From Heterodontus francisci (lineage: Eukaryota), in assembly GCF_036365525.1 (NCBI RefSeq), contig NC_090387.1:88701691-88765690 (forward strand): DNA of 64,000 nt, read 5' to 3'. A program made the position numbers and the translations under genes. This document shows, piece after piece, positions 1 through 64,000 of the stretch. The notes beneath the pieces are model-generated. The model saw only the letters and a program-made list of their open reading frames with translations, did not search any database and had not been told where the DNA came from. Positions within the stretch are counted from its first letter, which is position 1; every line of letters starts with the position of its first letter.

Positions 1-14
1 TTAATCTGATTGAC

Positions 15-345
15 TTGGTATACTCACCAGCGACCAGAAATAAAGTATATAAACAGCTGCTCAGGGGGGAAATCTTGGGTCTTCTTCATATGGACAAGAG
101 CTTCTCAAGGTGGATCAATGCTGGCCCTGCCATGACTTTGGTCAGCTCAAGAAGTTTGAGGACCCCACGGACTGAAGAGACCATCAACACATCGGCCAAT
201 TCAAGGATGCAAATGGCAAAGAGAGGGAGAAGAAGACTTGGGAAACAGACAGGAGTCTGTCACTTCCAACTGCAGAGAATGGCTGCATTTGTTCATTTGT
301 TTTCCAGGATTGGTATACCATTCCCATCAGTCATTGGTTGGAAAT
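15..345 (+). mobile_element. Degenerate 3' end of an RTE-clade LINE ORF
   Basis: Translation has VYKQLLRGEI (cf. RTE LPKQLLYGEL), a basic AKRGRRR stretch and SRIG (cf. C-terminal SRIGLxSH); heavily decayed. Confidence 0.45.
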
Positions 346-479
346 TTCCTGTCCGTTGAATTTACGCATCATCATATTTGAACTGCTGCTTCTTAATACA
401 TATCACATTTAAACTGTTGATTCTTTAAAAAAAATCTTCTTTAAAATCATGTTCTGACCTCGACCCCCGTCTTTTGATA

Positions 480-3420
480 TCTGTGACCCCTGAACCTAAA
501 TCTTAAATGCCTTTCTGTGCCCACTTGAAGTCTATCAGGAACCGCCTCCCAGTTCACAATGCTTTCAAGTGCTGTGTCATCTTTAAATCTTGACATTCTG
601 ATGGGAAACCAAATATACTAAAATATTCCTCTCGTCCGAAAACGAACCTTTTTTACCACCATGTGGGTTTATGACACTCAGTCATCATTGTATCCACGTT
701 GCCCCTGTTCCATTTATTCTATGGACCTCAATTATATTGACAAGCCTATTAATGTGACACTTTAGCAAACGGCTTCTGAAGTTCATATACCCACCCTCTC
801 TGCTACCTCATCAAAACTAAATCAATAAACTTAGTTAAACACGATTTGTGTTTAATCTGTGCTGGATTTCCTTAATTGATCCACCTTTGTCCAACTGACT
901 ATTAATTTTGACGCTGATTATGCTTTATAGAAAAAACGTTCCCAGCATCGAGGTTAAACTAACTGGCCTGTTGAGTTTGGTGTTACCCTTACACTGTTGC
1001 AATTTCTGCACTAACTACTCAACATCCCCTGATGCCTCTTATCCGTTCCTGGTGACCTTCCATTTTTAAGTACAGCCACCCTTTCTAATACCTTCTCTGT
1101 CAAATTTAGCGCATCCAGAGTCCCATTACATCCCGATCCATAGTAACTTTGGCAGAAACTTCTACCTTGGTAAATACAGATGCAAAGTTTGGATTTAGTA
1201 CCTCAGTCATGTCCCTGCCTCGATACATAGAGCCCCTTTTGGATATCTAATTGGCACACACCTTTTAATATCGGTTTTCTAGTTGTATGACTGGAGAAGA
1301 TTTCCTTTTATCACAGTTGTCAGTGTCTTTTACATTCTTTTTTGCCTTTCTTGTTTCCTTTATCATGGCACTTCTAAACTTTCTATAGTCAGCATTGTTC
1401 TCAGCTATGTTATCAACCTGACGTTTGGCATACGCATTACTTTTGTTTGCATTGCTTCATCTTACTGTCTATCTCCTTCGTCTTCCAGGGAGCTCTGGCT
1501 TTGATTGCCCGACCTTTCCTCCTCGTGGAAGTGTATCTGAACTTTATCCAAACCTTTTCCTCTTCAAATGCAGCTCATTTTTCCTGCCCATCTTTTATTT
1601 GAGTTTACCAGGACTGACCCATTATCACGGAATCCATTAAAATTAAAGCTCTTGCAATCAAATATTTTCACTTTAGATTTTTTTTGTCTATTTCCATAGG
1701 TCATCTAAACTTTATATTAATATCACTGTTGCCTAAACTTTCCTCGATTGACTCTTGCTCAACTTGATCCAACTCATTCTGCAGAGCTCTATCCAGTTAT
1801 GCCTATGTCCTCGTTGAGCCAAATCAAGAAAATTCTCCTGACCGCACTTCCAAAACTTTTCTGTCTCACTGTCCTTTACACTAGTGATACCATATTTGTC
1901 TTAGGATACCTAAAGCCCCCTATATCATACAATATCGTTCTTGAACCTTTCTGTGCGCTGTAATGTTCTAATTCTAATTCTGTAATTTCCCTGAAAATCC
2001 CCCCCCCCCCGCTATATCTTTCCCATTAACTTGTGGCCTATGTAATAAACATAGTCGTCTAATGGCACCTCTATTATTTCTTAGCTGTAATCAAATATAT
2101 TCTGCTCTTGACCACTCCAGGACTCTTCACCCCGCCAAGCTGCATTATTCTTTTAATCAATACTTTCACCCATTCAACTTTATTTTGTTCCCTATCTTTC
2201 CTGACCCTCTTGTATCTAGGGACATTTATTATCCAGTCCTGCGACTTCTTTGAGCCAGATCTCTATTATTGCCAAGATATCATGCTCCCATATGCATTTG
2301 TGCATGCGGCTTACCACTTTTTATATTACCACGGCATGGAGTTAAATGCATGCCCTGTAAACCTGAATTCGACCTTCCTGCATTTCCTCTTAGTCTGACC
2401 ACACCTAATACCGTACTACCTCTGTCTCTAGTACGATCTGTTTCTCCCACTCCTTTGTACACTTTGTTTATCGTTTTTAATCCAACATGCTGGTTCCTGT
2501 GTCCCTGCTAAGTTACTTTAAACCCGCCTGAACAGCAACAGCAAACCATCCCACCAGGACATTGGTTCCAGCTATATTGTTGTCAAACCCATCTTGTCTG
2601 TACAGGTGGAACCTACAGCGGGCCTGGTCCCAAAATCACTGGAATCTAATTTTATTCCTTCAGCACCAGCTCTCCAGTCATGAAGTCATCTCTATCTTTT
2701 TATTTTTTATGATCATTTGCCCGTGACACCTGGTGTAATGCAGACAATAATATATTTGTGCTATTTCTTGCTGATCATTTTCGTAGCGACCGGATATCAT
2801 CTCGTCGTTTTCTCCTTCTGTCACTGGTACAAACATAGACAACGATCACCGGCCATTCACTGTTTTCCTCTGAGTGCTCAGCAGCCGCTCAGAACCATCC
2901 TTGATCCTGACACTCGAGAGGCAGCATACCATCCTGGATTCACGTTTGTGGCCGGAGAAACACGTATCTGTCCCCCTAATTATATAGTCTCCTATTGCTT
3001 ACCCATTCTTACTCGTGCCCATTCCAATGCTACTCACCACCACACCCCCCACCCCCCATCCCCCCACACACACCACCGCGACCACACACACACACACAAC
3101 TGAGCACCCATGGTGCTGTGGACCTGACTCTGAATGCACTTCCAAGATGAACCATCGCTCTCGCCAGTATTGAGAATTGAATGCCAGTTGGAGAGTGAAA
3201 GCCACCCAGCGGACTCCTGCATTACCTGCCTGGTCCTCTATCTGGCGTTTACCCATAATCTCTATGCCTACACGCCTTTAAGTTATGGTGTGACAACTAC
3301 CAGAAAAAAATGATATGCATGTCGTACTCAGCCTCACGGATACACCACAATAACGCAAAGTGCTTCTCCAGCTCTGAAGCCGGAGTTCGAGCTCCTCGAC
3401 TGAAGACTGGGAAAGGAATT
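480..3420 (-). mobile_element. Old decayed CR1/HER1-type LINE (ORF2 fragments plus ORF1 esterase region)
   Basis: 2915-3000 is the reverse-complement homolog of the ORF1 GDSIVRGTDRRFCG..SRMVCCLPG segment of the CR1 at 52120-52215. 790-1210 matches CR1 RT-region sequence. Many stops. Confidence 0.7.
3036..3098. repeat. CA/CAC-rich simple repeat
   Basis: caccaccacacccccc...cacacacacacacaca seen directly. Confidence 0.8.
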
Positions 3421-3924
3421 AGCTCCTATTTAATATTTCATTGACCAGAGCCTTTGTGTTCACTGACTGGAACAGATTCACCCCAGTGACTTATTTTAAT
3501 CCCTCTACTACCTGAGGCTGAACCAGACCGTTTGCAAACATCGTTCACCATTTGAGTTCAGCTGAGGTGCCCGCCCCGAAATCCATTCCATCATCAGAAC
3601 TGCCTACAACGGCTTCGGCAGCATTGACGGTCGTTACCTTTGACTCAACAGGTCTATGGCTGAAATCTTCATTCATATTACTGTTATCTTAGGACAGAAT
3701 GTTCCAAAGCCCTCCTAACGTCGAGCTTCCATAAACCTGTGCTAAACCATAACTCTTCTGCTCATATGCGAACCTGCACCAAGTTCCTAACATTTACCAA
3801 TTCTGGGTTCTGATAAAAGTCCTGATATTGTGTACACAGTGGTCCTTCGTTTATGGCCTCTTGCGAATTCTCGATTGCCTGTGTTGCACCATTGGCAGTC
3901 GTACAAATAGCTACATATGGTCTA

Positions 3925-4720
3925 AGCTCTAGAATTACCTCCTTCAACTTCTCCACCTGTCTATCTCTCTCTGCTCCAATGAGACGTTCCTCAAAACCTA
4001 CCTCTTTGGCTTACATTTTCCCTAATATTTTCTCATTCGACTCAATCCGAAATTGTTTTTTCAGAACGCTGCAGTGAAGCCTCATTCCATTTTGAAAGTT
4101 TGTGTTAAATCTTCTTCCAGCAAATTCTATCACAGTTCCTGGCAGTACACTTCTGAATGCAACTCTGTGAAGGAAATTAATTGCTCCTATATTGCTTCAG
4201 GTTGTTTTGCCTATTACCTCAAGTCAGTATCCTTCGTTTACCAACAATTCTAGCACTGGAAATACTTGTTCCGTCATTACTCTGTCAAAGATCTTCATGA
4301 TTTTGAACACATCTATTAAATTAGTCCACATAACCTAATGTTCTATGACTGCAGTAGTAACTTCCATACTCCCTCTAAGGCCTTGAAATCCGTTATAATG
4401 CTTACTGCTCATAATTGATCTGAATGTGGCAGCTGAGACCGAATCCGTCATTTATAATGGTTTAATGTAATATCGCTGATTATGTGATCTACTGCTCTAT
4501 TAAAAAAGCCAAGTATACCGTATTCCTTTTTACTGTCTTCGTAACATGCCCTGCCACCATCAAAAAATGTATGTACATACACTGCCAGGTTTCTTTGCTG
4601 CTGCCAGCTATTAAACATTTTAGCATTTATTTCGTAATGCGGCTCCTAATTCTTCCTGACAAAAAATTATGCTTCTCTTCATGAAAATTCATTTGTCATG
4701 TGACGCCCGTTTCTATGTCC
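3925..4720. mobile_element. Decayed LINE 3' fragments (L2-like tail on +, CR1 tail on -)
   Basis: ctctagaattacctcc...cctcaaaacctacctctttg resembles an L2 3' end (WNSLP..FK..LKT.LF). 4110-4720 resembles a reverse CR1 3' region. Confidence 0.4.
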
Positions 4721-4727
4721 TCTGAAT

Positions 4728-4812
4728 TAAAAGCAAAATGCCGTAGATGCTGGAAATCTGAAATAGAAACATAAATTTCTGAAAATAGTCAGTCGGTCTG
4801 ACAGTCTCTGTG
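4728..4812 (-). mobile_element. Partial Penelope-terminus short repeat
   Basis: aaaagcaaaatgccgtagatgctggaaatctgaaatagaaac... matches the copy at 5991-6085. Confidence 0.7.
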
Positions 4813-5279
4813 GCAATGGATACTTGCCATGGCTCCATCCAAGTGACCATTAATAGGTTATTGGGCAAGGAAAGACGAGATTCCAGTGCCAAGATCGATA
4901 TGGTGGATGTCTGAAGAGGTCATGATTGATCGCTACTCCTCAGCTAACGAGGAATATGTGAAGGAGCATAACGAGCAGCAACAGTGAAGATAGTCACAGA
5001 CAAGAGATAGTCTCCTACTTATCCATTTCCAGCCACCATGATAACCTTTCAGATATACTCAAAAGCATTCAGTCTGTTGCCTCCTTTTTATTTAATCTTG
5101 GTGCTTAGTGTCCGCCTTAATGACGTCCTCTGGCCCATTTGAGCCACTAACCAAGGGAGGTCTGTACTTACACTCGCAGCCCACTAAGGGGGAAGGGTGA
5201 AATCAGCATCTCACAATGAGGGCATGAAAGCATATCCATTTTCTACAATGAACGTTACTTCAATAACGAAGAAAAGCGC

Positions 5280-6700
5280 TTTATAACTCTAAGCAAATAA
5301 ACAGATGCCAAATATCCCAAGTATGCTTAGATGTTTTCTTCGGATGTTTTCGACTGCTTCTACATTGTGTGGACCCTGCATTAACAGCTGGCTTGAAGAC
5401 CGGCTGCTGACCATGCTATCCCTTAGCCTGTGATGACTTCGACGGGCATCCTCTGGCTGCCAGAGGCCTGGAGGGCCCAAGATGCCTGACGGTTTCCTGC
5501 ACAGGTGCTGGTCTCTCCTTATGTATCGTGGTTAGTGGACCTGGCCTCACTGGTGCAGAGGCTGAGGATCTGTTCTCCACACTTATAGCGCCCTGAGGGG
5601 AGCCTCAGATGTGGAAGTCAGCCTCTCCTCCTCCCTTTCAAGCTCACTTGTATTTCCCTGCTGACCAGAGAAGGAAGTTTTGCTCAAGAACAATCCAAGT
5701 TCCTGCTTCTTATGTCGCATTACCACTGCAACATTGAGCTCTTGGTCATGGCGATGGTGTGCAGGTCTGCACGCATCTGTGATCGGGCTTTACATGAGCA
5801 TTATTAACCTCTTGATAGAGGAAGCTTTGTACTCACATGCCTTAGACATGGCAACGCTTACGTCCCACCGTCCACTATTGAGCAGCCACCATGGGTTACC
5901 GCTAACTCTAGTGTTTCATTCTCAGCTGCTGTGAGAGACCATATGTCTGTAATTATTCGGCCTGTCCGTGAGGTCTCCCTGCTCTTATATAAAAGCAAAA
6001 TACTGTGGATGCTGGAAATCTGAAATAAAAACAAGAAATGCTGGAACCACTCAGCAGGTCTGGCAGCATCTGTGGAAAGAGAAGCAGAGTTAACGTTTCG
6101 GGCCAGTGACCCTTCTTCGGACGGGTCCCTGCTCTTATAGGTCCGCTTGTCTTGCAAGTAAAAAGAGGGAAATGGCGATACGCAATCCCTTATCCCCTGC
6201 TGGGATTTCCTATATAGTTCATCCTCACAACAGCTCTCAGGGGATGTGAGGTTGGCGATCTTCGTAAGATAGTTGTCTGTTGCTAAGATGCAGCGATGCA
6301 TCTGGCAGGATGTGGTGACGCCTAACTCTGTTTTTCAGCGTCTTTGTGCTTCATTCTTCCCCATGTGGCACTACCTCCCGTCTAGCCATATGTAACCACT
6401 AAAAGCAAAGTGATATGGAGCACTGACCTTGGCAGACCGAAGGAGGTAACTGGAAGTTTTCTTGCACTACACCCATTTTTGGGATGACCTCACGGCACTT
6501 CACCACCTCTGCAATCTCCACCCAGGCTTAATTGGTCAGGCAGGAGGACCTCGCCTTGCCATGCCTAGGGAAGAGAATCTCCTCCCTTTCCATTGCAGCC
6601 TGGAGAATAGTTGTAAGGTTGCAATTGCTAAATCGTGGGGCCACCCAGTATCTTGCCACTGCCATACTGCGGAGTCCTTGTTGGATGCTGGATTTCCATG
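5280..6700 (-). mobile_element. PIF/Harbinger DNA transposon remnant (Myb/SANT-like DNA-binding gene, pseudogenised)
   Basis: Minus strand 6608->6428 reads ILQAAMEREEILFPRHGKARSSCLTN*AWVEIAEVVK.../KWV*CKKTSSYLLRSAK then a gtcagt donor. This is the Myb/SANT-like pattern (LF...AW.EIA..V....W.QC.K...L) of Harbinger accessory proteins. Left boundary uncertain. Confidence 0.65.
5990..6125 (-). mobile_element. Penelope-terminus short insertion with hammerhead-like motif
   Basis: Flanked by 14-bp direct repeat tccctgctcttata (5976-5989 and 6126-6139). Minus strand reads ccgaaga-a-gggtcactggccc-gaaac-gtt-aact. Confidence 0.85.
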
Positions 6701-7294
6701 AAACACTCCAACATCAGTTTCACGAGTAAACAACAAATGACTCAAAGGCTGCAATGAAAGCAAGGCTAGCAGGTCTATAAATATGATGCTAGAACCGGCT
6801 CTGGAGTCATCTGATGTGCACCAGGCACCGAAAATGCCACTCCGGTCGTGTAATTGGACGTGACTGGTACCTCCATTGTTATAAGTGATTGCCTCACACA
6901 TGATGAGTGGTAAAGGTGGCCACTTTGTGTCCACTGCCGGAAGTCATGACAGGAACAATAAATCCAGCCATTGTCTCTAAAAGTTCCCCAGCACCAATAT
7001 TCTGCTGACTGGTTTGTAATTGCCTGGCCTGCATCCTTCCCACTTTGTGAACAATTATAAGACATTTGCAATCGAACGGTATTGCTAGCTGAAAGGCGCT
7101 AAATAATTGTACATTGCAATTGTTGTCACATATAATGAGAAATACAACACTTACTTATCTCTTTTGCTTTATTTTTTCTACATTGTGTCGATGCCTTCTG
7201 GGAGATACCCTCTAACTTTCTTTAAAAAGAAATAGTAAACGGTATCAGGCTCTTTGAAATGTTAGATTAGAAGAACGATGGAGTGTTGAATTTG

Positions 7295-8420
7295 AAAATA
7301 TAGGAATAGGAGTAGGAGATTCAACCTTTCCAGTCTGCTCTTCATTTAACTGGAAAATGGTTGATCTATGATCAACTCTGTGCAGTTGTATTTTTCCCCA
7401 TAAGCATGATTCACAGGCCGAATAAATACTTATACCATACCTCTGAATTACATTTCAGCCAGCATACATTGCATTTTTGAGAGACTAAGGTCAAGGGAAA
7501 ATCATTGTTCCTAAACGTTGTGTGAACCAATGCTTTCTAATTTCACTCATAACTGGGCTGGCTCTAAAATTAATATTAAATTTGGCGTTTCTAGTTTGCA
7601 TAAGGTGGGAGGTATTATCTCTCTACCTACCTTATGTAATTATTTATCAGTGGAACCAGCTTGGCCACATCACCCCACCACTTTCTGAACTCTAGAGAAC
7701 ACAGAGAAAACTGTCGTCGGAATGCAAATCTTCAAGTTTCATATCATTCTGGTGAATGCACCTCTTCGCCCTTTATCCCCAATACTCCAACGATCTCTAC
7801 TGATGTACAGTGCCCAAAATTAAATGCAAGACACCAGAAGTGTTCCGAACAAGATTTTATACGACCTATGAATCACTTCCATTATCCAGGCCAAAATCCC
7901 ACTCGACATTTTGATTAAGTTTTCACGAGTTTTTAATGATTTAGAAACGTATACATCTAAATTTCACTGGATCTTCACAGCTGTCTAGTCTTTCATCATT
8001 AAGAAAGTGTTCAGATTATCCCTTCTTGAATGCCAAATGGATGACCTGGCCCTTCCCCACGTTGTACTCCTGCCGCCCTTTTTTTGCCAAATCATTTAGT
8101 TTAAGCATGCCCGTTATTAATTTCCTGTTCCCATCTATAAGACAAACTATGCCTGCGTCTATCATGCCAACTGCAAGTTTGAATTAATATTTATCTGTTT
8201 GTTTACCAATTATTTATCCATATTATGAAAAGCCAAGGACCGAATAGGTTTCCATGGAGGACTGCATGTTACATTCCGCCAATCAGCGAATGTGTCCTTT
8301 ATTGCATTCCTCTGTGTCCACCCTCCCAATAAATTACCAACTCATGTAATAACTTTTCCTGCAATTCCATATACGTTTGGCTTTGCTAATATTTTCTTCA
8401 GCTGAATCTTTACACATGAG
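7295..8420 (-). mobile_element. Very old CR1 3' portion
   Basis: Begins taggaataggagtagg..., like the other reverse CR1 tails (10535, 47990); degenerate RT sequence follows. Confidence 0.55.
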
Positions 8421-9049
8421 AATGTTAAAATAATAAAACATATTCAGACATGAAAATCTGAAAAATTGTCAATGTATTCGATATTATACGCAGCATGTAT
8501 ACCTTAACAGATTAAAAGTCGTCCCTATGAAATCAAATATTTCCCAATTTTACTGCTAATCCATCTGAAGCATTGCAAAACAAGACAGGTAATGAGGCAT
8601 TTATCTGATCCATATTTGTGGTAATTGGCGAGCTGATGGCTCTTCAGTGCTGCTTAATATGAAGAAGTCATCCAAAAATGTACCACTCCCAGTGGACTTG
8701 GTTTTACCTTTCACGATGCTAATTTTATTTTGGCATCAGTAGTTCTGGTTCTCCAGCCTCCAGCAAAAATAATATCCTCAAACAAGCAAAGCTGCCAATC
8801 CTACTGAAGAACTATCATAGACACAAAATAGGATGGGAAATCACTGATTATCCTTGTTTTTAAAAAATATATTCTAACAGTGAGCAAAATAAAGATTGAG
8901 ACAAACAAGTGGCATTGCGTTGAAGCTGCCATCTTATGCCTAAGATTTAACACGAAATAATTTTGTTATATTAAAATTGGGGGAGTTTTTTATATCGTCC
9001 CAGAGTAATTTGAGTTTATCAAAGCCAGAGAGGTTGTTCAGCAGTAATT

Positions 9050-9520
9050 ATTACTCAGTAAGCCGTTAAACCCCAGTTACACTTGTTCCACCAAGGAAGC
9101 TTTATACATTGATAGAAATAATGGGGGAAAAGTTGTAACTCAGGGAAAATTAATAGATTTTTAAGATTTCTAGCTGCAGGATACTCAATATGGCAGCCTA
9201 TAGAGGAATAGAGGATCACTGACAGGAAGCTCTGGATTTCCACGTTTAATGGCACAAATGTGGAAGTTTCTGTCAACTTCACAGTTATAATACTGGCAAA
9301 TGCCAGTGGTTTTGCGTCCATTGCCACCACAAATTCTGGTCCATTATGCCCGTTTCGAGTCTGCAATGAGAATTAAATATTTATTGTCCTGGAGTTTGCA
9401 ATTGTAATGGTGGACGGATCGTCAGCATTCACCATGATTACTGCGTAAAACTGATAACTTTTGGGGTGTGTACGTGTACTGTTGAACATGGAAATCATGC
9501 AGTGACTATCAGAGATACAC
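9050..9520. repeat. Ancient MITE-like dispersed repeat, two termini in opposite orientation
   Basis: 9270-9342 and 9388-9455 are loosely reverse-complementary; a related terminus occurs at 16620-16750. Confidence 0.35.
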
Positions 9521-9965
9521 TGCTCCTCCACAAAATGCCCTGTTACATGAAATATTGAGGAAATAACCGCAATGATCGAACTATAGACGTGAAAATGGGA
9601 AAATTGCTCACTTGCCCTGCTTTAAAAAAGGAGAGAAATGCGTCTTGGGAGACGCAAAGAACTTTTCTTTCCTGCCATTTAAATGTTTTCATATTTAATG
9701 AAGCCAGCCTGTAGCCAGAATGAGTTTTTTGCTGTATCTGCAAGAAACTTAGAAAAAACCTCCTGTTAAACACAGGTAGATTATCTGTTCATTCTGTTCG
9801 CATTTATGTATTTTATTATGTTTATTCCAAAATCATACGATTGTTTTTTTTTCAAAATTGTTTCACGTTTATTTCAAATCTTAAATTATTTTCACAGTGA
9901 TGTGACATTTGTCCCCGAACCTCTTAATGAGGAAGCATGTGAATAATAAATAAGAAAAATGCCTA

Positions 9966-10420
9966 ATAAAACCAGAGAGTACTGGAAATACTCAGCAAAT
10001 CAAGCATCATCTGTAGAGGGAGATAAAGAGTTGACGTCTCAGGTTGATGACCTTTCATCAGATCTGTGGAAAAGTAAGACATGTGATTGCTTTTAAGTAA
10101 ATGAAAAGGTTAACATAACAAAGCAAAACTAAGGGTAGGTCTACGATGGGGTGGAAAACAAGAGAGCTTAAATGACAAAAAGGTTTGGTGGTTCAAGGCC
10201 AAATGAATTTGTAACAGGACAACAAAAGACACAAAAGATGTGTCTGGAGGAAGTGCGAATGGCAAAATGATGAACAGCTGCCTCCCAAAAACAGAAACAA
10301 GAGAAAAAACGAAACTTTCAAAGGAAAAGCAAACAAATTGGGGACAGAGGTAACTATCTGAAATGCTGAACTCAATGTTGAGTCTTGAAGGCTGTAAACT
10401 GTCTGATTGAAACATTAACT
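9966..10420 (-). mobile_element. Penelope-like element 3' end (end of GIY-YIG endonuclease domain, UTR, hammerhead-bearing terminus)
   Basis: Minus ORF begins ERQLMFQSDSLQPSRLNIEF (cf. Penelope E..LIF.LGTLQP.GLNIEF). It is contiguous with the short repeat family, including ctgatga-a-aggtcatcaacct-gagac-gtc at 10060->10032. Confidence 0.7.
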
Positions 10421-10513
10421 GTCGTTCCACCACCTCTTACATTCATGCAACCGATGTTGTGTGCATTTTGCATGATGGATTTCTGATGCAAGGAATAAAG
10501 AAAAGAATCTGAC

Positions 10514-10893
10514 ACATAGAAACATGAAAACATAGAAAATAGGAGCAGGATAGGCAATTCAGCCTTTCGAGGCTACACTGCAATTCAATGCGATCATGAC
10601 TGATCATACAAACTCTGTACCCTGTTCCTGCTTTCCCCCGTATCTCTTGATTCCTTCAGCCCTAAGAACTAGATCTAACTCTTTCATGAATATAGTTAAT
10701 GATTTGGCCTCAACTGCTTTCTATGGTAGAGAATTCCACAGGTTCACCACTCTCTGGGTGAAGAATTCCCTCTTCACCTCGGCCCTTGTTGGCTTACCCC
10801 TTAACCTTCGTTTGTGACCCCTGGCCCTGGGCTGCCCCACCTTCGGGGACATCCTTTCTGCACCTAGTCTGTCCAGTTCTGTTAGAATTTTGT
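10514..10893 (-). mobile_element. CR1 LINE 3' end
   Basis: (CATAGAAA)n-type tail at 10514-10538; translation REFFTQRVVNLWNSLP. Confidence 0.9.
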
Positions 10894-10894
10894 A

Positions 10895-13111
10895 GGTTGG
10901 GCGCTGGTAAGATTTCAGGTTAGAGTCAATCAGAAGGTTTAAGAGCAAGGATAAGGCAAAAGTGCACCGGTAATATGGGTAATGATAACCAGAGTGTGCC
11001 AGGAAGGGACAAAGCATACAAATATACGAGTGCACCAGCAAATATGGTCATAGTATGGAAAAATTGTAAAAATAAAGAATTACAGGTCCTTTATCTGAAT
11101 GCACATAGCAGTCAAAACAAGATGGGTGAATGGATTTCAGAAATAAAAATACATAGTTATGATTTAATAGCCATTATGGGGACATGATTTAACGTGACTG
11201 AGGCTGGAAACTGAATATTCAAGGCAAATTAACGTTTCAAAAGCATAGCAAGAAAGAAAAAAATGAGCTGTGGCAGCTCTGTTAATAAAGGATGAGATCA
11301 GTACGGTGTTGAGAAATGATTAGGAAGATCAGGATGTAGAATCAATTTGGGTGACGATAAGAAACAGCAGGTGAAAGAATTCAGTGGTGGGAATAGTTTA
11401 AAGGCCGTCTAACATTAGCTACACTGTAGCACAGAGTATAAATCAAGAACTGATGGGAGCGTGAGAAAGAGGGATAATACGAGAAGGAGGAACAATTCGT
11501 AGCTAAGTAAGAAAGTTAAGGCTGGTAACAAATTGAAAGAAAATGCGTACAATTCTCTGAAGAAGAAGGGGAAATGTAAGAACCAGTAAAGAATGCCTAA
11601 ATAAAATAAAGGGAGAGAATTGCAATATGAGAGTTAACTAAGAAAGAATATATAAACGGAAAATAAGAGCTTCAACAAGTACATATGGAGAAACAGTGTA
11701 TCTAAAGTAAACATTAATCCCTCAGTTGATGAGACTGGAGAATTAATGGAAAACAAGGAAATGGTGGAGACATTGAAGAGTTACTTTGCATCTGTCTTCG
11801 GTAGAAGACACTAAAAACATCCCAAATATCGTAAAACATCAAGGGGCAAAGGTGAGTGAGGAACTTGAAACAATCATTATTACTAGAGCACAAGAATTAT
11901 GAAAAGAAATGGGACAAAAGGCTAGCAGGTCCCCTGGACCTGATGGCCTGGAAGCTGGGATGGAGGATTGGCGAGTTAACAGAAAAAACGAAGGCAGGAT
12001 AAATGGGTCACTTACACAGGTTGGCAAACTGTAACTAGTGGGGTGCCACAGGAATCACTGCTGGAGCCTCAAATACTCACAATCTAAATTAAAAACTTGG
12101 ATGAAGGGACCCGAGTTTGTTGTCGTCAAATTTGGTGATAATACAAAGATAGGTGGGAAAGAAAGTTGTGAGGAGTCATAAAGAGTCCGAAAACGAATAT
12201 AGATAGGTTAAGTGAGTGGGCAAAAACTTGGCAGGTGCAGTATAATGTGGGGAAATCTCAGGCTATACACTTTGGTGGAAAGTATAGAAAAACAAAATAT
12301 TATTTAACTGGTGAAGGTCAACAGAATGCTACGGTACAGAGGGATCTTGGTGCCCGCGTACAATCAATCGCAGAGCGCTGGCATGCAGGTACAGGATATA
12401 ATCGCAAAACAAATGGAATTAGACCTTATTGCCAGAAGGATGGCTTATAAAAGTAGGGAAATGTTGGTACAGCCGCACAAAGCATTGTTGAGAGCACAAA
12501 TCGGTACTGTGTACAGCTTGGTCTCTTTATTTAAGCAGCGATATACTTGCATTGGAGGCTGTTCAGAGGAGATTCACTAGCCTGATTTCTGAAATGAAGC
12601 CGTTGTCATATGAGGAGCGGTTGCGAACGTTGGGATTATACTCATTGGAGATTCGAAGAATGAGAGTTGATCTTATTGAAACATGTATATTTCGGAAGGG
12701 GCTTGACAGTGTTGTTTCTTCTCCTGAGAGACTCCTGACATAGAGGGCCTAGTTTCAGGTGAAGGGCTGTCTCCCATTTAAGATGCAAATGAGGAGAACT
12801 TTCTTCTTTCAGAGGGTCGTTCATCTTTGGAATTATCTACCACAGGAGGCAGTGGAGACTGGAAATTGAATATATTCAAGGCTGAGATGAGAACATTTTT
12901 GGAGTTATAATTGAGTCAAAGGTTAGGTGGGGCCGGGGGGGCGGGCGTTTGGAGGTTGGTGGGGGGGGGGAGGGGGGTTCTTGGGGCAAGGCAATTAAGT
13001 GGAGTTGAGGCCACGATTAGATCAACCATGGTCTTAGTGAATGATGGAACAGGCTCGAGGAGTCAAATGGCCTATCCCTGATTGTAGTCCTTATGCTCTT
13101 ACGTTCTTATG
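10895..13111 (+). mobile_element. Decayed, internally deleted CR1 LINE ORF2
   Basis: LYLNAHS..NK (APE N-terminus), QYNVGK..IHFG, EAVQRRFT.LI..MK.LSYEERL..LGLYSLE; tail ttatgctcttacgttcttatg. Confidence 0.9.
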
Positions 13112-13312
13112 CTAATAGTTCAGTAAGGCTTAGATACAGTCAATGAACCTGTCTGGCAATAAAGATGAACATTCACAATTGTTTTTTCCCCTGTATTCTT
13201 TCAAATTCTAGTTACTGTTGGAGTTCGACAATAAATAGTTTTCTTTTTACATTCTGTCTCTGTTCTTTCTCTTATTTTCCATTGTCCTTGTTTTTCTTTA
13301 TTTTACGTTCAG

Positions 13313-13526
13313 TACATGATCTGATATTGTCCCGGATTTTGAGGACAGCAGTGAAGCGGCGACATGTGGCACTGACCGTGCTGACAAATGTGAACACATC
13401 TGTTTCAGCAGCTGCAGTGATAATTTTAACTTCTTGCTGCACCATGGTCCACCAACGAAGCGATCTACAAGACCTCACAACCAGCTGAGGGCATGCCCCC
13501 TGAGGTCAATCTTATCTCAAAGACAG
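13313..13526 (+). other. Candidate non-coding exon
   Basis: Long pyrimidine tract ending ttttacgttcAG (13311-13312) and consensus donor CAG|GTGAGT (13527). All three frames contain a stop. Confidence 0.3.
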
Positions 13527-16500
13527 GTGAGTGTTGGAAAAATCATTTAAAATACTTGAAGAACTGTTTATTTTTTTATTAAAGCTTTTATACACGTTTA
13601 ACTACTTTAAGCACTTTAACAAAAGTTGACTGCAATGAAATATTCGCTTGGTTTTCGCCTGTTTCCTGCAGCTTTTCCAGATCGGTAAAATTCCAATTTT
13701 GCCTATGACTATTACCTCTTTAGCTGTGTAAAGCTGATCTGATCTGCTCTACATGCCCTCAATCCCAGGCATATCGACCTTTAAAGAATGGAGCCAAAAT
13801 GAGCCACAACCATCCATGCTGTTCATGTTTTTATTTTTCAGGACTGCCTCATGTACATCATAAAAAAGTGGAAATTCCCAACAAAAACAAACAAAAAAAA
13901 AACAAAAACAGGGATTGCTAGAAGCACACCAACTGTCACATTTCCCCTAAGTCATTGCACCAGATGAACAGTTGAAAAAGAAGAAATCTCTGTCCTTTTG
14001 ATAACCCTTAGTAGAACTTTCCTTCAGTCCCTAAGGTCTTCAGAATCTTAGAACTGCCAGAAAGCGTATATATATTTGATCTTAATCAGTGGTGTAAAAT
14101 GCAAACCTCATGTGTAGTCTTGAGAAAAGCACACAAAAAACGTATTATTGATTATGATACAACACTTTTTTTATGGTGGCACGGTAAAAGCTCTTTTCCA
14201 TATCTTTCTCAACGCGAACAGCCTGCTAATGAGGAAGCTCAGTCAGCCTTCACATTGGAAGCTTCCTCCGACAGTAAACGGAGGAATGGGGCCTCAAAAT
14301 AGCTCCTATCTGAAATACTGTGCATGTAACCAGAGAATGTGAACGCCGCCAATACCATAGTTTGCAAGACCTTGTTAAGCTGCCGTTAACTGCATTGCAG
14401 TTGGATCGCAAGCCCCTTTCTTCCTTGTGCAACGAGCTCCAAAATCCTTCTGCCACGCCTCCCTTTTCACTTTGCAATCTGCAGCAGGCACACACAAACA
14501 TGATTTTGCATCCCAAAGAAAACCAGTTTTCCGGTATATAAAAGAGAATAATCAGCATCTTAGATTATATTCCGCTCAGATGTATCGAAACCTTTACCAA
14601 AGTTTTGCAATACAATGAACGTTTTTTTCTTATTAAATCTGTTCATACTTCATCCCGTCATCTCGGCAGATATGTGCCGATATCGGTTGCTCATATCAAC
14701 TTTAATACAAAGAACGCGAAAATTTGCGCATGTCGTGGGCAATTAGCCCAAATTCCCACAACAGTGGTCCTGCTGCTTTCAAAAGCGGCTACTCGCGGCC
14801 ATCATTGAAGTTTGTTTTTTCTGGGGCCCAGTGAGACACACTGTTGACGTGAAATTCTGGCTCTCAATAGCGGTGAACATCTCGATCTTCCCTATAATTT
14901 TGCGACAAAATACGGGCCATCGGATTAACAATTCGAACTTAAAATTCCTGATTTAGACTCTGCCTGTTTCAATAAGGACTGTTACGTCTGATTTATCAAG
15001 GAGACATTCGTTAGCTTCGCCTGCTCATACAGGACCCCCATCCCCTGCACAGGGAGGCACAATGTGTTTGTCTTTCTAATAATCTCAACTTCCAGTTAAA
15101 AAAAAGCCCCTAGACTGTTAGTGGGTAACAGTAAGTATAATGAATGTCTCGCATGGTTCCTTTACTACTCACCGCAAATTCGGGTAAAATAGAAGCTCTC
15201 CGGCAGCATGCCTCTTCTTTCGTTGGAGTGCAGCAAGCTGAGTGGCACCTCCAACTTTAGGTAGAGCTGCTTTCCCCATGAATAATGCATGGACACTTTT
15301 GTCTAATCCTGACCGGTGTTGACTGGGAAGACAGGTTGAATGGACTGGAAGCGTGAGGCACATCAGCTGGCAGAAATGTGATCATTTTTGAAACAGCACG
15401 CACGTTCTTTACGGATGTCATTTTTTGGAGGTAATAGATTTTCTTTAGAATCTATAATATTCATTTTTCCTGAATTCTTGCTGGGATAAGGTATGCGAAA
15501 CCATCGTTCACGACTCGTTGCAATGACTCGTTGCAGTCTTGCAGGTTCAAAAAATAAAAGAAACAAGAGTTAAGACTAGGATCATCAATCATGCTCCCAC
15601 AGTAGATTTCACTTTTAGAGAAGACGCGCAACCATATTGCAGACATGGCAATTGTCCCTTTCCACCAAGCTATTGCAGCTGCCACTCGATCACCGAGGAT
15701 CCATTGCGGACCCCTGTCACTTGCATGTTTTTCGCTTAACTGTCTCTTCCTTTTATGTTCGTGGAGTTCACAGGTGGAGAACGGAACAGGAATGGACAGA
15801 GAAAATTAGAATCAGTTAACACATGAATGAGCTGCTGTGAATGTTATTGCGATGATCGTGCGGAAGACAGCAGAGACAGAGCGTGAGAGAATGAGGGCAG
15901 AAATTGGTAGCCAAAAATAAGGAGAGACATAAGCAAATAAGGATATTAAGGCTGAATTGGAGCTAGGAAAATTGGAAGAAAATAGAATTGGCAACTTAAG
16001 CTCTGAGACTACAAGATGCACACAGTCCCAGGTTTTCGTCAGTGGCCATGTGACGGTACTTGCCACTGACACCAAAGAAAGATACCCACAGAGATCCAGT
16101 GTTTTATCTGACGTAAATTTCTCCATTTTGAAAGTCAGTGTGAATCGAGTGCCAAGACAAAGGGATATCCACGCTCCAAAGTTATGCCCTCAAGCAACGT
16201 AAGCAACCAATCACTTTGAAGTATTCTCACAGGGAGCAAGCTGGGACATAAAATGCACCGAATTATTCAATTTTAATTAAACATTGCAAGAGTTGATTAA
16301 ATGGTTGGGATTAAGATGGAAGCTGAAATACATTAAACAAACTCACTTTTAAAAAGTATTATTTTCGAAATATGGGATTTTTATCAGAATGATGCATTTT
16401 CACATTCCACAACGTAAAAATGCTTTCCTGAGACAGCGAGGCTGCTTTCCCGTAATTGTACACTTTGTACACTACTAGGAACACAGTTACACGTTTTTAA

Positions 16501-16959
16501 ACGGGTGTAACTTTCGCGAGGGTTGTTATATCGGGCCAAATTGTGTAAAGGGCAGCTTTCTGTCAGTTCAATTATTTCTACTTGATTTTTCTCTGTGGAA
16601 GGGGGATTTAAACACTGTCCCTATCACTGGCAGCAACTTCTGGATTTCCACAATTAACTGTGCAAATTGAAGACTTTCCTGTCATTTCAGAGGAGGAATA
16701 ATGGCGAACCGTAACAGATTCACCGTCAATACTCCTGCAATATCTGGGCTTTTTAAAATATTTTGGATGCAGGATGACTAACTTGATCTGATTTTCTCTG
16801 ACGAAGACGTGGCCAACTCTTTACCTGTTACACCAGTGTCCGACGAACTATTCTAAATGATCAGACAAATATGGTATTCATGTTTGGATGTGCTGTGCTA
16901 GCTGAGATGGCATCATAATTATTATTGGAATGTCACGAAGGTACAGAATGGGGTCACGA

Positions 16960-17710
16960 ATATTGACGGGGCTGGCACACCATTGCAAGTATCTCGACAA
17001 TGCAATCAGCACTCTCTGTTATTGCATCTCAAGACGCAATTAATTGTGTAAGACACGATTTGCCGCTGTTAGATCCGTGTTGACTGTCAGTGATTAACTT
17101 AGTTTTTCCAGCCAAAAAAAACATACCTGAGATAATGGTCCTTAGAAGATTTCCCACTGTTGAGATTAGAGCAACAGATCTGTTGTTAACAGGTTCAGTT
17201 ATTTCCTCCTTTGGTGAACAGCGGTATATCTGTTGCAATGTTCCAGTCCTTTGGCAGCAGCCCCATATCCAAGCGGAATTATGAGATTGTGGCCAAAGCC
17301 TCCGCCGTTTATACCATTACTTTTCTGAGCAAATTAGTTTTAGCGCTGCCACATTTAAAATATCTCCTTTTTATCCATGATGCTATCCAATTTCTTTACC
17401 CTCACATCCTTTACTATCATATTTGCAGCATCCTCTTGTTTTGTGAAGGCAGATGCAAATTACTCGTTCAGAGCTTTATCCATACCCTCTGCCTACGTAA
17501 GCAAATTTCTTCCTTGGCCTCTCCTTCGCGCCATCCTTTCCTTTGACATTAAATTTACTCTTATATCTATAGTCAATAAAATAACACTTTGTATCGTACC
17601 CACTTTTTTCATACATGTTGATCATATTTGCACTTGTAGCCTAGACATTACAATGAGCCTTCTGTTTATGATTCAATTAATCATCCAGGGAGCTCTAGAT
17701 TTGGATAACA
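16960..17710 (-). mobile_element. Decayed CR1 ORF2 fragment
   Basis: NNRSVALISTVGNLL...LITDSQHG..SGKSCLTQL (RT N-terminal motifs). Confidence 0.75.
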
Positions 17711-17846
17711 ATTGTCGTCTGCTGACATGACGCGGGAATTGCGTGCTGGAGGTCTAAAGAGTATATGCAACTTCGCAAAATATTAACCTAACTGAAGCTT
17801 AGCCCCACAATCTTAACATTGGGAAAGTGAATAATATACGTTGTGT

Positions 17847-17984
17847 AAAAGCAAGATACAGCGAATGCTGGATGTCCGAGATAAAGCAAAACAAAACAAA
17901 AGCTGGCAATAAGCAACGCATCCTGCGACATCTGTAGAACAATAAACCGTGTTAATGTTCAGGTCAATGACCTTTCATCAGAAG
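17847..17984 (-). mobile_element. Diverged Penelope-terminus short repeat
   Basis: Same layout as 5991-6122; minus strand ctgatga-a-aggtcattgacct-gaac-att. Confidence 0.7.
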
Positions 17985-19024
17985 TTTGGGTGTTTTACGC
18001 GAAACTCCGAAAAAAGGGTTGAAGTGCTGACGTTGTTATATTATGAATCATGAATACTTATAATGAATTCTATTCTTAGCCAGTTAAACAGTGCTTCCCC
18101 TCATTACATTAGTGAGTAGGCAATTCCTCTGCCGAGGATGGTCTTGATTAGGAATGGCAGCTCCTTGGACATTTTTGGCAGAGGTGACAAAACTCCCCCA
18201 AAAAAGGCAAGCTAGCTAAGCAGTACCTTTCAGCGTCCGTATTGAGGATATCCACGATCCGAAGCTGCTAATGCAATATTACCATAGCTAATGTTGTCAT
18301 GTTTTTGCAATGGTGTGAAGTTCGTTTCTCTACGTGACGCAGGTCGTTGCTTCGGAACTCATGTAAGTTTGGGAGCCTTACGGTCACCCCCACACACATT
18401 TGAAATGTACTCTGCATTATAATGTTTCGTGTTGCATGTGCTTAGTACCTTTCCATTTTTCTCAGATTTATACAGCTCACATTTAGTGCCCGTTTAGTGC
18501 AATACAGAGCATTGACCGTCACAGAGCAGAAACCCATCGTCACTGCCTTCATGTGGGAGTGAACATAAAGATAGGTTTCAGTGATCACCATTTCCAACTG
18601 ATTTTTAAAAGATCATTCTTTCCACCTACTCCTCCAGTTTTAACGTAAATATGGCGACAGCCTCAGCGGTGTCATCACTTTTATTGAAGTATTCTAAATT
18701 TTGATAACCATTCGTATTGAATCAATCCTAAGTTCCCCTTTTACTCCTTTACTGACAATTCCGAACCCATTATCATTTGGTATCAAACGAAGCAATCTGT
18801 CACTCGTGTTCTTATTGAAAGGTTTTTAGAAAAATAACAGGCTCCCTTAGGTTCTCATCGCTATTATCTTCTCCAGTGAAGAAAAAGCCCAGCTGAATCG
18901 TTCTCTGTTGGTCCAATCTGTTATTCCTCACAACACAATTCAATGACATCGAAAAGTTGATACGTTAGTTGTGAGATACAGCCTAGCTAGAACAGATCAC
19001 AAAATACCAAATGTGACTCGTTTG

Positions 19025-19505
19025 ATAGTCATAGTGTCATAGAGTTATACAGCACAGAAACAGGACCTTCGTCCCATCGTGTCCGTGCCGGTCATCAAGC
19101 ACCTATCTATTCTTCTTCCATTTTCCAGCACTTGGCCCGTAGCCTTGTACGTTATAACATTTCAAGTGTTCATCTAAATACTTCTTAAATGTTGTGAGGG
19201 TTCCTGACTCTACCATCACTTAAGGCAGAATGTTCCAGATTCCAACCACCCTGTGGGTGAAAAAAACTTTTTCTTCAAATCCCCTCTAAACCTCCTGTTC
19301 CTTACCTTAAATCTATGCCCCCCTAGTTACTGACACGTCCACTAAGGAGGGCGGGGGGGGGGGGGGGGAGTTTATTCCTAGCGATGCCTCTCATAATTTT
19401 GAATACCTCAATCACGTGCCCCCTCAGCCTTCTCTACTCTGAAAAAAACATCCAGGTGAATCTCCTCTGCACCCTCTTCAGTGCAATCACATCCTTCCTC
19501 TAGAA
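19025..19505 (-). mobile_element. CR1 LINE 3' end
   Basis: atagtcatagtgtcatagag tail; homologous to 38372-38890. Confidence 0.85.
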
Positions 19506-20219
19506 TGACGATGCCTCATATAAATAAAAAACACAACTGCCGTTCGATTACATTTATCTCTCTAAGGAATAAAGCACAATTTCCTTCTGCTTTTTATGAC
19601 ATTTTCTATCTGTATTTCTATGTTCTAAGTATTATATAAGGCCTCAGATTGGATACTCACACACATTTCCGAAGTGTGCTCGTGATGCATAAAATGCGAA
19701 CCCGAGACGACGAAGCTAACTATTTAATCTAAATTGTTTTCGAAAGATATTCTGTTGATAGACCAATAATACAAATGCACCATAAAATCTGACGTCCCTG
19801 TGGAACCGAGTTCATATCACTTCATCAAAAAAAGCCTTCTCCTTTTACATGCAGCAAACAAGAACTGACATCACTGGATGGATATGGTATTCGACTGACT
19901 TAACCTAAACCACAGAAACCATTTGTACGTCAATCTATTGCGCAACGTTCCCATTCAGCCGAGCATATAGGCAAGTGGAAACATCCTACAGTTGGCCTGA
20001 GGTTAAGACGTGCAGCTTTTATTTCGACTAGAAGTTTCATACTTCTGCAAGTTTATAGATGCTGTTAACTGACGACTTAAGTTTTGCAAAAGTGTTAATT
20101 TCGGATATTTGCATATTTTATCGGTAAACTGCAGAATTGCTAATGCTCCTTCCAGCCTAAATTATAATAAACCCGATCCCACAGTTAACTGACCAAAATT
20201 CTACAGCCCTTTCATATTC

Positions 20220-21840
20220 ATTCATGATTTCTGGTGGACAATTAAACAAGTAATATGACTGGAAAAAACCACGAGTATCCCATCCTTATTATCACCAGAG
20301 CCAACATACGCGTGCGAATGACAAGGCTGAAAACTTCGCGTGTTCAGCAACAACTGCCAAGGGATGTTGCAACTTTGCCACATCCTGGTTCTGCATATCA
20401 CTGATGGCAATCTTCAGCCAATTTAATTCACTTCATGTGATGTCGAGAAACAGTTGAGCAAATCGGCTACAGCAAAGACTTTGAGCACTGCTAAAATCCG
20501 GATTTAGTGCTGAAGACTTGGTTTCAGAACTAGGCACGTCTCTTGCCAAGTGTTTTCCAATTCTGCTACAACACTGGCATATATCTAACAATGATGAAAG
20601 GTGTCCAGCCAAGCTTTGTCCACAAATTTCAGAAGAAATCCAATCCAGCCGATTTCCTTGCTAGCAGCCTATTCTCAGTCATCGGCAAAGTAATGGAACG
20701 TTCCGTCGACAGTGTTAGCAACTGACAACCTACTCACTAATAAGCTGCTCACCTATGCTCAGTTTGGGTTCTGCTTAAACTGCTCGGGTCCAGACCTCAA
20801 TACAGCCTTGGTCCAAACATGGACAAACGGATTGATTTCCAACGGTAAGGTGATAGCAAATTGTTTGTCATCAAGAATCAATTTGACAGAATTGGGCACA
20901 AAGGAACCCCTTTAAAATGAGACGCTGCATCTCAGCCCCAGGACATGACTGCAGGAATTCCTAATGTCAATCTCCAAATCGCAACTATCTTCAGCTTCCT
21001 CATCATTGACTTCCTATCGATCATAATGTCCGAAGTAGGCATGTTCACTGATGATTGCACAGTGTTCATTTCCATTTGCAATTCATCAGATGATGAAACA
21101 ATTCATCGCCCCATGCAGCAAAACCAGGACATCATCCAGTGGTCGGTAACATTGGCAACAGACTCGTGCCAACTACTGAGAATATCTAACAATAGAGAAT
21201 CTAGCCTTCTCTTCTTTAGATTCAATGGCAACACCAACTTGGTACCGCAGACCAAAAATATGCTGGGGACACCATTGACCTGAAACTTAACCTGATCATC
21301 TGAATGAGTACTGTGGCTACTAGAGCAGGTCAGAGGCTTGATGTACTAGTCCGAGTGATTCATATCCTGAGTCACATCCTGACTCACCAAAGTCGTTCCA
21401 CTACCTACACAGTGCAAGTGAAGATTATGATGGAATATTTCCATTGGACTGGATGAATTCAGCTCCAACAACACTTAGGATGAAAGACACATCGAGTACA
21501 AAGCAATCTATTTGATCGGCACCTCGTGCATTGCCGTAAATAGTGCGTTCCTCCACTAGTAGCCCAGCGTGGCTGCTTTATGCACCACTTCGTCCAGATT
21601 GCCTCCCAATCCCGTGACCTAACCCACAGAGAAGGACATGGTTAGCAGGCGCATTGAAATACCACCGCCTCCAACTCCACCTCAACACACCAATTTGACA
21701 CAGAAATATATCACCATTCCTTCATCGTCGCTCGGACAAGATCTGTATATCCCTATCTAACAGGACTGTGGGAGTACCTTTACCACACGGACTGTGACAT
21801 TTCAAGAAGGCAACAAATGAGTATGGACAATAAATGCCAG
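20220..21840 (+). mobile_element. Old copy of the second LINE lineage (same family as 56481-59920)
   Basis: FQFCYNTGIY, AQFGF...TALVQTWT, SEVGMFTDDCTVF; 3' end ggacaataaatgc. Confidence 0.85.
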
Positions 21841-22750
21841 GGGGTCATGCAGGTAGTTATCGAATAACAAGTGAACCAGTTAATCACTCAGATGGAATAT
21901 GTTAGTTCAATAAAAAAGACAACTAACTCCTGAATGCTGATTTGTTAACTAAAGCGCAGCAACAGACTGAAGCCATCGCGGATACACAATTTCATATGAT
22001 TTCTATGAACCTTGAAATGCCATGGCACTGAGTGTTTATTGAGGATCGGAGGTATTCCCCGTAGCATCCTCGGGAGTTTCAGTGCATATTTCGACCACGT
22101 TAAAGCGGGAGTTCGGTAGGAATGCTTTCAAAATTCCAAAATAATTTAACTGAAACAAATCACGCTCTAACAGCCGTTTCTGCGACATCTATTTAGTAAA
22201 CAAAGCCGCTAACTGCAATACATAACAATAGTGTTTTATTTTTAGTCTCAGGTCATCAATCTATTGCACAAGGCATTTATTGTTTCCATTAAAATTCGTG
22301 ATTTATATCAATTATTCATTAAACCCTGGGATCTCCGTACCTCAAATTGAATTGTGAATGTCTCTCCTTTACCTCATTCGTAAAACGGCCTACGTTGGAA
22401 CGCATCATGGAGAACGACTTGCATATCGAAATTGAAAGCGAAATATTGTCAAATGTTTGACTTTGAGATCCAAATCCTTGTAAAATAATAAAGGATGGAA
22501 TATCAGGGAAGTTCAGCCGAACTTGCCCCGAAGTACGGGAGGACATCGTGAGGAAACAGTGGAAATGCTGTCGCACCTTCTTGCTGGTATCACGGACTAT
22601 GGGGTTAATTTCATTTTGCAGCAGATGTGCACGCAAGTTAAAGCATTTTCATAAGGGACGGAGGGCAAAGTTTCAAAGGAATGTACTAAAGTGAATCAAT
22701 TGTGATAATTCTACACCTCCGTTTTAATTCAATAATTTATTTAATGTCAG

Positions 22751-22873
22751 AATATCCTGCCGACATTTGGACACAGCCTCACAACCCAGCGGACTGATCC
22801 TCCTGATGGAGAGCATCACGAACTGACGCTGCTTATCTTCAGTGAGCTTTCGAGTCAATTTGAAGCCTGACTG
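22751..22873 (+). other. Candidate 5'-UTR exon of the Ig-superfamily gene
   Basis: Donor CTG|GTGAGT at 22874. The ATG exon is preceded by a good acceptor (ctctttccccattccgttctcAG, 23523-23524), implying an upstream non-coding exon. 5' boundary uncertain. Confidence 0.35.
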
Positions 22874-23358
22874 GTGAGTTGTACCGCTGCTTGAGCTCTG
22901 AACTTGAACTGCAGTCACAGTTTATAACAAAATGGCTGACATCTATTGTCCACATAAGGCTCTCAAATTTGAAAACAAAAAAAAAAACAACTGGAAGGTA
23001 AATTTGAATGTCGACACAGTTATTCCATTGGCATCCAGTTCCCTTATCTACCACCAACTGATCCTGTCATCAGATCAATTAATTGTGGCTACATTCAGCA
23101 ATCTACTGTCCTTCTCAATTTTAAAATGCGTTTCTTGCCCGGATCTGCCCCACAGCCCTTTAGTACTCAGGCTATCCGTTTCAGGTCAGCCGAAGACCAA
23201 ATTAACAGATTCTAGGAACCAATATCACTGCAGACATTCACTACTTTTCCTCCCTGGCGGTTGAACAAACGATACGTTATGGACTTGGTATCTCATGTAC
23301 AAACTACTAACCCTCACCGCCCCCCCCCCCCCTTATTTTGCTGCAGCGACAGCCGGCT

Positions 23359-23380
23359 AGTTCCTGTTACCGTTTCCGGT
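23359..23380 (-). promoter_or_regulatory. Paired ETS-core (GGAA) motifs about 190 bp upstream of the ATG
   Basis: agttcctgt and tttccggt (reverse ACAGGAACT, ACCGGAAA); short motifs, function inferred only. Confidence 0.25.
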
Positions 23381-23560
23381 CACAACTATGTCGGTAGCTC
23401 TTACTCCAAAAGGCATACATTTCTTCACTCTGCAAGTAACCAGTCATGTGCTGCCTGACCTCACAGATCTGCATTGGATGATATTAGGCATCTATTCTAC
23501 ACTCTTTCCCCATTCCGTTCTCAGTCACAACGCCTGATCTACCGTATTGTCATTGCCGAT

Positions 23561-23615
23561 ATGGTTATGAATGGGTTATTATGTGGCATATGTTTTCTAG
23601 GCATTATGTATCCAG
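23561..23615 (+). CDS. Coding exon 1: signal peptide MVMNGLLCGICFLGIMYP
   Basis: ATG in gatATGg context, hydrophobic core, phase-1 donor CAG|GTATAC that joins the V exon in frame (G+TT = Val). Confidence 0.8.
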
Positions 23616-26600
23616 GTATACTTTTATTTTGTTGCATATTAACGGTTCCTTATTAATCAAAAACATAATTTTATCTGATAATTGACGTAAAATCGGATTT
23701 TTTTTCTGCTTTAATTTCGTGATCTTTTCGTGTCATATGTTCCTTGCCCGACAGAAAGCTCTGAGTGAGATAAAGGGGTCATTTATGATATTTCAATGCG
23801 GGCACAAATCTAGAAACTGGAGCATAATTCTGATAGTTAGGTAGACTAAATTGCTAATCTATCCATGGACTCTACGCAGGATGGTATTTTGGTGATGCAG
23901 ATCATCTTTTTATATGATTGATTTAACCGTTGTGTGCATCCTTTGTTGATAGTTGCTGTGGACTCCTCGGGTAATGCGACTCCTGATATTATACCAAAGA
24001 AGGTCCTCAGAGGTACAAATGTTGTTTTGCGATGTCCTTTCTCCTTTAATCTCAACCATTCAAACGTGATCGTTTATTGGTGGAGAGATGGTAATAAGAC
24101 CTTTCTGCAAGAGGACAGCAGAAAACTCTTCAGTGTAAAGAGAGGCGGCGCGTACCTTCACCTCTTGAATGTGACTGTCCCGGACGCCGGAACGTATTAC
24201 TGTGTAACCAAATACCAGTATCATACAGTTGGAGAAACAACTGGTGTGCAACTGGTTGTATATGGTAAGTGCCCTTGCAATTAAAAATGTCGAATGCGTT
24301 TAGCAATGTTTTTTTTAATAAGGAAAGACATTATGTACAAAATAGTACAGCGTCCTACATGTTTAGAAAGAAATGTGTTCAACAATGTGGGAAACGTCCA
24401 GTTCCAGCGACTGGAAGTAAATTTAAGTAAATGTTATTTGAACTGATGTTTGTCAAGGAAAGTGAATGCAAGGCTGGGAAGTAAAGAACTTTTTCAATTT
24501 GAGCACGGAGTAACAGGATGAAAATTGTTCGAGTTATTCACAATATCATACATTTCAAATGTAATTTAACCAGTTAGAAGAACCATATTTCTATTCCGTC
24601 GTTTACACGGTGAGTTTCTAGTTTCTGTGATCTTAGTGTAATTCCTGAACCGCTCTACGATGAAACTGGTGAAACGCATAGGATGCAGCAAATGCCCAAG
24701 TCCAAAGATTCCAGTTCAATCCTTTCTGTCCAGAAGAAGAAATGTTCTCGAAGAACCAGAAGAGTGCGTACTGCACTGTTGCAAAAACCTAAGAACAACA
24801 TGACGGTTCTAGCATACTCGGATTAATAGATGGAGTCCCAATGCTTGAAGCGTGTTTTGCCAGACATGCTGGTGATATGTCAATGCTGCAGTGAGGAAAC
24901 TCTAGCTATAATGTGATAAAGAATATATTGAGCTCCGGTCAGTATAAATAATGATTATTAGTGCAACTGCCATGCTTGAAATAGCTGTTGGTTATTTCAT
25001 GAAATCAAAGACATGATAGATGAGGAGTAAAAGGTTTTGCTTTATCTGAATCATGTCATTTATCCATTTAGCTACACCAGCTCCGCTGAAAATCTTATCC
25101 CCACCATCTGAAGGGGTAACATGTGTTCCTACGAGTCTCCAGTGCAGAACGTCTGCTTTTTACCCGAAGGACTTTAACCTCAGCTGGCATATAAACGGTA
25201 CCGAACTCTTGACTGGATTTACGAACGTACAACAGACAAAGACCCCGGAGGGACTCTTTGAAGTTATCAGTTCCTTGAAAGTGTCACAGGCAATCGATCG
25301 CGGCACAGTTTACACCTGTCAATTACATCACGTTTCTAACTTAATTCCAGCAAATGCCAGCTACACCTTTTCTAACGAAGGTAACATTATATGAGACGAG
25401 GTAATTTAATCACGAGAACATCGCACAAATGGGTATATACAAGAATCTGTGGGAAGTAATTACTGCAGGAGTTTGCATTATGGGTTGTCAACGCCGAGCT
25501 CTGGTCTAGTTGTTTAGTTGAAGTTTCCTTTTCTTTTGTTTATTTGGATGGGATGAGAAGTATGTTGTACAGAAGCAGCTTAGCCAATAGAGACATCAGC
25601 TCAAAGTAGTTCTCATAATTCAGATTAACTCCTGAACATTTCAATTCACAGAGGGATGGCACGTTGTGTGTTAATTCCATACACCGGAAAGGTTAGTGCG
25701 GACTGGAATGATAGAGTGGAGTAGTTGGAGCTTTGCACACTCCTGCAGCCATCAAGTAGTCCAAGTTCAGTCCCCGCTCTTTAGTGCGCGACTCCCTCGA
25801 TACTATATCAAACATGGAATGATAGGTAATTTGGTGAAACACATAGAAAGATGGAGAAAAGTCCTTCATGAAACATTGCTGCAAAGAGAATTTCAAGCGA
25901 ATTTGTAAATATGTCCCATTATAATATTTATCGGGGTTTGAGCTACAGGCTAATCCGATTAAACACACAACACTATTTGTTTTATTATTTCCTGACATGT
26001 TGCAAGTAGTAGAACACTTATTCTAAAGAACTTTACTTCCATTAATTAGTTGAGAACCATTCGGTGAGGTATTGTTCATATTGATTTCTCATTACTGACA
26101 TTTCTCCAGATTCATGTGTTTCAGACTCTTAGTGTGCGATTGCATAAAATGAAATGGATCTCTTGAGGCTTTATGTTCTGTAAATATTATATTATATTAT
26201 AGCATGTATATATGTATATATACACGCGTGCGCGTGCATATATGCATATGACATTTGCAGCTTTGCATATCTGTTTTACATTCCTGTTTCTAATTTTGAT
26301 TTTATGTTAATCTCATAGATTGCGCCTCCAAAATTGATTATGTTGTGATAGCTGGATGTGCCGGTGGTGCGCTTGTAGTCCTAGTATTAGCCATTATGAT
26401 TGTGAAGGGGCTTCTATTCATTATATCCAAAGGTATGAACTATCCACGCTTTCCTGTAGTTTATCTTCTGACAGCATATTATAACACATTATTTAAATTA
26501 GAAATTAATGGAAATACTGATATTAAAGCAAACAACTTACACGCAAGTATAGACTAGAATTATTGCAGTTCACATTTGGGAGGGGTAATACTGAATGGTA

Positions 26601-29600
26601 CAATTTAACTAACAGATTGATGAGAAAATACTGTTTAACATACATCTTTCTTCAACTGAAAATCTCCGCTACAATTTGCTAAACTGTATTGTTGAGTTAT
26701 AACCCTCTATTAGTGAATTTCATGGATGCAGTGATGTTCCCACAGCTTCATCAAAGAAATAACAAAATCATTGCGCCCAATTTTAACATTTTGAGATATA
26801 TTGTGAAACCAGTGGTCCCAGTATATCCAACAGATAGCAGAATTGTATTTGTTTCAGTTGGTGTTTGTGTTGGATGCAAATATAACACAGTTCTTGGTGA
26901 TGCATTTAATTTTATTTCTCACCAGGCGGGAAAAGAACATCATTAAATACAAGTCAGCATGCAGATCGGGTAAGACCATTTTATTTTTTTCCGTCTACTT
27001 TGTTTCAAAATTCCACTGATCGTTCGAGACATTGTACTCAAATGAATCTGCTTCAAGCATCTTTGGATTCAGTCTTGATGTTTCCTTGTTCTGTCGAAAG
27101 CACAATTTATTCTGTAAAGATTGGAATATAGAATAATGGCCGAAATCTTTACAAACCCGAACCTATTTTAGGAAGTCAGATATATTGTTTATTTAAAACT
27201 AACTCATCAAAATGTCATAATATTATAAACAAGAATTTATACTATTAAAGACGTCACACAACGTTGTTTGTTCCTTTGTGCTAACCAGGCGGACGTCATG
27301 ATGAATTAAAGTCGCAACATTGATTCTTGTGCGTTAAATTACATTAGGATCTCAATGGTCGGGTTGTACATGCACATGCAGATCATTATTGTCACCCATC
27401 CATTCTTCACTGCTCAAATTCAACACGTTATATACTCTTTGCCCAATGATTAAACCTGGCGTAAACCAGACGCGCGTAACTAAATAACAGAATAACCCGG
27501 AATATACAGAATAGCTGCATTCCAACAAGAAAGAAAATTCCAAGGAGAGGACTCACTATCCGCGGTTAACTAAAAAAGTTAAAGATAGCATGAATCTTAC
27601 AGAAAGAGCATATAATTGTGCAAAGATGGGTGGCAGGTCAGTAGACTGGACAGAATATAATAAAACGGCAAAGAACAACTAAAAGATGAATACGGAGGGG
27701 ATAATAGAGAACGAGGGAAAACTGGCTAGAAATATAAAAACAGAAAGTAAGAGTTTCTATAGATATTTCTCAAATGAAAGAGTTAACAAATTGAGCATTG
27801 GTCCTACAGAAAGTGAGTCTGCGAAATCAATAAGTGAAAATACAGAGATGGCAGATGAATTGTCCAAGTATTTTGCATCGGTCCTCCCGATAAGGAATAC
27901 AATTAACATCCCCGAAATAGTTGCAAATCAGGAAATGGAAGGGAGGGAGGAACTCAAGGAAATTACAATCACTGGGGAAGTAGTACTGAGCTAATTGTTG
28001 GAGATTCAGGCTGATAGGTTCTCGGGTCCTGATGGAACACATCCCAGGGTCTTAAAACAAGTGACTAGTGAGATAGTTGATGCGTTGGTTTGCATTTTCC
28101 AAAATCCCTAGATTTGGGGAAGATTCCATTAGATTGGATAACAGCCAATGTAACTTCTTTATTCAAAAAGGGAGGGAGACAGAAAGAAGCAAACTCAGGC
28201 CCAATAACTTAACAGCAGTCATCGGGAAAATATTAGAAGCTATTATTCAAGATATTATTGCAAGGTACTTAGAAAAAAAATCAAGGTAATCAGGTAGAGC
28301 TGACATTTTTTTTTTGAAAGGGAGATCATGCTTAACCAATTTAGTAGAATTATTTGAACAAGTAACGTACTGTGTATAAAGGGAGGTGGGTGGTTGTACT
28401 ACTTAGATTTCCAGTAGATATTTGATAAGGTGCCACATCAAAGCCAATTGCGGAAAATACATGCTCATTGTGTAGCGGGTAAAATTTTGGCATGGATGGA
28501 AAATTATCTCGCTGACAGGAAACAGAGCGTAGGCATAATTACGTCATGTTCTGGTTGCCAAGATGTAACATGTGATGTCCCACAGGGATCAGTGCCGAGG
28601 TCTGAACTTTAAAAAAATATATATAAATGGCTTTGATGAAGGGACTGAAGGGATGCTTGCGAAGTTTGCTGATGACACAAATATAGGTACAAAGATACGT
28701 TGTGAAGAGGACATAAGGAGAGTACAAAGTGATATAGATAGGTTAGGTAATTTGGCAAAAATCTGGAAAATTGAGTACAATGTAGGAAAGTGTGAAATTG
28801 TCTATTTTGGCAGGAAGAATAAAATGAAACATGTTATCAAAATGGTGAGATTGCAGAGCTCTGAGAAGCAGAGGGATCTGGGTGTCCTAGTGCACGAATC
28901 ACAAACGGCCAGTATGAGGGTGCAACAAGTAATTAGGAAAGCTAATTGAATGTGATTGTTTATTGCAAAGGGAATTGAATACAAAAGTAAGATGGTCACT
29001 CTTCAGTTATATAGGCGACTGTTGAGATCAGTTTGGAGTACTGCGTACAGTATTGATCTCCTTATTTAAGAAAGGATGTAACTGTCGAAAGCAGTTCAAA
29101 GAAGGTTTACGAGCATAATACTTGGAATGGGTGTTTGTTTTTTCTTATGAGAAAAGATTGAAGAGGCGTGGCTTGATTCCGCTGGTGTTTAGAGGAGTAA
29201 GGGACGATTTGATTGAAATATGTAAGATTCTGAGCCGTCTTGACAGGGTGGATGTAGAAAGGATGTTTCCTCTTGGAGGGAGAATCGATAACTCCATGCT
29301 GGATTTTGCAATGTGTTGGGGGTGGGGTAGGGGGCGGCGTGGGGTGAGCCATCAACGGAATGAAAAGGGTTGGTGGAGAACCCGCATCAGCCAGGCCTGG
29401 GGATTCAGAGCGGATTTTCGGGTCCCCAGGCATATAATTGGTGTTTGTTGGGACTTCCACCTCATGTGGCGGAAAGTTCAGACTAATGGAGCTGCCGGCT
29501 AAAAAGCGGACCGGAAGCTCATAGTCCCAGCAGCGCCGCCAGGCAGGATGGCCGCTGCTGAGACTGCAGCCCAGCTCAAGGATGAAGATGACGGAGAGCA

Positions 29601-32600
29601 CCGTAAAACTGGTAAGCTTTAGAGGCCTCATCGAGGGCAATTGATCAGGCCGTGGTGAGGCAAGGGGGATCAGTTAGGGGGGTGGGGGCGTGTTTAGATT
29701 TGTGGATGGTTGGGACATCGGGGGCAGCCCTCCGTAGGGCACATTTTGCCCGATGAGGTGGGCTGTCTCCAGGTCGCCAGAAGACAGCCTAGTTTTATCA
29801 GGCAGCTTTTCTGAGGCTTCAGCTGCCTACCAACTAACCGTGAAGTCGCCTTGTTGGCATGCAGAGTCACTTAAGTGACCATTAATTGGCTATTTTAGGG
29901 CCTTGATTGGCCTGAGGTGAATGGTCTGTTTTCTGCCGCTGCTGGCCCACATAAATTGGCAGTGGATGCATGAGTAAGTCAGAAAGGGCCCTCCCAGCCT
30001 CCCACTCCACTTTACGCACCACCCCACCCTTCTCAACACCACCCCCCCCACCCCCTCCCACCGTCCCCATCCTGCCACTAGCCCACTCTTTGGGGGGAAT
30101 GCAATTCTGGCCTGGGGTCACTTTTAAAAGTAAGGGGTGACCTATTTAAAACAGAGATAAGGAGAATTTTTTTCGCTGTGATGGTTGAGTCTTTGGAACT
30201 CTCCTTGTCGAAAGGCGATGGAAGCAGAGTATTTGAATATTTTTAAGGCAGAGGTAACCCTTGATAAGAAAAGGGAAGAAAGGTTATTGGGGGTAGGTGG
30301 GAATGTGGAATTGAGGTTACAATCAGATTATGCATGATCTTATTGAATAGCAGAGCAGGGTCGAGGGGCTGAGAGGCTTCTAATTCATATGTTCGCATGC
30401 TCATATGTAACAGTTTATGCTTTGCCGCCAACTTGCAGTCCTCTATCACAAGCTGGCATCCTCAAACAACATATAATTGCAAGGTCTTCTCACAGTTGGC
30501 CGAACAAACTGCGGTGCATGGAAGGTTGAAAAAGTTGACTTGATGCCACAGCGCACATTTCTCGAGATGTGGGTGTTGTTGGCAAAGTCGCAATCAACTG
30601 GCCAGAACGTGTTGATGGGTCATCTTCTTGAACCGCTGAGAGCAGTTTCGTACAATGGAATGACTTTCGAGGCGAATTCATAGGACAGTTTGCACGCAAT
30701 CGTTTTAGCCATGTTCTGCAACCACATGTACGATAGACCGGGTGGGAACATGAAAACCTTATTGAATACGTTTTTTTAGAACAATTCAACAGCTTCAGAA
30801 ATAGTTGTTCATTTTTAATTATTTCTTCATTTTTTTAGACATTGCGTTCAATTCTCAAGCTACCATTTTAATTAATCCGCTGAACGTTATTGTCATGACT
30901 GATGAATAGCTTGACAAAACTGTGGAAAAGGTCGCTGTAAATATATGTTCTTCAAGACATTAAGAATAATTTGAGATTCCCCCATGCCTTTACAACAGAT
31001 AACGTGTTACCATTAGGTATTTCCTCATCTCGGATCTCTGTTCTCTCTCCTAATTGGACACTGTGGCCCTGACTACATGCAAATTTTCATTTAATTTTAG
31101 GATTGGAGGAGACCTTTAAAGCAGAGCCGTAACAATCAGGCCCAGGAATGGCGTGCATTCAATACTATGATCTGACACATGCCCACAACAGCGTTCCATC
31201 CAGCTAACAGATAATAAGGATTCCGGTGCCCTCAGGTGCCCTTAGACCAATAAGCTATTTATTTTCACATAACGTACATGAATATAAATCATGTGTTAAT
31301 CACAAGAGAGTATAGTAATTTCTCGTCTTCGATATTATAAAACATTTACCAACTATATCGACTGACGCCCTGGAACATTCTTTCATCTGCGCAACCCAGA
31401 AGTTAGATATACAAATTGGCCCATCCCGTATGCATTCCACAGAGGCTGTCAGCTTGAGGTTCACAGCCAATGTTATGTGAATATGCAAGACCGTAAAATG
31501 GGCGTCAATCAGTATTAAGTATCCGGGAATTCACGCCAGATACTGCATCTATAAATATGTTGCTACTCTGATTTTCCCATCATTTGTGAAGAATACGCAT
31601 CGAGCTTAAGAACCTAAGATCGGAAGCTTTGGAAATTTGAAGATGATTTATGCTCATAACAGAAAAATGACAGAAGTAGAAAATATACTGCAGGACTCAT
31701 ACGAACATGCGAGTTAGCAGTAGGCCGCTCGGCCCCTCAAAACTGCTCCGCCATTCGATAAGGTCATGGCAGAACTGATTACTCCACATTTCCAACTGCC
31801 CCTCATAACCTTTCACCTGCTTGCTTATCAAGAATGTATCTACCTCTGCCTTTAAAATAGTCAAAGACTCTACTTCTACCGCCTTTTGAGGAAGAGAATC
31901 CCAAAGACTCACGGCCATCTGAGAGAAAATAAAATCTCCTTATCTCTGTCTTAAATGGGCGACCCCTTAATTTTAAACAGTGAACCCCAGTTCTAGATTT
32001 TCCCACAAGAGAGAATCCCAGATCCTTTCCACATCCACCCTGCCAAGCTCCCTCAGGATCTTATATGTTTCAATCCAGTCGCCGCTTACGCTTCTATATT
32101 CCAGAGGATACAAGCCTAGCTTGTTCAATATTCCCTTGGAAGGCAGCCCACCCATTCCAGGGATCAGTCTGTACCGCCTCCAACGCATTTAGATCCTTTC
32201 TTAAATAAGGATACCAGTACTTTGCACAGTACTCCAGATGTAGTCTCACCAATACTCTGTATAGCTGAAGCATAACCACCCTACTTTTGTGTTTATTTCC
32301 CCTCACGATAAACAGCAACATTCTATTAGTCTTCCTAATTATGCGCTGTACCTGCATACTAACCTTTTGCGATTCATACACTAGGACACCCAGATCCCTT
32401 TTAATTTCAGAGCTCTGCAATCCCTCACCATTTAAATACTATGCTTGTTTGTATTCTTTCTGCCAAGGTGGACAATGTCCCACTTTCTCACATCATGCTC
32501 CATTTGCTGGGTTTTTGCCCACTCACATAGCCTATCCATATCTCTTTGTAACCCGCTTATGTCGTCTTCACAAGTTACCTTCTTACCTATCTTTGTGTCA

Positions 32601-35600
32601 TCAGAAAGCATACCTTCGTTCCTTCATCTAAGTAACTTATATGAATTGTGAAAAGTTGAGGCCCCAACATAGATCCCTGTGGCAGACCACTCGTTACATC
32701 TTGGCAATCAGAAAATTACCCATTCATGCCTACTTTCCTGTTAGCTATCCAACCTTCGCTCCATGCTAACTTTGTACCCTCTACACCATGAACTTTTGTT
32801 TTCTGCACTAACCTTTGATGTGGCACCTTATCAAATGCCTTCTGGAAATCTAAGTGCAATACATCCTCCAGTTACCGTTTATCCACAGCACATGTAACTC
32901 CTTCAAAGAACTCCAATAAATTGGTTGAACATCATTTCCCTTTCACAAGACCATGTTGACTGTGCCTGAACTCCTCTATTTCTTTCTAAATGCACTGCTA
33001 TAACGTTAATAATAGCTTCTGAAGACAGAGGTTAAGCTAACTGACCTGCAGTTTCCTACTTTCTGTCTCCCTTCCTTTTGGAATAAAGGATTTACATTGG
33101 CTATTTCCCAATCTAATGGAACCTTCCCGAATCAAGGGAATTTTGGAAAATTATAACTAATGCATCAACTATTATACTAGCCACTTCATGTAACACCCTA
33201 GGATAAAGTCCATCAGGCCCGAGGGCTTTCCAGGCCGCAGCTCTAAGAATTTGTTCAGTGCCACTTCCCTGGTGATTGTAATTTCCTTGAGTTCCTCCCT
33301 CCATTCAATTTCCTGATTTACAGCTAATACTGAGATGTTACTTGTATCCTCAATAGTGAACACCGATGACAAATGTCTGTTCAATTCATGTGTCATCTCC
33401 TTATTATCAATTATTAATTCTCCAGACTCACTTTATATAGGAAAAATACTTACTTTATTAACCCTTTTATTTCTGAAATATCTACAGAAACTCTAACTAT
33501 CTGTCTTTATATTTCTAATTAGCTTTCTCTCGTACTCGAATTGTACCTTACTTATCACTCTTTTAGTCATTATTTGCTATTTTTTATATTCTGTCCAATC
33601 TTCTGACCTTCCTCCCATCTTTGCACAATTATTTGTTTTTTTTCTTTTAAGTTTCATACTATCTGTAACTGTTTCAGTTAACCACCGATGGCGGCTCCCA
33701 TCTTTGGAATGTTTCTTTCTCGTTGCAATGTATTTATTCTGTGTATTCTGAATAATCCCATTAAATATCTGCCACTGCACCTTTATTGACCAATCTATTA
33801 ACGTAAATTTCCAACTTTCTTCAGCTAGCTCTGCTTTCATGGCCTCATAATTGCCATTATTTAAGCTTAAAGTACGAGTCATGGGCTCACTCTTCTCTTT
33901 CTCAAACCGAATGCAAAATTCAATCATATTATGATCGCTGCTACCTCGGGGTGCCTAAACTACGAGGTCATTAATTAATCCTATCGCGTTGCACAATACA
34001 AGGTCTAGTACAAACTGCTCTCTGGTTAGTTCCAGAACGTCCTGTTCCAAGAAAGTATCCTGAAATCATTCTATGTACTCCGCATCTAGGCTACCTCTGG
34101 CCATCTGATTTTTCCAATCTATATGCAGGTTAAAACCCCCATAATTATTGCTGTAGCTTTCTGACAAGTTGCCATTATGTCTTCCCTTACACACCGTCCT
34201 ACAGTGTGTTTAATGTTAGGTGGCCTGTACACCACTCCCAGAAGTGACTTCTTGCCTTGATGATTTTTCATTTCTATCCAAACTGCTTCTACATCTGGTT
34301 TCCTGAACTTAGATCATCGCTCTCCATTGTGCTAATATCATCATTACTTAACAGATCTACCCCTGCACCTTTTCTTAGCTTCCTGTCCTTCCTAACTGCC
34401 GAGTACCCTTCAATATTCAGGTCCCAATCTATGTCTCTGTTATGGCTAGCAGATTGTACTTATTTATTTCTATTTGCACGCTCAGACCATCTGTTTTGTT
34501 TTGAATGCTACATGCATTCAGACACAGAGCTTTTAGTTTTGTCCTTTTATTATTTTTGTGTGCTCTAGCCTTATCTGTTGGTTTGCTCTTAGATTTTTAC
34601 GCTTGGTCCCTGTCACAATCTGCTTACTATTTCCCATATTAATACCTTTCTGTCTTGCCATGTCTCGGCTCTTTGATTTTCCACATCTTCCCAAATTTGA
34701 TCCCTCACCCCCAACTATGCAGTTTTATACCCTCTCCACCTCCCTAGTTATGCAGCTCGCCAGTACACCGACCCCAGCACGGTTCAGTTGCAGACTATCC
34801 CAACGGTACACCACTTTCCCCAGTCCTGGTGCCAGTGCCCCATGAACCGGAATCCACTTCTATCACACCAATCTTTGAGCCAGGCATTAATTTCTATAAT
34901 ATCATTTGCCCTATGCCAATTTGCACGTGGCTTGGTTATAACGCAGAGATTATTACCTTTGAAGTTCTGCTTCTTAATTTAGTGAGGGTATTTTTTTCAA
35001 AAATTGCACTAAAACACCAAGTCAAAGGACTTTATTTCTTGGTGCGCCTGGAAATATGATAGTCATATTGAGATGACCTTCAAGCAAGCGTTATTGCACG
35101 ACATTCATATCTAGTTCTCAGTAGCTGGGCGTTGCACCTTTATAATAGGTGGAGATGCAATTGGGTGTCGGGATAAATAGGCAACCATAAAATATAGAGG
35201 AGATTTGGGAATATTGTATTTGTACACATCACATGGTTAAGCCAACATTGCTCAGTATTTTAAATCACCTAATTCGTTTGTGTCCAGATTACGTGTGCCT
35301 CTGCGCGCAAGTACAAAGCAAATTAAACCCTTCCTGGAACTTTGACAGAAAGCGTGAAAAAATGGTACACCAAAAAAATCTTACACCAAATAAATCTTTA
35401 AATTCATAACTGCGCTGTTGAACTCTGTAGGTAATCTCTTAAAGGCGCACTGCAGGAGCTAAAATCATAATGTACGTTGATGTTCACGTGCAATACTCAG
35501 CGTGTTATTCATGGCCTTATTTGCAGTGGTGCAGATCAACAGACAAACCACGGCTTCCTACGGTTGGTCAATATTACCTGGAAGATCTGAGGACACGATT

Positions 35601-36888
35601 TTAAAAATAGCATGCAATTCTTGCGATATGTGCTTTAGCCAAAACAAAATCAACACAGAAAAACTGGCCATTTGTTTGTTTTGTTTTGTTTTGTTTTTTG
35701 CAATTATTTACCTGAGCATGCTCTGCATCAACTGATTGGCATATTTGTCTAAATGAAAAAGAACAATAACCACGTCATAGAAATAAGAAATTTGCTGCTA
35801 AATACTTGGGAACATCCAGTGTACTTGGACGATCCAATGTAAATACAATCTTAAGTGTTAGCTTTTCGAGCCTTCAATCGAAATGCTTGCCTTCCTCATT
35901 TTATAGCCGGCATAATTATTAACCTGGTTTTCCATTTACGACTATATATGATTTGTTTCTATACTTTATTTTTCTTTAATTCAACCGTTTAACTATACAT
36001 TTATTTATCCTGTAATTACGCCACATGCTCGAAGGTAAGGAAGGCGCCATTGAATATTTGCCCCTCAATTTACTATTTTATGCTTTGTATATCCGAACAA
36101 GGTAACGCAGCGCAATCCATGTTTTTTTTTTATTTATACCAATTGAAGTTTGAAGTAATGAATATAACAAACTGCATTCTCAATTTATAACAGAACGTAA
36201 TGGAGCATAGCATTTTTTTTTTGTGAATGTAGAAAAACGATTATTTTGCACTGAAGCGTAAAACGTATTCTTCAGGAAATAGCATAGTTGCAGAGGTTCT
36301 CTGCTAAATTTCAACATATTGAACAATGGCGTTTATGAGTTTGCAAGCAGTTTAGAACCGTAAAATCCAGTAGCTTCTGATTATTGTTCCTTGGCGAGCA
36401 GTAGATCGCTATTAGCAATGGCAATGCAAAAATGCTGCCCTAATTTCCCATGATAATAATCGTTTCTTGACTCTTGGAACTCCGGAAAAGTAAGTTAATG
36501 AATGCTAAACATGGATTTTCCAGAAAGAACGAGAGGCATCTGAGGACAAACTGATGAACGCTTCTCTTTTTGTGGTCGGCTCAAGGGAACGTGAAATTCC
36601 AAAACAACACGAAGAAAGCAGAGAATATGCAGAGGTATATCTCAATTCAGACGTGGAAACAATAGTTGGTGCAGAGATGATATTAGAAAGTAATTATTTA
36701 GAAATTTTCCTACAACTCTTTGAACGAAAATTAAAACATCCTCAACTTATGTTTTACAGGCCAAACAGAGCACCACTGACAGCAACCTGACTTACCTTGC
36801 TCTGAATTTGACTGGTTCTACGAAAACGGCGAAGTCTAAACACAAAGAAACAAGTCTAGTCTACGCAGCGGTTAAAAACAGCAACTAA
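23561..36888 (+). CDS. Ig-superfamily V-C1-TM receptor with ITIM tail (SIRP-like; not assignable to a named ortholog); join(23561..23615,23953..24264,25072..25380,26319..26432,26926..26969,36524..36664,36760..36888)
   Basis: All junctions GT-AG with compatible phases (1,1,1,1,0,0), no internal stops, and a coherent domain order of signal peptide, V, C1, TM, cytoplasmic tyrosine motifs. Confidence 0.85.
23953..24264 (+). CDS. Coding exon 2: V-like Ig domain
   Basis: Acceptor gatAG 23951-23952; VVLRC (B strand), VYWWR (C), YLHL (E), DAGTYYC (F), GVQLVV (G); donor G|GTAAGT 24265. Confidence 0.93.
25072..25380 (+). CDS. Coding exon 3: C1-set Ig domain
   Basis: Acceptor catttAG 25070-25071 (in-frame alternative ccAG 25079-25080); LQC..SAFYPKD..LSW..NG, GLFEVISSL, YTCQLHH (C1 signature YxCxxxH); donor AG|GTAACA 25381. 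Confidence 0.93.
26202..26250. repeat. 49-bp alternating purine/pyrimidine tract
   Basis: gcatgtatatatgtatatatacacgcgtgcgcgtgcatatatgcatatg. Confidence 0.8.
26319..26432 (+). CDS. Coding exon 4: stalk and transmembrane segment (D)CASKIDYVVIAGCAGGALVVLVLAIMIVKGLLFIISK
   Basis: Acceptor ctcatAG 26317-26318; phase 1-1; long hydrophobic run; donor AG|GTATGA 26433. Confidence 0.9.
26926..26969 (+). CDS. Coding exon 5: juxtamembrane (G)GKRTSLNTSQHADR
   Basis: Acceptor ttatttctcaccAG, donor CGG|GTAAGA; converts phase 1 to phase 0 as the downstream exons require. Confidence 0.78.
27505..30410 (+). mobile_element. Intronic 5'-truncated decayed CR1 LINE
   Basis: ARNIKTESKSFYRY, VPQGSV, AKFADDT, EYNVGKCE..FG; tail near 30385-30410. 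Confidence 0.9.
29295..30112. mobile_element. GC-rich non-coding insertion (probable non-autonomous DNA transposon) inside the CR1
   Basis: CR1 sequence gagaatcgataact resumes as ggggtcac at about 30113; ends are loosely inverted (gctggattttgca ... tgcaattctggcc). Confidence 0.6.
31698..34983 (-). mobile_element. Intronic decayed CR1 LINE (ORF2 and end of ORF1)
   Basis: LYRVLVRLHLEYCAKYW.PYLRKD..ALEAVQ, GPDGLYPRVL.EV, and ORF1 3' part at 34740-34980. Confidence 0.92.
36524..36664 (+). CDS. Probable coding exon 6: KEREASEDKLMNASLFVVGSREREIPKQHEESREYAEVYLNSDVETI (duplicate of the terminal tyrosine-motif exon)
   Basis: Acceptor ggattttccAG; phase 0; ungapped alignment to the terminal exon. Donor is either ATA|GTTGGT (36665) or GAG|GTATAT (36635); both are phase 0 and both weak. 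Confidence 0.6.
36760..36888 (+). CDS. Terminal coding exon: AKQSTTDSNLTYLALNLTGSTKTAKSKHKETSLVYAAVKNSN* with two ITIMs
   Basis: Acceptor gttttacAG; LTYLAL and LVYAAV both fit (S/I/V/L)xYxx(I/V/L); TAA at 36886-36888. Too short to appear in the ORF track. Confidence 0.85.
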   Translation, partial: AKQSTTDSNLTYLALNLTGSTKTAKSKHKETSLVYAAVKNSN

Positions 36889-37577
36889 ATTGGGACGGCA
36901 TGATCAATATGCACATCCCGGATGCACTTATGTTGTTTATGAATTTTACCCTGCTACTACCTTTATTTCAGCATTCCGTTCTTTTCCAATGTCGTGGAAC
37001 GAGTTCTTTTCTTCGACCAATAGGTAGTGGGCACGTTCCATTCCGGCTTCAAACTCTCGGAACATGTGCCATTGAAAATCACAATTGACCTCTTTGGAAC
37101 TGTCAACACTGTTCTCATTCAACTTTGTACACTGCATCAAGTTTGACACGGTGAATTATTGCATTATTCTCCAGCATATTTGTTTACAGTCAGATTCCAT
37201 CGTGTACTTTCTCGTGATTCAGCGTGTACCGTTAAAAATGGAAGATATACATATTTTTATTCCCCCGTATCCCTTTTTTTGCGTTTCTGTTCTGCATGGA
37301 ATGTCCGTTACTGCCTTGTCTTTAATTTCTGAATGTTCCATTGTATTGCCTGACATGAATTCTTAGTTCATCGGATTATCATTCCAGAAATAGTTTCACT
37401 CTTTGTTTATTTTTACCCTATCAGCCATTCCCATTTATCATGTTACTTGAAAATATTCATGCTTCATGTTTATGTTCAGAAGATAAACAGAGCCACAACT
37501 GTCTAGTTTGTGGCTTTCCTGTTTTGTTTTTTGTTTGAGATGAGAACTTGCAACGTTTTGTTTATACAATTATTATG

Positions 37578-37583
37578 ATTAAA
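37578..37583 (+). terminator. Candidate polyadenylation signal ATTAAA
   Basis: About 690 nt after the stop, at the end of an AT-rich 3' UTR-like unique stretch. Confidence 0.35.
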
Positions 37584-38371
37584 TAAGGTTTAGTCCGATG
37601 TTCTATCCATAATTCCCCACCTCTTCAGCATTGCTTATTGCAATATCATCCAACAGAACAGGATTAGATGCTAATCGATAATCAATTTACTTCCTGACAC
37701 CTTCCTCCAAAGGCATGTGTTCCTTTCTCGGATACTGAGGCCCTGACAAATCAAGTGCTTCTGCATTGAATGTCAAGAATACCTTATTTCCTTTCGCATT
37801 GCTTGAGACCAGCAGCTGTTCCTGTTTCACCTGTTATAAATCATAATTTAGAAGTGTTCATTTTATAGGTTGACGGAAAAATATGCTAAACGCCCAACCT
37901 CGCATTCTTTGACTATCAAGATCACTTATGCGCATCCCTTCAACATTTTCCTCCTCCATTCATCACCCTTTCTGTACTCCTGCAGGCGCTCACCCTTCTA
38001 CTGGTACCTCTCAAACACACCACGTTTACACGGACATATGCATATCTCATATCACAGCTTGATATCACAAAGCATTTCTACTGTCATCTCTGCTTCCAGT
38101 CATCATCAACTTCAAATTCTTCAGAACACTGGAATCCGTACTGTCGCACACAAGATGTTCCTATTCACACATTTCCACCCTTTCCAAGCTCCAGCGTTTC
38201 ATTGGCCTCCACATTTCTCGACCTCCTCTACAACTCCTCCCTCACCCCACTTTAACGAAATCGTCCAGCCTCACATACGATAAGCAACTGCTGCACCTTC
38301 GACATCAGGCTACTTCTTGTTTTCCTCTCTGATCCAGCACTTGGGCATCAGTTTTAAGCATTGCGTGTGTT

Positions 38372-39385
38372 CACAGAATCACAGAATAATACAGTGCATA
38401 AGAGGCCCTTCGGCTCATCGAGTCTGCACCGTTGCATTAAAACACCTGACCTGTCTACCTAATCCCATTTGCCAGCACTTGGCCCACAGCCTTGAATGTT
38501 ATGACGTGCCCAGTGCTCATCCAGGTACTTTTTAAAGGATGTGAGGCAACCCGCCTCTACCACCCTCCCAGGCAGGGCATTCCAGACCGTCACCACCCTC
38601 TGGGTAAAAGAGTTCTTCCTTAAATCCCCCTTAAACCTCCCGCTCCTCACCTTAAACTTGTGACCCCTCTTAACTGACCCTTCAACTAAGGGGAACAGCT
38701 GCTCCCTATCCACCCTGTCCATGCCCCTCATAATCTTGTACACCTCGATCAGGTCACCCCTCATCTTCTGTGCTCCGGCGAAAACAACCCAAGCCTATCC
38801 AACCTCACTTCACAGCTTAAATGTTCCATCCCAGGCAACATCCTGGTGAATCGCCTCTGCACCCCCTCCAATGCAATCACATCCTTCCTATAATGTGGTA
38901 ACCAAAATTGCACACAGTACTCCAACTGTGGCCTTACCAAAGATCTGTACAGCTCAAACATGACCTCCCTGTTTTTGTAATCTATGCCTCGATTGATAAA
39001 GACAAGTGTGCCATATGCCCTTTTCACCATCCTATTAACCTGCCCTTCTGCCTTCAGAGATCTATGGTCAAACACGCCAAAGTCCCTTTGTTCCTCGGAA
39101 CTTCCCAGTGTCAGGCCACTCATTGAATACTTCCGCGTCACATTACTCCTTCCAAAGTGCATCACCTCACACCTTTCAGCGTTAAATTCCATCTGCCACT
39201 TTTCTGCCAATTTGACCATCCCATCTATATCTTACTGTAACCTAAGACACTCCACCTCACTGTTAACCACTCAGCCAATCTTTGTGTCATCCGTGAACTT
39301 ACTGATTCTAGCCCCCACATAGTCATCGATGCAGTTGAAAGAAATGACAAACAATAAGGGACCCAGAACATATCCCTTCGGAATT
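38372..39385 (-). mobile_element. Relatively young 5'-truncated CR1 LINE
   Basis: (CACAGAAT)2 tail; EKWQMEFNAERCEVMHFG, LYRSLVRPQLEYCVQFW, FTQRVVTVWNALP. Confidence 0.95.
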
Positions 39386-40572
39386 TACGATTAATCTTGT
39401 TTGCTTTTTCCACCTGCGCTCAAATAGTTTCATTCTCATGGGTGTTTGCCGCTCCACAAATCTGTCTGATTTTCCTTCTACCCGTCCATCCAACATTTCA
39501 ATATTTGTCTGAACATAACGTTCTGCAAGTCCGATAGAAAAGCAATTTGCTTCTTTAAGGCTCTGCACTAGCAGAGTGCATGTGTGGTTAGAACGGTACG
39601 GACACGATCGGCCGAAGGGCCTGGTTCTGTGCTGCATAGCTCTATGATGCAGTTTCTTTTGATAAATTGTTGTTTCAGACATCACACTGACGTTTTATAG
39701 CATCAACGTCGCTTTTTCTAAAGTCACTAATATGATCGGTGGCACCATGCCAGAAGCTTCTCAAGAAATGTTATGTCCTGTGAAGGGTCTGAATGACGGA
39801 AATATGCACCTATTATTGACGGAAGTGGAAACAGAATTTAAAGAAATAATTTGATTTACCTCTGAAGAAATCATGCTTATATGTGTCTGAGTAATAGCTT
39901 GAATCAATATATTGATGGATGTTTTGCAAAATTGGTACCTAAGTAATATGGATTGCAATTAAAGCGTAAATTACATTTCGACATTTTAAGTGCTATTTTG
40001 TGAAACTCAGAATAATTGGTCCACACACTATTGTTCAGGAAAAGACAGAAAGTTAATGTATTATTGTGATCTGAAAATTAGATTGACTTCTGCTTGAAGA
40101 TGTGTTGCGATATTCATATCGGGGACTCAAACATAAAAAAAAATGAGATGAATATTTTGAAGGAATTCATAACAGGACACTTGGAAAATAACAAAATGAT
40201 TCGACGGAATTCACACGATTTACGAAAAAGGAAATTGTGTTTGACAGATCTATACTAGTGTGTAACTAGAATGATAAATAAAGGAAAACCAGTGGCTGTA
40301 GTATATTTCAATATTCAGAAGATAACCGATTAGGTTCCATACAAGACGCTGTCACAAAATATTACAACATATGGGTGTAGGGGCTATGTCTTAACATGCT
40401 ACCAGTATATGTGCGTGATTTTCGGGCTTGATGTACTTTTTTTGCATTTTGATCAACTAATATTTCAGACATCACACTACCGTTTTATAGAGGCAAAGGT
40501 GATTCTTCTAATGCCACTTCTATGATCAGCAAATCCATGCCAGAAGCAAATGGATAAGGATTGAGATAGACT

Positions 40573-41622
40573 TTTTAAAAAATTTATTCATGGGATGTGG
40601 GCGTTGCTGGCCATGCTAGCATTTATTGCCCATCCCTAATTGCCCTTGAGAAGGTGGTGGTGAGCTGCCTTCTATAACCGCTGCAGTCCATTTGGGGTAG
40701 GGACACCCACAGTGCTGTTAGGAAGGGAATTCCAGGATTTTGAACTAGCGGCAGTGAAGGAACGGCGATATAGTTCCAAGTCAGGATGGTGTGTGACTTG
40801 GAAGGAACTTGCAGGTGGTGGTGTTCCGATGTATGTGCTGCCCTTGTCCTTCTAGTTGGTAGAGATCGCGGGTTTGGAAGGTGCTGTCTATGGAGCCTTG
40901 GTGCATTGCTGCAGTGCATCTTGTAGATGGTACACGCTGCTGCCACTGTGCGTCGGTGGTGGAGGGAGTGAATGTTTGTAGATGGGGTGCCAATCAAGCG
41001 GGCTGCTTTGTCCTGGATGGTGTCGAGCTTCTTGAGTGTTGTTGGAGTTGCACCCATCCAGGCAAGTGGAGAGTATTCCATCACACTCCTGACTTGAGCC
41101 TTGTAGATGGTGGACAGGCTTTGGGAAGTCAGGAGGTGAGTTACTCGTCTCACGATTCCGAGCCTCTGACCTGCTCTTGTAGCCATGGTATTTATATGGC
41201 TACTCCAGTTCAGTTTCCGGTCAATGGTAACCCCTAGGATGTTGATAGTAGGGGATTCAGTGATGGTAATGCCGTTGAATGTCAAGGGGAGTTGGTTAGA
41301 TTCTCTCTTGTTGGAGATGGTCATTGCTTGGTACTTGTGTGGCACGAATGTTACTTGCCACTTATCAGCCCAAGCCTGGATATTGTCCAGGTCTTGCTGC
41401 ATTTCTACACGGACTGCTTCAGTATCTGAGGAATCACGAATAGTGCTGAACATTGTGCAATCATCAGCGAACATCCCCATTTCTGACCTTATGATTGAAG
41501 GAAGGTCATTGATGAAGCAGCTGAAGATGGTTGGATCTAGGACACTACCGTGAGGAACTCCTGAAGTGATGTGCTGGAGCTCAGATGATTGACCTCCAAC
41601 AACCACAACATCTTCCTTTTTG
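40573..41622 (-). mobile_element. 5'-truncated copy of the second LINE lineage
   Basis: GVPHGSVLDP.IFSCFINDLP, MFADDCT, WADKWQVTF; nearly identical to 58880-59915. Confidence 0.95.
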
Positions 41623-41629
41623 CTTTGAC

Positions 41630-42700
41630 TAACGGCAGCAAAGAGATCAGAGATGAAACGGATCATTTTCGCGATGGCAGTGTATAACTAGTAGTGCACC
41701 ACAAGGATCAGTGCTTGGGCTTCAGCTATTTCCAAGCTATGTCAAGGAAACAAATAATGAGGGGACTGGGGGTAATATACCCAAGTTGCAGATGATATAA
41801 AGCTAGGTCGGAGAGAAAATTGAGGCTAACATGGCTGCAAAGAACAGATATCGGTCCGTCAAGTGGTTGGGTAAGGAGCTGGAAAATGGTGTATAATGTG
41901 GGAACGTGGGTAATTATCAACTTTTGTAAGAATAACAGAAAAGCATAATATTGTTCACAGATGAGAGACTGGTAAATCTTTGCATTCAGACGAATATGTA
42001 TGCCCTTGTACAGGAATCACAGAAAGCGAACGTGCAGGGACAGTAAGCAGCTTGGAAGGCAAAGGGAATGTTAGCTTTAGTGCAAGGGAATTAAGAGGAT
42101 ACAAATAAGGAGATCTTGCTGCAATTGTATAGGTCTTTGGTGAGACCACATCCGCAATACTGTGCACAGTTTTGGTCTCCTGACCGAAGGAATAAAAAGG
42201 TCCCCTTGAGAAGGTTCAATAGCTTGATTCCATGGATGAAAGGACTATGTGGAGAACAAAGAAAACAGGTTGAAAAACAAAGCTAGATCTCCATGGTTGA
42301 TGACAGCGATGAAGAGTAAGATGATGCACAAAGACAATATGGATGACCAGGCTCACTATAGACGTTTCAGAACGGAATTTAAAAAAAAAAACAAGACAAG
42401 AAAAGACACTGGAAACTAACATGAAAGGGAATCCAAAAGTCTTCCATTGGCATATAAATGGTAAAAGGGTAGCAAAAGGAGAGTTGAGGCCGATTGAGAT
42501 CAAGCAGGCGATTTACTCATACAGGCACAGGCCACGTGGAAGGTACTAAATGATTACTCAACATCGTCTCAAGGAAGATGATGTCAAAATCATCGTGAAA
42601 GAGCAGGTAGTTGAGACGTTCGATGGGCTAAATATTGATAACACGGAGGTATTATAAATGCTGGCTGCACTTATATTTGATAAGTCACCAAGATCACATG
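41630..42700 (+). mobile_element. Mosaic of old CR1 ORF2 fragments (continues the fragment at 40160-40400)
   Basis: ccacaaggatcagtgcttgggc (PQGSVLG), NMKGNPKVF..INGKR. Confidence 0.7.
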
Positions 42701-44290
42701 GAAAAAAGAGGAGGTGTTGGGTGCCTTGCAATGCATTAATGTAAGTAAGTCCCCAGGGCCTGATGGGATCACCCCTGAATACTAAGGGAGGCAAGGGAAG
42801 AAATTCCTGGGGCCTTGATAGAAATCTTTGCATCCTCATTGGCTACAGGTGAGGTCCCAGAGGACTGGAGAATAGCCAATGTTGTTCCTTTGTTTAAGGA
42901 TGGTAGCAAGGATAATCCAGGAAATTATAGGCCGGTGAGCCTCACATCAGTGGTATGGAAATTATTAGAGAGGATTCTTTGGGACAGGAGTTACTCCCAT
43001 TTGGAAACAAATGAACTTATTAGCGAGAGACAGCATGGTTTTGTGAAGGGAAGGTCATGTCTCACAATTTGATTGAGTTTTTTGAGGAAGTGATAAAGGT
43101 GATTGATCAAGGAAGGGCAGTGGATGTTATCTATATGGACTTCAGTAAAGCCTTTGACAAGGCCTCACATGGCAGACTGGTACAAAAGGTGAAATTACAC
43201 GGGATCAGAGGGCAGCTGGCAAGATGGATGCAGAACTGGCTCTGTCATAGAAGACAGAGGACAGCAGTGGAAGAGTGCTTTTCTGAATGGAGGGATGTGA
43301 CTAGTGGTGTTCCACTGGGATCAGTGCTGGGACCTTTGCTGTTTGTAGTATATATAAATGATTTGGAGGAAAATGTAGCTGGTTTGATTAGTAAGTTTGC
43401 GGACAACACAAAGGTTGGTGGAGTTGCAGATAGTGATGAGGATTGTCAGAGGATACAGCAGGATATAGATCCATTGGAGACTTGGGCAGAGAAATGGCAG
43501 ATGGAGGTTAATTCAGACAAATGTGCGGTAATGCATTTTGGAAGATCTAATGCAGATGGGAAGTATACAGTAAATGGCAGAACCCTTAGAGAGATCTGGG
43601 TGTATAGGTCCACAGGTCACTAAAAGTGGCAACGCAGGTGGATAAGGTAGTCAAGAAGGCATACGGCATGCGTGCCTTCATCGGTCGGGGCATAGAGTAT
43701 AAAAATTGGCAAGTCATGCTGCAGCTGTACAGAACTTTAGTTAGGCCACACTTAGAATATTGCGTGCAATTCTGGTCGCCACACTACCAGAAGGACGTGG
43801 AGGCATTGGAGAGGGTACAGAGGAGTTTTACCAGGATGTTGCCTGGTCTGGAGGGCATTAGCTATGAGGAGAGGTTGGATAAACTAGGATTATTTTCACT
43901 GGAATGGCGGAGTTGTAGGGGTGACATGATAGAGGTTTACAAAGTTATGAGCGTAATGGACAGTGTGGATAGCCAGAAGCTTTTTCCCAGCGTGAAGAGT
44001 CAGTTACTAGGGGACGTAGGTTTAAGGTGAGAGGGGCAAAGTTTAGAGGGGATGTGCGAGGCAAGCTGTTTACACTGAGGGTGGTGAGTGCCTGGAACTT
44101 GCTGCCGGGGGAGATAGTGGAAGCAGGTACGATAATGACATTTAAGAGGCATCTTGACAAATACATGAATAGGATGGGAATAGAGGGATAGGGCCCCAGA
44201 ATTGCAGAAGGTTTTAGTTTCGGCAGGCATCAAGATCGGCGCAGGCTTGGAGGGCCGAATGGCCTGTTCCCGTGCTGTACTGTTCTTTGA
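42700..44290 (+). mobile_element. 5'-truncated CR1 LINE, same subfamily as 51228-55632
   Basis: VPEDWRIANVVPLFK, YMDFSKAFDK, SKFADNT, LVRPHLEYCVQFWSP; tail tgttctttg. Confidence 0.95.
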
Positions 44291-44299
44291 ATATATCAG

Positions 44300-46210
44300 A
44301 GGATGCAGAGAAAAGTAAGTTTGAATATTTTGGAGGCACTGTCCATAATCTTCCGCTACTTCTTAGATGCAGGGAGGTTCTAGAAGCCTGGAGAATTGTA
44401 CATATTGCACTCGTGTTCAAAAATGGTGTAAGGATAAGCCCAGAAACTACAGGTCAGCCAATTTGACCTTGGTGGTGGGAAAGGTTTCAGGATACGCTAA
44501 TCTAAAACAAAATTAATTGTCACTTCGAAAAGTATGGCTCAATTTTGAAACTCCAGTACTGAATTGCTCAAGGCGAATCATGTTGAAATAAAATTGAGTG
44601 GGTTTTTCAATGAGCTAATAAAGAAGGCTGATGAAGGTAATGTGGTTGATGTGGTATATATGGACTTCGAATAGGCATTTGATACATTGCTAGATAATAA
44701 TATTGTCAGCCGATGGAATAAGAGCGACTTTGCCAGCATGGATGCCAGTTGGCCAATTGATGAGAATAGAGTGTAGAGGTGAGCGATTGTTTTATGGACT
44801 CAAGGAAGGGGGAGTGGGGTTCCCCAGGAGTGAGAAATAGGGCCACTGCTTTTTTGATCTAAATCAATGACCTAGACTTGTGTGTGCAGGATAAAATTTC
44901 AAGAAAGATGATGATAGTAGTGATAGAATTCAAGGACAGAGACAGGCTGGTGGATGAGATAGACACGTGACAGACACAGTTCAATGTGGAGAAATGGAAG
45001 TGATTCCCTTTGCTAGGAAGAACAAGAAAAAGCAAAACATTATATAAAGGATATAGTTGTGAAATGCGATGCAGGAGCAGAGAGACCTGTGGGTATATCT
45101 GCATGACACTTTGAAAGTGTCAGTCAGGTCAGAAGGCAGTTCAAATGGCTTACAGGATACTGGTCTGTATAAATTGTGGCATACAGTACAGAAGAAAGGA
45201 GGTTAAGATGGAACATAATAAAGCATTTGTTCGGTCTCAAGTGAATTATTGTGGCCAATTCTGGGTACACACATTAGAGACGATGCAGAGAAGGTTTACG
45301 AGAATGGTTGCAGGGATGACAGACTTCAGTTAACATGGATAGATTGGAGAAACTTGGTATCTCTCCTTACAGCAAAGAAGGATAACAGTAGATTTGAAAG
45401 AGGTGTTCAAAATCATGAGGAGGCTGTAGAGAGTATGTAGGGAGAAAATGTTTCTCTTGGTGGAAGGAACGAAAAACAGCAGATACTGATCTGCAGTGAA
45501 TGGCAAAAGGACCAATGGAGACATGAGGTTTTTGTTTGATGCAGCGTTTGCCTAGAATCTGGAATGCAATGTCTGAGAGTGTGATGGGGCCAGATTCAAT
45601 CGTGAGGTCCAAAAGGGAATTGGGTAATTATCTAAAGAGAGAAAAAAAATGCAGGGCTCCAGAGAAAGGGTGGGGGATTCAGACTCGGTGAGTTGTTCTT
45701 GCAGAGAGTTAGAATGGACACATAGGCCGAATGGCTTCCTAATGTACTGTAACCATCTACGATTCTATGAGGGATTGAATAGAATGGGCATATATTCCCT
45801 GGAGTTCTTAAAAAATGGGAGGTGATCTCATTAAACATATGACATTCTTCGAGGACTTGACAGGATCCATACTTAAGATCTTAATTCAACTGGCTGTAGT
45901 GTCTAGAACTATTTCTGATTGCGTCAGGATAACGGATTGCTCATTTCCGACTGAGATGAGAACTTTCTTCAATTAAAGTACTCTGACCTTTTGGAATTTT
46001 CTGCCACCGAGAGCTGCAGATGTTAAATTGGTTCATATTTTCAGCACTGCGGCACATGGAGGTTTGGGCACTAAAGAAGTTAAGGGATATAGAAGTACGA
46101 TGGAGAAATAATGATGAAGTAGATGCTCAGCCACGACCTTATCGAATTGCGAAAACGGTTCGATAACCTGTCTGGCCTACTTCAACTACTATTCACTATG
46201 TCCGATATTT
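44300..46210 (+). mobile_element. Two old decayed CR1 fragments in tandem
   Basis: Degenerate RT and 3' sequence; tails at about 45760 (ctacgattctatga) and about 46200. Confidence 0.7.
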
Positions 46211-46453
46211 TTGTCAGAACTTTTGGAACAGCTTTTTAAAGCATGTTAATTTTGACAAGCAAAATTAATGAAATGTGGTTACTTATGTGTACTTAGGACC
46301 AAATCCAATATTTGCAACTTACTCCTGTTCTTTGTTGACCCCCTGTAGCTTGGACTTCCAATGCAACTGATATAAAGAGATGTGCGGTGAACGTGTATTC
46401 ACCACACATGCGAACGTTATGCCAACAATTAATCTTCATCAACATTTCTGGTG

Positions 46454-46667
46454 AAAGCAAACTGCAGATGCTGGAAATCTGAAATAAAAACTATAAATGC
46501 TGGAAATATTCATAAGGTCTGTCAACATCTGTGGAGAGCGAAGCAGAGTTAACGTTTCAGGTCAGTTCTGACGAAGGGTCACTGACCTGAAACGCTAACT
46601 CTGCTTGTCTCTCCACAGATGCTGGCAGACCTGCTGAATATTTCCAGCATTTATTGCTTTTATTTCA
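46454..46667. mobile_element. Inverted (fold-back) Penelope terminus pair
   Basis: Arms 46480-46566 and 46581-46667 are near-perfect reverse complements; ctgacga lies in the loop. Confidence 0.85.
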
Positions 46668-47984
46668 AAATGTATGGTTATCCGTATTACAATTACTGTT
46701 CCTTGGATAAAGGGAGGTGGGGCAGAGCATTGAAAGCTTTTGCAAGGGCAGAAGATGTGTTGCAGTTTGTTGGAGCATTTTCGTAATTATACCATTGTTC
46801 ATGAGATGAGAGGCCCTGATAACGGCAGGTGATCTTACAGTTTCGGTGCAGCATATATGACTCTATTACTGGCAGATATAAAATCCAGAAGGTCAACATA
46901 ACGAGATAGATCAATTCGGGTGGCAATACTTTGACCAAGTCTGCAAACTTCGTGCCATATCCATTAGGATCAGGAGGGGGAAATGATTGCTTCTAGAATG
47001 AACTGTATAAGTGCCAAACGAACTCCAGGGAAACAGCACATATGCATCAATAGAATACATTCATCTATACTGAATACATTTTAAAAATACTTTATATTTA
47101 TGCAGGTGTTTTAATGTAAAGAAACCTGCCAAGGCCCCTGGCACATAAATTGGACACTTTATTCTTAGCCCCAAGCAGTTTCCTTTCCTGCTGCAACATA
47201 TCAGTTTTGAATTATGCAGTTTTTTAAAAAAACAAAATAAGGTTCATGTTACACAGCTATATACTTGAAAATTGCCAAAGGGTGTTGCTGTTTCTTGACT
47301 GCGTTTTTGGATCATGCTGCTGATGGATACACATTACAGTCCACAAAACAAATAATATAGCCGTACAAGACTTATCCGTACTGGTAGAATGTTAATTAAA
47401 CAGCTGGAATAACTTCATAATGTATGAAAGTGCGTGCAGATTTAAACATTCGTCTGGTGCAGATTAATTTGTATTACGCATCTGTCATGCACAGATCAAG
47501 GAACTGATTCAATTATTCGTTTTCAGATGAAATTAGGAGAATCATCAAGACTTTGGCATTTAAAACCGTCAGAAATTTACACAGCATGCACAAAAAAGGA
47601 TAGACTGGCTTCTGCTGCTATTTCCTATGTTTTTGTGTTTTTTAAAGACTTTTGGAATGCCTTATTTCAGCATGTTAATTCTGGCAAGCAGAATGAATGA
47701 AATGTGGCTACCTATGTGAAGGGTGGTGGAAGCGTAGACAATCAATGACTTCAAGACGAAGGCGGAGGGCCACCTGTGAGATGGAGACTTGGAGGGCTAC
47801 CGGGAATGAGCCGGGGAGTGGGACTGACTGCATAGCTCCGTGGAGAGCTGGCATGGACTCGATGGGCCAATTGGCCTTCCTCTGTGTCATAGATCACGCT
47901 ACGACTCGATGGGAGTCTCAGACGTCTGTTCAAGGTGTATTGAAGCTTGCAACAGCAGTGGAAAAATGGGTATTTAAGGACATA

Positions 47985-50050
47985 TGAAATAGAAATAGGT
48001 GTAGTCTATTTAGCTCGACGACAGTTCTCTGCCATTTCATAGGTTATTTGCTGATCTTTTACTTCAGCTGCACCTTTCCGCACAATCCCCATATTCCCCT
48101 GATTTACTTAGCACCCAAACATTTGTCAATCTCTGACATGATTGCACTCAACGACTGAGAAAATACAGCTCCTGGCGATATAGAATTCCATGGGTTCAGA
48201 ACCTTTGAAGCAAGACATTTGTCGTCATCTCAGTCCTAAATGGCTGAACCATTATTCTGAGACTGTGCCACTGCTTTTAGCCTACGGAACCGGGAGCAAC
48301 TAACTTCCAGCATCTACACTGCCAAACCCCTCAAGAATGTTATATGATTCTATGAGATAACCTCCCAATATTGCAAACACCAAGAAATATAAGCTTGGTC
48401 TACTCAATTTCCCCTCAGCAAACACATCTCCCATCGCAGGAATAAGACTCGTCAAACTTAGTTGCGCACCCTCTAAGGCAAGTATGTCCCTCTGTCAACA
48501 AGGAGAACAAAACTGCACATTGTGCTCTAGCTGTGGTTTCACCAATGCCTTATACGATTGCATTAAGAATTCTTTACCCTTCGGCTCCAATCCCTTATAA
48601 TAAAGGCTGACAGACCAATCGGGTCCCTCATTATTTGCGGTGGTTGCATGCGAACTTCCTGTGATTCGTGTACAAGGCGACGCAGATCGGCTAACTACCA
48701 ATAATTCCCAGTGTCTCACGGTTTGAAAATAAGCTGTTTTTTCTTCTTTTTTCATATCAAAGTGGATAACTTCTCAGTTCTCCACATTATATTTCATCTG
48801 CCACTTTCTTGCCTCCACTGATTTTACCTGACTAAATCCTTTTGTAACCTCTTTGCGGTCTCTGCAGATTTACTTCTCCATCGAACTTTGTATCGGCAGC
48901 AAACTTTGATACATTGCCCCCGATGCCATCAACTAAGTTATTAACATAGATTATAAAGCTGTGACCATAGCACTGATCCTTAAGGCACAGCTACAGCTAC
49001 AGCCAGCCAACTCGAACATTACTCGTTTATTTCTGCTGTCTGCTGTCTGTTGTCTGCCTGTTGCTCAATCCTCAAACCATGTTAATATATTACCCCATTT
49101 TGTACAATAGCATTATGTACAGCAAGTTACAGAATTCTTTTGAAAATCCAAATATATTACATAGAGTAGGCCTTCCTTTAACCTGACAAGTTGCATGCTC
49201 AAAAAAGTCTGACAAATTTGCCAAACGCGATTTCCATTTCATAAATCCGTGTTCGCTCCTGCTCCTTATTATCATTTTCTAACTGGCCGTTATGGCATCC
49301 CTCATAATAGATTTTAGCATTTTCCCTACCACTGTTGTCACGGTAATTGGTCTTCAGTTCCTTCTTTTGCTTCTTCTTTCGTGAATACCGCAGTTAGCTT
49401 TGCTACCACCTAGTTCAATCTAGAGAAATCCGAAAGATCGAAAAGGATGCATCCCATGCCTTCTCAGCCACTTTGACAATACCCTACACCGTAAGTCATC
49501 AAATGCTGGGGATTGCGTGGGTTTTAATTTCATGAGTGTCTCAAGTATTATCCTGTAGTAATATCAGAGAACTTAAGGCATTCATTTCCACTAAATCTTT
49601 GGTTCTTCATTACATTTGGAGTGTTACTTGTTTCTTCTATCGTAAAGAGAGTTTAATGTCGCCTACCATTCCCTTATTCTCCAGCACAATTTCCCCTGTT
49701 TCTGCCTGTTTACATACCAAAGAAGATTTCATGAACTTGGTGATAACCCCAGCAAGTTTCATCCCATATGCATTTTTTCCTGTGTTTATCGGCTTTTTGT
49801 GTCATCCGTTGCTGGTTTTAAAATCTTTTAAATCCTTAGGCTAACTATACGTTTTGGCAACATTACAAGCGTCTTTCCTTAAACGGGTAATAGTTCTATC
49901 TTATCTTGTTAGCCACTTTTACTGTGAGGTTTTTATTCTTTCAGGTATTGTATAATCTTTGGCAATTATGAATTAATTATTTAAGTATTTACCATTGCAT
50001 ATTTACCGTCATATCGTTTAATCTATTTCCCAATCTACCGTAACCAGCAC
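47985..50050 (-). mobile_element. Decayed CR1 LINE
   Basis: YKALVKPQLEH.VQF.SP; SEHGFMK.KS.L.NL..FFE. Confidence 0.85.
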
Positions 50051-51227
50051 ATCAGTGTGAAGCGAAAGATCAGGATTAGGCAGCTGGAAAATGATATCGT
50101 TTACAACCTTGTATATAAGTGTGAAAGAAAATTGAATCGTGGAATGTTATACGAATTTACAGTCCCTATTTATTATCTGGAACGAAGAGTGTAGGTCAGA
50201 TTCTCATTCGCATCACTTAGATGGATTGTTTGCAGTTGTTGGTTTACAATGAAAATTCCAGAACAACGGTTTGGTGTAACTGGCGAGACTCAAGTGACAA
50301 AGCAAATGCCGCAATCAAGATTGGGATTCGAACTCGCGCCTTTTTGTCCAGAAGAAAGGGATGTAACAGCGGAACGTGTCCAAAAGGAATAAAACAATTC
50401 AAGGGCGGCATGGTGATTCTAAGACATTCAAGATTAGAAAATGCCCCCGCGTTCGAAACACATTCTGTTAGTTATAACAACAACAGGCGAATACTGTAGA
50501 GAAGGAAACCGAAAATCAGAGAGAGTGAAGAAAAGCATAGAGTGGGCTATTTTCACTGTAAATGACGGTTACCTGTACAAGTACTGCTTCACGAACAATT
50601 GTTTACTGTGTTATGAAAACAAATCATGCCAAAGAAGCAAGTCATATCTGTTACTTCGGTGTGAATTTTGTTATTTTCCATTCAGCTACCCTGTTTCCCC
50701 GAAGATTGCCTCCACGCCACAGGGAGGGTTTAATCTGCCTCGTCGAGGCGCGTGCTTTTTAAACGAAGTGCTTTCACTTCAACGGCCGTAAAAAAAATGG
50801 TACCGATATCGTTCCAACAACTGTCCTCTGACATTCAAGCTTTGATACGTCTTGGTGTTATGCATTTAATGTCATTAACACATTATGTGTTTCTCTTGCA
50901 TTGCTCGGATCCCCAAACTGCTCCCATTTGTGCTGAGTATATGACATCACCTGGAAAATCCCATCATATATGTTGAATAAGAACTAAAGAAGCTCCGCCT
51001 AACACATCTATTTTCTTACCAATATCCTTTCCATGCATCACTGTAATAGCGTGATCTCCATTTACAACCTCATAACAGCGCCTGCCATCACTGGTACAAC
51101 TCACTACCTTCATATTGACGCATGTCCACATCATATCGTAGTTCGGCTTCCCGAACCATCTCCATTGATGTCTGTCCATATACTATCAATACACAAAAGC
51201 ACAAACGATAGCAGCAGAAGTAGACCA

Positions 51228-54200
51228 GGAGGGAGCAGACTCGGAGGGCGGAGTTCCAGACCGGTAAGTATTAAAAAAAAAACTTACATCGGGGATTCTC
51301 GGAGCAGACTCGGAGGGCGGAGTTCCAGAGCGAGAAGTATAAAAAACTTACCTCGGGGATTCTCGGAGCAGACTCGGAGGGAGGAGTTCCAGACCGGCGA
51401 GCTTCCTCGGGAAGGGAAAAAAAGCTGAAAAGGTGACGTCACGGGAAAGCCGTGATCTGATTGGCTGGTAGGGAATCTGCAACGAATTTGAAAATAAAAC
51501 TGATAAAAATTGATTAAAACACTAATTAACTAACTAATAATTAGAATAAAGAAACCAGAGGGAGGAGATTATTGTATTTAGTTAGCATTTAGTGTTTATT
51601 GTAGAAATCTAGCACTAGGGAGATTATAGTTAAGTGTATCATAATTTATTAAGGATTTAATAAGTATTTATTTATTTTATATTAATTAACTAATTAGTGA
51701 TAGAAATGTCAGTTAGAGGCGTAAACCTGTGAGATGTGGGAGGTCCGTGCCGCTTCCAGCGTTCCGGGCGACGACATCTGCAGGAAGTTTACCCAGTTGC
51801 AGCTCCTCACAGACCGCATGGATCGGTTGGAGCGGCAACTGTATGCACTTAGGAGCATGCAGGTGGCGGAAAGCATCATAGACAGGAGTTTTAGAGAAGT
51901 GGTTACACCCAAGGTGCAGGCAGATAGATAGGTGACCGCTAGAAGGGGCAGGCAGTCAGTGCAGGAATCCCCTGTGGCTATCCCCCTCTCTAACAAGTAT
52001 ACCGTTTTGGATACTGTTGGGGGGGATGAGCTATCAGGGGAAAACAGCAGCAGCCAGAGCAGTGGCACCACGGCTGGCACTGTTGTTCAGCAGGGAGGGA
52101 CAAAGCGCAGAAGAGCAATAATGAAAGGGGACTCGATAGTCAGAGGCACAGATAGGCGCTTCTGTGGACGTGAAAGAGACTCCAGGATGGTATGTTGCCT
52201 CCCTGGAGCCAGGGTCAAGGATGTCTCTGAACGGACAGGGGGCATTCTGAAGGGGGAGGGTGAACAGCCAGAGGTTGTGGTACACATCAGTACCAACGAC
52301 ATAGGCAGGAAGAGTGATGAGGTCCTGCAGGGGGAGTTTAGGGAGTTAGGTAGTAAGATAATAAAAACAGGACCTCTAGGGTTGTAATCTCTGGATTACT
52401 CCCTGTGCCACGTGCCAGTGAGGTGAGAAATAGGGAAATAGTGCAGCTAAACACGTGGCTGAACAGCTGGTGTAGAAGGGAGGGTTTCAGATATCTGGAC
52501 CATTGGGCTCTTTTCAGGGAGAGATGGGACCTGTACAAGAAGGACGGGTTGCATCTAAACTGGAGGGGCACTAATATCCTGGCTGCAAGGTTTGCGAGCG
52601 TCACTCGGGAGGGTTTAAACTAGTGTGGCAGGGGGGTGTGAACCAGAGCAGTTGGACAGCTAGTGAAATAAATGAGGAGGACATAGTAAATAAGGCCAGT
52701 AGGACAAAGAGCAAGAGCAGGCAGGGAGATGTTGCTGAGCACAGAGGGTCTGGTGGTCTGAAGTGCATTTGTTTCAATGCGAGAAGTATAACAGGTAAGG
52801 CAGATGAACTTAGAGCTTGGATTAGGACTTGGAAATATGATGTTGATGCTATTACAGAGACTTAGTTGAGGGAAGGGCAGGATTGGCAGCTAAATATTCA
52901 AGGTTTTAGAAGTTTCAGGCGGGACAGAGGGGGATGTAAAAGGGGTGGGGGAGTTACATTACTGGTTAATGAGAAAATCACAGCTGCACTGCGGGAGGCT
53001 ACCTCAGAGGGGTCATGCAGTGAGGCAATATGGGTGGAGCTCAGGAATAGGAAGGGAGCAGTCATGATATTGGGGGTTTACGACAGGGCTCCCAACAGCC
53101 AGCGGGAGGTAGAGGAACAGATATGTAGACAGATTTTGGAAAGATGTAAAGGTAACAGGGTTGTGGTGGTGGGTGATTTTAACTTCCCCAATATTGACAG
53201 GAACTCACTTAGTGCTAGGGGCTTGGATGGGGCAGAATTTGTGAGGAGCATAAAGGAGGGTTCTTGCACCACGATGTAGATAGACCAACTAGGGATGGGG
53301 CCATTCTGGACTAGGTATTGGGGAATGAACTCGGCCAGGTGGTCGAAGTTTCAGTGGAGGAGCATTTCAGGAGCAGTGACCATAATTCCATAAGTTTTAA
53401 GGTACTTGTTTATAGGGATAAGAGTAGTCCTCGGGTGAAGGTGCTTAATTGGGGCAAGGCTAATTATAACAATATTAGGCAGGAACTGAAGAATTTAGAT
53501 TGGGGGCGGCTGTTTGAGGGTAAATCAACATCTGACATGTGGGAGTCTTTCAAACGTCAGCTGATTAGAATCCAGGACCAGCATGTTCCTGTGAGGAAGA
53601 AAGACAGGTGTGGCAAGCTTCGGGAAGCCTGGACAACGTGGGATATTGTGAGCCTCGTCAAAAAGAAAAAGGAAGCATTTGTAAGGGCTGGAAGGCTAGA
53701 AACAGATGAAGCACTTGAGAAATATAAAGACAGTAGGAAGGAACTTAAGCCAGGAGTTAGGAGGGCTAAAAGGGGTCATGAAAAGTCATTGGCAAACAGG
53801 ATTAAGGAAAGTACCAAGGCTTTTTATACATAGATCAAGAGCAAGAGGGTAACTAGGGAAAGGGTTGGCCCACTCAAGGACAGAGATGGGAATCTATGTG
53901 TGGAGCCAGATGAAATGGGCGAGGTGCTAAATGAGTACTTTGCATCAGTATTCACCAAGGAGAAGGACTTGGTGGATTATGAGCCTAGGGAAGGGAGTGC
54001 AGATAGTCTCAGTCATCTCATTATCAAAAAGGAGGAGGTCTTGGGTGTCTTGCAAAGCATTAAGGTAGATAAGTCCCCAGAACCTGATGGGATCTACACC
54101 AGAATACTGAGGGAGGCAAGGGAAGAAATTGCTGGGGCCTTGACAGAAATCTTTGCATCCTCATTGGCTACAGGTGAGGTCCCAGAGGACTGGAGAATAG

Positions 54201-55632
54201 CCAATGTTGTTCCTTTGTTTAAGAAGGGTGGCAAGGATAATCCAGGCAATTATAGGCCGGTGAGCCTTACGTCAGTGGTAGGGAAACTACTAGAGAGGAT
54301 TATTCGGGACAGTATTTACTCCCATTTGGAAACAAACGAACTTATTAGCGTGAGACAGCATGGTTTTGTGAAGGGGAGGTCGTGTCTTACTGATTGGATT
54401 GAGTTTTTTGAGGAAGTGATGAAGATGATTGATGAAGGAAGGGCAGTGGATGTTATCTATATGGACTTCGGTAAAGCCTTTGACAAGGTCCCGCATGGCA
54501 GACTGGTACAAAAGGTGAAGTCACACAGGATCAGAGGTGAGCTGGCAAGATGGAGACAGAACTGGCTCGGTCATAGAAGACAGAGGGTATCAGTGGATGG
54601 GTGCTTTTCTGAATGGAGGGATGTGACTATTGGTGTTCCACATGGATCAATGCTAGGACCTTTACTGTTGGTAGTATATATAAATGATTTGGAGGAAAAT
54701 GTAGCTGGTCGGATTAGTAAGTTTGCGGACGGCACAAAGTTTGGTGGAGTTGCAGATAATGATGAGGATTGTCAGAGGATACAGCAGGATATAGTTCAGT
54801 TGGAGACTTGGGCGGAGAAATGGCAGATGGAGTTTAATCCAGACAAATGTGAGGTAATGCATTTTGGAAGGTCTGATGCAGGTGGGAGGTATACAGTAAA
54901 TGGCAGAACCGTTAGGACAGAGAGATCTGGTCGTACAGGTCCACAGGTCACTGAAAGTGGCAAAGCAGGTAGATAAGGTAGTCAAGAAGGCATACGGCAT
55001 GCTTGCCTTCATCGGTCGGGGCATAGAGTATAAAAATTGGCAAGTCATGTTGCAGCTGCACAGAAACTTGATTAGCCCACACTTAGAATATTGCGTGCAA
55101 TTCTGGTCGCCACACTACCAGAAGGATGTGGAGGCTTTGGAGAGGGTACAGAGGAGGTTTACCAGGATGTTGCCTGGTCTGGAGGGCATTAGCTATGAGG
55201 AGAGGTTGGAAAAACTCGGATTGTTTTCGCTGGAACGACGGAGGTGGAAGGGCGACATGATCGAGGTTTACAAAGTTATGAGCATAATGGACAGAGTTGA
55301 TAGTCAGAAGCTTTTTCCCAGGGTGGAAGAGTCAGTTACTAGGAGACATAGGTTTAAGGTGTGAGCCGCAAAATTTAAAGGGATTTGCGAGGCAAGTTTT
55401 TTTGCACAGAGGGTGGTGAGTACCTGGAACCTGCTGCCAGAGGAGGTGGTGGAAGCAGATACGATAGCGACGTTTAAGGGACATCTTGACAAATACATGA
55501 ATAGGAAGGGAATAGAGGTATATGGGCCCCGGAAGTGCAGAAGGTGTTAGTTTAGGCAAGCATCAAGATCGGTTCAAGCTTGGAGGGCCGAATGGCCTGT
55601 TCCTGTGCTGTACTGTTCTTTGTTCTTTGTTC
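51228..55632 (+). mobile_element. Near full-length CR1/HER1-like LINE (5' UTR, ORF1 esterase 51706-52623, ORF2 APE-RT about 52760-55510), both ORFs disrupted
   Basis: GDSIVRG, CLPGARVKD, DGLHLN (SGNH esterase); NARSI, VGDFNFP, SDH (APE); YMDF.KAFD, KFADG (RT); (TGTTCTT)n tail; several stops and frameshifts. Confidence 0.96.
51232..51470 (+). promoter_or_regulatory. CR1 5'-UTR tandem monomers with GC boxes, CRE and CCAAT box
   Basis: Units start at 51232, 51301, 51365 (ggagcagactcggagggcggagttccaga); TGACGTCA 51434-51441; ATTGG 51460-51464. Confidence 0.6.
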
Positions 55633-56480
55633 ATTTGGCCCATCAAGCCTGCCCCGCCATTCAATACGATCATCGCTGATCTTGCGCTTCAATTCCACTT
55701 TCCCGCCTGCTCCCCATATCCCTTGATTCCCTGTGAGACCAAAAATCTATCTATCCCAGCCTTAAATCTATTCAATGATCAAGAATCCACAACCCTCTAT
55801 GGTAGAGAATTCTAAAGATTCACAACACGTTGAGTGTACTAATTTCTCCTCATCTCAGTCCTGAATTATTTGCCAAATATCCTGTGTCCCTGCACTCCAG
55901 ATTGCCAGAGCAGTGGGAACAATCTCTCAGCTGCTACCTTATCAAGCCCTTTCAGAAGCTTGTATGTCACAAGTAGATTGACTCGCATTCTTCTAAACTC
56001 CAGAGAATATCGGCCAATTCAGTCAGTCTCTGATCATCGGACACCCCCCCGCCCCCACCGCCAAGCCCCTCCCCGCCCCACCCCCCAGCCCCCACCAACC
56101 ACCATCCCAGGGATCAACTTAGTAAATATGCGCTGCACTGACTCCAGAGCAAGTATATCCTTTCTCACATGTCGAACCAAATCTGCACACAATATTCCAG
56201 GTGCGGTCTCACCAAAGCCAAACCTGTACAGTTTTAGTAAGACTTCTTTATCCCTGTACTCCAATCCCCATGCAATAAAGGCAAATATGCCATTTGCCTT
56301 CCTAATAGCCTTCTGCACCTGCACCTTAACGTTGTGCGTTCCTTGGATGAGTACCCACAAATCTGTCTGAACATCAACACTTAATAGATTCGTATCTTTT
56401 AAAAACATTCTGCGTTTCTATTTTTACCACCAAAGTGAACAACTTCACATTTCCCTACATGATATTTACATGATATTTAG

Positions 56481-59400
56481 GGTAGGCGGTGGCGTAGTGG
56501 TTTTATCACTGGACCAAAAACCCAGGGCATTTCTCTGGGGACATGGGTTCGAATCCACCAAAGCAGAAGGTCAAATTTGAATTTAATTAATAAATCTGGA
56601 ATTTAAAGTTAGTCTAATGATGGCGATGAAACCCATCTGGTTCGCTAATGTCATTTAGGGAAGGAAATCTGCTGTCCTTACCAGGTCTGGCCCTCATGTG
56701 ACCCACAGCAAAGTGGTTGACTCTAACACGTCCTCTGAAATGGCCCAGCAAGCCACTCAGTTGTACCTATGAAGGGTACGATGAAGTTCAGTTCCGATGA
56801 AGGGTCACTGACCCGAAACGTTAACTCTGCTTCTCTTTCCACAGATGCTGCCAGACCTGCTGAGTGGTTCCAGCATTTCTTGTTTTTATTTCAGATTTCC
56901 AGCATCCGCAGTATTTTGCTTTTATTTTACTCAGTTGTACCTAACCGCTACGAAGTCAATAAAAAGGAATGAAACTGGACAGACCAGCCGGCATCGACCT
57001 AGGCACCAGAAACGACAACAGCAGACCCTGCAAAGTCCTCCTTACGAACCTCTGGGAGCTTGTGCCAAAGTTGGGAGAGCTGTCCCACAGACCAGCCAAG
57101 CAACAGCCTGACATAGTCATACTCATGGAATCATACCTTACAGACAATGACCCAGACTCTGCCATCACCATCCCCGGGTATGTCCTGTCCCACCGGCAGG
57201 GTAGACCCACCAGAGGTGATGGTACAGTTGTATACAGTAGGGAGGGAGTTGCCCTGAGAGTTGTCAACATCGACTCTGGGTCGCATGAAGTCTCATGGCA
57301 TCAGGTCAAACATGGACAAGGAAACCTCCAGCTGATTACCATCTACTGCCCTCCCTCAGCTGCTGACTCAGTACTCCTCGATGTTGAACACCACTTGGAG
57401 GGAGCACTGAGGGTCGCAAGGGCACAAAATGTACTCTGGGTGGGGGGACTTCAACGTCCATCACCAAGAGTGGCTCGGTAGCACCACTATTAACTGAGCT
57501 GTCTGAGTCCTAAAGGACAGAGCTGCTAGACTGGGTCTGCGGCATGTGGTGGGGGAAACAACACGAGGGAAAAACATACTTGACCTCGCCCTCAGCAATC
57601 TGCCTGCCGCAGATGCTTCTGTCCATGACAGTATTGGTTGGAGTGGCCACCGCACTGTCCTTGTGGAGACGAAGTCCCGCCTTCACATTGAAGATACCAT
57701 CCATTGTGTTGTGTGGCACTATCATCGTGTTGTGTGGCACCATCACCGTGCTAAATGGGATAGATTTCGAACAGATCTAGCAATGCAAAACTGGACATCC
57801 ATGAGGCGCTATGGGCCATCAGCAGCAGCAGAATTGTACTCAACCACAATCTGTAACCTCATGGCCCGGCATATCGCCCACTCTACCATTACCATCAAGC
57901 CAGGAGACCAACCCTTGTTCAATGAACAGTGCAAGAGGACATGCCAAGAGCAGCACCAGTCATATCTCAAAATGTGGTGTCAACCTGGTGAAGCTACAGC
58001 CCAGGACTATCTGCATGCCAAGCTACATAAGCAGCATGCGATAGACAGAGCTAAGCGATCCCATAACCAATGGATCAGATGTAAACTCTGCAGTCCTGCC
58101 ACATCCAGCTGTGAATGGTGGTGGACAATTAACCAACTAACTGGAGGAGGTGGCTCCACAAATAACCCCATCCTCAATCATGGGGGAGCCCAGCACATCA
58201 GTGTGAAAGATAAGGCTGAAGCATTTGCAACAATCTTCAGCCAGAAGTGCCAGGTTGATCACCCATCTTGGCCTCCTCCTGAAGTCCCAAGCACCACAGA
58301 TGCCAGACTTCAGCCAATTCGATTCACTCTGCGTGATATCAAGAAACGAATGAAGGCACTGGATACTGCAAATGCTATGGGCCATGACAATATTCCAGCA
58401 ATAGTACTCAAGATCTGTGCTCAAGAACTTGCCACGCCCTTAGCCAAGCTGTTCCAATACAGCTACAACACTGGCATCTACCCTGTAATGTGGAAAATTG
58501 CCCAGGTATGTACTGTACACAAAAAGCAGGACAGGTACAACCCAGACAATTACCGCCCCAGCAACCTACTCTCAATCATCAGTGAAGTGATGGAATGTGT
58601 CATCAACAGTGCCATCAAGTGGCACTTGCTTAGCAACAACCTGCTCAGTGACGCTCAGTTTGGTTTCCACCAGGGCCACTCAGCTCCTGAACACATCACA
58701 TCCTTGGTTCAAACGTGGACAAAAGAGCTGAACTCAAGGGGTGAGGTGCGAGTGACTGCCCTTGACATCAAGGCAGCATTTGACCGAGTATGGCATCAAG
58801 GAGCCCCAGCAAAACTGGAGTCAATGGGAATCGGGGGAAAACCCTCCGCTGGCTGGTGTCATACCTAACGCAAAGGAAAATGGTTGTGGTTGTTAGAGGT
58901 CGATCATCTGAGCTCCAGGTTATCACTGCAGGAGTTCCTCAGGGTAGTGCCCTAGGGCCAATCATCTTCAGCTGCTTCATCAATGACCTTCCTTCAAACA
59001 TAAGGTCAGAAGTGGGGATGTTCGCTGATGATTGCACAATGTTCAGCACCATTCGTGACTCCTCAGATACTGAAGCCGTCCGTGTATAAATGCAGCAAGA
59101 TCTGGACAATATCCAGGCTTGGGCTGATAAGTGGCAAGTAACATTCCCGCCACACAAGTGCCAGGCAATGACCATCTCCAACAAGAGAGAATCTAACCAA
59201 CTCCCCTTGACATTCAACGGCATTACCATCGTTGAATCCCCCATTATCAACATCCTAGGGGCTACCATTGACCAGAAATTGAACTGGAGTAGCCATATAA
59301 ATACCATGGCTACAAGAGCAGGTCAGAGGCTCGGAATCCTGACACGAGTAACTCACCTCCTGACTTCCCAAAGCCTGTCCACCATCTACAAGGCTCAAGT

Positions 59401-59920
59401 CAGGAGTGTGATGGAATACTCTCCACTTGCCTGGATGGGTGCAACTCCAACAACACTCAAGAAGCTCGACACCATCCAGGACAAAGCAGCCCGCTTGATT
59501 CGCACCACATCTACAAACATTCACTCCCTCCACCACCGACGCACAGTGGCAGCAGTGTGTACCATCTGCAAACTGCACTGCAGCAATGCACCAAGGCTCC
59601 TCAGACAGCACCTTCCAAACCCACAACCTCTAGCAACTAGAAGGACAAGGGCAGCAAATACATGGGAACACCACCACCTGCTAGTTCCCCTCCAAGTCGC
59701 ACACCATCCTGACTTGGAACTATATCGCCATTCCTTCATTGTCGCTGGATCAAAATCCTGGAACTCCCTTACTAATAGCATTGTGGGTGTACCTACCCCA
59801 CATGGACTGCAGCGGTTCAAGAAGGCAGCTCACCACCACCTTGTCAAGGGCAATTAGAAATGGGCAATAAATGCTGGCCTGGCCAGCGACGCCCTCATCC
59901 CATAAATAAATATAAAAAAT
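56481..59920 (+). mobile_element. Near full-length single-ORF APE-RT LINE (second lineage) with tRNA-like 5' head; frameshifted
   Basis: A box TGGCGTAGTGG 56490-56500, B box GGTTCGAATCC 56546-56556; ORF pieces 56969-59857 with PDIVILMES.L, LDIKAAFDRVWH, QGSALGP, FADD; tail gggcaataaatgctggc...A-rich. Confidence 0.92.
56770..56928 (+). mobile_element. Penelope-terminus short insertion with hammerhead-like motif
   Basis: 15-bp TSD actcagttgtaccta (56755-56769 and 56929-56943); agtt-ccgatga-a-gggtcactgaccc-gaaac-gtt-aact. Confidence 0.88.
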
Positions 59921-60013
59921 AATGATACTCCATTTGCCATTTTGTTGCCCACTCACTTAACCTGTCTATATCACTTTGCAGCCTCTCTGCATCCTCGCCG
60001 CAGCTGAACTTAT

Positions 60014-60357
60014 GGGCGGCACAGTGGCACAGTGGTTAGCACCGCAGCCTCACAACTCCAGCGACTCGGGTTCAATTCTGGGTACTGCCTGTGTGGAGTT
60101 TGCAAGTTCTCCCTGTGTCTGCGTGGGTTTCTTCCGGGTGCTCCGGTTTCCTCCCACATGCCAAAGACTTGCAGGTTGACAGGTAAATTGGCCATTAGCA
60201 ATTGCCTCTAGTATAGGTAGGTGGTAGGGAAATATCGGGACAGGTTCATATGTGGTAGGAATGCGGAATTAGTGTAGGATTAGTATAAATGGGTGGTTGA
60301 TGGTCAGCACAAACTCGGTGGGCCGAAGGGCCTGCTTCAGTGCTGTATCTCTAAACT
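60014..60357 (+). mobile_element. tRNA-derived V-SINE (HE1-type) with CR1/HER1 3' tail
   Basis: A box tggcacagtgg, B box ggttcaattct, V-domain core gtggagtttgcaagttctccctgtgtctgcgtgggtttc...ctccggtttcctcccaca; tail gggccgaagggcctg..tgctgta shared with the CR1 3' ends. Confidence 0.92.
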
Positions 60358-62040
60358 TTCCACAGAGTTTGTATCATCAGCAAACTTATATACATTGCTT
60401 TCTGTCTCTTCATCCAAGTCATAAATGTAGACTGTAAATATCTGAGACTGCAGCACTGATCCTTGCGGTAGCACGCTATTTGTTGCCTGCCTATTTGAAA
60501 ATGCTGCATTTATGCCCACTGTCTGCTTCCTGTCTGTTACCCAATCCTAAACCCATGCTATTACATTACCTCCAACACCATGAGCCCTTATCTTGCCGAT
60601 TAATCTTTTATATGGCAACTTACCGCATGGCTTTTGAAATCTCGGTCCACCCCAGCTACTTGTTCCCCGTGATCGACCCGACGAGTTGCATCCTCAGAAA
60701 AGCTCTAATAAATTTGTCTAACAGGATATCCCTTCAGTAACACCATGCTGACTTGTTCTATTTATATTTTGCTTTTCCAAATGCAATGTTAAGACTTATT
60801 TAATAATAGTTTCCAGCATCTTCCCAACCACTGATGCTAGGATAACTGGCCTGTAGTTCTGCATTTTCTCTTGACCTCCTTTCTCGAAAAGCTGTGTAAC
60901 TTTTGCCAGCTTCCAGATTGACGGGGCCATTCCTGAATCTAAGGAATTCTGGAAAATCATTGCCAGCGCATCCACTATCTCTGCAGCTATCTTTTTTAGA
61001 ACCCCAGGATGTAGTCCACCTGTTCCTGGAGACTTGTCAGATTCCAGTTCCTCAAGTTTCTCCAATATTTTTTCTCAGCTGATGCCACTATCCTTAATTT
61101 CCTCACTATTTTTAGCCCCTAGTTTGCTGCCTATTTCTGGTATGGAACTTGTTTCTTCTACTGTGAAGACAGACACAACATATTTGTTCAATGCCTCTGC
61201 CCTGTCCCCATTCCCCATGATGATTTCTCTTGTCTCTGCCTCTAATTGATAAAGTCTACTTTAGCTACTCTCTTCCTTTGTATGTACTTATAAAAACTCT
61301 TACAACTGATTTTTTGTTTATTGCTAGCTTGTTTACTCTCACATTCTTTCGCCTTTTTATCAACTTTTTGATGGCCATTTGATGGTTTCTAAAACAGTCT
61401 CAATCCTCAGACTTGCTGCAGGTTTTGCAACATTGTAAACCTCTTTAACTTCCCGAGTGAGCAACGGATGAGTCTTTCCTGACAAGTGTTTGTTTTTGAA
61501 CGGAATGTACTGTCGTTGAACTCTTTGCATTAAATGGGTCCCACCGTTCATCTACGGCCATACCTTCCAGTCTATTTGCCCAATTAATCTGAGCCAGTTC
61601 GCCCCTCATACCTTCTAATTGGCTTTGTTTAAGTTTATTATTTTTTTTTTGAGATTGAAACGTGTCACTTTCAAATTTAACATGAAATTCAATGGTATTA
61701 TGATGACTATTTTCCAGTGGATCTTTTACGATTATTAACCCCTCTTAATTACACATTATGAGATCTAAGATAATGTTATCCCGAGTCGGTTTTACAACGT
61801 ATTGCTCCAAGAAACTGTCATGAAAAGATTCTTCAAACTCATCTTCTGGACTGCTGTTGCCAATTTGAGTACCAGCCTATATATAGATTAATGCAGTACC
61901 TTTTTTATGCGCTCCTATAATTTCCCGTTTAATGTTCTGTCCAATAATATAATTACTGTTAGGGGGCCTGTAACCTACTCCCACCAGTTTTTTCTGATTC
62001 ATGCTATTCCTAATTTTCACCCAAACTGATTCTCCTTCAT

Positions 62041-62203
62041 AATAAATAAATAAAAGCAAATACTTCAGATGCAGTAAAATGAAATCTGTTACATTTCTAA
62101 CATTTGCCAGTTCTGATGAAGAGTCACTGACCTGAAACGTTAACGCTTCTTCTCTTTCCACAGATGCTGCCAGACCTGTTGTGCATTTCCAGCATTTCTT
62201 GTT
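62041..62203 (+). mobile_element. Penelope-terminus insertion with inverted 5' piece
   Basis: 15-bp TSD ctgattctccttcat (62026-62040 and 62204-62218); the first about 35 nt are the element's end in reverse orientation. Confidence 0.85.
62110..62144 (+). ncRNA. Minimal type I hammerhead ribozyme motif (best preserved core in the window)
   Basis: gtt-CTGATGA-agagtcactgacct-GAAAC-GTT-aac: both core boxes, palindromic ACGT stem III, NUH = GUU; stem I only 3 bp. Confidence 0.55.
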
Positions 62204-64000
62204 CTGATTCTCCTTCATCAATCTTCTGAGGCCAGATCCCTTCTGACTAATATCCTAATGCCATATTTTACTACCAGGGCTACCCCTCTTCCTTTGTCAT
62301 TCTGTCTGTCTCTCCGAAATATTGTGTACCCTGGAATATTAATTTCCCAACCTTGCTATCCTTATAACCATGACTTGGTAATGACAATTTTATTGCCTCT
62401 GTTCCCTACAATGACGTTGTTTTCTGATGTACAATTTTTGTTAAACCCTATGTCCCTTCCTGTCCCATTCTTTTGAGGGTTACCGACATCACTATCCTGC
62501 TCCTATGCCTCGACCCTCTCTCTTTGAATTTCTAAATTTCAGTTTACCAAACCTTACCCCGCTTCCCTCTGTTAGTTTCAAGCCCTGTCCACAACCCTAG
62601 TTATGCGATTGGCCATGACATTGGTTACAGCCCAGTTCAAGTGAAGCCCATCCCAACGGAACAGTTCCCTCTTCCCTGTATACTGAAGTCATTGCTCCAA
62701 GAATCGAAACCCCTTCCTCCCATACCACTCTTTGAGTCACACATTTAGTTCTTGGCACTGCTTGAACATATACCAATTTTCACTTGGCTCAGGTAGCAAT
62801 CCTGAGTTGATTATCTTTGATGTTCTGCATTTCCGTTTGGACCCTAACTACTCGAATTCTCTAAGCAGAAGATCATTTCCGGTTCGACCTATGTCATTGG
62901 TTCCCACATGGACCACGCAAAGTAGATCCTCTCCCGACTACTCCAGTTTCCTGCCAGCGGCAAGGTGATGTGATTTATCTTGTCACTGATCAGGCAAGAC
63001 AGCTGTTGGTGCTCCCTATAACAGCAACAGAGGACAGTACCTATCCCCCTGACTATACTGCCTTCTATCACTACCATATTTCTCTTTACTCCCCGCCCCA
63101 CGCACGACCCCACTGCAATGGCATCTTTCACCACGGTGCCGTGGTCAGTTCACTCATCCACCTTGCAGTACCTCTTTTCGTCCACACAGGTATCAAGGAT
63201 CTCGTGCCTCTTGGACAAGGTCTGAGGCTCGGGCTCCTCATTCACGACATATTGATTGCCCCCACCTGCTTCACTCACAGTCACAGCCCCCTTCTGCCCT
63301 TGACCATTGGCCATCTTTAATTGTCTCCCTACTCTAAGGGCTGTGAAAATGTCCAGGTACCTCTCCCCGTCCCTGATGCTCCACAATGTCTGCAGTTCTA
63401 AGATGAAGCCGTGCAAGCTGCAGACATTTACTGCTGACATGGTTGTCCAGGATTGCAGTGCATTCCACAGATTCCAGCAGACTACAATTACTGGACGCCA
63501 CTTGTCGTGCCATCTCTGTACAGTCTTTGTTTAAAATTAGTTAATTAGTTAATAATTCAAGCTGCAGTAATATAACGTTACTCTCACCTACCTTGGAGTA
63601 AAAAGAAGAGGGATCATCAGCTGCTGGAAGATGATAAAAGATAGGAAAAGGATCCCCTCTTTCCTCTCTGCCCCGACTTCCCACGTGCACCAAATTTCCA
63701 ACCAGACTCTGGCAAATGTTTCTTCTCACATCTCAACTCGGTAAAAATATTAGAATCCGTCTGCTCACATATATAATGTTCATATTTCCCAAAGTATCAC
63801 TCTGCCCAAACCTTTGAGGCTTCTTGTCCCTTAGGTTTATCCTCCTTTTCTATAAATCGTTCTTTGTTTCACACTATTTTATTGATCGACGCCAGCCATC
63901 AATTTCACAAGCAAACGCAACTCCTCAAACTGATTCATTTGTCTTTGTGTCTCCTCAACCATATCCATTTTTTTTCATCCTGCGAAGCAAAAATTTCATC

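What the first reader, a model, noticed from the sequence alone, without database searches (positions are those of the whole stretch)
23561..36888. Germline-encoded V-C1 inhibitory receptor: antigen-receptor-like ectodomain on a SIRP-like tail
Seen: a complete in-phase gene encoding leader, V, C1, TM and cytoplasmic ITIMs, with seven N-glycosylation sequons (NAT, NHS, NKT, NVT, NLS, NGT, NAS). The V exon already includes its G strand and ends at a splice donor, with no recombination signal visible. Known: C1-set domains are largely confined to Ig, TCR, MHC/beta-2-microglobulin, tapasin, SIRP and B7-H6-type molecules. Mammalian SIRP-alpha is V-C1-C1, and single V-C1 non-rearranging receptors are discussed as relatives of the antigen-receptor precursor. 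Inference: this is a member of a poorly characterised chondrichthyan leukocyte receptor family, likely to be auto-annotated only as SIRP-like, tapasin-like or NCR3LG1-like. It is the best candidate for an undescribed system here.
Basis: partly seen in the sequence, partly recalled or inferred. Interest (0 to 1): 0.8.

Follow-up and report, generated by a model that had tools for sequence, protein, structure and literature searches.

The report
Horn shark SIRP-like V-C1 inhibitory receptor
This is a real, spliced and transcribed horn-shark gene for a "brake"-type immune receptor built like a single antibody light chain or T-cell-receptor chain that never rearranges. It is one more member of a large shark, ray and chimaera family that databases list only under inconsistent automatic names.

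Summary
A seven-exon gene on the + strand (CDS 23561-36888) encodes leader, V-like domain, C1-set domain, transmembrane helix and a tail with two canonical ITIMs (LTYLAL, LVYAAV, 23 residues apart). All introns are GT..AG.

Spliced contigs from two public runs of one sample show exon joints 2>3, 3>4 and 4>5. Overhangs match 1>2 and 5>6. The 6>7 joint was not observed. No recombination signal lies at the V exon, and all seven sequons are present.

The gene sits in a 100/100-supported clade of a cartilaginous-fish family. That family has long-tailed (inhibitory) members, members with an arginine in or beside the membrane anchor, and tail-less members. Automatic names include SIRP-alpha-like, SIRP-beta-like, tapasin-related, NCR3LG1-like and Ig-lambda-like.

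The ectodomain scores at least as well against Ig/IgNAR/UrIg2 domains as against SIRP. The four-tyrosine tail layout (23/14/23) parallels SIRP-alpha (24/17/24). This copy has lost the first tyrosine and has a degenerate J motif.

I found no paper on the family, but three key papers were not held. The scan has already reported this family at several other places in this genome. Ligand, cell type and synteny remain untested.

The parts
22844..22873 (+). 3' end of an alternative upstream exon (donor gtgagt at 22874) spliced directly to the V exon, skipping the leader exon. An in-frame TGA at 22861-22863 means this form has no signal peptide in frame.
   Evidence: 29 overhanging letters of X1 contig record 3. 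Unique exact match at 22844-22872. Sequence read.
23450..23615 (+). Exon 1: 5' UTR (contigs reach back at least to 23450/23462) plus the leader CDS 23561-23615 (MVMNGLLCGICFLGIMYP + 1 nt, phase 1).
   Evidence: (records 1, 2, 8; 9-nt overhang TTGCTGTGG = start of exon 2).
23953..24264 (+). Exon 2: end of leader plus a V-like domain with its own G strand (VGETTGVQLVVY). Cys-Cys spacing is 56, there are four sequons, and there is no C'' strand.
   Evidence: Pfam V-set 3.4e-8. AlphaFold strands A'BC(C')DEFG, pLDDT >90. No RSS. 11-residue gap against the SIRP-alpha C'-C'' region.
25072..25380 (+). Exon 3: C1-set constant domain (FYP...W...YTCQLHH), three sequons, and an extra Cys in the A-B loop.
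   Evidence: Pfam C1-set 3.6e-13. PDB best domain is UrIg2 C3 at 35 bits, with Ig kappa C at 42 bits. Spliced joints on both sides.
26319..26432 (+). Exon 4: stalk with a Cys (DCASK), an uncharged transmembrane helix (VVIAGCAGGALVVLVLAIMIV) and the start of the tail.
   Evidence: AlphaFold helix 225-264. Joints 25380>26319 and 26432>26926.
26926..26969 (+). Exon 5: 44-nt cytoplasmic exon (G-GKRTSLNTSQHADR), which takes the phase from 1 to 0.
   Evidence: Located with the public protein. Spliced joint and 30-nt overhang equal to the start of exon 6.
26970..36523 (.). Intron 5, 9.55 kb, inflated by decayed reverse-transcriptase-like ORF fragments on both strands (about 27.7-34.2 kb).
   Evidence: ORF list. 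Weak RVT_1 match, E 0.009, below Pfam's cut-off. No contig coverage of the intronic bins laid, 26996-27100.
36524..36634 (+). Exon 6: first two-tyrosine tail unit, degenerate. Tyr1 is replaced by Asn (KLMNASL, codon AAC). The second site is REYAEA, which is not an ITIM.
   Evidence: The orthologue-like Stegostoma protein has LTYAAL and TVYAET here.
36760..36888 (+). Exon 7: second two-tyrosine unit with ITIM LTYLAL (36787-36804), ITIM LVYAAV (36856-36873) and stop TAA. At least about 230 nt of 3' UTR is inferred to follow.
   Evidence: The X2 contig runs 473 nt beyond exon 5. Exon 6 against exon 7 DNA: 61 identical positions, score 44 against shuffles 14 +/- 8, 0 of 500 reached it.

Best explanation
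An intact, transcribed horn-shark gene (RefSeq XP_067905931.1) encodes a type I membrane receptor. It has a glycosylated, non-rearranging V domain with a built-in, partly degenerate J-like G strand, one C1-set domain, an uncharged transmembrane helix, and a cytoplasmic tail whose last exon carries two canonical ITIMs 23 residues apart.

Shown here: the gene structure, splicing, domains, motifs and family membership.

Inferred from established ITIM biology (as for SIRP-alpha): ligand binding by the V domain leads to Src-family phosphorylation of the two ITIM tyrosines. The tandem SH2 domains of SHP-1/SHP-2 dock on them, and activation signals in the expressing cell are damped.

The gene belongs to a cartilaginous-fish-wide multigene family of V(J)-C1 receptors. 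That family also contains members with an arginine in or beside the membrane anchor (likely activating) and tail-less members, so it resembles a paired-receptor system of the SIRP-alpha/beta/gamma kind. The tail consists of two tandem copies of a two-tyrosine unit. In this copy the first unit has decayed, so inhibition would rest on exon 7.
For: Gene model and identity to the public protein.

Domains. The AlphaFold ectodomain has pLDDT >90.

Spliced transcripts in two runs, with no coverage of the intronic bins between the laid exons apart from one low-depth, mismatched contig in intron 2 (24491-24697).

ITIMs and spacing.

Family: 481 hits to the V exon, the single-domain ones inspected being chondrichthyan V-C1 proteins. 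Word and profile searches return only chondrichthyans until SIRP-alpha at 127 bits. The tree places the gene with its 91%-identical twin P0002 inside a 14-member clade (100/100) that mixes long-tail and short-tail members.

Arginine in or at the edge of the membrane anchor in P0165-P0167, P0162, P0164 and P0011.

Tail layout 23/14/23 is conserved from chimaera to sharks and rays, against 24/17/24 in SIRP-alpha, and the family HMM aligns co-linearly across C1-TM-tail.

ITIM to SHP-1/2 signalling for SIRP-alpha: PMC12975943.
Against: No ligand, cell type, phosphorylation or SHP binding has been shown.

The RNA evidence comes from one sample of one study, as assembled contigs whose RNA status is inferred from splicing.

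This copy lost Tyr1, its second tyrosine site is non-canonical, and its J motif is degenerate. That could mean relaxed constraint.

A second transcript form skips the leader exon at similar contig depth.

Its closest paralogue has no ITIM tail.
Confidence: 0.75

Rival explanations
1. It is a true SIRP-alpha orthologue, that is an already characterised receptor that binds CD47, which simply has one C1 domain fewer.
For: The best non-chondrichthyan relative is SIRP-alpha (E 1.5e-11; 127 bits with the family profile). The four-tyrosine tail is co-linear. Many members carry automatic SIRP names.
Against: There is one C1 domain, not two. The V domain lacks the C'-C'' region that SIRP-alpha has. The family profile scores SIRP-alpha V+D2 at 58 bits, against about 76-85 bits for Ig light chains. 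SIRP V and SIRP C1 are not among the best 60 PDB hits for the V-only profile or the C1 exon. It is a large, many-gene family on several chromosome pieces, not a one-to-one orthologue. Synteny was not testable.
Confidence: 0.1
2. The family is a surviving non-rearranging branch of the antigen-receptor lineage (kin of Ig/TCR/UrIg rather than of SIRP), and its SIRP-like tail is convergent or acquired by exon shuffling.
For: The architecture is that of one TCR or IgL chain: V(J)-C1-TM with a split leader. Most family members carry FGNGTGSxLxV. Among single domains the V-only profile hits shark IgNAR V best (46 bits). The C1 exon hits UrIg2 C3, Ig kappa C and IgG CH3 best. The full profile ranks UrIg2 and light chains level with or above SIRP per domain. 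UrIg and UrIg2 show that such relics exist in sharks (PMC12227049).
Against: All these scores are modest and close together. HMM bit scores are not a phylogeny, and I could not build V and C1 trees with Ig, TCR, tapasin and B7-H6 because no such sequences were obtainable through the tools. The tail similarity to SIRP-alpha is co-linear over four motifs and is continuous with C1 and TM. Linkage to the MHC or the antigen-receptor complex was not examined.
Confidence: 0.15
3. It is a B7-H6-type molecule, a ligand for the multi-copy shark NKp30 (NCR3) receptors, rather than a receptor itself.
For: The best structural match of the model is human B7-H6 (Z 14.7, rmsd 2.4 A over 180 residues, 27% identity; Foldseek TM 0.72). 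B7-H6 is also V-C1. Two clade members are auto-named NCR3LG1-like.
Against: That Z is tied within 1 unit with hundreds of light chains. B7-H6 is not among the best 60 PDB hits of the family profile, whereas SIRP-alpha, SIRP-gamma, UrIg2 and light chains are. The J-type G strand places the family with the joined-VJ receptor set listed in PMC11599192. Paired ITIM and charged-anchor versions are a receptor hallmark. The key paper on B7H6/NKp30 evolution was not held.
Confidence: 0.06
4. The gene is on its way to becoming a pseudogene and the transcripts have no function.
For: Loss of Tyr1, a degenerate second motif and a degenerate J motif. A 9.5-kb transposon-laden intron before the ITIM exons. 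A leader-skipping transcript. The sister gene lost its tail.
Against: The 357-codon frame is intact across seven exons with canonical splice sites. The Ig-fold core residues, all seven sequons and two canonical ITIMs are retained. The correctly spliced mRNA was assembled in two runs. The terminal branch is short (0.053).
Confidence: 0.05

Closest known systems
SIRP family (SIRP-alpha/beta/gamma; PTPNS1)
   Same: N-terminal V-type domain of the joined-VJ kind followed by C1-set domain(s). Single-pass membrane anchor. A tail built from two tandem two-tyrosine units with almost the same spacing (23/14/23 against 24/17/24) and similar motifs (xTYAxL, TxYAxx). The family also holds inhibitory, charged-anchor and tail-less versions. 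SIRP-alpha is the best relative outside cartilaginous fish.
   Different: One C1 domain instead of two. The V domain is about 11 residues shorter and has no C'' strand. Ectodomain scores are no closer to SIRP than to Ig light chains. It is a large lineage-specific expansion. The ligand is unknown and CD47 binding is untested. This copy keeps only three of the four tyrosines.
UrIg / UrIg2 (non-rearranging shark VJ-C1 genes, PMC12227049; PDB 9dmx)
   Same: A germline-joined VJ exon with a split leader and C1-type constant domains, found in elasmobranchs. The UrIg2 C3 domain is the best single PDB domain match of this C1 exon (35 bits).
   Different: UrIg has three C domains and is secreted. UrIg2 has nine to eleven C domains. 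Neither is described with an ITIM tail. Here there is one C1 and an inhibitory tail, and sequence similarity is only at generic C1 level.
Ig light chain / TCR chain / IgNAR V
   Same: V(J)-C1 domain order with one C1. The short V lacking C'' is like IgNAR V, which is the best single-domain PDB hit of the V profile (46 bits). The full profile scores light chains at about 76-85 bits.
   Different: No RSS, and V and J lie in one exon. The predicted V-C arrangement is extended rather than a Fab elbow (rmsd about 10 A to light chains). The tail signals by itself.
B7-H6 (NCR3LG1)
   Same: V-C1 ectodomain. It is the best structural superposition of the whole model (Z 14.7, rmsd 2.4 A, 27% identity).
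   Different: B7-H6 is a ligand. It is not among the top sequence-profile hits. No paired ITIM/charged-anchor family is known to me for it (my own knowledge; not checked here).
Teleost novel immune-type receptors (NITR)
   Same: Non-rearranging V with a J motif, ITIM-bearing and activating versions, large lineage-specific clusters. NITR13 is hit by the family profile at 69 bits.
   Different: The second NITR domain, where present, is not C1-set. No C1-set family is listed among the Pfam families for the NITR13 hit. NITRs are confined to bony fish.

Membership tests
Cartilaginous-fish SIRP-like V(J)-C1 receptor family (unnamed; RefSeq models only) | Falls inside the family clade in an ectodomain tree, with close relatives in several shark and ray species. 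| tested here: met
   14-member clade with 100/100 support. Sister to P0002 (100/100), then to Stegostoma/Hemiscyllium genes (90/93). 48-61% identity to shark and ray proteins.
Cartilaginous-fish SIRP-like V(J)-C1 receptor family (unnamed; RefSeq models only) | Leader - short V with J-type G strand - hinge (A/P)P(T/A)PL - one C1 (FYP..W..YTC.V.H) - TM - tail of two-tyrosine units. | tested here: met
   Alignment A1. In this copy the J motif is degenerate (GETTG instead of GKGTG or GNGTG) and Tyr1 is lost.
SIRP family | Ectodomain of V-set plus two C1-set domains. | tested here: not met
   Only one C1 exon. No further Ig exon anywhere in the 64-kb window. The SIRP architecture is as stated in PMC12975943.
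SIRP family | Inhibitory member has a four-tyrosine ITIM tail that recruits SHP-1/SHP-2. | tested here: inconclusive
   The layout is conserved in the family (23/14/23 against 24/17/24) and aligns co-linearly. This gene keeps three tyrosines and two canonical ITIMs. SHP binding is not testable here.
SIRP family | Binds CD47 through the V domain. | not testable with these tools
   No binding data. The V domain lacks the C'-C'' region present in SIRP-alpha.
SIRP family | Orthology by conserved synteny with the SIRPA/SIRPB locus. | not tested
Rearranging antigen receptors (Ig/TCR) | V gene segment ends in a recombination signal (heptamer-spacer-nonamer), with J on a separate segment. | tested here: not met
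   No heptamer or RSS-like pair in 23900-24500. The V exon contains the G strand and ends at donor GTAAGT, and is spliced to C1 in RNA.
Rearranging antigen receptors (Ig/TCR) | V domain followed by a C1-set domain. | tested here: met
   Pfam V-set and C1-set. The profile scores light chains at about 76-85 bits.
UrIg / UrIg2 | VJ exon followed by three or more C1-type domains (PMC12227049). | tested here: not met
   A single C1 exon.
B7 family / B7-H6 | V-C ectodomain with an extended arrangement. | tested here: met
   Z 14.7, rmsd 2.4 A over 180 residues to 3pv7_A. This is tied with light chains on Z.
B7 family / B7-H6 | Sequence-level kinship to B7-H6 above other V-C1 families. | tested here: inconclusive
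   B7-H6 is absent from the best 60 PDB hits of the family profile, so it scores under 75.8 bits, whereas SIRP-alpha scores 94.8 and light chains up to 85. No B7-H6 sequence could be put into a tree.
ITIM-bearing inhibitory receptors (functional class) | Cytoplasmic (I/V/L/S)xYxx(L/V/I), ideally two copies 20-30 residues apart, and an uncharged TM. | tested here: met
   LTYLAL and LVYAAV, 23 residues apart. No charged residue in the TM core.

The most novel reading that the evidence does not exclude
This family could be the cartilaginous-fish counterpart of a pre-RAG antigen receptor. That would be a membrane-bound, non-rearranging V(J)-C1 chain with its own signalling tail, more closely related to Ig/TCR/IgNAR/UrIg than to SIRP. 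On this reading, SIRP-type tails and paired inhibitory/activating signalling were already attached to antigen-receptor-like ectodomains in early jawed vertebrates. The expanded family would then serve sharks as their polymorphic paired-receptor system, in the role KIR, LILR or NITR play elsewhere.
Probability: 0.15. Interest if true: 0.8.

Novelty: new variant of a known kind. Interest (0 to 1): 0.45.

Why it matters
Non-rearranging genes with a joined VJ exon and a C1 domain are the material used to reconstruct how antibodies and T-cell receptors arose. The recent UrIg and UrIg2 papers show how much weight single genes of this kind carry.

This family has exactly the domain order of one TCR or light chain, plus a membrane anchor and a SIRP-type inhibitory tail. 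It is present from chimaeras to sharks and rays. It therefore offers many testable genes for three questions:
- What did V-C1 receptors do before or beside rearrangement?
- Are SIRPs and antigen receptors sister lineages?
- What do cartilaginous fish use as paired inhibitory/activating receptors?

This particular copy adds little by itself. It documents birth-and-death evolution within the family: a 91%-identical twin without a tail, the loss of one ITIM, a decayed J motif and a leader-skipping transcript.

Tried and rejected
1. Paralogues in the window: tblastn of every exon product against the window found none, so the gene is alone among transposon debris.
2. Rfam scan of the window: nothing.
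3. RSS search: nothing.
4. C1-region-restricted word search: only 31 candidates and three hits, so uninformative.
5. C1-only profile against PDB: the top 60 are all multi-C1 Ig heavy chains, so whole-chain scores could not rank SIRP, B7-H6 or tapasin per domain.
6. ESM Atlas: only generic V-C1/V-C2 clusters (B7-like, tapasin-related), with no discrimination.
8. Literature: searches for UrIg, SIRP with cartilaginous fish, signal regulatory protein with elasmobranch, PRARP, and B7H6/NKp30/shark found no description of this family. Three key papers were not held: PMC10530332, PMC6761025 and PMC3709836.
10. Pfam on the intron 5 ORFs: only a sub-threshold RVT_1 hit.

Joined step: I handed no self-joined exon model to any search tool. 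Searches used single exons or the public RefSeq protein by its id. In one sandbox script the seven exons were concatenated, only to test identity with that public protein, and only true/false was printed.

Full report
**What is in the sequence**

A seven-exon gene lies on the + strand between 23561 and 36888. The exons are:
- 23561-23615: leader, 18 codons plus 1 nt.
- 23953-24264: V-like domain.
- 25072-25380: C1 domain.
- 26319-26432: stalk and transmembrane helix.
- 26926-26969: 44 nt of tail.
- 36524-36634 and 36760-36888: two tail exons, ending in stop TAA.

Every acceptor is AG and every donor is GT. The phases are 1-1-1-1-0-0. The translation is identical to a public protein of 357 aa, XP_067905931.1, "uncharacterized protein [Heterodontus francisci]". 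The window is therefore horn-shark DNA and the gene is already predicted. Its length of 367 aa is ten too many, and it does not mention the 44-nt exon.

Pfam calls the exon 2 product V-set (3.4e-8) and ig (4.2e-9), and the exon 3 product C1-set (3.6e-13). All seven N-glycosylation sequons are there. Nothing else in the 64-kb window resembles any of the exons. The rest is reverse-transcriptase debris, and Rfam finds nothing.

**Not rearranging**

The V exon holds its own G strand (VGETTGVQLVVY) and ends at a GTAAGT donor. There is no CAC.GTG heptamer and no heptamer/nonamer pair within 23900-24500 on either strand. RNA joins the V exon directly to C1.

**Transcription**

Two of them hold the stretch, at word shares of 0.43 and 0.21. 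The higher share matches the exon share of the query.

The results:
- Spliced contigs with GT..AG joints 24264>25072, 25380>26319 and 26432>26926.
- A 9-nt overhang behind 23615 equal to the start of exon 2.
- A 30-nt overhang behind 26969 equal to the start of exon 6 at 36524.
- One contig continuing 473 nt beyond exon 5, which is enough for exons 6 and 7 plus about 230 nt of 3' UTR.
- No coverage of the intronic bins, apart from one low-depth, mismatched contig in intron 2.

So the ITIM tail is joined to the V-C1-TM part in RNA.

Limits: this is one sample, the data are assembled contigs, RNA status is inferred from splicing, and the exon 6-exon 7 joint was not itself laid.

A second form joins an upstream exon ending at 22873 (donor GTGAGT) straight to the V exon, skipping the leader exon. 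It has an in-frame stop, so it has no signal peptide in frame.

**Family**

An exhaustive HMMER search with the V exon alone gave 481 hits. Apart from giant multi-Ig proteins, the single-domain hits I inspected are 220-450-aa proteins of sharks, rays and the chimaera Callorhinchus, with the same V-C1-TM plan.

Their source names are inconsistent:
- SIRP-alpha-like (tyrosine-protein phosphatase non-receptor type substrate 1-like)
- SIRP-beta-1-like and SIRP-gamma-like
- tapasin-related-like
- NCR3LG1-like
- Ig lambda-1-like
- H-2 class II beta-like
- TCR-beta-like
- uncharacterized

In an ectodomain tree rooted on rodent SIRP-alpha, the gene pairs with a 91%-identical horn-shark twin (P0002, whose model ends just after exon 5 and has no ITIM). 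The pair sits inside a 14-member, 100/100-supported clade of sharks and rays. That clade mixes three kinds of member:
- Long-tailed members.
- Members whose membrane anchor carries, or is bordered by, an arginine and whose tail is short (WIVRG..., ...YRS...).
- Tail-less members.

This is the pattern of a paired inhibitory/activating receptor family.

**Ectodomain affinities**

The AlphaFold model, built on a 41-sequence family alignment, has pLDDT above 90 for residues 30-225. The V domain has strands A'BC(C')DEFG. There is no C'' strand and only about 12 residues lie between C and D. The family HMM needs an 11-residue gap opposite the SIRP-alpha C'-C'' region.

Most of the family carries a canonical J motif (FGNGTGSxLxV). 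The gene's own clade has VGKGTG. This copy has VGETTG, which lacks the second glycine.

Comparisons with solved structures:
- **V-only profile:** among single domains it matches shark IgNAR V best (46 and 45 bits). IgNAR V also lacks C'', and SIRP V is not in the best 60.
- **C1 exon:** it matches UrIg2 domain C3 (35 bits), Ig kappa constant (42 bits) and IgG CH3 ahead of any SIRP chain.
- **Whole-family profile:** it gives UrIg2 104.8 bits (four domains), SIRP-alpha ectodomain 94.8 (three domains), SIRP-gamma 82.7, B7-H3 87.7 (four domains) and light chains 76-85 (two domains). Split up, SIRP-alpha V+D2 gives 58 bits.
- **Fold:** the extended V-C1 model superposes best on B7-H6 (Z 14.7, rmsd 2.4 A, 180 residues, 27% identity). 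That Z is tied with hundreds of light chains, which differ only in elbow angle.

The ectodomain is thus a generic antigen-receptor-type V(J)-C1 unit. It is at least as near to Ig/IgNAR/UrIg as to SIRP, and these scores cannot settle the branching order.

**Tail**

Outside cartilaginous fish, the best relative of the whole protein is SIRP-alpha (E 1.5e-11 with the single protein, 127 bits with the family profile). Teleost NITR13 comes next at 69 bits.

About 30 bits of the SIRP-alpha score come from beyond the ectodomain. The HMM aligns the membrane-proximal C1, the TM and the tail of SIRP-alpha co-linearly, motif on motif.

Family tails have four tyrosines spaced 23/14/23 from chimaera to rays, for example MVYATL, TVYAQT, VTYAAL and TEYAEI. 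Rodent SIRP-alpha has ITYADL, TEYASI, LTYADL and SEYASV spaced 24/17/24.

Each tail exon carries one two-tyrosine unit. Exons 6 and 7 of this gene still align at the DNA level: 61 identical positions, score 44 against 14 +/- 8 for shuffles, with 0 of 500 shuffles reaching it.

In this copy the first unit has decayed. Tyr1 is Asn (codon AAC) and the second site is REYAEA. The second unit keeps two canonical ITIMs, LTYLAL and LVYAAV, 23 residues apart.

**Mechanism (inferred)**

By analogy with SIRP-alpha (PMC12975943), I infer three steps:
- Ligand engagement by the V domain.
- Phosphorylation of the two ITIM tyrosines.
- Docking of the tandem SH2 domains of SHP-1/SHP-2, which damps activation.

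None of this was shown here. The ligand and the expressing cell type are unknown.

Two cysteines are peculiar to this gene and its twin, one in the C1 A-B loop and one in the stalk. They could form an interchain bridge.

**Comparison with known systems and novelty**

It fails the SIRP architecture test, with one C1 rather than two. It fails the defining test of rearranging receptors, with no RSS. It fails the UrIg test, which needs three or more C domains (PMC12227049). It is structurally like B7-H6 but has receptor hallmarks.

It is best filed as a member of an unnamed cartilaginous-fish family of SIRP-like V(J)-C1 paired receptors. That makes it a variant of a known kind, not a new kind.

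I found no paper on the family. PMC11599192 lists SIRP, NITR, NKp30, CD8, CD79 and PRARP as the joined-VJ set and does not include such a shark family in that list. Three directly relevant papers were not held, so "undescribed" is provisional.

The scan's own notes show that other agents reached the same reading for sister genes at several other places in this genome, on this chromosome piece and on others. I treated those notes as leads and re-derived the family, the tail and the V-domain claims independently.

**Not done**

- Outgroup-rich domain trees were not built because no comparator sequences were obtainable through the tools.
- I did not search with a self-joined model. I searched exon by exon or with the public RefSeq protein by id. 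The exons were concatenated once in a sandbox script, only to verify identity with that protein.

Noticed in passing
window 22844-22873 (donor at 22874): An upstream exon is spliced directly to the V exon, skipping the leader exon, at a contig depth similar to the leader-containing form. It has an in-frame TGA, so no signal peptide is in frame. It may be a non-coding or regulatory isoform, or a true first exon with optional leader skipping.
   Followed up: partly
window 25122-25124 (C1 exon, GVTCVP) and exon 4 (NEDCASK, 26319-26432): Two extra cysteines are shared only with the 91%-identical twin P0002 and are not conserved in the clade. They could form an interchain disulfide or an extra intrachain bond.
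   Followed up: no
window 26970-36523: The 9.55-kb intron before the ITIM exons is filled with decayed reverse-transcriptase-like ORFs on both strands, resembling the larger RT ORFs at 40.6-44.0 kb and 52-59.9 kb of the window. Pfam gives only a sub-threshold RVT_1 hit.
   Followed up: partly
protein P0002 (XP_067905013.1), same 99.65-Mb chromosome record: The twin gene has a 91%-identical ectodomain and its model stops just after exon 5, so it has no ITIM tail. The C1 domain (86%) is more diverged than the V domain (94%). An earlier scan note places a tail-less copy 11.7 Mb upstream. I did not verify that it is the same gene.
   Followed up: partly
proteins P0158 / P0015 (horn shark, same chromosome record): A clade member has its four-tyrosine tail module duplicated again, giving eight spaced tyrosines. 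It also has an annotated isoform that skips the C1 exon (V-TM-tail).
   Followed up: no
protein P0161 (Hemiscyllium ocellatum, 546 aa, 'CDON-like'): This public gene model fuses two neighbouring family genes (V-C1-TM followed by V-C1-TM-tail). It is an annotation artefact that shows tandem arrangement in that species.
   Followed up: partly
window 24491-24697 (intron 2): A low-depth contig with 9 mismatches lies here. It probably comes from a repeat copy transcribed elsewhere.
   Followed up: no
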